DNA of 63,607 nt, filler included, from Olpidium bornovanus S191 (taxonomy: Eukaryota > Fungi > Olpidiomycota), in NCBI GenBank assembly GCA_017911155.1. It is 33 parts of 33 records of this genome, joined end to end, with 100 filler letters (N's around TTAATTAATTAA, not from the genome) between each part and the next. Parts side by side here need not be neighbours in the genome. Positions count along the whole stretch, not along the records: positions 51,471 to 55,159 come from JAEFCI010008505.1; 32 more parts are not named here. The stretch is one strand, 5' to 3'. Below the pieces are notes generated by a model that was not told the DNA's origin, did not search any database, and saw only the letters and a program-made list of their open reading frames with translations. Shown piece by piece: positions 1 through 63,607 of the stretch. Each line of letters begins with the position of its first letter. Position 1 is the stretch's first letter. The translations under genes were made by a program, and so were the position numbers.

Positions 1-399
1 GAGAACTTCCTGGAGGAAAAAGAAAACCCGCGGTCGGCGGGGATAAGGGGGAAGCGGGGGAAAGGCGCGTTTTCGCGTGAACATAAAGGGCGCGCCGAAA
101 AAAAAAAAAAAAAAAAAAAAACAAAAGGACAAAAACAACAAAACAAAACAAAAAAAGCAAAAGGACAAAAACAACAACACGTCGCGCTTGTTTCCATGCT
201 TGTTCCCGTCCCCCTCCCCTTTCCCCTGCCTCCGCGCCCCCGAACGCACACGCACAGCCACACGCGCGCGCGCGCGCGGCGAACCCGCGACGGCCGGCGG
301 AGGGAGGGTGCGCAGCGCGGAGTCGGCGGCGGCGGCGGCGTGGGGCGCGGGGAGGGGTTGTGGACGGCTGGGTCACGCGGTTCCAAAAAAAGAGTTCAC

Positions 400-820
400 C
401 TCCAGTAACCACCTCAGCTGATGGGCGAAAAGCGGGTTCACGACCAGGCGCCGCAGCCATTTGATCCCGCCGCGGTCCTTCTGCTGGGACGGCATGATGA
501 ATTCCTCGACATCAAAACCCCCGTCCACGTCGCCGAGCTCGGCCGAGTCCACGACGGCCAGGCCGACGAGAACGTTGTGGCACTCGGCAACGAAGCAGCG
601 CGCGTCCGGATAGGCGTCGGCGGCGGCGGCGGCGTCGGGGGCGGAGGCGGCGGAGGCGGGACGGGGGTTCACCTCCTTGGACGCGTCGTGGCCCACGGCC
701 CTCGAAACCTGCGCGAGCATCTCGTTGGCTGAGGGCAACGGCGCTACTAGCTCCTTTATACCGGACACGTCGGCCTGCAGGGCCGGCCGCACGGACAGGA
801 CCCCGCTCGAACCGTACCGG
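400..820 (-). CDS. CFAP61: Cilia- and flagella-associated protein 61 (N-terminal region), one internal exon
   Basis: Exon bounded by ...attgccag| (820) and |gtgaac (399). Translation ...RPALQADVSGIKELV...RCFVAECHNVLVGLAVV...FDVEEFI...LVVNPLFAHQLRWLLE follows the CFAP61 pattern FVAExxxQIVGIAVI...NIEDFI...LNPIF, as recalled. Confidence 0.75.
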
Positions 821-1279
821 CTGGCAATGTAGAGGCAGTGCCTGCGGCAGGGCGAGGGGGGGACGAGGAGCCGCGAGATAAAAGAAAAGGAAAAGTTATC
901 CGCAAATGAGCGCTTCGTGGACATTTATTTAGACTCCCTCGTGGGCTTTCCGGCGCGCAATATTTGCTTCGAAGGGTGGGGTTGGTCAGGGCGTACCCTG
1001 GTGACATGCCCTGCTTACACGGCACCTTTACAAAGTGCCTCAGGAGGGGAATGTCCGGCATGGTGGACCGGATCGACAGCAGACAGTAATCTCGGTCAGG
1101 GAATGATGCGAACGCGGCCTGTTGGATTAAATAAAAGGAAGAAGTTGCTATGTCGTGGAGAAGTTCTTTGCGTTGTTGANNNNNNNNNNNNNNNNNNNNN
1201 NNNNNNNNNNNNNNNNNNNNNNNTTAATTAATTAANNNNNNNNNNNNNNNNNNNNNNNNNNNNNNNNNNNNNNNNNNNN

Positions 1280-1790
1280 AGGGTCGACGCACCTCGGGAT
1301 CGAATACACCAGCCGTGAGAACCAGGCCGATCTCACCGTATTCACAGACTGCGACTGAGCCGACTGCCGAGAAACCCAAGCGTCGACAACGGCATTCATG
1401 ACTATATGTCAAGGTGGGCCAATTTCATGGAGGTCGGCTTGTCAAAAATGCGTCGCCACATCGTTATGCGAAGCCGAATTTGTCGCTGGATCCGCAGCAG
1501 CACAAGAAGTGGCATGGCTGCGATCCATCTTTAAGAGTACAGATGGTGACGTCATCAAGGAGCCAACGCCACTCTTCATTGATAACTCACGAGCAGCAGA
1601 GCTTGCGGTGGACACCAAAGCGTTAAAACGATCGAAGCACAAGGATATTTGGTATCACTATTGTGGAGGTGCGCTGCGGACAAGGTTATCGCCATTGAAC
1701 GGGTCGATTCATCAGAGGATGTTGCAGATGTCTGCACAAAGCCATTGGATCGACTTAAGTTCGTCAGGTTTCGGGACAGGCTTGGCATGA
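1280..1790 (+). mobile_element. Degenerate Ty1/copia RT C-terminus and RNase H
   Basis: VFTDCD*ADCRETQASTTAFMTICQGGPISWRS..QKCVATSLCEAEFVA...FIDNSRA...RSKHKDIWYHY, then a frameshift to ...SSEDVADVCTKPLDRLKFVRFRDRLGM*. Carries a stop at the conserved Trp and a frameshift. Confidence 0.92.
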
Positions 1791-1897
1791 GTGAAGTCTG
1801 AAGGGCATACGCCAACCGCCAGGAGGAAAGGAATCCAAAAAAACGAATTGTAGAATTTGCAGAACTGCGGTGATTATGGTGGGCATGGTGCACCCAG

Positions 1898-1925
1898 TGA
1901 GTCGGGGGGTTGGAAATAAAGCGAG
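1898..1925 (+). mobile_element. Polypurine tract and start of the 3' LTR of the copia element
   Basis: GAGTCGGGGGG is followed by (G)TTGGAAATAAAG, which resembles the LTR start TGTTAGGAATAAAG at 4958 (minus). It lies about 110 bp after the pol stop. Confidence 0.55.
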
Positions 1926-2226
1926 AACGAATACAATTCTCCCTTCGCCCGTCTTCACACCGGCTCGCTGCGGGCTCCGCCTGCTGGTTCTCCTTGGTCT
2001 ATTTCCCGGCTCCAAAGTCAATAGCACGGATCCTCCTCCTCCGCCACGGCATTAGACAGGCGGAACAAAAAAAAAAAAAAGGCACAGGACAGGAAAAAAA
2101 AAAAAAAAAAAAAAAAAAAGCTAACACACCCGCACGCATGCACACGCACACACCGCATAAATCTCTCCTCACAAAACCCGAGCACGGCTTTAAAGTCCTG
2201 CCCGGATCCCTTTCCGGCGGGTGACA

Positions 2227-4000
2227 ATGCCGCTGACACTCAAGTTCAACAAGCTGGCGGAGAGTGAACTTGCCGCGGCGGAGAAGGTAAAAGCCAGGAA
2301 ACACAGGAGTGAGGAAAGGGGGAGGGGAAGGGTGAGGGAGGGGGAGGGGGGCGAGGGGAGGAAGGGAAGGGAGGAAGGGAAGGGAGGAAGGGAAGGGGGA
2401 AGGACTGAAGGGCTCGAGACGCCGACGCCGAGATGCGCAGACCGCCGGATCAACCTGCGAATTCCCGGGGTGGGGGGAAAAGGGGCCTGGGGGGGTGTGG
2501 GTTGTCCCCTGCCCTCGAAAGAAAACCAACTCCGATCTGCGATCCACTCCGGGACGGACCGCCAGGTTCGGGATCCCGCCTGCACCCGGAGGACTGTCGG
2601 CCTGAGGGGAAAGCGTGCACGCGCGGAGCGGCTTTTTTCACCAAAAGCCGTCTGCCCCGATCGCCACATAGTAACTCTTCCATTTCGAACCTGCCAACTG
2701 ATCTCAGGCATTGTCCGACTTCGGCGACAAGACTGTCCCAGGACTGGGCCTCTCGTTCAACGTGTTCAAGTGGTCGCTGCCGGAAATGCGGGGCTTTGTG
2801 CTTGGCATGTTCAAGCAGCTCGGGACGCTTGACTTCCTCTGCATCTCGCCGTCCGCCCTGCTCGATTTCGTCTGTGACGTTGAGGGCCTCTACCTTCACA
2901 ACCCATACCACAATTTCTTCCACGGCGTTGACGTGCTCTTCATGGTGTACTATATGCTCCACCACATGGAGGTCGCGATGTTCTTGGAGAAGCACGAGAT
3001 CGCGGGGGTCGCAATTGCGGCGCTCTGCCATGACATCGGTCACGTACGTTTTCTCTCCTGAAAATACACGTCGGGAAGAACTGCTGAAAAACGGCGACTT
3101 GTGTCTCTTTTTATTCCGGAGAAGCCTCTAATCTCCAAAATCCACCGTCGCCTCTGCCTTATGCGCATGGCCCTTCGTCGTCCCTCAGCCAGGGCTGAAT
3201 AACGTGTACCAAACCAACGCCAGGACACAGCTGGCTAGGTTGTATAAGGACTCCATTCTGGAGCGCAATTCCATTGCGCTGACGATGACGCTGCTGGAAA
3301 AGCACAAACTGCTTGCCAACATACCCGCTGGCCGGTCCGAGTGGAGCGTTGAACGGCCAGACGATAGCCTGGGGCGCACGACAGCGCGGGACGAGGCGGC
3401 GGCAGAGGAAATCCGGCGGGTGGTGTACGACGTGATCATGGCGACCGACATGCAGAGACATTTCGATCTGTTGGAGAAGTTCGTGAACATAACCGAATCC
3501 ATCGCCGAAAACGATGACGAGATCGAGGATGAGCCCACCGCGGGAGCCTCAGATGCTCCTCTGTCGGCGTCCTCGCCTTCGCTGGTAGTAGGTGACCGTA
3601 ATCTCTTCAAGGACGGAGACGAGTTCGCGGAAGAAGAGAGCGCGCCTCTCCTCAGGTCGGCAGCGAAGTCGGGGCGACCTCAGTCGCCGTTGACGACGGT
3701 TACGATGGCGAGGCACTCGTCAAATGACCTTAACGACCAAGACAATGGTCGCGTCGACTCGGACGAGAGCGATGACGATGAGATTCTCAAGATCTCCGAC
3801 AGCATGCGGACAACTTCTGCGTCGTCGCCGACGCTTTGCGATGTTCCACCGGGGATACTTTCTCCGCTAGGGAGAGGGGGGAGGCCTTTTACCGCGACGC
3901 AAACGGTCGTGACGGATTCTCCGGATAATTTTGCCGCTTTTCCTGCATCGCTCAGCTCTCCTTCGTTCAGCGGAAGCGGGTTGCTCGCCACTCAGCGGCG
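2227..4000 (+). CDS. Class I 3',5'-cyclic nucleotide phosphodiesterase (multi-exon, 3'-truncated)
   Basis: Exons 2708-3043 and 3189-4000 are joined by a GT-AG intron and give NPYHNFFHGVDV...AALCHDIGH|PGLNN...SILERNS...IMATDMQRH. The upstream exons (from the ATG at 2227) are less certain. Confidence 0.93.
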
Positions 4001-4100
4001 NNNNNNNNNNNNNNNNNNNNNNNNNNNNNNNNNNNNNNNNNNNNTTAATTAATTAANNNNNNNNNNNNNNNNNNNNNNNNNNNNNNNNNNNNNNNNNNNN

Positions 4101-4680
4101 AATTATCCTTCTTTCCAAAATGGAGTGTCGGGTATGCAAGCAAAAGGGTCACGTTTCCTTCCGATGCCCGCAGCGGCAAAGAGAAAACGAAGGTAATCAC
4201 GAAAATGAGCACGGTGCACGCACTGATAATCGGCAGAACCAACTCCGGCCCAAGAAAATCAAGTTGAACAAGAACCTCGACTAGCATTGAGCGCCCTAAA
4301 CGCAAAATCTGTGCCTGTCACTGACGCCGCGCAAGTTTACGGCGCCGCTCGCACACGCGCACCAATTTACGTCGACTCCAGGGCAACCGATCACATGTCC
4401 CCGAATATCGAAAGGTTCTCGTACCTTGACAGCAGTCAAAAGACGCGCATTTAAACGGCTAACACTTCCCACAGCTCAGACACCGGCGGAATCGGTACCA
4501 TGGTAATACCCGGTACGGAAATGACGCTCGAACTAAACGATGCACTTTTCGTTCCCCACCTTCGCCACAGTCTTCTGTCCATCTCCAAGACCACCAATCG
4601 CGGAGTCCTGGTGATTTTCAAACTCGACGGATTGCTTCGAAGAGACGGTAAGGTAGTTGCGACCGGTCATCGGTTTTCGA
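4101..4680 (+). mobile_element. Degenerate Ty1/copia gag zinc knuckle and aspartic protease
   Basis: CRVCKQKGHVSFRC (CX2CX4HX4C, 4126-4167), then PIYVDSRATDHMS...RI*TAN...GGIGTMV...DALFVPHLRHSLLSISK. This is the copia protease pattern with DSG changed to DSR and an internal stop. Confidence 0.9.
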
Positions 4681-4727
4681 AATCGGCGTCGACGGACGGC
4701 TTCTCTTCCTTTGGGCAGGGGAGAGTC

Positions 4728-4806
4728 ATTGGTTGGAACGGTTGGGACGGAGAGTCAACGGTTGGACAGAGAGTCAACGGTTGGGCTGGGAAGCAACGGT
4801 TGGGCT
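4728..4806. repeat. Short imperfect repeats with core AACGGTTGG in the 5' leader of the minus-strand copia
   Basis: Four AACGGTTGG copies plus a partial one; GAGAGTCAACGGTTGG occurs twice. Confidence 0.8.
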
Positions 4807-4958
4807 CATAACTTGTATAACTCGGTTTTGAAGAGGAGCTCCAAACAGCTTCTGTATTCCGCCGATCTACCCGGTTTTATGTAGAGGGATCCGGGGGGAA
4901 ATCTCGGGGCTGGTGCGCACAGTGCTACGGTAGCTCAATTCCCCCTTTATTCCTAACA
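4801..4958 (-). mobile_element. Short copia 5' LTR (4814-4958, 145 bp) and primer-binding site (4801-4813) of a second, oppositely oriented element
   Basis: Minus strand reads TGTTAGGAATAAAG...GTTATACA followed directly by AGTTATGAGCCCA, one mismatch from GGTTATGAGCCC (complement of the tRNA-iMet anticodon arm used by copia/Ty5-type elements). Confidence 0.75.
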
Positions 4959-5771
4959 CGACCTTTCCCCCCCCCCCCTTTTACTCTCCAACCGCAAAAT
5001 CAGCGCGTTCGGAACCTGTCCTGAGACGGTCTTTGAAAAATTAAAAAAATATATGCTTGACTCTCGCCCGCCTCGCCTGCAGCACCTTACCCGCGTTGTT
5101 AACCACAGCGCAAGCCGAAAGAAAAAAAAAAAAAAAAAATGGAAAAATACAAACAAATCTATGAAGCATCGCCGCACAAAAACCGTCGCGCAAGATTGTT
5201 TCCTCAAAGATTTTCGTGGGCCGAACAAGAAATGTTTTATTTTTTTGTTTAACTCCGAGGGCCGGACGACCTCTATCAAAAGCGGTCGGAGGCGCGATGC
5301 CGGGGGAAAGAGAGCATGGCGTGGAAAAAGAAAAAGGGGAAGAGGGAAGGGTAAGGAGGAAGAAAAAACAAAAGCGAGAGATAAATGGTTTGATAAGATG
5401 GATGAAAGGAAACATTTCAAAGAGCTGGAATTGGGAATGGAGGAAAGGAGAAAATGGGGGAAATGGGGATCTGGAAAATTCGGGGAAGGCCCGCATGCAA
5501 AAGATAAGAAAAGAAAAGAAAATGATTGGTATGAAATCGCCTTTTTTAATTTCGTATCGAAATAGCCTAAAAGAACGGGCCCGTCAGGACAACGCGAGGA
5601 AGAAGAAATGGGNNNNNNNNNNNNNNNNNNNNNNNNNNNNNNNNNNNNNNNNNNNNTTAATTAATTAANNNNNNNNNNNNNNNNNNNNNNNNNNNNNNNN
5701 NNNNNNNNNNNNCTTTTTTTTTACCGTGTGGGTTGTGCGCGTGTTGTTGTTGTGTGTATGTGCCTTAAGGG

Positions 5772-5803
<32 letters not shown>

Positions 5804-5807
5804 GCGG

Positions 5808-5858
<51 letters not shown>

Positions 5859-5860
5859 AG

Positions 5861-6728
5861 AACAAGGCCGTGCTCGCGGAGCTCGGCCTGGCGTCTCCCG
5901 CCGCGTTTAACGCGAGGCAGAGCGCTTTGTCGGCTTCCGACGAAAACACGCCCCCCGCCGCTCACCCCGGTCGGAAGTCGCAGAGGGCGACGCGGAAGAG
6001 GAAGGCCGCAGACGCCCTGGCGGAAGAGGGGAGCGGCAGCGGCGGCGACGAAGGAGCCGCGGGCGCGGCCGCTCCCGGCCTCCGCAGATCGCAACGGCTG
6101 AAGGCGCTGCGCGCCGCGCCCGAACCCGAGGTAGCCGCCCGCAGATCGCGGCGGCTGAATGCGCTGCGCGCCTCTGCTGAACCCGGGGCCGTTTCCGAGC
6201 TGAGTGACGAGGCCGCCAACGATCGCCAGACGACCGCGGAGACGCGGCGGGCGGGGTCCGTTTCCGGCGAGAAGGCGAAAGGCGCGTCTGGAACGTCAGA
6301 CCGCAGGAAGAAGCAGAAAATTTTCGGAGAAGTGCCCGGCGTCCCGGTGGGGACGACGTGGAAGTTGCGCAGCGAGGTAGCTGCAGCAGGCGTTCACCTG
6401 TGAGCGTGAAATTTTACGTACCCTTGCCCCTTGATGAGGTGATATGTAGGCAGACGTAAGCAAAAGATTAACTACCGCAACGGTTTTTAGCCCTCTAGTA
6501 GCCGGCATTCACGGCTCTGCGACGGAAGGTTGCTATTCCATCGTCCTCAACGGTGGTAAGTAACGGCCGCGACGCGGTCTGCCATTTATGCGCATGCGTC
6601 TGTTCAACATGGAAATGTGCGACCAAAGAAGTATTGGACCTTGCAAATGTTTGTTGCTCACCCGGGATTTCTACGTGCGCTTCTGCACCACCCATAGGCT
6701 ACGAAGACGACGTCGACCACGGCGAAGC
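5861..6728 (+). CDS. SRA/YDG-domain protein (UHRF1-type methyl-cytosine-binding domain), fragment
   Basis: Exons 5861-6399, 6491-6555 and 6698-6728 with canonical GT-AG introns give [57 protein letters not shown]. Confidence 0.95.
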
Positions 6729-6828
6729 NNNNNNNNNNNNNNNNNNNNNNNNNNNNNNNNNNNNNNNNNNNNTTAATTAATTAANNNNNNNNNNNNNNNN
6801 NNNNNNNNNNNNNNNNNNNNNNNNNNNN

Positions 6829-7185
6829 CATGCTCGCGGGCGACAACCCTTTTCACGGGAGCGCCGCCATCATCAACGGCCGCCTGGACACCACGTGGCC
6901 TCAAGTCAGCGAGGGTGCGTCTTTGAAAACGGGCCGCGAGGGTTTTGACCCTCTAAATCCCCGAGTGCCCGGCGTTTTCCGTTGCTTGGCCCGACGGACC
7001 CGGGATGTTGGTTTTTTTCTTGTTTTTTTTTTTTTCGTTTTTTTGAATTCTTGTTCGGTGTTCCAGCCGGCCACGACTTTCTGAACTGGATGTTCACCCG
7101 CGACCCGGAAAACCGTCCGAACGCAGCTCAACTCCTCGGGCACTGGTGGTGGGTAGAGCCGCTCCCCGGCGCGGATGAGTTATGA
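6829..7185 (+). CDS. Ser/Thr protein kinase C-lobe (subdomains IX-XI), last two exons; possibly CAMK/PASK-like
   Basis: MLAGDNPF...TWPQVSE| intron 6915-7066 |AGHDFLNWMFTRDPENRPNAAQLLGHWW...* (xxPF, DPxxRP and HxW motifs). Confidence 0.8.
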
Positions 7186-8032
7186 GTTCATTTTTTTTTT
7201 CTTCTCGTTCGAAAAAGGCGACGTCCGGTTCTGTTGCTTTCCAGCCCTTCTCTCCCCCCCCCCCGCCCACCCTTTTACTCCAATCTTGTTTCACGCTTCA
7301 TGAACGCACCAACCACTCTTCCTTCCCTCCACTTCCCCCCTTCCCCTCCCACCACCCCCCACCCCACCCCGTTGTTGAATCTCATTGTTGCCACGGTCGG
7401 AAGGCGGTCAACATCGTTTCTTTTCAAAAAACTGGTTCCGCGCTGTTCGCGGCGCGCCCGTGAGTCTTTTTTTATTACTCCGCTGACGTGTGACCCCCGT
7501 GAGGTCAAACCCCCTCCGATGACGTGTGAGAGGGGGAGGGAGGCGGCGGCGTTTCAATATGCGAACGGGAGGTTGGGGTGGGGGGGCGGGGAGGGGGGGG
7601 CGGGGAAATCTGCCACGCGCGCGCCCCCGCCTTCTCTCGCCCCAGAAATTTTTGACGTCCACCGCGGCACTGACTCACGGTAACGAAATTTCAAATGTTA
7701 TACGGTTTTTACAGCTTTGAAAATCTCGCATTTTGTATCACACTTCAACGTCGCTGTTTTCGGCAAAACGGCGGTTTCCGCCATCTTGGCGAAATTTTCT
7801 TTATGAGACAGCATGACAGCGCGGTTCTTTGGCGGCTTCCCGGCTCTGTGCGGGCGTGCCACCGGCTTGCGATTATTTCGGTGTTTCGGCATCAGCTTGA
7901 AGTCCAGAGGTTCAGATGGGGGAGGCTATTCCNNNNNNNNNNNNNNNNNNNNNNNNNNNNNNNNNNNNNNNNNNNNTTAATTAATTAANNNNNNNNNNNN
8001 NNNNNNNNNNNNNNNNNNNNNNNNNNNNNNNN

Positions 8033-11000
8033 CCACTCGCAGACCACGTACCCCCGGTTTCCTACGGTGAGGACGACGTGCGCGGTGCCGGCCGCCTTCT
8101 GCTGCTCCAGCAGCGTGCTGGCGAGATGCAGCGGTGTGTCGTTGGAAGCCATGGCTTCGAGCTTCTTCTTCTCGGCCAGCTTTTGCATGCGCTTCTCGGT
8201 CTTCATCTTGCCCGAGTGTTTTCCGTGGAACTTGTGCGATAGGTACCGGAACGCCTGCGAAGGGAGAAGGAGGGTGCAGTTTCAGCGGAACTTTTCCGGC
8301 CGCCGCTCGCCCGGCGCCCGGCTATCCGCAATATCGTGAACGGGGAGACGGCCCGACTTTTCCCCCCGGACACACCTCTTTCTCGTTAAGGATGTTTCCT
8401 TGGTCGTCGAAGTGGTCGAGGTTTATGTCGGGTTTGTAATTCACGAACCGGTCCTGGATTTCGCGCGCCCACTGCCGTTCGCGGTACTCGTTCTGCCGCT
8501 CGCGGTCGCGGTCCCGCGCCTCGCGCTCCCACTCATCCAGGCCGCCCGAGTATCCCCGGCGCTTCTCCTCGACCCGCGTGCGTTCCAACTCGCGGTCGTG
8601 CTCTTTCTCGCGCCGCCGCTCCGCGTCCAACTCTCGATCTCGCTGCTTGAATTCGGCCAACCACTTGGCGCGCTCGTAGCTGATCTTGGCCCGCTCGTCA
8701 TCCTGCTGCGCAGTGACGTCCCGGACGAAACCTGATCGATGGCAAATTGGTAATTTCATCATCAGCGAGATTTTTTTTTCGAGCTTGCAGCGCCTGATCG
8801 CCCACCCGTTAGAGACGGTTGGTGTCACGTGCCTTTCTGTTTGAGAAGCGCCAGGGTCGCCGCCAGCCCCGCGCTAACCAGCGGCTCCTCTTCAATAGGT
8901 TTGATATTCTCTTCCTTCTTGGAACCTTGATCATTATTAATCGCCCCGTCGGCTTCTTCCGCGTCCTCCATGTCCGCGTCGCCCATGACCACCTCCGCCT
9001 CCTCCTCGGGGTTTTGCTGCCGCCATCTCATATCATCTCCCGTCGCCGTCTGCTTCTCTGGGACCTTCGATGCTTCTGTCCGCATTAGGATGGGCTGCGA
9101 GGAGAGGGTGCGGACGAACTCGGTGGCGTCGGAGAGTACGATCCGCTTGTCGTCATCCTCGTCTTCGCCTTCCGCCTCCTTGCCTTGCTCAGCGGATGCT
9201 GCTTCCAGAACTAACAGAAGTTGCGACACGCACGGCAAGGCAGGTCAGGCACACAGCAAACGCAGTACAACTCATTCGAAAAAAGCCAGACACCAACCAG
9301 CCCTCGCAACGTCTTCCACGCTCGATTTTGCAAGTTTCTTCGACTTCAACCGCCGCGACCGAGCCAAAGCGGCCTGGAGATCGTCGTCATCAACGAAGCT
9401 TTGATCCTCGGCGATCTTCCGCGGAGTCATGGCGTGGGCCGTGGGTCCCACTTCCATCGAGTCGGCGTCCTGCGCCGCCGAAGGTTCACGTGCGAACTCG
9501 TCCTCCTCTTCCAAATTCCTCTTCCGGGACTTCTTTTTCTTCTGCATATTTTCTCAGGAATAAGACCTGGCGTTCTTCAACTACGGGGCATTGCTCCGAA
9601 AACACAAGCGGAAAAGGAAATCGCGGCGACGGCTACGTACTTTCGGCTTTTTGAAAGTCGCCATCATTTCCTCCGCGGTGTAGTAGTCGGTCTGCGGCTG
9701 CGGTACAGCTGCATCGCGAAACAGCAAAAAAAAAATCGTAGAACCCGATGGCATCGTTACGACCTGGTTATGCTTGCCGAACAGAGGCGACACATCAGAA
9801 CGCCAAACTGGGAAGTGCTCACAATTATACGCCAAAGACTGACTCTGGAGTTTTTCCTCGACTAAGCCGGCGTCAACAGAAGCAGGACGGCCCACAGGCC
9901 GTGTCGTGCGCAGGCCTTGGCCGCCAAGCACAAACCCTGCCCTCTCTTCCTCCTCGTCGTACTGGGAAAGGATGGTCCTCTTGTTGGGAGCGCCCATCTC
10001 CGTGAACTCGTCGTCGTCGTAGGCAGTGTACGCCTTGCGACCGCGTTTGTTCTCGACGTTCTTGCGGGCGCGCGCGGCTTCGGATATCTGTGCGCTGACC
10101 AGCTCGTCGCCCTCTGAAGCGAACGGAATTCAGCGGAATCAGCGTTGGGGCCAGGGCAGATCTCAGATGAGGAAGGGAGGGGGAGGACCTCCTGTAGGGA
10201 ACGCGGGCGCGAGATTGGATATTGGCTCGCCAACGGGACACGCGAAAGAGGAAGCAACAAAACAAAGAAAACGTCCTTGGGCGCACCGTCGTCCAAAACA
10301 CTGGTGTCCTTCAGGGTGAGAATCTTTTCCTCGCCCTCGGCAAATTCGCTGAAGTCGTGGCCTATACGGATGCCCGCCAGGTCTTCGGAGGTGTACTTTG
10401 CCCGGTTGGCGGAAGCTGCCGCGGCCTCGGCGGCCTGGCGGTCCTGTTCCTCGAGCTCCAAGGCGCGCTTAGCCGCGATGTCTTTCTCCTTGTCCGCCGC
10501 CCTCTTCCTCTGGCGCGACACCCACTTGCGAGGGTCCAGCAGCGCGTCGTCCGCGTCGTCGGCCTCGCCGAGGCCGCTGCCGCCCAGCTTCTCGCGCAGC
10601 TTCTGCTGGTTGCGCGCCTTCTCGATGCGTTCGCGCACGTCGGCGGCTTTCGCCTCCTGCGCCTGCTTTCGCCGGTGCTCCTCGTACCGCTTCTCCGCCT
10701 CCTGCTCCTTGGTCTCCGAAGGCCCAACATCCAGCGGCTTGAGGCCGAGGGATATGCGGAGCTTGCTGCAGGGGGGCCAAAGGAAAACGGCGGGCGGGAA
10801 AAAGAACTCAGCGATGGGCGGCGGCCGGAAGGAGACCTAATCGCGAAGGGCTGGGAAGCGAACCGATCGGGGCGCGCTTCACGAGATTCCCCGCCGGTTG
10901 CACACGCGCGCGTCCAGGCGTATCGGCGAAGGGCGGGGCAGGAAAGAGACGAGAAAGGCCTGGAAGCGAGCCGATCGGGCGCGGTTCACGAGACCACCGC

Positions 11001-11370
11001 CGACTGCGCATGTACGCAGCGTGCGAGCACGCTAACACGCCCGGATTTCGAGGACTGGCCTGGCCCGGTAAGCGCGACAGCTGGCACCCACAGGGGGTCT
11101 TCTCCGGCCGGCACGACACGGGCGTCCCAGAGAAAAAGGGGGGGACAGAGGGGGAAGAGAGAGAGAAAAAGCGGGAGGAGGAAAAGCACGCACTTCGTCT
11201 CTTTGATTGACAGCGACACGTCCGCACCGCCGGCGGGCGGGCCAGGTGGCGAGTCTGCTGCGAAGATGCAAAGGCAGGCGGTAACGGACAACGTGAGCGG
11301 GTGAATTATCTGGCGAGACGGACGGGAGAAAAAGGCGGGGGATTCCCCGCACACAGCGGCGTCCTCCGCC

Positions 11371-11416
<46 letters not shown>

Positions 11417-11474
11417 GGGGCGCCCCCCCCCCCCCCCCTCCCCCCCCCCGCCCCCCCCCCCCCCCCCCCCCTCC

Positions 11475-11508
<34 letters not shown>

Positions 11509-11580
11509 GCCGTCCTCGCCCGGATTCCTCGGGGAGAACGCCTTCTTCTGCCCTCCTCTCTGCTCACCTCCTCCTGCCAT
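8033..11580 (-). CDS. SART1: U4/U6.U5 tri-snRNP protein SART1/Snu66 (multi-exon, nearly complete)
   Basis: Start MAGG at 11580. The spliced HIND motif reads SLSIKETN|KLRISLGLKPL. Further matches: GIRIGHDFSEF...ILTLKDTSVLD, ILSQYDEE, DDDDLQAALARSRR, EEPLVSAGLAATLALLKQKG, YKPDINL..FDDQGNILNEKE and the C-terminal KMKTEKRMQK...NDTPL. Confidence 0.97.
11370..11505. repeat. Interrupted poly-C tract inside SART1 intron 1
   Basis: About 135 bp of near-pure C; the length may be distorted by sequencing. Confidence 0.7.
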
Positions 11581-12007
11581 CTTCGGACCGGTCGTTCACC
11601 CTTCCTCTCTGCTGCGGGAAAGCGGCGGGCCCTTCTTTTTCTTTTGACCTCCTTTTTTTTTCTTGTGCGCGCGCGCGAGTGTGTGTGCGTGTGTGTGGGC
11701 GTGCCTTTGAAAATTCCGCGCTTTGTTTGCAATTCGTTTTTTACATGTCAATTAATTGCAGCCGGGGTCGTCCGGGTGCCACACGTCAAATCATCCCCAA
11801 ACCGAGGGGCGATCAGCGTTTCTGCTCTCTCTCTCTCTCTCTCTCTGGCGGGCCACGTTCTTCCGCCCTTCCTTCCGTCGTCAGTCACAAGCCACCCCCA
11901 CGCAGGGAACAGAACAGAGATGGACAGGCGGCCCTGGAAGCGCGCATCTGTCCAGGAAAAACGTCGTTTTTTTAGGCTCGTTTGGAGTCAGTTCTCCTTG
12001 TTGTGTC

Positions 12008-12108
12008 TTTCTCTCTCTCTCTCTTTTCTCCTTCTCTCTCTCTTCCTCTCTTTCTCTCTTCTCTCTCTCTCTTCTCTCTGTCTCTCTCTCGAAAGAGAGA
12101 GAGAGAGA
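12008..12108. repeat. (CT)n/(GA)n microsatellite region
   Basis: Runs of ctctct followed by gagaga; more (CT)n at 11823-11846 and (TG)n at 11680-11698. Confidence 0.85.
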
Positions 12109-12493
12109 AGTCCACCTGCAGGACGGAATCAAACGCAACAAATGACCGGGGGTGCAACATGCGGGGAATGTGGCGTGTGGTGCGCTGTCTGTTCGGAGGA
12201 ACGGGTTTTCAAGGCAAAAAGGCTTGCGGACAGCATAACCGAATAATTTAAGGCGCATTTCATTTCATCACACATGAAATCACACGGAGGGAATCGACTT
12301 CAACGAAACATTGGGCATTGTGTGGTATTCGGCAACCCGCTCATAAATGGAATTCAAAAGCCAGTTCTGCGGGCACCGCCCGGTGCGGACGAANNNNNNN
12401 NNNNNNNNNNNNNNNNNNNNNNNNNNNNNNNNNNNNNTTAATTAATTAANNNNNNNNNNNNNNNNNNNNNNNNNNNNNNNNNNNNNNNNNNNN

Positions 12494-13455
12494 CATGAGG
12501 TCTTGCATAAGGTAGATCTCATTGAAGTTTTGGGGATCAACTATGTCAATGTCCAGTAGAGACGTAATCTGCGCAACGTTTTTATGAATTTGCACGTGTA
12601 CATCAGCCACCCGGAAACTAGAAAGCAGCAGAGCCGCCCAAAACCGTGTAATAATGATCTGTTGGCTTCCTCCAGTGCGCCGACATCGGTTTTGAACGTC
12701 TACTTGCACGCAAACGCGCAAGATAGGGCCGAGAATCCGCCAGCGTCCGTTCCGTGCCCTTGTCATACAGGTATCGGTTTTGCGCATAAGAACCGTCTTT
12801 CTCCGCGTAATCGGTCCTCCGACAATACCAGCCGACTTGTAAGAGTTCGTGAGGCGCAGGCCCTTGGTTCTGCTGCTCCATATGTAAACCTGCCGTGTTT
12901 CGGCGTAAAAACGTACGTTCTCGTGCCCGCTGAAGTGGCGCAGGAGCTTTATCTCCCGAAGCGCCCGTTTCGCCAAAATGGTCTTTTCGAAAATTCGGAT
13001 GACCTTTTTAATAGCAACCTCGCTCCTAGTCTCGATATTCTTTGCCGCGCTGTTAAAAACCCGAAGGGAGCCCAAACCTGTCAGCCGTCCTCCACGTCTC
13101 TTGTCGCGGCCTAGGTCCAAAAGTGAAGAGATGGTGTACCGACCAGACCACCCCATAAGCTCCTTGGCCGATCTCGCGGATCAGGGTATATTTCTGGTCA
13201 ACTGTATCGGTGGCGTCCGCGCAAAACGCGCGGCATGTCAGCAACATCTGCGCGTGAACTTTCCATCCCACCCCACCCTCCGCGGTGAAGCACGAGTGAC
13301 GCTGAACGATCCGTCCTGTCCCCCGAGCCCGGGAGCATTCGACGTCAAGGATGAATGGTGCTGGTGGATTTTTTTTTTTTACTTGAGGGCTTGAGTTTCG
13401 ACCGTGCCATACCTTCAAACTGCTGCTGGAACACCGGGAAAACGTGCCTCGGCAT
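12494..13455 (-). CDS. SLT2: Cell-wall-integrity MAP kinase (Slt2/Mpk1/Pmk1 family), N-terminal four exons
   Basis: Exons 13455-13413, 13201-13144, 13049-12917 and 12568-12494 give [38 protein letters not shown]...[59 protein letters not shown]. Confidence 0.92.
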
Positions 13456-13868
13456 GAGCAGCGATACCTTCCAGCCGAGGTGGGCTCGGCCGGGGGAGTG
13501 TGCAAAAACGTCCGAAGTTGGTTCGCGAAGGTTTTGGCACCGCTGATGCTGCAACGCCGACTTTTCTTGGTGCATACAGCTGCATACAAGTTTGGGGCGC
13601 GGGAGCGGGAGCAAGGATCAAACGCCGGCGGTTTTACGAGAGTGGTTTTCCTTTTTTTGTTTGCGGTTGGGGGGGGGGGGGGGGAAAAAATTTTTGGGGG
13701 GGGGGGGGGGGGGCGGGGGGCCCCCTTGGGGGGGGCAAAAGGCCACTCGCCCCCCCCCGCCCCCCCCCNNNNNNNNNNNNNNNNNNNNNNNNNNNNNNNN
13801 NNNNNNNNNNNNTTAATTAATTAANNNNNNNNNNNNNNNNNNNNNNNNNNNNNNNNNNNNNNNNNNNN

Positions 13869-14996
13869 CATGAGAATATTCGGGACAATGTCGCCTGTCG
13901 GCCGGTTTGACACCGTCAGACTGTACGAAAGGTCGTCGGAAAGGAAATCGATTGGCGCAGAAGACTTGGGTGAGACCGTCAAATTGGGCGACAAAGCGAC
14001 TACAGAAGCGCGTAGGGCACGGGCTTGACGACGTGGACCTTCTGTTGTAGACTGTTCAGAGAAAGAGGTCTTCGTGCGTTGTTCAAAGTTTGCAGCAGCC
14101 CGAGCGTGGAAGTCAGCTGTAATTTAACAGGCAATTACTCGTAAAATGCTCGGGGGAAGAAAAGAACTTGCAGGGACGTTGAGGATCCTGGGCAGGGCGC
14201 TGCTCGCCCTGCTTAGGCGTAGGACCGAATGGAAAAGGCGTTTGCGGTTTCGCACGACTGCCGGAGTGCGTGTTGCTGCAGGATGTAGCCGAGCCTCCTC
14301 CTGGTCCTTGTGATGCCTTCGAGAATTGATACGGCCGTGATTTGCGGCAGCAGGCTGAGCATGGTGTTGGTGGCGCGAAAATAAGGCGTCATCAAGCCCC
14401 CGGGTGACGGCGTCATACTAAAGGGCGGTTTTCTGGCAGACTTCAAGATTAACGAAGATTTCTGGGGCAGCGGCGACCGCGCGCTTTGCAGGATCGGTCA
14501 TGTTGTCCAGGTGCTTGACCATCAAGGCCGCCACACTGAAGGCTCCATTAAGGAGGGCACTGATGGCATTGAATTGAGTGGTGTAGCTTGGACAGAGCTG
14601 ATTTGTCGCAGGTTGTGCAACTTTTTCGACGCTTTTTTGAAATCGCGGTCATTCGCGTAATGCAGGAAGAGAAGTTTCTTCGGGTCCTGCCAAGCAGAAG
14701 GCAATTTGTTAGCGGCCTCTAGGTGATTGAATCAGAAAGTGGCGGGTCCTGCCTTCCAGTTTGGCGGCGGCGAGGTCCACTTGCGTTTGGGGGAGCGTTT
14801 GATCAAGGCGAAAAAATCGTTTTATTTTGGCGAAGAAAAGCCGGAAGTCGGCCAGCCTTCCCTTGTCATCATACTTTTCGATTTTAGCAAAAAAAAACCA
14901 TAACAAGAAGGTGCCATGCGGGCTAGAGGAATCGGCATCCACTCGTTTTTGCTGCCTCCGCTCATGCCGGCGAAGCTGAGCTTTGGCCTCGCTCAA
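13869..14996 (-). mobile_element. Degenerate Ty3/gypsy-type gag (retrotransposon gag domain)
   Basis: KIEKYDDKGRLADFRLFF...QVDLAAAKLEGR, a frameshift, then LPSAWQDPKKLLFLHY...KASKKLHNLRQISSVQ (the W...L..LRQ..SV gag pattern); several frame breaks. Confidence 0.65.
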
Positions 14997-15412
14997 GGCT
15001 GTATGCAGAGTGCCGATATCATCCGAACAAGAAGCGCCAGCGACATCATTTTTCTTAGGCCGGTGGTGGCGACCCCCGGTGATCGCTTGGCGGACGGCGG
15101 CGATTGGGGCCGGCGGCAGCGATGGATGCCGGCGTGCGCCGACGGCGGCGACGGGTGCCGGCAGAGTCTTGTCTCGCCGTCAGGGTCTCGTCTTGGGTCT
15201 CGTCTTGCCGTCAGAGTCTTGTTTTGCGGTCAGTCTCCGGCGGCGGCGGAGGATTCCGGCAACGGCGGCTGCGCAGGACTGGTACCAAAATCGGCTCGCN
15301 NNNNNNNNNNNNNNNNNNNNNNNNNNNNNNNNNNNNNNNNNNNTTAATTAATTAANNNNNNNNNNNNNNNNNNNNNNNNNNNNNNNNNNNNNNNNNNNNA
15401 TATCTAACAAGC

Positions 15413-15673
15413 TTGCGCCAACTCCAGGAAGAGGCCCACACAAGACGAATCGCCGCGGACCCGGCCGCCTACGCCGAGGTCGAGTATCCAGAGCCCCTCC
15501 GCCGCTTCAGGGACGACATGCTACGCCGCATCGACGACAACACCGCCGAGGAGAGCGGCGACAGACGATTCCGTTCAACCGCCGCCACCGCTAGAGGGGG
15601 GGATGGAAAGCGGGGAGGTGGAGGTCCAGCCCATTTCGTGCGCCGACGGGCAGGCGGCAGAGGAAACGGATAG
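15413..15673 (+). CDS. Possible terminal exon of an unidentified protein
   Basis: Open frame RQLQEEAHTRRIAADPAAYAEVEYPEPLRRFRDDMLRRIDD... with protein-like composition; no family recognised. Confidence 0.3.
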   Translation: MRQLQEEAHTRRIAADPAAYAEVEYPEPLRRFRDDMLRRIDDNTAEESGDRRFRSTAATARGGDGKRGGGGPAHFVRRRAGGRGNG

Positions 15674-17662
15674 CGTCGTAACCCTGTAAAATTAGGAAAC
15701 GATTATTTCCTTGGGGGAAGAAAGGGGGACCAAATGCGTTTTTGCATTCTACGGGCAAAGGGCTGCTACGCGAAATTTCCCCCGAATCGCGGATGACGAG
15801 CAGCGCACGACGAGTGAACGGTATGCCAGAATAAGGGAACTAAATAGGCCGTAGATACCTTAAACCTGCCCGTGAGACTATACCACATTAAGCAGCTACA
15901 GCACTGCCTTCCAAATTCGGAGGCGGACAGACAGTTTAGCTTGGCCAAGTGTGTTCGCGATTGAACAAGCGGGGGGCGGGCTTTGGTTCTGCAAGTGAGC
16001 CGGAACGGGCTTTCTAAGCGACTTGTGCGGCTCCCGGCGGTGAATTTTTCCTTCCGCCAAGTGTAGCATGAAAATAACGATTTAAGCCTTTAAGAGACGC
16101 GGAATGGGAGAACGTATCGGGCGAGCCCAGGAACAGTTCGCTGCGGGGTGTTCACCCAAAATTAAGCGATATTCTTAGTCTACTATTACATTTTACATTA
16201 TTGAATTCTATGTGGATTCCATAATCTGTACGGATCATTTTCAACAATAATTTACACTATAATCTAATAATTAATATATGTATCTTAAGGGCCACGACCT
16301 TGTGAGCCGCGCGCGCTGACAAAGAGAGAGAGAAAGAAAGAGAGAAAAATGGCTCGGAAGAAAAAAAAGAAATTTTGGATGGCTGCCCGCATCATCATAG
16401 ACGACGCCGTCCGCCGAGTGCACAGACGGAATATCGGAGAACAACGCCAGGCCGCAAAATCGTAGAAACTGCAGTTGTTTGGCGTTGCCTCCGGAGGTTC
16501 CCTCCTCCCACGCCAACTCTCATGGTTACCGTTCTTCCTGCCCGCGACTACGCCGACCTCCAGGGCTCACAAGGGCACTCAAAACAAAATAAGGTTTCGG
16601 AAGGAATCAGAATGGCAAGGACCGGAACCGCCATGGCGCGGAGCCGGTGCCTCCCGTCGTGACCTGCCTGTGAGACGGTCATTACGTAAAGGACGATTCG
16701 CGAAAAAGGTTGTGAAGTCGAAGATGAACCGTCAATCGAGCAAGGCGCGGCCNNNNNNNNNNNNNNNNNNNNNNNNNNNNNNNNNNNNNNNNNNNNTTAA
16801 TTAATTAANNNNNNNNNNNNNNNNNNNNNNNNNNNNNNNNNNNNNNNNNNNNCATGGCAAGGATCGTTTGAAGAATGCCTTGGTGTATGAAATGCATACT
16901 AAACAATTTGCAGGACCCTCGGCGGTGAATTTTATTGGACCGGCCCCTCGACGGCTTTAGGCTTTGCTCTGCGCTTAGCGACAGACGTGGCCAGCATTCC
17001 CGCACGGTGGGTCCCTGCAAAAGCCCGGAAACCCTCTTCCAGAACAGTCTTTCTTTCCTTTTCGAGTGTTGGCCTTGGGTGTAAGCTGCCGTTCGCGATT
17101 GCTCGGTGCCACAGGCAGGGAATCGGTTCGGTTTGTTGGGGGAGGGAAACGGGAGAGGAAGCGAGCAGCCGGCAGGTAGAAAAACCTTCCGTTGGCTGCT
17201 CACCGGGCGGGCCGGGGAGGGGACAGCTTCGAAGTTCACCCGGCGAAATAAACATTGAAAATCTCAAAAACGTTGTCTTACAACAGGACTGCGTCGTTCC
17301 TTTTTGTTTTATTTTTTGCGGCATCATATTTTTTCTTACATTTTGATCCCCGCTTCCCTCCCTCCTTCCCCCCCTTGCAGGAGAAAGGGCGCCCTTTGTC
17401 CCCCGGCGTTCTCGCGCTTCGCGCACCAACCACCCCACCTCCTCCCACCCCTTCGGATCTTGAGCCATATTACAAAGGGCCTCTTGCGGCACACGCCCGC
17501 CGCCCGCGCCCGTTTCGCGGGAGCTCGTAAGGGATGCGCCGGTTGGTTACGGGAAGAAGAAACGCACTTTTTTTTTGCCCATGTAATGCAAAGACAGGCA
17601 AGCAGGGTTCGAATCAGGATTACTGGTATAAATAAGCTCCGACGGGGCGGTTAGGCACCCCA

Positions 17663-17775
17663 CGCAGTGTCCCTTGCCCTTTCCGCAGTCGTAGTAGCCA
17701 TTTCCTTTGGCGTACCCGTCGTAACCCTTGCAGTACCCGTCGTAACCCTTGCCGTAGCCGTAGAAATTTGGCCGC
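17663..17775 (-). repeat. 21-bp tandem repeat; best reading is a Gly/Tyr/Lys-rich peptide (YGYGKGYDGYCKGYDGYAKGNGYYDCGKGKGHC)
   Basis: GTACCCGTCGTAACCCTTGC occurs twice, plus degenerate copies. All three minus-strand frames are open, so the coding frame is not proven. Confidence 0.6.
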
Positions 17776-18068
17776 CGTGGGTGTCGGGCATGGCATGCGA
17801 GGACGGTCGCCCGCTCGCAAAAAGCTTGGCAAGGCGTCGGAGTTGTGCTTGCAGGCCGCTGGATCGCGCCAAAACGGCGAGCCCCGCCCACGTCGACCGG
17901 GTATTCGCGGTTGCTCGGCGGACGTCATTTGCGAAGAATTAAAAAATCGCGAGTGGCCGAACCGCATTCGAGGGCCAAAAATTCCTGTCAAAATTCCTGA
18001 CGAAAAGTCCACGCTCCGCCGGAAGAGGAGGCGGAACAACCCAAAGAAAAAATAAAAAAAAATTTAGT

Positions 18069-18142
18069 TGATCTCTACCAGATTTGAACTGGTGACCGTC
18101 TGTGTGTTAGACAGACGTGATAACCAACTACACCAAGAGATC
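18069..18142 (-). tRNA. tRNA-Val(AAC), no intron
   Basis: GATCTCT/AGAGATC acceptor stem, TCTGT-CT AAC AC-ACAGA anticodon arm, ACCAG-TTCAAAT-CTGGT T arm, discriminator A, and a downstream T-run terminator. Confidence 0.96.
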
Positions 18143-18489
18143 CTCCGCGTTCATTCGGCAACATATTTATAATTATAGATTGTCACCGCGTAACGCGTTG
18201 TTAATTTGGCCTTTGTTCTTGCCGTTTTGTGAGTATTTTGACTTCGTCCGGCTTAGCAGTCAAAGGTCACGTGACCGGCTTTGCGGGAGCATCTGCCGCT
18301 GTTGCTTACGGGACGGGAACCAACGGGGCAACGAGCAGCGACGGTTGCGCCGGGGAGCTTGCGGAGGGACCTCCGCGGACGACGAATGAGCCGACGCGGA
18401 CGAGAAACTTGTACATAGTGCGGGTTCCGGCTTAGGAGCTGGGCGTGGGTCGGCGATGGCGTACGCGGCCGTCAATGCTAAAATTGAAT

Positions 18490-19110
18490 GAGGGATTTGT
18501 TTGTTCTTTCGAAGCCCGGGAAGAACTCAGCAGTTATCCAGAGGCCCGTCAATTATGCTCGAAACGGTCAGAACCAGTTGGACAATTCATTCTCAAAAGA
18601 AATATGGCACGATATGGGCGTATCAAAATTTTTTGCGGAGATTGTGGAGAATCACATGATGCTGAGATACGACAGTTCTTTTAACGATACGGGTCAAAAT
18701 TCATCTCACCACTCCATAAAATCCCGGGGCGAACGGCAAAGTCGAAGGAGGACATCAAAATCTCGGATGTAAAACGGACGAGCTGATTGCGTTACGGTTA
18801 CGACAGCTGGAACACCGAGAAAAAGATCTTGAGACGACAGCAGAACGACTACGAGACAAAAGAGAGCGAGCGAAGGAGACGATTGATAGCGAACGAAGTA
18901 CGTGGATTGCCCTGATAGGACCCGGCGAGTGAATTTTGGTACGCAACAACCGAATATTCAACGAATTTGTAGCGAACGCAAGCCTGTGCCACGTTGGTTT
19001 GGAGCCTACGTTGAGGGAAAGCCAATTCCGGGCCCTGAACATACGAACTACGCGAACTAAACAGTACACCGCTGTCCACACGTTCCTCGGAAACGCATGT
19101 TTGACTCTAG
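18490..19110 (+). mobile_element. Degenerate Ty3/gypsy integrase (catalytic core and C-terminus)
   Basis: FEAREELSSYPEARQL...VGQFILKRNMARYGRIKIFCGDCGE..., then ELIALRLRQLEHREKDL...PGE*ILVRN..., RKPVPRWFGAYV and TYELRELN; stops and frameshifts present. Confidence 0.8.
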
Positions 19111-19554
19111 CGACGGCGAGACGATGGGCGCGAGCACCCCAAACTTATTGAGGAATCCCATGAAGAATGCGACAGAAGCAGAAGTTAACGGTTGGGGGCA
19201 AAAAAGTGTAACGACACACTGAGAGCTTGAACCACTAATGCCCTGATACCTCGAGGAGGATACGTAGGCAGTCTATAATCCTTGGGCAACCTTGGGGAGA
19301 CGCAGGAGAGAATGTTAGACCCGGATCTGAGCGACCAGTGACAAGCCGGCAAATGATGGGAATTGGAATGCGGGACCGGTCCATACTAACTTTTCCACCG
19401 CGTCTGCCAACAGCGCTACCTGTGGCGATGAAGGCGGTAAAGGGGAGGGAAAGAGCGTGGCGCCACGGGGCTCCGACTGCTCTACCCTGAGCAGAACTGA
19501 AGGGAGCGAGCGGTGCGGAACAAACGGACAGGACGATCACAACAGGTTTCCAAA

Positions 19555-19694
19555 TCTCAACTTTGAAAAACCAACTTGTTGAACAAGGTTCCTCAAGGCT
19601 GTCAAGGGTACAGGAATGAAACGGTCTCAACTTCGAAAACCCAAACTTGTTCGAGCGATTTTCAAAGGTTGTCAAGGGCACAGGAATGAAACGG
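19555..19694. repeat. Tandem duplication, 2 x ~70 bp
   Basis: TCTCAACTT(T/C)GAAAA...TGTCAAGGG(T/C)ACAGGAATGAAACGG occurs twice, head to tail. Confidence 0.9.
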
Positions 19695-20018
19695 GGACAA
19701 TACGAGCGAAGGTCGAGTGATAAGTTGCTGGAGCAGCAAAACAGGAAGTTGCAGCGGAGAAATTGCAGGCTAGCTTATGTGCGCAAGTCGACATACCGGA
19801 AGAGGAAAAAACATTAGGGGTTAGTGTTCCCGAGTTTGATGTTACGTGCCGGAAACGGAATCGGCATCACAAGAAGTGGTGTTCAGCCATGNNNNNNNNN
19901 NNNNNNNNNNNNNNNNNNNNNNNNNNNNNNNNNNNTTAATTAATTAANNNNNNNNNNNNNNNNNNNNNNNNNNNNNNNNNNNNNNNNNNNNAAAAAAACA
20001 AGCGAGCGGCGAACGCAC

Positions 20019-21162
20019 TTTTCCGAACAGCAGCTCGTACGCCATCACGCCTAAACTCCACCAGTCAATTGATGCGAAATAACCTTTCTTGCTCAGGACT
20101 TCCGGCGCCATGTATGCCATGCTGCCCGCGACGGCCGTCAACGGCTTGGATTCGGTGAAGTTCACGGCGATGTTAAAATCGGTAAGGTGCGCGTGCCCCT
20201 TCTCGTCTAGCAGAACGTTATCTGGTTTCAGATCTCTAAGAAGCCCGGCCCCCCCCCCCACCCAGGGTTACGGAGCAGACAAAGTCAAGGTCGAAACTCA
20301 GCGGAAACGCAGATCGCCCCCGAATCTCAAAAAGAACAATCGAGACGATCCGCGCTTTTTTTTTTTTTTTTTTTTTTTTCCCGCGGCCGACATCGCGCAC
20401 ATATTACCTGTGGACAATCTTTTTCGAGTGAAGGTACGCTAACCCTGCGCCCACCTCGGCGCAGTAGAATCGTACGACTGCCTCCTCCATGCTCCCTTGC
20501 CGGTCAAGGTGGAACCGCACGTCACCGCCGAGCATGAGGTCAAGGACCATGAACATATTCTCGTCGTCCTGGAAGGCGTACCGCAGGTTGCACACGAGGC
20601 CAAAGTCGATCTCTTCAAGCAACCGCCGTTCCTGTATTATGTTCTCGACCGCCTTCATCTTTATGCACTTCTCCTTGTTGATGTACTTGAGGGCGTAAAG
20701 CTTTTTGTCCGCCTTATGTTGTACTACTCGTACCTGAAGCGGTATCGAGGGCCAGGGGCCACGTGCTGTCTGAGCGACGGGAGCAACCCGGGGGGCTGGG
20801 CGGGTTCCATCCCGGATAACTCAAGGGCAGAGAAAGCGGGGCCACCTTCCCACCTACCCACCTTCCCGAAAGCACCTTTGCCGACAGATCGCAGCAGATG
20901 GAAGTGGCCCAATTCCACTGTCGTCACAGCACGCGGTGACGGTGAGTTCGGCACAACCGAAAACGTGCGCCGCACAGGGACGCCGCCCCGTAAAACGATT
21001 GCGGCGATTTCAGGGACGACCGCGGCCACCGGCCCCCCCCCTCCCACCCTTCTCTTTCCCGCAAGTCGCCACTGCATCCACCCGCCCCCCTCCTTCCCCC
21101 TGGGCATCCGCACCTTCCGCATTGAAATCGATCTCCTCCTCCTTGCAGCAAACACCCCCCAT
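20019..21162 (-). CDS. AGC-group kinase, STK32/YANK family (N-terminal part), with an N-terminal MGxxCC lipidation motif
   Basis: MGGVCCKEEEIDF|...HFHLLRSVGKGAFGKV|...YALKYINKEKCIKMKAVENIIQERRLLEEI...YAFQDDENMFMVLDLMLGGDVRFHL...HR|DLKPDNVLLDEKGHAHLTDFNIA...GSMAYMAPE...IDWWSLGV. DFN in place of DFG is typical of STK32. Confidence 0.93.
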
Positions 21163-21257
21163 GGCGGTTGCGTTCGAGACGGGGGGCCGGCGCGCCCCGG
21201 AGCGCAGGGTCCTGAGACAGCGGTGTTTTCCTCGGAAAGCGCGCGGGCACTTCTTCT

Positions 21258-21294
<37 letters not shown>

Positions 21295-21909
21295 CCCCCC
21301 CCCCCCCCCCCCCAAACCGGGGGGGGGGGGGGGGGGCCCTTTTTCCCCCCCCCCCCCCCCCACGCCCCCGTNNNNNNNNNNNNNNNNNNNNNNNNNNNNN
21401 NNNNNNNNNNNNNNNTTAATTAATTAANNNNNNNNNNNNNNNNNNNNNNNNNNNNNNNNNNNNNNNNNNNNCCAGTTCTGCATCGGCGAAATCGGCGGCG
21501 CTGACAAGCCTGACCGCGGCATGTCGACCGTCAGCCCGATGCCGTCGGCTCAGATCGTCGATTCAGCGGAAGGCGATCCTTTCGGTGACATGTTCTTCGG
21601 CGACAAACCACCCCCCCGTCCCCTCCCGCGCACGGCCCCGACTTTGCGCATCTTCTTTTCATTTTGCGCGCTTGATGCGGTCCGGAGGGAGGCTTTGGAA
21701 CAGTTGCACGCACTTGCCGACGATCGCTTCCGCCGTGGCCTGGCGGCGCACCGCGGGCGCCCGAAAGCGAAAAAAAAAAAAAAAAAAAAAAAAGAAAAAA
21801 ATGGAACGCTTTACTTTCGTTCAAAAAGCGGAAAAGCCGGAAGGATCTTCGCGATGGTTTCGAGGGCGCGGCCGGAATTCCAGTTTTTTTTTTCCCCCCG
21901 GATCCTCAC

Positions 21910-22359
21910 CTCTACGCTGAACAGCACGTCCTCCAGTTGCTGCTGGCGCCCCGCCACTTGTTGCTCGATCGAGCGATGGGCGTTTTCGAGGAACGCCCTG
22001 TGCTTGTTCATATCGAGGTGGCACTCCGACGCTTCGTTCGGCCCCGCGGCGGCTGAGCGCGCGTCTTTGCGCGGGTGAGTATGCACGTTCCGCGCGGCCA
22101 AAAAAAAAAAAAAAAAAAAAGCCCCAAAACCGCGGGGACGGAGGGGGAGAGAGGGGTGGGGGGGGGGGGCTTTTTCGGCTTCAGCGCCCGCGCGGCGCAC
22201 CTGGTTCGATGCCGCGCGACTCGAGCTGCCGGCGGAACGAGTCGTTCGCGGCCAGCAGTCCTGAGATCGAGTGGAGCATCTCGCCGCACTTTTCGACGTG
22301 AGCCGCCTTGATGCTTTCCACGTCGGACCTGTAGGCCTCTTCGGCGCTCCTCAGTTTCT
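21910..22359 (-). CDS. Unidentified coiled-coil protein, two internal exons
   Basis: GT-AG-bounded exons EKLRSAEEAYRSDVESIKAAHVEKCGEMLHSISGLLAANDSFRRQLESRGIEP and ...HRAFLENAHRSIEQQVAGRQQQLEDVLFSVE. Confidence 0.55.
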
Positions 22360-22398
22360 CTGCGGGCGGAGGAAAACGTCATCTTGGGGGGGTTTTTT

Positions 22399-22505
<107 letters not shown>

Positions 22506-22605
22506 NNNNNNNNNNNNNNNNNNNNNNNNNNNNNNNNNNNNNNNNNNNNTTAATTAATTAANNNNNNNNNNNNNNNNNNNNNNNNNNNNNNNNNNNNNNN
22601 NNNNN

Positions 22606-22740
22606 AATGAAATGGATGGACGACGCCGTCACTTGGGAGGAAGCGCAAATCCTCCCCGTCAAGATGGTCAAGGAGTACTGCAGGCGGACCAACCTGCCAA
22701 CGCCTACGGAGAAGGCAGAAGCCATGTTAGAATGTACACC
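22606..22740 (+). other. Chromodomain-like fragment at a contig start
   Basis: MKWMDDAVTWEEAQILPVKMVKEY fits the chromodomain C-terminal half (KW...TWE...L...I.EY); host or chromovirus origin unresolved. Confidence 0.4.
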
Positions 22741-22859
22741 GACGAAGATCGTTTTTCGTCGCGGAGCTTGCTGTGCTTTTTTTTTTTTTTTTTTTTTTTT
22801 CTTGTGGACAGCGCGGGGTAGACGCGCCGAGCGGGCGGGAGGGAGGGACGCGAGCGCGG

Positions 22860-34307: not shown

Positions 34308-35796
34308 TCAGGCCCTTGCCCGGAAGCATTGGGACTTCGATCCGAGCACGGCAGTTATGGATGTGAGCGAGCAAGTGGAAAACGTAGTAACGGGAACGCC
34401 AGTAGTATCCACAAGTGCGCTCATGATGTTGTTCTGATTGGCGCACCCAGAATCCTCGTCGTGGCTTCGGAGGGGAAAAAAGAAAATGGGCCAGAGGTTA
34501 GTCACGGCCGCAAAATGCAGCACAAGCTCTTGGGGCATCAGCGCGGGGCCGCGCTTCAGTTGCTTACTTTGCGCCAAACAAGTGGCCGATTTCATGGGCA
34601 AACGCCGTCGCCCAGGAGGCCTGAGGAAGATCTGAACCGTCCGGTCCCAGAGCCGTGGTGACACCAGTCGCGAACTTTCCAGTGCAAATTCCGCCGTCCT
34701 CGCCCGGTGCTGGATCGCCGACGAACGCCACACCAAGTGTAGCCCCGAAAGACCGCGCCGAGAACAGCATCGTGCTGCACAGGCCCCTGGACTGCGCTAC
34801 AGGAATGACGGCGTCGCTGTCCGTTGCTGCAGACAACTGATCGAGAACCAGGTCGATGTCTCCAACCTTGTTGATCCCGTTATCTCCAAGAACAACCTTG
34901 TCGGCAGTATCTAGGACCGCAACATCAATAGGCAGCGCGACATCAAAATTGCGTAGGTAGGTGGCCTGAATGTCATTCACGATAGAAGCCATTTGTTTGA
35001 CGGAGTCATTGCCAAACTTTGTAACGAACGTCGTGTCCGCGATGACGCCTAAGCCGCATTCTTTTCCCGCTGCTAGCGTAGCCTTGGCCTCTTGACGTTT
35101 CCAAAGGCCACCCCGGCGCAGTAGCCGGCTCCCCCGTGTCTCGGGAGCGCTCCGTTTTTCGAGAGGGGATGAGCGCTTTTTAAAGTCCCTGTCGTCATAG
35201 AGTACAGTAAGATTGGTGCCGTCCATCTTGTCGATGTGCACCAACTTGTTGCCGTCCGAATCAGAGAAAAACATTTGGCCGTTCAGGCCGGTCGGCCATA
35301 CGGTCAACGAGACGTATGAGTCTGGGTCGCCCTGAACGGTTCCCGTCATCAAATCATTCACGATGTCACTGGGAACACCCGTTGCGTTGCTGGGAAAAGT
35401 TTGTTAAAGATTTTAGCATTCCCAGTTGATATCAACCAAATTTGTCCCGGCGTTCCAACACGACAAAAGCACCAGCAAGTACCCTTTAAAAAGGGATCGA
35501 TTAATTGTCATTTCGAGGGTGACGTTCCCTGACGACATCGGAATAGTAAGCGGCTTCAAATCTTCGCGGTTCCCTAACGCAGCCTTCCAGTCGAGTTCGA
35601 CTGTCTCGTATTTAGTCACCCAAGCGTCCTGGGAGAGGAATTCGCTCAACAACGACAACAAAAGAAAACAAAAGCAGCCGCGAAACAACAATCCAGAGCG
35701 AGCGCTTACCAGTCTTTCAGGTGTGATTGCTCGTGCTTGACCGGCAAGCATTGCCAAAAATTCCATGACAGCGACGGACAGCCATAGAGCACGCAT
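34308..35796 (-). CDS. Secreted reprolysin-like (M12B, ADAM-type catalytic domain) zinc metalloprotease, apparently complete
   Basis: Signal peptide MRALWLSVAVMEFLAMLAGQARA; prodomain with KR/RR sites; KECGLGVIADTTF; spliced HEIGHLFGAN|HD zinc motif; Met-turn NNIMS; FSTCS; stop at 34308. Confidence 0.92.
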
Positions 35797-37486
35797 AGCG
35801 CACGCTAATTTCCAGGGGCAATGCTTTGATCAGAAATTTTTTGTGGAATATTTGGGGTGCGTACAGTTTGGTTTGCGTCGAGGGCGGGCCTTTAATACGA
35901 CGGTGGCCGACCTGGAGTGCTGTCCCCATCGGAGAATTCTCCGTGTGGGCTCCGCCGGCCACCAGCCGAAATTGGGCCAATCGCGAATTTAGATGATTGT
36001 CGCGGCCGCGTGGAAAACGAATCCGACGGCACTTCCCCTTTCCGCGTGGAGACTACGCTTGGAAGGGGTAAGCCGACTTTGTGGCGGACCCAAACAGGAG
36101 TCTACAGCGGGACGACGCGGGAAATAAAGCGGGGTGGTGGAGGGGAGAGAGTGTAGAAAAGGGGGCCGGAGCACGCATGGCACCGCGCACATCCAACCCC
36201 TGGACCCAGATTTCCCCCTGAATCCCTCAACCGGGTAGAATCGAGGAATAGTAGAGCCCCCGCGGCTCCTTTTTCAAACCAAAGTCAACAGGAGGGAGAA
36301 GGGTGGGGGGGGGGGGGGGGGGGGGGGGCGGTCAGGANNNNNNNNNNNNNNNNNNNNNNNNNNNNNNNNNNNNNNNNNNNNTTAATTAATTAANNNNNNN
36401 NNNNNNNNNNNNNNNNNNNNNNNNNNNNNNNNNNNNNCATGAAAAGGGAAACGAGGCCTCGGGACGCACACGGTCGCGACATAACCGTGGCATTCCTCTA
36501 TGCGTGGGTTCGTTTGGTTTTGAGTAGCGACACCCCACCGGGTGGTCGCGTCTTGCGTCGTCCTGTCAATACTGCCTGTCGCTGCCGTACGCAACATTGG
36601 TGCCTTCCGCGGCAAAGCTTCTGGCGATACTTGAAGAGGTCAAAAATAATGTCGGGTTCCTACATCGTTCTCCCGTGCGCGAGCGGCGCTCTTTTGTGGC
36701 GGCTGTTCCGCTGACGGCGCCGGGGTGCACTAAAAGGAAAAGCGCGGGGACTCTTTCTCTCTTACTCCTTCGTTCGGTAATCGCGAGCAGTAGTGTGCGG
36801 GAGGCCGAAAGGCACGAGATTTTGCGTGCCGCGGAGTGTCAAGAGGGGTGATGCGCTGCGCAGCGGTGAAATGCCCGGTCGGATCTCCTCGAACGACTGA
36901 AGCAAAAATGGGGGGTGGAATAGGGGGCGGCTTAATGGCGAAACGACGACAGACAGACAAGCGTCCTCGTGACTAAAGTTTATTGTCCTTGCAGTGCAGA
37001 CGAACCGACCAGGGAAAAAGGGGGTGACAGCAGCAGCATCCCAACGTCTCCCACCACCCTGCCGACGGCGACCAGACCCAAGGTCAAACGCAACGCCTTA
37101 CGCCTTAGCTCCGGAACCCTTAACATGGGGGCAAAAAAAAAAAAAAAAAGAAAAGCCTCTTCCCCCACTCAGCCCCCCTCGCCCCCTCCGTCCGTCGACC
37201 TGCCGAACGTAGAAAACTACCGGAACACAGACGGGGGATGGCGTTTTTTTTTTTTTTTTGTCCGAACACACGGGCTTGAAGAAAGGGCGACGCGTCTTTT
37301 GGAGGCGGGCCGGGATTCAGAAAACCTGCGGGGGAAAGGTGCATCATGGGACCTCATGGGAATTTTGAGGCCGATCCACTAAAACCGCCGCGGCGGAGGG
37401 GACGAAACAACGCCCGTTCGCGAACATGTCCCCGAGGATCAGGTTACGAATTACCACCACCACACAACCCGGACTCTTTTATTCAT

Positions 37487-37517
<31 letters not shown>

Positions 37518-37619
37518 GCGCGGCGCTCTTTTTTTTTTTTTTTTTTTTCTTTTTTCTAAAATGAGATTTCTGTTTTTTGTGAATAAGAGAAAGTTTTCCG
37601 GCGAACTGTGGCGCCGCCT

Positions 37620-37657
<38 letters not shown>

Positions 37658-38606
37658 CTTTTTTCTCTCTTCTTATTTTCTTAGATTTTTGTTGTTTTTT
37701 TTCCCATTTTTTTTCCTTTTTATTTTCCCCAATTTTTTCTTCTTGAATTCTTTTTTGTTTTTCTTTCTATAGCTACCTCGCTTTTCGGCCAAACAGTGAA
37801 CAGGAGGCGCCGCGCGGACTGCCCGGAACGGCTGCAGGTGCGTTGGTGCCGGCCCCCGAACGGAGCCGAACGCCGACGCCGATCGGCCTCCGTCCGTGGT
37901 CGGGAGGGCCTATGGGCGAAAGAAAAGTGACGACCCCGGCGAATGGGGCCGATCTGCGTCTATAAAAGAACATCAGTGTCGGTGGTGCGGCAATCCCCTC
38001 TCCCGGCGATCCCTCCCTCTACAAGGTGTTGTTTATTGTTTCGCGGCGGGTGCGGAAGGAAGGGTTCTACCGGGAGGATTTGCGTCTACGTTTGCTACGG
38101 CTGTCACGTGACGGCGCGCGGTACTCAACACCCCCCCGCGCCGGGGTGCTCCCATGAGCGCCCTGGCGTCCTCCGCGCGCAGTCGCCCATCCGTCACGGC
38201 GCGCAGACACCCATTTCCTTGGCGTGTTTCTCATGNNNNNNNNNNNNNNNNNNNNNNNNNNNNNNNNNNNNNNNNNNNNTTAATTAATTAANNNNNNNNN
38301 NNNNNNNNNNNNNNNNNNNNNNNNNNNNNNNNNNNCATGGAAAGGGCCTGAAGCCGACAGCGGTGCCGCAGTCAAAACACGACTTTCTTTTCTCTCCTCC
38401 GTCTTCACCGGGCACGCTGCGCGTCTGCGCTCCGCTCACTTCGCGCGCGCCCGGCCTCTCTTCTTCTTCTTTCGTGGCTCCGAAACAAGAATCGCTTCCT
38501 CCCCAGCGCCGGTGCAAAAATTTGCGCGGGGCGCGCGCGGTCGCGTTGTTTGGCCTTTTGCTGTCTCTGAAATTGCCAAGCGAGCAGAACCCGGGAAACG
38601 GAAGGA

Positions 38607-38670
<64 letters not shown>

Positions 38671-38673
38671 AAA

Positions 38674-40585
38674 ATGGCGCCGCGACTTCGGCCGGCCGCC
38701 GTCCCCAGCATGTCGCTACTGCTGAATGCACGAGCACCCCAGGGTCCAAGAGTTGCGGCGGAGTGGAGGCGACGGCTCGCATCAAAAGCAGTTGTGCGGG
38801 AGGGCGGGAAGGGTGAGCTCGCGGAGCAGTCGTCCGAGTCGAGCTTGGAATGCGGGGCCACGGAGAAACGCCTGTCGGGCACCGGAAGCCGCCCGGATAC
38901 ATCAAGCTTGAACGCCGAGATTCGACGCGTGTTCGATGAACCGGCGTACTGGAAACGGCACTATGTCACGGCGAAGACAGGGGTCCCAACGGGGCTGTTC
39001 GGGTACCCGGAGTTCAGCTCTCCTGAAGGGTGGAAGGATGCTACGCGAAGCACACTCCGGGTGGCAGAGAGCCTGGTGGGCCTTCTGGGATCTATGTCGG
39101 CCGAGGAGCAGGTCGCGCACTCTGCGACAGTGCTCAAGATCCTTGACCAACTAAGTGACACGCTTTGTCAAGTGCTGGACGCTGCGGAGCTAGTCCGCAC
39201 TGTGCACCCCGACGAGCGTGTCGTCGACGCAGCCGTGGAGGCAATGCACGACCTGACTACCTACATGAACCAGCTCAACACCCATACCGGCTTGTACGAG
39301 GTCGGTGGGCCCGGAACCCCGAGCGTTATGCGATGAGCGGTATGCTTGTATGGGGGCGTACCGAAACACGTACGCTTCTTGGACCGAATTCCCACACTCG
39401 CTTTGCATTGCAGGCCACGAAGCGCATCGTTGACGACCGAAAGGCGGCCGAGAAGTTGACTAAGGCCGAACAAGGAGTGGCGAAAATATTCCTGGCAGAT
39501 TTTGAGAAAAGCGGCATTCACCTCTCCGCCAGCCAGAGACGCCGCTTTGTCGACCTGTCGCAGCGTATCTTGATTCTCGGACAGTCCTTCCAAATTGGAG
39601 CGCATCCGGACTCAACCCACATCGTTGTCAGCCCTGCGACGAAGCTTGGCGGTCTTCCTGGCCAATTTCGCTCTTCCGTGGTGACCAGGAGCGGGCTCTT
39701 TGGCAGATCTGATTCAGCAAAAGTACCCCTCTCCATCGGCGGTGCCGTTCTCAAGCACGTCGAGGACGTGGAGGTGCGGCGGGACGTTTACAAGTCGCTG
39801 CACACGAGCAGTAAACAGCAGTTGGACACCCTGGAAGAGCTGTTGAGCACCAGAATGGAACTAGCAAAGCTGCTGGGGAAGCAGAGTTATGCGCATCTGT
39901 TCTTGACGGACAAGATGGTGCGGACACCAGGTGCGGTGATGTGGCGCATTCACGGGGAGTTAAACGAACGCGAAGGAGAGGAATTAGAGTTCACATTTGA
40001 AGGCAAAAGGAGTGCGAGAGCAAAACGAAGACTGACGCGTACCCGGAACTGCAGAAAACCTTGAGGGATTCCTTAACGAGATGATAACCCACCGGCGCCC
40101 GAGGGCTCTCGCAGATCTCGACGTTATCCGGAGATCAAAGCAGCGGGACTTGGGCACTGCTTCACTTCCGGCCCTCCACGGCTGGGATCGCGATTACTAT
40201 ACCAGGCTCGCGGTTGCGGAGCAGAGTGAGCGCACGGGCGGTGGCGTGTCGGCGGGGTACCTCTCTGAGTATTTTTCGATCGGAACGGTATTCGAGGGCC
40301 TGTCGCAGCTGTTCTCGCGGCTCTACGGCATCGCATTTGTGCCCGAGCCGGTGCGTCTTGGCGAGGTTTGGCACGAGGAGGTGCGCAAGTTTCTGGTTGT
40401 AGACGTCGGCGAGGACGGGAACCACAGTGCTGCCCGCCCGCGTGCTACCTTGTACTGCGACCTGTTCCACCGCCCTGGCAAGAATTGCGGCCCATCCCAT
40501 TACACAGTGCGTTGCTCCCGCCGCGTGGACGACGACGTACCTGTTGTCGGGGGCCCGGGAGTTGGAGTCGATCCCGGCGGGGGGG
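38674..40585 (+). CDS. OCT1: Mitochondrial intermediate peptidase (M3A), N-terminal part
   Basis: Arg-rich presequence, then TGLFGYPEFSSPEG, DQLSDTLCQVLDAAELVRTVHPD, MNQLNTHTGLY, FLADFEKSGIHL, WDRDYY, YFSIGTVFEGLSQLFSRLYGI, GEVWHEEVRK and YCDLFHRPGK. Confidence 0.96.
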
Positions 40586-41633
40586 NNNNNNNNNNNNNNN
40601 NNNNNNNNNNNNNNNNNNNNNNNNNNNNNTTAATTAATTAANNNNNNNNNNNNNNNNNNNNNNNNNNNNNNNNNNNNNNNNNNNNCATGTCACAGTTTGC
40701 CGCAGGGTCGAGCAGAAGTTGCGGCAGAATCCAAGAATTTACCACAAGATTCGATGCAGAATTAACGGCAGCATTCGAATTCGCCGAAAGGATTTGCAAA
40801 AGGATTCAAGTCAAGGACTCAGGATTTGGGTTAACTGTGACTATTCTCTAGCTTTCCGAAATTAAGAGGTGAACGCCAGGTTTACTTATAACACGATCGA
40901 CGCACCATTGCATCTGGTGCTGCGTTTGGTCGAAACCAGAATTCGGTGCACGCGGGACGCTGGCCGTCGTGAGCTCGTGAGACGCTAAGATGCCAAAGAC
41001 GGATTTCAGCACCGGGCAACCAGACGTTTCCTGTTCTTTTTTTTCTCTCTTTTTTTCGCTCATACACGTTGCAGCCTCAGGTAAACTCCACGGTTTATTC
41101 GCGGCAACCTGGAACCCCCTCCTTCGCACGGTCTGCATCTCCTCGCTTTCGCCGGGGACTCTCTGCAAACAATGCGTCAAATCAGATAAAGACCAGGTGT
41201 ACACTCACGAGGGGTTGCACCTGCCAGGGCTTAGTGTTAGGGTTACGGTGGTGTTCCCGGCGGAAGCAATCGACGCGTTGGTCACGTGAAATAACTTGGA
41301 CCCAGATCCTCAGTGATTGTTTAGGCTAGTCGAAAACAGGCTGTTTTTGGTCCGGCAACCTGGCACGTTCGCGGAGGAAATTGATTTACCTTTTTGAAAA
41401 ACTTTGCATATTTTGCCTTGGAAATGTAGGCGGGAGATGTTGAGGGGGGAAGGGGGAGTGGGGTTAGGAATAGACCGTACGTGCGCAACGCGACAAAAGA
41501 AAGCCCTACTGAAACAATCTACAAATTACGAAGAAAACCCCTTCTCCACCCCCCTTCAATATAAAGAATGTTTTGTTTTTTCGAGATATTGAGCTTCAAA
41601 TCGCCCTTTCACCCTCTTCCTTTAGCTGCAAAA

Positions 41634-41899
41634 CGGAGAGACTCCCCGTCCCACCGCGGACAAGTTTCCCCGAGGCAGAGGAGATCCCCGCCTGTCGACG
41701 CGTCGAACACGCTCTGACCGCCGCTCAGGCGGATGTCGGCGGGGCGCGGAAGCCCCTGCGGCGGCGGCGGCGGCGGCGGTGTTGCGCGCCCGGTTCCCTT
41801 GCACGGCTCGCGCTGCTGGCGATGGTCGCACTGCTGCTTGTCGCGGCCGCCGCCGGAAACGGGGACGGCTCCGCCCACCACTGGATCAACCACGACTAA
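41634..41899 (+). CDS. Possible terminal exon with a polybasic-CC motif and one transmembrane helix
   Basis: After cctttag|: ...KPLRRRRRRRCCAPGSLARLALLAMVALLLVAAAAGNG...*. Confidence 0.3.
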
Positions 41900-42477
41900 A
41901 GCAAAGAAGCCCTAAGCTCCTACGGCAACTACAGCAAAGATAAGAAGGACGTCAAGCAGTTGCGTTTTCGCCATCGCTTCGCGAGGGAAACCGCGGCGAA
42001 ATTTCGTCCGCAATTTTCCCTCCTGTTTCTACTCTATGATTCCGTAATCTGATAGGGATGAATGCGTGACTTCGAGCTAAACCTGAGATTGAAAAACCCC
42101 GACCTGCCCAAAAACTCACTGTTCTACAAAGATCAAGCAGAAGGCTGTGAACGTCTAATATTGTCCGCACGCGACGGTCGGCCACCAGGTTTAGATCTAT
42201 GTAGAGCAAAGCGGTCTAAAAAGCCCCCTCGCGAAACCGAGGCTTATATTACCGGTTCCGAGTTACCATTATTATTATTATCATTTTTATGTCAGCGACG
42301 GCGATCACACGTTGAATCGCCGCGAACTCCGACAAGCGTTTGTTGAATACGAAGCGGTCGGCGGCGAGGCGCCGCCGACTTTTGGTGAGATCAATGGTCC
42401 GCTGATGTTTTTTTTCTAAATCGCGCATTCGACAGATTTTGTGTGATCCCCGCGCATACGCTCCTTCCCCTCCGCCG

Positions 42478-42549
<72 letters not shown>

Positions 42550-43419
42550 NNNNNNNNNNNNNNNNNNNNNNNNNNNNNNNNNNNNNNNNNNNNTTAATTA
42601 ATTAANNNNNNNNNNNNNNNNNNNNNNNNNNNNNNNNNNNNNNNNNNNNTGTGGGAAAAGGAAAGACAGAGCCGCCTGGTGGGTCTGGTGAATGGCCGAC
42701 CAGACCCACGTCAGGGCCGCACCGCAAGTAAATTTTCGTGACTCTTTTTGGAACTAATAGGGGTCACATGCGTCAAAGGATGCCGGCCGGCAAGCCGTGA
42801 TTTCCCCTGTAAATCAATAATACCCTGCTGAGAAAACTTAGAGCTTAAGAAAGATGATGAACTGCTGCGGATGTGCACCGCAGATGGCCGGTAGAGACAA
42901 TGCGTGATGACGATGGAGATGATACATACTCCTTTAACTTCTCCGGTTCACCGGAACCATGAGACTGACCAACTCGCTTGCGGAAACTCAGCTTAACTTT
43001 TTGCTACCGTCCAAAATCCACAACATTCGATTCCTTCCATCGTGCTCTCAAGCAGCAGCGCTTGCCGCTGGGAGCTATATGATTTGTGAAGCCAGAGCCT
43101 AGCGGCTTGAGAATTAAACGCCCTCCCCCCTCCCCTTTCGCGAACGCGGAACTCAGAACTCAAAAGAATCGACAAATCATTATTCTTACAAGATGCCATG
43201 CCGTGGGAACACACCGTGGGTTCGCCCCGCTCTGCCTAAATGTCTGCCACTAAGATTACCGAACGAACGGTGACATGCCACACCTGTATAGCCAGTGCAA
43301 AAATATAACAAAAAAAAAAATAAAAATGCGGTGACTGCCATGGAACCCAATCGTCGGCGTCGACCTGGCTTCCGCCTAAAAGCGCGAGGTCGACTTCATA
43401 CACGACGGAAACGAGAAAC

Positions 43420-44496
43420 CTAAAGGGCGTTGACGACATTGATATCCGGCACAGCACCCCGGAGTATGAGGTAGTCCACGACCGACCATCGATTGCTCTC
43501 GACGGCGGCTCGGAGCGCCGCAGACGTCGGCTCGCCGGTGCCCGTCTCCAGCAGTTCCTGGACGACATCGAGATGGCCGGCCTTTGCCGCCTCGACCAGC
43601 GTCCGGCCGCCAAAGGCGGCAAGGTCGGCATGGGCGCGCAGCAGCGCGCGCACGGTGTTTACCATGCCCAGACTGGCTGCCTTAACGAGTGGGTACCCGC
43701 CCGCATTGTTTGGAGACGCACCGCGTTCCAGTAGGGCTATAATGAGCGACAGCGGGTGGTGATCCGGGGAGTCAAAGCCCAAAGAACCGGCTACGGCGTT
43801 GGCGAAGGGCCAGCAGGGGATCCGGGATCCGTCGAAAGAGATGCGACCAGCCGGCACCGGGTGTTGCCCGGCCGCCGCGCAACCTGGAACGGTTGGACTG
43901 GTGGCCTCCTGCGGTTGTCCACGGACAACCCTTTGGCCAGTCGTTGGCAACTCCAAAAGCGCGCCATCCTCGTACAGCTGCCCCGGCAGGGCTCTCTGCG
44001 TCCCGCTTCGACTCGTTCGCTCCAGCTCCCGCGCCCTGTATAATTCCAGAACGGCAAGGACGGCCACGTTGAAGAACCGGTAGGTGCAACCCCTCCTTGC
44101 CGCGAGCTTCGCGGTACAATAACGATGCAGGAGCCACTGAGCCCGCACGGCCGGGGAGAGCGAGATCGCATGGAACGTCCGCGCGACGTAAGCAAGCCGG
44201 GGGTTGGAGGCCAAAACGAAGATGCGGGAGAGGATCTCCAGCGGCAGCTCCACCAGCGGGACCGACAGACTCGCGGCAGCTGCTCCTCGAGAACGGGACT
44301 TCTTCAGCCGCTTGTCCGGAAGTGGTTCCGGAGTTTCACAGGAAACGGGAAATCTCCTTCGCCGCGCTCGAAATCCGACGCCACGCTCGGCCTGCCCCCG
44401 ATGCGGCGGTGTGGTTCGCAGCGCGTCGCCGACTTCGGCAGACGGGCCCGCCCGGCAGCACGACCGAGGGGAATCGAGCCCGCAGGAAGCACGCAT
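43420..44496 (-). CDS. F-box-like and ankyrin-repeat protein (start uncertain)
   Basis: LVELPLEILSRIFVLASNPRL (F-box-like); the C-terminal ankyrin repeats read LLERGASP...YPLVKAASLGMVNTVRALL...TLVEAAKAGHLDVVQELL...ALRAAVESNRWSVVDYLILRGA*. Confidence 0.8.
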   Translation of the reverse strand: MRASCGLDSPRSCCRAGPSAEVGDALRTTPPHRGQAERGVGFRARRRRFPVSCETPEPLPDKRLKKSRSRGAAAASLSVPLVELPLEILSRIFVLASNPRLAYVARTFHAISLSPAVRAQWLLHRYCTAKLAARRGCTYRFFNVAVLAVLELYRARELERTSRSGTQRALPGQLYEDGALLELPTTGQRVVRGQPQEATSPTVPGCAAAGQHPVPAGRISFDGSRIPCWPFANAVAGSLGFDSPDHHPLSLIIALLERGASPNNAGGYPLVKAASLGMVNTVRALLRAHADLAAFGGRTLVEAAKAGHLDVVQELLETGTGEPTSAALRAAVESNRWSVVDYLILRGAVPDINVVNAL

Positions 44497-44872
44497 GCTA
44501 CTTCCGGCTGCCGGCCCCGGTGGAGAAGGGCGAAGGGCTTGACGAGAAGGAGTCGCGAGGGCTCGCGGGCGCTCCCTTCCCGCGGTGGACACGGGCATTC
44601 GCTCAGTCTCTTCTTTTTTTTTTTTTTTTTTTTTTGGCTAAAGGGGGGATCTGCCCCTTTTCCCCGCCTTCCCATTAATGTAAAAAAAAAAAAAAAAGGA
44701 AAAAAAAAAAAAAAAAAAAAAAAANNNNNNNNNNNNNNNNNNNNNNNNNNNNNNNNNNNNNNNNNNNNTTAATTAATTAANNNNNNNNNNNNNNNNNNNN
44801 NNNNNNNNNNNNNNNNNNNNNNNNACGCTCAAATCGTCGACTGTAGGTGGAGGCGGGAGGGGGAAGCCTGAC

Positions 44873-45966
44873 TCAGGGAATTCCTTGGTCCAGGCTTCCG
44901 AAAGCTTTGTGCGCCGCAGAGCAGTGGTTGGTTCCCGTGTCCATGTCGATCGCGTAAGCCATATACAAGGCGTCGATCCTGCAAAGACGGATATCGTTCC
45001 CCGCGCCCCCCCCCCCCCGGAGCCAGAAAAACCCGTAAGTTAGGTTCGAAAAAAAAAACCGGATAACGGCGAAACGCGAGCGCGAGCGCCGAAATGCCTT
45101 TTTCCCGCTCACGTGTTTGTCAGAATGCGACCCCAGAAAACGCCGATGTACGCCGGCACCACCATCGCTACGACGCTGACAAACCATGCGTAGGGACTGT
45201 GGAGGGAGTGGGACGCGAAAAGGTACACGGTAACGGCGGACACCGAGGCCATCGTGAAAGCGAGGAGATAGAGGACCAGCCTCGTTATCAGGTCTAAAGA
45301 TGGGGATCATCGCACCGGCAGCCCAAGAGTCGAGTAGTCAGAAAAAACAACAAACAGGTGATTGGCCCGAGAGCGGAACAACGGCAACCCCCCGAAATGG
45401 GACTCTCGCGAGCGCTCACCTGTCACGAAGCCAGATATAAGGTTCCTTCGAAAGACCTTGGTCGCCTTTTGGGCGCTTTGGCAAAAGCTCTCCCCGGACA
45501 ACCCGACGTATATTAGGCAGTAATTGTTTATCGATTCGACGATCCCGTCAACAAATGCCGCCGCGATCGCGACAGCGCCCAGGACCGTCGAAGTTGCTCG
45601 ATGCTGTCGGAAGCGCTGAACCCAAGGTGCCCTCCGCTTGTCAACAAGCAGGATAGGCGGAACCGCAAAGAACGAGGAGACAATAAAGATAGGGAAGGAG
45701 AAAAAACATACTCGACGAACCGCTCCAATTATGAATTGTAGAAACTTTGAGCTGCCAAGCACCAGGCCGCCCAGACACACTGGACCCAGCAGAGTGGTGG
45801 CCGCCCGTCGGAAGGCAACGTGTGTCGGAGTGCGTTCAAAAGCGTACATCTCGATGTCGCGCGGCACGTCCGCAGGACGCTCTTCGGGCAGCTGATACAG
45901 AAATGATCCGTCCACAAGAGGCGCTGCGGCGTCGTCCGGTGCGTCGTTCCTGCGGTGTTGTACATG
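44873..45966 (-). CDS. Choline transporter-like (CTL/SLC44, Pns1 family) membrane protein, C-terminal exons
   Basis: AFRRAATTLLGPVCLGGLVL, INNYCLIYVGLSGESFCQSAQKATKVFRRNL, hydrophobic helices, and IDALYMAYAID. Confidence 0.88.
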
Positions 45967-46641
45967 NNNNNNNNNNNNNNNNNNNNNNNNNNNNNNNNNN
46001 NNNNNNNNNNTTAATTAATTAANNNNNNNNNNNNNNNNNNNNNNNNNNNNNNNNNNNNNNNNNNNNCATGTGTATGAGCCGTCCTCACGGGTGCCTTTGC
46101 CCCCCCACCGCTTCTAAAACTAAACTTCCAGCACCGGGGCCCTCCCGCCGGAAACCCGAACTCACCCAGACCACCCAGGTCAGCAAATTATCCCCCGCCG
46201 GCTGTTGCGTTCCCCGCTCCCTCCTTCCCCGTACCTCCCATCTTCGCCACCGCCATCTCCGCGGCCAAGCGGCGGCCAACCCTTGCCCGGGGAAATTCCG
46301 CGCCTTGCCGCCAGATCCCGAGCGGACGATAGGCAAGAGCAAAGGGCGCTTAAGGTGCGTGGAATCAGTTTTCGCCACTAGCCCGAGAACCAACCGGTTT
46401 TTTCCCTCACTGTCGACGGCCTTCGGGTTTCCCAGGGCGTTTCAGTGGGGCACAGTGGTTCGTCCGGGTCGCCTCCCGCGGGCCGGGTGCGGGTTGCGGG
46501 TTAATTCGGCGAGTTGCCATTTTCTGTTGTTGAAAAAGGATGGCATTTGAAACCCCCCCCCCCCCTTCGCCGCCCGTCGGTAACGTAATATAATTAGGTA
46601 CTCTTCGGTAAAAGGGCCTTCAATCTAACAATTGCTACCAG

Positions 46642-46860
46642 AAATACTCGACAGGTTGTGTATGAACGAGTACGGTAAGGTCGAGGTACCTGGCGCGTTC
46701 CTGTGAACAGCACGAGGACAAATTGGGCTTCCGGTGTATCCTTGCCTAATGTTGTGTCGGACCTGCTCGCGTTCGTCGCCGGCTGCTTGGTTCCAAATAG
46801 GGACTATTGTCCCGTTTCCAAATCGTTCGTTTTTAACTCCTTTTGGAACGTTCGCAAGGG
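46642..46860 (+). CDS. Two small exons of an unidentified gene
   Basis: ctaac branch site and ccag| acceptor, a 33-nt exon, a gtaagg...aatag intron, and a second exon ending |gtaaag; spliced reading EILDRLCMNEYGTIVPFPNRSFLTPFGTFAR. Confidence 0.35.
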
Positions 46861-47546
46861 TAAAGGAAATGGAAGATGACGCCGATCATTCATACCGGCG
46901 CGATTTCAGAACCAGAAGTTCCGTACACGGTCTACAAGTATTTCCGTCGCGGCCACAAACGCAATCCTCCGACCGTTCGCCCGCAATCCGTCTTCGTCAA
47001 ATGCAACGCGCCGCGCTTGGACGCCGGCTCGCGATCTGCGCTCGCCGCCAAGCGTTTCGTCGCTTTGTACGCAGCTGTTGGCTTTCAGTCGCACGTGCTG
47101 GATCCTTTAACTGGCGTCAGTCATGCCGGGCCGGTTTTGCTTGCATGACGCAGCTGCGAGAACCAAACTCCTCAGTTTTACAGAATAATGCGGATTCTGG
47201 ATCGGCAGCGCGCTGGTTCAACAGGCGTTATCGCCGTTTGACCGAGTCTCACACGTTGACAAAANNNNNNNNNNNNNNNNNNNNNNNNNNNNNNNNNNNN
47301 NNNNNNNNTTAATTAATTAANNNNNNNNNNNNNNNNNNNNNNNNNNNNNNNNNNNNNNNNNNNNACCGGCGGGGCCCCCCCCCCCCCCCCCCTTCCCCCC
47401 CCCTTTAAATCCCCCCCACCCCCCCCCCCCCCCCCACCCGCTGCCCTCCCGCCCGACGAGAGGACGCCGGCCTGTCGTCGGTGGCGGTGTTCCACACGAC
47501 GCAGTTCCTTAACAAAACGTGCGCGACTCGCACGCATTTGTTCCAG

Positions 47547-48498
47547 GTGGCGAGTTACACTGGCGATCTGAGCGCCCTCACTTGCCCGTCGTTCCTGCTC
47601 TCCACGACGAGTCTGACGGAGTACAGGTAAAAAGACTCGGGGGGCCGAGCCACCGGTCGGGGTCTCCGCCCGCCGCGAATCGAGCATTTTGCGCGTCCTT
47701 CTTGGCCGGACCGAGTCTTCCTAACGCGGCGCCCAGCGCAGCGCGTACTGGGCAGACCATCCAGACCTGCTTGCTGCGATCCCAAAGACGCCCAAGGAAG
47801 AAGGTGAATTCTTGGATCGACTCCGAGCGGCTCTTTCAGCCGGCCGTTGCTGGCCCGGCCGATTCTCGGCAGCTTCGTTGCTCGGGCACCCAGACCGCAG
47901 TTTACGGTCCCCTATTTTGACGAACTTCCTGCCGCCCTGCGAAGCGCGCATCGTGGCAGTGCTCAAGTGGTTCGTTTCCACCTTGTACGGGAGCTACTAC
48001 TCTCGGTGCGCCAAGGGTTTTGAGAAGAAGCCATATAATCCTGTGCTCGGCGAGGAATTTTTCTGCAACTTCAAGTGCGATAAGCCCTGCGGAAAGACTC
48101 GACTGTTTTGCGAGCAAGGTAATTTGATAACAACCGCAGGTCGATGCCGGGAAGCCAAGCATGCGGACCCTTCTCTGTTAACATCGCGAACTCAAAATTT
48201 TCTCACCTGCGGAATTTACCGCTTCCGTCCGGACCACCACGCAGTCAGCCACCACCCGCCCATAACTGCGTTTTACATCGAGAACCTTGAAGACGGCGTT
48301 TATCTCAATGGGCACTGTGGGTGTTAAGAGATTTCGGAACACCTAGCAGCGGCGCGCGGGCCACGGGAATCCGCGAACATGGACGCGGACCCATCCGTTT
48401 ACATCCTGTCGTACACGCGCACAGGTGGACAAAAGTCTTCGTTTAAGGGCACATCCATCCGGGTCCAACAAACCGGCAGGGTGATCCTGCGGACGACC
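47547..48498 (+). CDS. Oxysterol-binding protein homologue (Osh4/Kes1-like), internal exons
   Basis: VASYTGDLSALTCPSFLLSTTSLTEYS, VLKWFVSTL, EKKPYNPVLGEEF, and the spliced signature EQ|VSHHPPITAFY. Confidence 0.95.
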
Positions 48499-49261
48499 NN
48501 NNNNNNNNNNNNNNNNNNNNNNNNNNNNNNNNNNNNNNNNNNTTAATTAATTAANNNNNNNNNNNNNNNNNNNNNNNNNNNNNNNNNNNNNNNNNNNNCA
48601 TGCCCGTGACTACCTACTTCGTCACGTTCTTCTGCTGGAAAACAAACGTGACGTAGAAGAGTAGAGAGCAGCCAACCGATTAGGAGATACCGCTGGCGCC
48701 AGCTCTGCACACAACCGTTTCGACTACCCAACAAAAGCCCCTCAAATTTGGCAAGCACGGGATATGGCGTTGCTTCTGCGAATTTTTTCACTTGAGTAAC
48801 GCCAGCGCCTTACAAATTTAAAGTTTTAAAATAGGCTAAGGTTGTTACAACCCCAAGGTCGCCGCTCGTTTCACTGACCTTCGGTCGCTCGTACGCTTTC
48901 GCTTTTGAAGCTGCATTCCGCACCTTCCCAACACCCCAGTTTGCCCTCCCTCCCGTACTCCGCTCCAATTTTAAACGCTTTGAATAGTTGCGCGTTGCCA
49001 GCAGCAAGTAAGAGGGACGGCCCCACGTGACGCAGACGCCAACTTATGGTACACATTAAAAAAATGGGCTGTGCGCTAAATGTGAAAAGGAAGCCAAACG
49101 CAATGCGGAAGTCTTGGATGAATGATCGGTTAAATTTCTAAGACCTTATCACCTTTCCCGGGCAATGCTTTTGTCGATTTGGGAGCTGATTTGCAAAACG
49201 TGGGTCACCATCTCTTGCTGGGTTGTTGAAGGGCCGGGAAGCCGTCGTGGAAATTCGAATC

Positions 49262-49660
49262 TTACGACGCTCCGGGCCCGTTGGCGGCTGTCGATACCTC
49301 AAGCCGGGGCCTGGTGCCCGCGCTTTCAGAAAGGGGCCCGGCCTCCCCCGGCGCCGCGCCGTTTCCCGATGCTTCGCCGCAGAAGCTGTTGCCCTCGCCT
49401 CCGACCAAGTCGTCCACCAGGTCCTTCCCGATAGCGGGCATGAAGCTGCTCACGCTTTTCATCAAACTCATATAATTCTCTCCCCGCGCCGTCACCTCGC
49501 GAAGCAGTTTGTCGAACTCGTTCCGTCGGTTCAGCTCCCGCTTGCAGCGCTCCAGCGCGGCTTTGGACTGGTGGAGCTCCTTGGTCAGGTTGGCCACCCG
49601 CCGGCTGTTCATGGTGTAGTTGTTGCGGAGTTCCGCGATCTCGGAGACCAGGGCACTGCA
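49262..49660 (-). CDS. Unidentified coiled-coil protein, terminal exon
   Basis: ...NSRRVANLTKELHQSKAALERCKRELNRRNEFDKLLREV...* has a heptad-like pattern. Confidence 0.5.
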   Translation of the reverse strand, partial: CSALVSEIAELRNNYTMNSRRVANLTKELHQSKAALERCKRELNRRNEFDKLLREVTARGENYMSLMKSVSSFMPAIGKDLVDDLVGGEGNSFCGEASGNGAAPGEAGPLSESAGTRPRLEVSTAANGPGAS

Positions 49661-49865
49661 GTTGCCGCAACGGGGAAGTGCGAGAAGGTATTTATGAGGA
49701 ACGCGCGCTTTCCTCGATTACGCCATCTGCNNNNNNNNNNNNNNNNNNNNNNNNNNNNNNNNNNNNNNNNNNNNTTAATTAATTAANNNNNNNNNNNNNN
49801 NNNNNNNNNNNNNNNNNNNNNNNNNNNNNNGGGGGACGGAGGGGGGGGGGGGGGGGGGCGTGGGC

Positions 49866-49899
<34 letters not shown>

Positions 49900-50080
49900 G
49901 AAAGAGCACGCGATTGTGATTTTCTGACTCTTTCGCGTGACGCGGTTTTCTTTTAATTTATTCATTTCTTTTTGACCAGAGAGGGTGGGAGGGGGGCGTC
50001 ATTGCTTTAGAGGCGTTTTCGCGCTCAAACGGTCCGAAGGCCGCCGCACGCCGTAAGAGCGAGGCGCGAACAGCGAAAAG

Positions 50081-51370
50081 ATGCATTCGCTTCTCGCGGA
50101 CATACAGCGGCGGCCGGATCCGCCGCTGCCGCCGCCGCTCGAGGAAGGGGAGGGGGAGGAGGAGGAACGTCCGCCGGGAAGCGGCCTCGGCGGCGTGTTG
50201 GGCGACAGAGGTCGGCGGAAGCAGGAGCAAAAACGGATACCGAGGAAGTCGCGGGCGCGGCCGCCGCGTTCGGACGACAGCGCTGCGGCGGCGGGGCAAG
50301 CCGCCGGCGAGGACGTCGGGCACCATCAACGCCGCCGGCACCGCCACCGTTATGATCGGGAGGTAAATCGTCCCCCGGCGGCGGTCGACAGCGATACGGA
50401 GCAGGGCGGCCGCCTGCCCCGTCACCACCGCCGCACGTTGCTCGCGGCGTACAATTTGTCGGCGCACGAGGAGCAGGAGCACCGCCGCTCCCAAACTTCG
50501 GCTTCCGGAATTGACCGGGCGTCCGCGCCGCCTCCGCCGCCGGAGCAAGCGCGTCACAGGCACCGGCCTCGCAGCCACACGCCGGTGACGCCTGGTCACC
50601 CGCCCGCGGACGAGGCCCGGGAAGGCGTCCGGCCTAGAGTTTCCGCATCCGACGACGATCTGTCTTCGGCGATGCCGGCGGATTCGAAGCGTTCCGGGCG
50701 AGAATATCACCGCCGCACCACAACGACACCAGATGACGAAGGTCGCAAACTCCGCAGCCCCCGATCTGCGGTATCCGAAGGCGACTTGTCCTCCTCCGCA
50801 AGGCCGGACGAAAGGCAAGGCCGCGGACACAGCCGTCGCCGTCCCCCGTCGCCAGCCGCCTTTGTCGAATCATCAGCGGACGAGGACCGGGAACGCCGCC
50901 GAAATTCCGACGGCCGACGAGTAACGATGCCGGCCGACGGTCCACATCGGACGCACCGCCACCGCCACCACGCCCCACTGACATCAAAGTCCGCGAAAGA
51001 GGATGAGAAACGCAGGTACACCCAGCCTTTGTTGTCGGAAAGCGATGCGATTACATCGGAACCCCTGGATGACCCTCGTCTTGGCCAAGATACAACCCAA
51101 CCCGTGCTGCCGGCATCAAGAGACCCGCCACCAAATGAGGAACCTGAGAACTCCGGTCGTCATCGCTCCCGTCCTTCGGCGTCCGAGAGCGACCTTTCAT
51201 CAACGATGATACAGAAGGACAGATCGCGTCCCAGGGCCCGTCGCCGCCATAGCTCGCCAGGCCCGACCGCCGATAACGGACGCGAATATTCCGAGGTCGA
51301 ACGCCACAGTGTTTTGGAATCTGGCCGAGAGCTGGTCTCATCTACGCCGCAGGAGGAGGGACGTCATGAA
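50081..51370 (+). CDS. Long low-complexity Arg/Ser/Asp/His-rich (disordered) protein fragment
   Basis: A 430-codon stop-free frame with a recurrent RxSxSxxDLSS motif. Confidence 0.65.
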
Positions 51371-51470
51371 NNNNNNNNNNNNNNNNNNNNNNNNNNNNNN
51401 NNNNNNNNNNNNNNTTAATTAATTAANNNNNNNNNNNNNNNNNNNNNNNNNNNNNNNNNNNNNNNNNNNN

Positions 51471-52082
51471 CATGTCAATGCTTCGGCGGAGAGTGTTTCA
51501 CGAACCTGGGCCCGTAAAAGAGGCTTACCCGGAAATCCTGACCACATCTTCTTCTATGAGAACAACGAGGCCGGTGTGTGTCTGGGCGACGTTTGTTAGT
51601 CACATTGCGCTGCTGTCCCGCAGGCCGCAGCGCGCTCGTACTCAGGCGCAGCCTTGACAAACGTACGTTTAAAGCGGAAGCCGCCAGATCTGCCACGGTG
51701 CTCAATTTTTGGCGAAGTTCTTGCGTCGGCTGGAAACCGGATCGGGGCGTCTCAGATTTCCGCCAGCAGTTAAAACGTTTTGAGAAGAAGCAGGCGAAAA
51801 CCGCGGACGTCTCTTTATGTTCGTTTCTTTTTGTTGTTGTCGCCGTACCTCCCACCTGGTCCGATAGCTCCACAGTTTCTTCAGCCGCTCGCTCTCGTCC
51901 GGCGGGGCCGGCGGCCGCAGGAAATCGATGTACTGGAAGAATCCCGGATACTTCCCGTCGGGGGGCGCGTCAAGGTTCTCGCCCTTGGCGTAGGACGCCA
52001 AGTAATTGCGTATCTCTTTCTCCACGTGAGGCGGCAGGCCTCTCGTTGGCAGGCCGTCCGGGCAGTCGTCGCGCTGCGGCAT
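51471..52082 (-). CDS. GAF-domain protein (N-terminal part)
   Basis: aaaATG at 52082. PPAPPDESERLKKLWSY...| ELRQKLSTVADLAASALN| THTGLVVLIEEDVVRISG follows the GAF entry pattern P.P..E..RL..L..Y......L..LA...F....ISLID. Confidence 0.6.
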
Positions 52083-52867
52083 TTTGAGCGGGAAGGGTCC
52101 GCGGCGGGGCCAGGGCGACGGAAGGGAGTGGAAGGGAAGGCGCCGGAAAGTTGTCGAAAGATCGATTACATCAGTTGGTATGCGACCCTCGCCCCCGCGG
52201 CAAATTTATTAGTAATTAGCGGCCTACTCCCGCCCTCATCCCCCGTCGCAACTTCCTTCCTGTCATTCTGCCGCAACGCCCTAGACGAAACCCGGTTGTC
52301 TCGCGCCCTTCGGGAGCCTTGAAAACAGCATCCGCCGCAGTGGAAAGGTTTGCAGCCCGACCCTACCGGTGCGCGGCCTGGCCGTCGCCTTCCAAGACCA
52401 AAAACCCGGCGAGCCTCAAGCCCCTCCGGATGATGCCCATCCCGCACGCAACGGCGGCACTTCCCGTGGTCAGACACCTTTCGCGGCCGCTTCGGCGGGC
52501 GCTTCCAACCGCGGCTCGGTGTGGATAACAAACCCCGCAGCTCGAGCTACGCCAAAATCACGGCACCCGATTCCAGAGTCACGGGTTGCCGTCGTTGTCG
52601 GACGAAAAATCCCCCGCCCCTCCCCCACGTTTTCTCCCTCCGCCCGGGCCGGCCGGCCTTTTCCCAAACCCATTTCCTGCACCCTCTGCAACGCAATTTT
52701 CAGTTCACAGCAGTTTCGTTTGGATGCTACAAAACGACCAAATAGACTTTGCTCGCGCTTCCTCGATCAAAAATGGAAATGGCCGGGCAAAAGAAATGCT
52801 ACTCTCCTAAAACTTCCCGCCGGAGAAATGAGATAGGCGGGGAGTTTATTTCCCGCTCAGCGACAGA

Positions 52868-53315
52868 CTAACGGCGCCCCCCACCTCCGCCGAGGGCGCC
52901 TCTGCACCCGCCGGCGGCGCGGAATCCGCGGCAGCAGGCGGTGCGGCGGAGCTTTTTTTGTGTGCGCGGCGGAATGATCGCAGGTTGGTCAGGATTATGC
53001 GGGACGCGCGAAATAATAATAATAATAATAAAAAAGGCCTCATAATATCAATAAAAAAGCCTCGGCCGGGAGTGGGCGGGAGGTGAGGTTCAGGCGGGCG
53101 GGAAGGGAAGCGGGCGTAGGGGGGCCGCAAAAAAAAAAATGCAAGTGACGTACGCGAGCGCAGCACGCGTTGAAGTCGCATCCGCGCCTGAAGAATCCTA
53201 GGCCGAACTGGGGTTCCGGGATCGGCTCGGGTTCGGGTTCGGCGTGGGCGACGGCCGCCCCGGCGAAGAACGACACAAGCGCGACGAAAACGGCGAGGAA
53301 GGCCTGCAGTCGCAT
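52868..53315 (-). CDS. Complete 81-aa secreted cysteine-rich cationic prepropeptide (two exons)
   Basis: Exon 1 is 53315-53154. The intron 53153-52952 is gtacgt...ctgac...aaaaaaag (first AG after the branch site, phase 0). Exon 2 is 52951-52868. Product: MRLQAFLAVFVALVSFFAGAAVA-HAEPEPEPIPEP-QFGLGFFRRGCDFNACCARLRRTACCRGFRAAGGCRGALGGGGGRR*. Confidence 0.8.
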
Positions 53316-54304
53316 GATTATGATGTTATGGGGGAGGGAGACGGGCCGCGGCGGGCGCGGGAAGGAGGGTTGAGCCGGTGCGGGCCGGGAAGGAGTGTGT
53401 GGGTTCTGGATCGGAAAATCCGCGGGGCCGGTGACCGGGACGAACGGAGCTTTGTTTTCCCGCAAATATTCCGCCGGCGTCCGGCGTTTTAATGCCAAGC
53501 AGAGGCGCGAGCGGCAACCCTTCTCCCGCCCTTTCCCCCCACGCTCGAGCTGCCCTACGGCGGCGGAGCGCGGAGCTCGTCGTCAGGCTTTGCGAGTTTT
53601 GCTCTGCAACGGAAGCGGCGTCCGTGACGCGCGTTTTGGCCGCGACGTTGGGCCCCGCTACGCGCGCGGGGCGGGCCGTCTCTCCTTCCCCCACGGAAAG
53701 CGAAAAAAAGAAATCGAGAAGATTCTTTCGCGCAGTTTGCGCTTTCTTTTTTTACTTTTGGAGAGCAACTTAAAGATAAAGTCGCGGTGGGGACGGTCCC
53801 AACCGGGAAGACCAGCGCAGAGCGCGAGCTTCCAATCGCGAGCTAAAAGAAAAAAAAACCTGCCTCGCCCCCCGCCCTCGCAAAACTCGGCTTCCCACGG
53901 CGGGTTCGACGGGGCGGTTGGCGTGTTAGCGGCGCTGAACGTCCGAGTTTTACATCAGCAAACTTCGTGTTATTGCGAGCCGACGAAGATTATGCTCGAA
54001 AGCCAAACGCAGGAGCTGATTTTGCGGCGGGCAGGATGTCGGCGGCCGAAAAGCCCGAAAAAATACTTCGCCGTCATAAAAAAAAATAACACAGCGGGTG
54101 CGCAGCGGATGGAAGGGGGAGCTGGGGCGCGGGCACGTTTGTTGATCACGGCGAGGGAAAGAATGATTACAAAAAAAAAATTATACCTCGACAGCCCGTC
54201 GCCAGCCTTGAAACCGGAAGGGGGCGACTTCTTTTGGAAAGAACTTTGGGAACCTCAGAAAAAAAAACAGGCGGAGACGCGGGTCGTTTGCTGCTCGCGC
54301 ACAA

Positions 54305-54603
54305 TGTTGGCCGTAGTTGACCCATGTCAAGTGACCACCATATTGTGAAACCCGGCTGTGCGCACCTAAACACCGTGAATGAATGGGAGCTCAACCGCCG
54401 ACACAAATGACAGGTTATCAGCCCAGCCGGACTCCTCTGGCCGCCACGCAGCAACAGCCCAAGGAGGTGAGGGACAACGGGAACAGCGGGTACACGACGC
54501 ACCTAAGAGGAGCCTGGACCTTGGAAGAAGCTTCTGCACTAGGGGGGGGGGGGGGGGGGGGGGGGGCGGGGACGGCGGGGGGCGGGGGGGGGGGGGGGGG
54601 GGT

Positions 54604-54641
<38 letters not shown>

Positions 54642-55159
54642 CGTGCCTTACGATTCCCCGCTGGCTGAGGGCAACTGGAGTGAAAAGTTAATATGCGGGC
54701 TGTTTTTATGCGAGGGAGGCTGTGGAATGTGGTATCTGGTGCGCGCCGATGTCCCCGGGGCGAGGCCGCGCAGGAATGGCTCATCTCGGTTAGGAAAGCC
54801 TTCGGCGAGATTTTCCCGCACGTCAGCGACCTCTACGAGCACCTCTTTGACGGGGTCGAGACATCCGAGAACGCCTGGAAAGCACTTTCCGCGCACTTTG
54901 AGAACGCAGGCTATTTGGCGCGCCCGGATCTCAAGAGAGCGCCCTACACCACGACCATGGTGGACACGGAGACCCTCGACAAATTTGAAATATACTAGTA
55001 TAATATATTCTGTTTACTATAATAGAATATATAGTAATATACGTTACAGAATATTATAGATTTATAAGATGTCAAATTCTAAAGTACAATCTATAAATCT
55101 ATAGGCACGCGCCTCAAGGACATTGTCCGTCGGCTCGGCGATCAGGGCGAAGAAACATG
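54305..55159 (+). mobile_element. Copia element 5' end: 108-bp LTR (54305-54412), PBS (54413-54426) and degenerate gag
   Basis: TGTTGG...ATGACA followed by GGTTATCAGCCCAG. Gag reads LAEGNWSE..NMRAVFMRGRLWNVVSG..CP...EW...TSENAWKALSAHFE...MVDTETLDKF|GTRLKDIVRRLGDQGE. Confidence 0.85.
54988..55104. other. 117-bp AT-rich (about 82% AT) insertion inside copia gag
   Basis: Removing it joins TTT G|GC ACG CGC CTC AAG in frame (F-G-T-R-L-K). It contains a 12-bp inverted repeat (55056-55067 / 55092-55103). Confidence 0.75.
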
Positions 55160-55259
55160 NNNNNNNNNNNNNNNNNNNNNNNNNNNNNNNNNNNNNNNNN
55201 NNNTTAATTAATTAANNNNNNNNNNNNNNNNNNNNNNNNNNNNNNNNNNNNNNNNNNNN

Positions 55260-56441
55260 CATGTCAGACCGCCGCCGACGGACGCGGCCGGCCGCGTCAC
55301 CGGCTTCGCGCGGCTCCGGTCGCTCAACATCACGGGCAACGCGGTGTCCGGCTGGGCGGGCATCGACAACCTGAACCAATATCCGTCTTTTCGAGAGCTG
55401 CGGCTAAAAGGAAATCCGGTGGTGGTTGGTAGGTCCTCGATTCCGCCCCTTGGCACCAGATCCGCGGGCGCGCAGCGGACGAGATCCTCGATGAGAGCAA
55501 TAAAATAAGTCCTTTGCAGCCAACCAAGCGGCGATAACGGACGTCGTCGTGACCTCGAGACTGAAAAACCTAACGGCGTACAACGGCGCTCACGTGAGAT
55601 CACCCGTCCCGGCCAGGCGGTTCTCGCTTTGTTTTAAACCGCGTTTGTCACGCTCGCGTTTTGGGGCGGCGGGAGCAATCAGTTTTTCCGACCGGCGTCA
55701 TTTCTTTTTTTTCTTTTTTTTTTTTCGCTCGTCGCAGATCGCGCCGCGGGACCGCGTGAACGCTGAAGTGTACTACCTCAACACTTTCGCGAAAGACCGG
55801 ACGAAAGTCCCCGAGGAGGAGTTTTTAAACGCGCACCCGCGCTGGAAGGAGCTGTGCGCGCTCCACGGGGACCCCGTGGTCGACGAGGAAGCCGACAAGG
55901 AGAACAGCGCGGTGATGAAGAACCGACTGTTGGGTGCGTGGTAACCTCGCGCGTTTGCGAACCCCCAATCCGCCCACCGCCACCGCCACCCTTCCACCCT
56001 TCCACCCCTCGTTTCTGACGGCGATGCCGCTGGTCGCGCAGAGGTCAGCATTATTCGGCTGCCGACCGATTCGTCGGAAGAAGGCAAGACCGTCAAGAAA
56101 AAAGTCCTCGGTACGGGCGCGCCGTGCTCCAGCCGGTGGTGGCCGAAAAAAAAACCACCTGAACAAGACTTCCGGCGCCGTGTCCGCGGCTTTTTCGTAC
56201 GCGGAAGTTCTGACGCGCCGCGCCGGTTTCTTCTTCGAAACGCCTTGCAGGGACCACTACCGTCCGCATGTTGAGAACCCTGGTCCAGCGCATCCTGGGT
56301 GTGTCCGCCGCGAAGCAGAGGTTGTTTTTGGTGGCAACGGACGAGAGCGGCGCGCGGTTCGAAATTCCGCTGGCCGACGAGCTGCGCGAGCTCAAGTACT
56401 ACGGGGTCGGCCCGGGCGCGGAGATCGTCTGTTATCCCTGA
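55260..56441 (+). CDS. TBCE: Tubulin-specific chaperone E (LRR and C-terminal UBL), 3' part
   Basis: LRR FARLRSLNITGNAVSGWAGIDNLNQYPSFRELRLKGNP, then SRLKNLTAYNG|IAPRDRVNAEVYYL, HPRWKELCALHG, and the UBL end ...LADELRELKYYGVGPGAEIVCYP*. Confidence 0.9.
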
Positions 56442-56895
56442 ATGACGGCAAATAACCCGCAACACGTTATCTGGCCGATAGGGGTTTTTTTATGTGGGGC
56501 TCTGGGCACAGTCAGAGCTTTCGACGACTGCAGGAGGGTGGCGTGAAGGCGGGGCGGGGGAGGTTGTATCGTTCACGCGTTTTTCTTTTCTGGTCGTCGC
56601 CTTTGGACCGGGCGCAACGCGCCATTCGGGGTTATGGAAGTCCCCTCAAGCGTCGACAGGTTGAAAGGTTTTAAAATGCCCGAAAAGTGCCTAATTGGTG
56701 CCTACAAACCTACAGGCTGATCGCGTTTTGGCTCGAAGCTCCGAAACTGACTCTCGTTTCAATGGTGTTACCCGATGGGTCTCGAAACGTGTCGACGCTA
56801 GCGTTTTAACGTATAAAGCTCACGGTGGGGCTCCTGAACGGGTAAATTTTTTCCTTTGGCGAAGCCGGCGGAGAACGAAGAGGGCCATTGGGGGT

Positions 56896-56952
<57 letters not shown>

Positions 56953-57473
56953 GGAGGGAGTCGTGGACTGCGAAACAAAACCAGGATTAACCGAAAAGCG
57001 ACAGAAACCGAGTGATCAAAGTGCAGCAGGGACGTACGACCGGACAATGGGGTGGGGGGCTGTTACAAATGCGACTGGTTGACTCGTATCGGCTCCCAAA
57101 CGTGGAAACGCGATTGCTCTCGCACAGGCACAATCCGGACATTGTACCCGACTGTTCAGTTCTCCCAGTGTAAACAGTATATCACCTCCATAAAAGCGGC
57201 TTACTGTGCACGACATTTGTTCACGAAAGCCGGAACACTCGGGCGGGCAAGTACTGGTCGCACGCGACCGACTTACTCACGCACTGAAAACAGGTATTTT
57301 CCCCGAGCGGACTGTTTCCAAGCAGATTCCCAAAAATTGTCGTCAGTTAAAAGTGAGGTCCGAGGACGTTGTCCTTGCATGCGAATTATGACGATAACAG
57401 TCCGGCTGTAGAGCGATGTGGCTACCCACAGCTTCCGATGATTCGCAGAGCGCCCGAGAACGACAGATGCCGT

Positions 57474-58904
57474 TCACTCGATGTGCTTGGCCCGGTACAA
57501 AAGTAAGCTGTACGCACGAGCAGAGGAAAAAAGTGAGGATGACGCTACCGGCATACGCAGAAACAACCTGGCGCAGGCCCAAAACGGCCACGTCACACCA
57601 CGCCTCGCTCCTGGAGCGCCGGACACAACGTACTAGGCCGTGTGCCAGTCACCTCCGCCGTCCAACTTAATGACTTCCTCTGCCTTCACTATCGACACCT
57701 TGTCATCGTCGAACTTAAACCACTCGTCTACATTAATTTGAAAACTTTTAGGATTCAGCTCCAAAAAAACACATTCAACGGGCGCTCAAAACGAGCAAAC
57801 TTAAACGTAAGCTTCTAGGAGACCGTTTAAAACGCACACACCGTCATCTTTTCTGACCCATGCAATATAGTGGCCTGTTCGTGTTCAAGGACCGCACGGG
57901 AATACGAAAGGTGTTCACACGACTCGACACGTCCGCATGTGCACTTTCGATGCAGTATTAGCGCCTGTCGCCCGCCATACCTGCATCCAGGGTGCGGCCG
58001 ATGTGCGTCAAGACGGCGCATAGATCGTATTGTCCGTGTGGATTGCTCCCCTCGTCAGCCACGAGGTCTGGATGGAAGATCTCAGACAAGGGTTTGGCTC
58101 TCTCAGCCGCTTTCTGTTTCAATGCATCCTGGAACGCAGTTGACGCCCCGGCCGTCGCGTTTCCAGTCGACGGTGGGTCAGGCGAGAAGGGTTTGTCGGT
58201 GGAAGCCGGTTCCGCAGTCGTGTCCGCTGGCGGACTTGCATCTGCAACGCCCGGTTTCGTCTTCGCAAGTCGCTTTCCGTGATATATGACGGTCATCCGT
58301 AAGTACTCCGTTCGCGCGACAGCGTCACCGCATCCGCTAGCGGCGGCGAGTGTAACACACCTTGGCGTTTGCCTTTTCCTCGCCCAAGGCAATCACCCTC
58401 CGCTTCGCCATCGCCATCTTCTCTTGTAGTTCAGGGGTACATAATTCCGAGGCGTCGAAATCCATTGGGAACTTCACTTTCTGCAACACGCGCAGAGCAC
58501 AATCAATACATAAAGGGTCAAATCTCTGAGCGTTGTCGCCAAAGCCACCTGTTCCGCCGGGAACACGGCTTCCACAAAGCCGAGTGTACGAAAGGAAACG
58601 TGCCTCGCGGCCTTCGCGGCTCCGGCACACCCACCCGCAAAATCTTCGCCCGAACCCGGGATTCTGGCTTCCAGTAGAACCGCACGAAGTCGACTGCGAG
58701 ATACTTGGGTAGGCGGCTTACGCGAGACGACTTTGAGTGCATTGCAGTCCTTCCCAGAGTGGTCGAATTCTTCTCAATTTTCTCGTCCAGACTTTCTTTT
58801 ATGCCGTTTATCATGAAGTTTACGTCTTGAATGGACGGAAAGGCGTCGATATGGCCCGCAGCATTCCCAAACAATGTACGAAAACAAAAAGCCCGAATCA
58901 TCAC
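57474..58904 (-). CDS. UBP6: Ubiquitin C-terminal hydrolase Ubp6/USP14, 3' part
   Basis: EKIEKNSTTLGR...SRLPKYLAVDFVRFYWK...AKILR|KVKFP, GSNPHGQYDLCAVLTHIGRTLDAGH, EWFKFDDDKVS...KLDGGGDWHTAY|LLLYRAK*. Confidence 0.96.
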
Positions 58905-59814
58905 CAGTCACATCTCATCTTTCGTTGTTTCGNNNNNNNNNNNNNNNNNNNNNNNNNNNNNNNNNNNNNNNNNNNNTTAATTAATTAANNNNNNNNNNNN
59001 NNNNNNNNNNNNNNNNNNNNNNNNNNNNNNNNCATGCCCGCGTCTGCGGCCGGTCCTTGTCTCATTCTTCTTTTTCGGCCGCCGCTGCAGTGCCGCGGCA
59101 GCCTTCGCCCGGGCCCCTCTCGCCGGCCTGCTCTGTGCAATACTTTCTTCCCCAGCTTCCTCTTCACAATCCCTGCCCATAAACTGCTCGCTTTCACGGC
59201 GGCCTTTGGGCCCCGCGCAACGTTGCTTCTTCTGCGAAGAAGGCCCCGCCGCAGAGGTAGTCCACTTAGCGACCTTCGAAGCCCCCTTTGAAACGGCAGG
59301 CGCGTTTGAGGTGGCGCCAGAGGCAGGCGCGCTCGAGGCGGCGCCAGTGGCTGCCAACGCTCACGGCCTCTTCCCAGCGGTTGGCGCAGCCGTGGCTCCC
59401 CTCTCCATCATCGCATTCCGAGGGGTGGCGCACGCGCTACACGACGTGAGGTCAGCCGAAGAAGCCGCCCGGGGGCCTCATCCTCTGCCCTCCAAAGCAT
59501 TCCTGGTGCTAAGGTGTCAGTCCTTGCCGCCAAGGTTCCTCCCATGGCCGTAGCTTTGCTCGCGCTGTCCGGGTTGAATTACGTTACTGTCCTGTTTAGC
59601 TTTGGTAATCTTGCTTAGCTTTCCCCGCCACTCTTAGTTTTCCCCGCCGCTCACCGCCGCCCTAATCCAGTTGTTAGCCACAGTCTTGTGTGAATAAAAA
59701 AGACAAAGGCCCCCTGCGCGGCACACCACATCTGGTAGCAATGCCTAGCCTCCTGTTCAGCAACAGCACGTCCGGGGTCTGCAACTCGAGGGACTGCCCG
59801 CCGCCACGTGAGAC

Positions 59815-60185
59815 GCCGCCGCGGGAGAGAAGGGTTGGTCAGCCGAGACGTTGAGCCCAGGAGTGAGGTTGATCCGGTGGAGCCATGCGGGGAGGGGGAA
59901 ATATCCTTTCTGCCCGCCACCATCGCGGGAGAGAAGAGGGAGCTTCGAAGGAGGAGGAGCACACCGCGGAAGAGAGAAAACGAAAGGCTCTTTCTCCGCG
60001 CCGCCGCCGCAGGAAATAGAAGCTCATTCTCCCCGCCGCATTCTGCCCGCTGCCATCGCGGGAGGGAAGAGTTGCTCCGTTCCTGCGCCGCGTGAGGAGC
60101 TCGCCGCCTCGTGAGGAGCTCGCCGCCGCGTTCTGCTCGCCGCCTCGTAAGGAGCTCGCCGTCGCTTTCACCCGCGGGAGGGAAG
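59815..60185. repeat. Dispersed short direct repeats (probable TE leader or LTR region)
   Basis: CGCGGGAG(A/G)GAAG occurs four times; (G/A)AGGAGCTCGCCG occurs three times at 60095-60160. Confidence 0.7.
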
Positions 60186-60639
60186 CGTTCGTTCCGCTGC
60201 TGTCGGCGCCCAAAATGGCCTTTGGCGGGCATCGACCCCAACTTCGATTACTCTAGCTTCGAACCCCGTTCCCCTCGATTTCCCCCCAGCTTCGCTCCTT
60301 TTGCATCGTTTCGCCCCTTTGCACCTTTTTGCTCGTCCTGCATTATTTTGCTCGCTTGCGCCCGTCTTTTACTTTTGCCTATCGGGGTCACGTGCGGCGA
60401 CGCCGTCCACTTGTTTCGAATTGTTTTGGTTTCGCCATCCCTTTTTTTTCTTCTCCCACGCAAAACCTCGAAGTCGAACGCAACGCACGCAAAAACAAAA
60501 ACAACACCGATCCACCCGCTTTCAAAAAAAAAAAAAAACNNNNNNNNNNNNNNNNNNNNNNNNNNNNNNNNNNNNNNNNNNNNTTAATTAATTAANNNNN
60601 NNNNNNNNNNNNNNNNNNNNNNNNNNNNNNNNNNNNNNN

Positions 60640-61732
60640 GTCGACGTGGCCGACGTTGACGTCGGTCCCGCGCAGGATTCTAGTCCTGCTCAGGGCGGTC
60701 GATCCCTGGAAGGCGTATTGCTGGGCGAGGCGGAAAATTGTGCCGACCTGGTCGTACATGTTGTAGATCTTTTCCTCCAGGGTGCGCTCAATTTCCTTCT
60801 CGATGCGACTCGTCATGAACGGCTGGAGGAGCTTGTATAGCAAACTATAAGGGCCAGCAATTTTTTTTGAAGGAAAGGAATAACCGCGATTGGTCTTTGA
60901 GCCGCAAGCAAAAAAAAAAAAAAAAAAAAGTAATAGAATATAAGTCGTTTTACGAGCGGCGGAGAAATCGACTACCCGTACCTATGGTTGGCGTGGCGGA
61001 ACCGGAGCTGAAGACCGTGCAGTTTTACGTCGACATTTCTCACGTGGAACATCCTTCCGTCCACGCCGGCCGGGGACGGTCCGAAGGCGCGCGACGCCCT
61101 GCCGGTCGACGTCGACCTCCTTTTCCGCTGCTTGGAGCTCTTCCTTCTGCGGCTCCCCGTCGACAGCGCGGACCAGCGCCTCTCAGGGTCCGACTTCCGC
61201 GAAAGCGCCGACATCGCGGACCAGCGCTTCTCGAGGGCGGAGGCATCGCCCCCCTTGTGCGCGGCCGGGTGGTCCGCGTCGTCCATCGACCTGCCGCAGG
61301 TGACGCAGCGCTCTTCGGTTAAGGAGTGGAGGATGCGGCCGACGTCCGTGTTCAGGACAAGGTCGACTTCGAAGCTGAGACCGTCGCCCGCGAGCGCGAT
61401 GTCCATCAGGCCCCTGTCTTGCAGGCGCGGGAACTGGCGCAGTTCGTACTGAAACATCAGGTTCCTGATGTCGACGTTGTAGCCTTTCCCTGACAACCTC
61501 ACCCCGGCGAACACCTCCGAATCGGGCGTCCCGCCGAGCGTGACGTCGGTGAGGCTGGCGATCCGCAGCTCGCTCGGCACCGCGTTCAGCCCGTGGAAGG
61601 CGATGTCTTCCACAACGAAGTAGATGTTCTCGTCCTGATGCTCAACCCTCTCGATCCGGAAGCCGCTCAGCGCGGCTCCCAAGGTCGGACGCAGTTTTTG
61701 AAACAGAGCGACGTACAGGTCCGGCTTCATGA
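60640..61732 (-). CDS. HAM1-like (DUF5923/DUF4449, TULIP-like) fungal protein fragment
   Basis: FRIERVEHQDENIYFVVEDI...VDIRNLMFQYELRQFPRLQDRGLMDIALAGDGL...FHVRNVDVKLHGL...H|LYKLLQPFMTSRIEKEIE matches the recalled family pattern. Confidence 0.65.
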
Positions 61733-61905
61733 NNNNNNNNNNNNNNNNNNNNNNNNNNNNNNNNNNNNNNNNNNNNTTAATTAATTAANNNNNNNNNNNN
61801 NNNNNNNNNNNNNNNNNNNNNNNNNNNNNNNNCATGGTACTCCTCGCAAGGTGTGCCTCATTTCGTCGTCAACTTTCAGCTAGATTGGCGCTGAGATTTA
61901 CCTCC

Positions 61906-62057
61906 TAAATCGCACGTTTTGCAAATCTGCAAATCTTTGTGAAACCCCTAAATCTTGAATCCCGTGATGTTTGCAATCTGTAAATTCGGTGAATCCTGTA
62001 AATCCGCGTAAATTCTGTGAATCCAACAAATCTGCAAACCCTGCAAATGTGCAATTA
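61906..62057. repeat. Degenerate ~9-bp periodic AAATC/AATCC repeat
   Basis: About 16 copies spaced 8-10 bp apart. Confidence 0.8.
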
Positions 62058-62103
62058 CCGGGTCCGGGCCCCACTCAGATATGGAAGGGGTTTTGGACGG
62101 GAA

Positions 62104-62388
62104 GGAAGATTTGAAAGGCCGATCCCAAGAGCAGATTCCGAAGGCAGATTCGGAAGGCAAATTTGGAAGGCATATTCCGACGGCAGATGTCGGAGGCAAA
62201 TTTCGAAGGCATATTCCGACGGCAGATGTCGGAAGCAAATTCGGAAGGCATATACCGGCGACAGATGTCGGCGGCAAATTTCGAAGGCGAATTTCGAAGG
62301 CGGACCTCAATAACCGATTACAAAGGCCGATTCCAAAAGCCTATTCCAAGGCCAATTCCGGAAGCTGATATTAAAGGCAGATTCAGAG
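62104..62388. repeat. Satellite of 22 x 13-bp units with a 39-bp higher-order repeat
   Basis: The units GGCAAATTTCGAA / GGCATATTCCGAC / GGCAGATGTCGGA form a 39-mer repeated three times (62156-62272), with degenerate 13-mers on both sides. Confidence 0.93.
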
Positions 62389-63607
62389 AGCAGCCAGAAT
62401 CTTTGACAAAAGCAGGAACACAAGCTTGATCCTTACATCGAAGCCTGTAGAGGACAGGTCAGAACTGGATCTTAAAAAGGACAGATATGCCCTGGCTGAG
62501 GTCGTTGGTTGCAGAGTTGAAGCATCAGCTCGGGGGTGACCAGCGGCAGCGGCCAGGCAGTGCCGGTTTGAGTTGCGGGACAGCACGTGCGACGACCATT
62601 TCATTCACCCAATTCCGTCGGAGGAGGAACGGTGCTTGTTCGTCTCAGCCAAGTTCTCCCATCCAGCCGGTCAGAGCCTAAAGAAGCGCGTACAGTATGT
62701 GAGTGGTTGGGAAGTGCGCGTCCCAAAACACCGTTTGGCGTGGTTGTTGCGAGGCGTGAAAAAAAAAAAAAAAATAAAAAACAAAAACAAAACAACAATA
62801 GCGAGCGCATACACGCACCGGGGTAAGAGATTTCTTGGACAGCTAGGTGTGAACAACCCGCAAAGCAGAAAGCAGTCACGTGACCGTAGCTGGAAGCGAC
62901 AGCAAAGTGTCGACGCACACCCCCAGGGAGCCCCGATTCGCGCCGCGTCCGAGGCGCGGCGAGCAACAACGACAGCGCACGTTTAACTTCGCTTTAAGCG
63001 CCGTGCTGTTTCGCAGTGATGGTCGTCGGCGAGATCAGTGTGCCTTCCGCCGCAATCGGCCACGGGGCCGGCTTCAGGAGACAGCAGGTGCAGGAGCATC
63101 GGCTGCACCGGGAGGGCACGCTGCACCCGTCGGTCGCCGAGTCGAAAGGGCACCCGTGTCTGCAGACTGGTCACCACCTCGGTCCAAAACTGCAGCAGCA
63201 GAGGTTGCGGCTAACGCGGTCGCTGAGGTCGAGGCCGCAGGAGTTGGAACCAAAACCGTCACCGGGGGTTGACGAACGTTCCCCAGATCAGGGCCAGGCT
63301 GAGCTGCTGTGTTCTAAGGTCGGGAGGGGACGATTGGTCTTCACTGTCTTTTGCACTGAGCTGTTTGGCAGGGTTTTGCAGTGGCCTGTCCAAGCTCAAT
63401 CGGCACCTGATTTTCTCGGCCGTCCACTCACGCACCGGATTCCACGGCAGCTGTGTTCTCTTCATTGTGCAAATGGCGACACCGACGAGGTTATTGCCCA
63501 GAAAAACGGTAGGTGCAAACGTGCTCAAGACATTTCCTGATTGGCTGCCACCTGACGCACAACTGGATACGCACGTCGGGCTCCATCAGAAATTCAGAAA
63601 CTCATGA

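Follow-up and report, generated by a model that had tools for sequence, protein, structure and literature searches.

A spliced and expressed orphan gene that probably encodes a small secreted cysteine-rich cationic prepropeptide in the Olpidium bornovanus S191 assembly

Gene structure and transcript at the locus

The window, that is, the whole stretch of DNA that was analysed, comprises 63,607 nucleotides of the Olpidium bornovanus S191 genome assembly (GCA_017911155.1), in which 33 parts of 33 records are joined by filler. Positions 51471-55159, a piece of 3.7 kb, come from record JAEFCI010008505.1. The minus strand of this piece carries a gene with two coding exons, 53315..53154 (54 codons) and 52951..52871 (27 codons), whose translation gives a protein of 81 amino acids. 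The start codon at 53315..53313 has an A at position -3, and the frame is closed by a TAG stop codon at 52870..52868, so that the coding part of exon 2 (52868..52951) provides residues 55-81 and the stop. The two exons are separated by an intron of 202 nt with 50% GC (52952..53153), which lies in phase 0, begins with GTACGT and ends with AG. It contains a branch-like CTGAC site at 52992..52988, 37 nt ahead of the acceptor, and has no pyrimidine tract. The presence of the intron establishes a eukaryotic origin of the piece. The donor, the CTGAC site and the missing pyrimidine tract are compatible with a fungus, and a single intron proves nothing in this respect. At 53012-53063 the intron also carries a microsatellite, (AAT)6.7, together with a tandem duplication of 23 nt; positions 53006-53041 were masked as a repeat in read mapping.

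A public run, X1, assembled in Logan, contains a contig of 835 nt with a k-mer depth of 168 that aligns to 53752..53154 and 52951..52718 on the minus strand and skips exactly the 202 nt of the intron. The skipped part ends in CT..AC on the plus strand, which reads GT..AG on the coding strand. Two differences separate the contig from the window, a T>C exchange at 53400 and an insertion of GA behind 52829, and both are non-coding. The preliminary description of this locus had proposed a two-exon gene of 81 amino acids, spliced in phase 0 at the junction 53153/52952 (the two terminal bases of the intron). The translation reproduces the quoted 54 and 27 residues followed by TAG, and the contig agrees with the junction to the base. 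The gene model is right.

Run X1 consists of 88 million letters, and its RNA type could only be guessed. For a DNA source, such a depth as that of the contig in so small a run would imply a genome smaller than about 0.5 Mb. Since the canonical intron is missing from the contig and both of its flanks are uncovered in X1, the possibility that the intron-less contig originates from DNA was dropped. Because of its depth in an 88-Mb run and the lack of cover on its flanks, the contig represents spliced mRNA. The stretch of the locus is also present in three sister runs from the same study. The expression that had been expected for the gene is thus documented by a spliced contig at depth 168, and the locus contains a real, spliced eukaryotic gene that was strongly expressed in at least one study. 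No read fell on positions 51471-54400 in three large RNA-seq runs with the species label of X1, each from a separate study and each sampled at about 10 million reads. The silence of these runs is no test of expression unless the presence of the organism in them is shown. The absence of reads means that either the expression is condition-specific, or the piece is foreign to the labelled organism and belongs to an associate or a contaminant.

The contig is colinear with the window up to position 53752 and ends at 52718, which gives a 5′ untranslated leader of at least 437 nt (53316..53752) and a 3′ untranslated region of at least 150 nt with 48% GC (52718..52867). The leader does not contain an ATG in any frame, compared with a mean of 4.0 in composition-matched shuffles (P(0) = 0.015), and the ATG at 53315 is the first one in the transcript. 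The sole other ATG frame of the transcript is 40 codons long and lies out of frame inside the coding part. The 81-residue frame is very probably translated. A search of Rfam with the leader gave nothing above sub-threshold noise. A leader of at least 437 nt is long for so small a gene, and it may have a regulatory role. A weak motif, TTTATCTTTAAG at 53780..53769, located 17-28 nt upstream of the contig end, may be a TATA-like element.

The remainder of the 3.7-kb piece is poor in genes. A run of about 100 G at 54542-54641 (88% match to a period-1 repeat) separates the upstream region of the gene from a fragment of a copia element. Runs of this kind can arise artificially from two-colour chemistry, so that the parts flanking it may not be truly adjacent; the run could also be a true G-rich tract. 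On the plus strand, an open reading frame of 101 amino acids at 54693-54998 matches the N-terminal 100 of the 172 positions of the copia-type gag profile PF14223 (E = 5e-10), and its look-alikes in the Atlas are copia gag clusters. The frame ends prematurely ahead of an AT-rich tail (55000-55110) and is a truncated remnant of a retrotransposon. An ATG-started open reading frame of 126 amino acids at 51702-52082 on the minus strand is absent from Pfam, the Atlas and exact-sequence records, is not covered by X1 contigs, and is probably not a gene. Atlas look-ups of these two frames gave no usable taxon, and the zoosporic fungus that the preliminary description had as the source stays a presumption.

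Protein layout, searches for relatives and predicted structure

The N-terminus of the encoded protein resembles a signal peptide (residues 1-23, 53247..53315, minus strand). It consists of M-R followed by about 20 hydrophobic residues, and its nine-residue hydropathy peaks at 3.27 over residues 3-22. Ala-x-Ala motifs end at residue 23 (AVA) and residue 25 (AHA) and provide two candidate cleavage sites, which were judged by eye according to the (-3,-1) rule. Among the ATG-started open reading frames of at least 40 amino acids in the piece, this N-terminus is unique, with a score of 2.85 compared with 0.89 for the next best. The signal-like part is followed by a spacer with the translated sequence HA-EP-EP-EP-IP-EP (residues 24-35, 53211..53246, minus strand). 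Its six X-Ala/X-Pro dipeptides keep the register set by either candidate cleavage site and end directly before Gln36. The DNA of the spacer is a hexanucleotide repeat (GGGTTC) of 5.3 copies at 53211-53242; therefore, slippage would add or remove whole dipeptides while the register is kept. The X-Pro stretch contains four Glu and is acidic, and the pro-piece of residues 26-44 has a pI of 4.5.

The core of 46 residues (36-81) opens at Gln36 with the hydrophobic segment QFGLGFF, which is followed by Arg43-Arg44, and contains ten Arg and one Asp. Residues 36-54 are encoded by the exon-1 part of the core (53154..53210, minus strand). The cysteines at positions 46, 51, 52, 60, 61 and 70 form the pattern C-x4-CC-x7-CC-x8-C, to which exon 1 contributes Cys46, Cys51 and Cys52, and exon 2 Cys60, Cys61 and Cys70. 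Pairs of arginines occur at residues 43-44 (53189..53184), 56-57 (52948..52943) and 80-81. A run of five Gly leads into the C-terminal Gly79-Arg80-Arg81. The pI values of the alternative cores range from 9.3 to 11.4, with 10.4 for residues 45-81. The signal-like start, the in-register X-Pro spacer, and the cationic core with its spacing of six cysteines, ten Arg, one Asp and G-R-R end were all found as the preliminary description had them.

The searches for relatives covered profiles, sequences and patterns. In Pfam, neither exon 1, nor the intron-retained frame, nor the 46-residue core had a match, the core not even at E up to 10. Weak Pfam rows for RXLR and DUF4516 were rejected, as their scores fall well short of the cut-offs and the alignments are confined to the hydrophobic N-terminus. 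A word-indexed search of 5.8 billion clusters with exon 1, with exon 1 extended upstream in frame so as to cover longer gene calls, and with a 50-residue core found nothing at E up to 10, and a phmmer search with exon 1 against 1.84 billion representatives gave no matches at E up to 0.001. Exon 2, with 27 amino acids, is too short to be searched alone, and the spliced core was searched through the word index, Pfam and the PDB. The best match among PDB sequences was a zinc-finger protein at the chance level of E = 0.62. The spacing C-x4-CC-x7-CC-x8-C matched none of the Pfam models or PDB sequences, none of 600 pattern matches in JGI metagenome contigs was confirmed, and a search of the ESM Atlas by features gave nothing usable. 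An exact look-up of the intron-retained reading frame returned no record, and the 3.7-kb piece does not contain a second copy or a paralogue.

The peptide had been described as belonging to no known family, and this holds across the Pfam, word-indexed, phmmer, JGI, PDB and fold searches. The gene is an orphan without detectable relatives. Short, fast-evolving peptides are hard to detect by homology. The failure to find a homologue or a paralogue counts against a functional prepropeptide, as it leaves conservation and selection without evidence. The designation of the locus as a new peptide system was overstated, since it comprises one orphan gene, next to which no paralogue or partner was seen.

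The structure of the 46-residue core was predicted by AlphaFold2 without an alignment, with a mean pLDDT of 69 and values of about 80 over residues 11-40. The model contains three short helices formed by residues 13-18, 24-32 and 34-40 (46-residue numbering), which carry both CC pairs and the last cysteine, whereas both ends are disordered. Arg56-Arg57 of the precursor is positioned in the loop between helices 13-18 and 24-32 and therefore would be exposed. Foldseek found no matches to the model in the PDB, and VIA-align found none with a Z of 2 or more among 48,161 chains. This result is weak evidence in either direction because the model is small and of middling confidence.

Proposed maturation and function of the peptide

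Based on the layout of the precursor and the transcript, we consider it probable that the gene encodes a small, secreted, Arg-rich, cationic prepropeptide with six cysteines and without relatives. Residues 1-23 or 1-25, which show the n/h/c arrangement of signal peptides, would constitute a cleaved signal peptide that directs the product into the secretory pathway, and the acidic X-Pro stretch would be a pro-piece that is subsequently removed. Anionic pro-pieces that mask a cationic core are common among host-defence peptides. Two routes of removal appear equally plausible from the motifs. A dipeptidyl aminopeptidase of the Ste13/DPP-IV type may trim the spacer stepwise and halt at Gln36; the unbroken, in-register run of X-Ala/X-Pro dipeptides up to the presumed mature start is the pattern of its substrates. 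Alternatively, a Kex2-type protease may cut after Arg43-Arg44, so that the spacer and QFGLGFF are lost together and the mature peptide starts with Gly45. The Gln36 N-terminus would then be removed altogether. The two routes give different N-termini, Gln36 or its pyroglutamyl form and Gly45, which are separable by mass. Without modification and with the cysteines reduced, the calculated average mass is 4843.6 for residues 36-81, 4531.2 for 36-79, 3734.3 for 45-81 and 3421.9 for 45-79. The six cysteines may form three disulfides and so stabilise a core that would be compact, mostly helical and 35-46 residues long, with a net charge of about +5 to +9. A Kex1-type carboxypeptidase may remove the terminal Arg-Arg, or the pair may stay in place as charge; either is more likely than its use in an amidation signal. 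Dipeptidyl-aminopeptidase trimming, pyroglutamate formation and amidation are all guesses at the level of motifs.

The peptide would act outside the cell. Its most likely role is that of a membrane-active antimicrobial or competition peptide, ahead of a host-directed effector in second place and a signalling peptide in third. The predicted size, disulfides and charge, together with a transcript that is abundant in one study and without reads in three other large runs, would best suit an inducible antimicrobial or competition peptide. We speculate further that it may be the founding member of a new family of tiny, Arg-rich, helical host-defence or toxin peptides with three disulfides and a new cysteine framework, produced by an early-diverging fungus and matured by stepwise X-Pro trimming, as insect venom peptides are, but we regard this extended reading as rather unlikely.

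The main alternative to a secreted prepropeptide is that the reading frame is young and arose de novo on an expressed transcript, in which case the mRNA is real, while the 81-residue product is neither selected nor functional. The frame has no relatives in any search, is preceded by an unusually long leader and lies in gene-poor surroundings with a fragment of a copia gag. Furthermore, its Gly/Ala/Arg-rich tail resembles random GC-rich sequence and its spacer is a simple DNA repeat, both of which are the expected yield of GC-rich DNA and count against the prepropeptide. The coding part, however, has a strong third-position bias, with a GC3 of 0.80 compared with 0.61-0.68 at any position of the leader, and uses TTC for all nine Phe and TGC for all six Cys. 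Relative to translated random sequence of equal base composition, the protein is enriched in Phe (9 versus 1.4 expected) and in Cys (6 versus 2.7), and the cysteines are paired; Ser (1 versus 7) and Pro (5 versus 12, all five of them in the spacer) are depleted. Together with the ATG-free leader (P about 0.015), the clean signal-like start with its Ala-x-Ala motifs and the phase-0 intron, these properties make a de novo frame improbable. Another possibility is that the precursor is cut by a Kex2-type protease at the three Arg-Arg sites, which would result in a disulfide-linked heterodimer or in the release of a short (pGlu)FGLGFF signal, the latter being the alternative offered in the preliminary description. 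Yeast killer toxins are disulfide-linked heterodimers produced from a cleaved precursor. Arg56-Arg57 is positioned in the modelled interhelix loop, and KR and RR are the usual Kex2 sites in fungi (PMC6339444). Nevertheless, the repeated cores typical of KEPs are absent, and dibasic pairs are expected by chance in a sequence with 22% Arg, so that such multiple cleavage is also improbable.

The hydrophobic run of residues 3 to 23 has a length sufficient to span a membrane, and its stretch of about 20 residues could be an uncleaved signal anchor instead of a signal peptide. The product would then be a small type II membrane protein, with its cysteine-rich part tethered at the cell surface or in the lumen of an organelle. 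We consider such an anchor very unlikely, as two good Ala-x-Ala motifs follow directly after the run, only one positive charge is N-terminal to it, and the next stretch is rich in Pro and Glu, as is typical of cleaved prepro-peptides. Least credible of all is an animal-style amidated pyroglutamyl hormone or toxin, matured by DPP-IV, glutaminyl cyclase, a carboxypeptidase and PAM acting on Gly79. Gln36 and the Gly-Arg-Arg-stop motif are present, and Gly79 would be exposed once Arg80 and Arg81 are removed, as is required of a PAM substrate. However, a review reports that all fungi lack PAM, even the chytrids with their flagellated zoospores (PMC6529398). Therefore, if the source is a fungus, G-R-R is unlikely to serve as the amidation signal that the preliminary description had put forward. 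In addition, Gly79 closes a run of five and need not be a signal. The secreted six-cysteine prepropeptide remains the preferred reading, against which also stand the three silent RNA-seq runs, the middling confidence of its structure model and the lack of a match to a solved fold.

The locus illustrates that a short two-exon peptide gene that is absent from lists of open reading frames is recoverable from raw sequence and can be confirmed with transcript data from a public run. Provided that it is secreted and active, the peptide would extend the known range of small cationic disulfide-rich peptides by a new cysteine framework, and it would be a case in which X-Pro trimming serves to mature a peptide instead of a pheromone or an enzyme. 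Should it be the founder of a family, it would represent an antimicrobial scaffold of a new kind and the first peptide of its type among early-diverging fungi. Small secreted cysteine-rich proteins without relatives abound in microbial eukaryotes. The significance of the gene is tempered by this commonness of its kind, by its being a single locus and by the motif-level nature of the proposed modifications.

Comparison with known systems

Hydrophobins are small secreted fungal proteins with CC doublets, which the peptide shares, but they have eight cysteines (C-CC-C-C-CC-C) and are not cationic. The earlier statement that the eight-cysteine pattern does not fit is upheld: the peptide has only six cysteines and no match to the hydrophobin profiles (PF01185/PF06766) or to any other Pfam profile even at E up to 10, and a hydrophobin was rejected. 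Sequence and fold comparisons (PDB, Foldseek and VIA-align) likewise gave no match to defensins, knottins or other solved disulfide-rich folds. [quoted passage not shown] The class further calls for a classical signal peptide that is cleaved and for the absence of a transmembrane domain; the N-terminus of the peptide, with its Ala-x-Ala motifs, is a candidate for such a signal, but its hydrophobic region is long (about 20 residues). The mature part of the peptide would comprise 35-58 amino acids with six cysteines (10-17%), and it shares with members of this class the signal-like N-terminus, the lack of a known domain and the restriction to a lineage. The class is operational and not a family, and the peptide differs from its other members by its very small size (35-46 residues) and strongly cationic character.

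The spacer resembles the pro-parts of promelittin and other precursors of hymenopteran venom and immune peptides, which are also composed of acidic X-Pro/X-Ala dipeptides. Dipeptidyl peptidase IV reportedly removes the promelittin pro-part in successive steps (Kreil et al. 1980). Promelittin is the product of an animal gene, melittin does not contain cysteines, and there is no homology to the peptide, so that the likeness is one of mechanism only. The precursor had been called a venom-style prepropeptide with an X-Pro spacer. The spacer is present, whereas the venom label is an analogy only, because such stretches are already known in fungal signals (PMC9252082, PMC6339444).

Fungal precursors provide further parallels. 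Alpha-factor and many KEPs contain KR/RR sites together with XA/XP dipeptides, which are the signature of STE13 and are removed by it (PMC6339444). In KEPs the dipeptides follow a Kex2 site and the cores are repeated, whereas in the present precursor they come directly after the signal-like N-terminus, and its core is single and non-repeated. A precursor of the KEP or alpha-factor type was considered and rejected: three RR sites are present, but the intervening segments are unrelated in sequence and length and do not form repeats. In LIP2 and XPR2 of Yarrowia lipolytica, the signal is followed by a run of X-Ala/X-Pro dipeptides that is processed by an aminopeptidase and by a pro segment that is cut in the Golgi (PMC9252082). 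These proteins are large enzymes without sequence homology to the peptide, whereas the cargo here is a cysteine-rich core of 35-46 residues, whose processing is proposed by motif. The order of the elements is nevertheless the same, with a signal-like N-terminus, six X-Ala/X-Pro dipeptides, QFGLGFF and Arg-Arg leading into the core.
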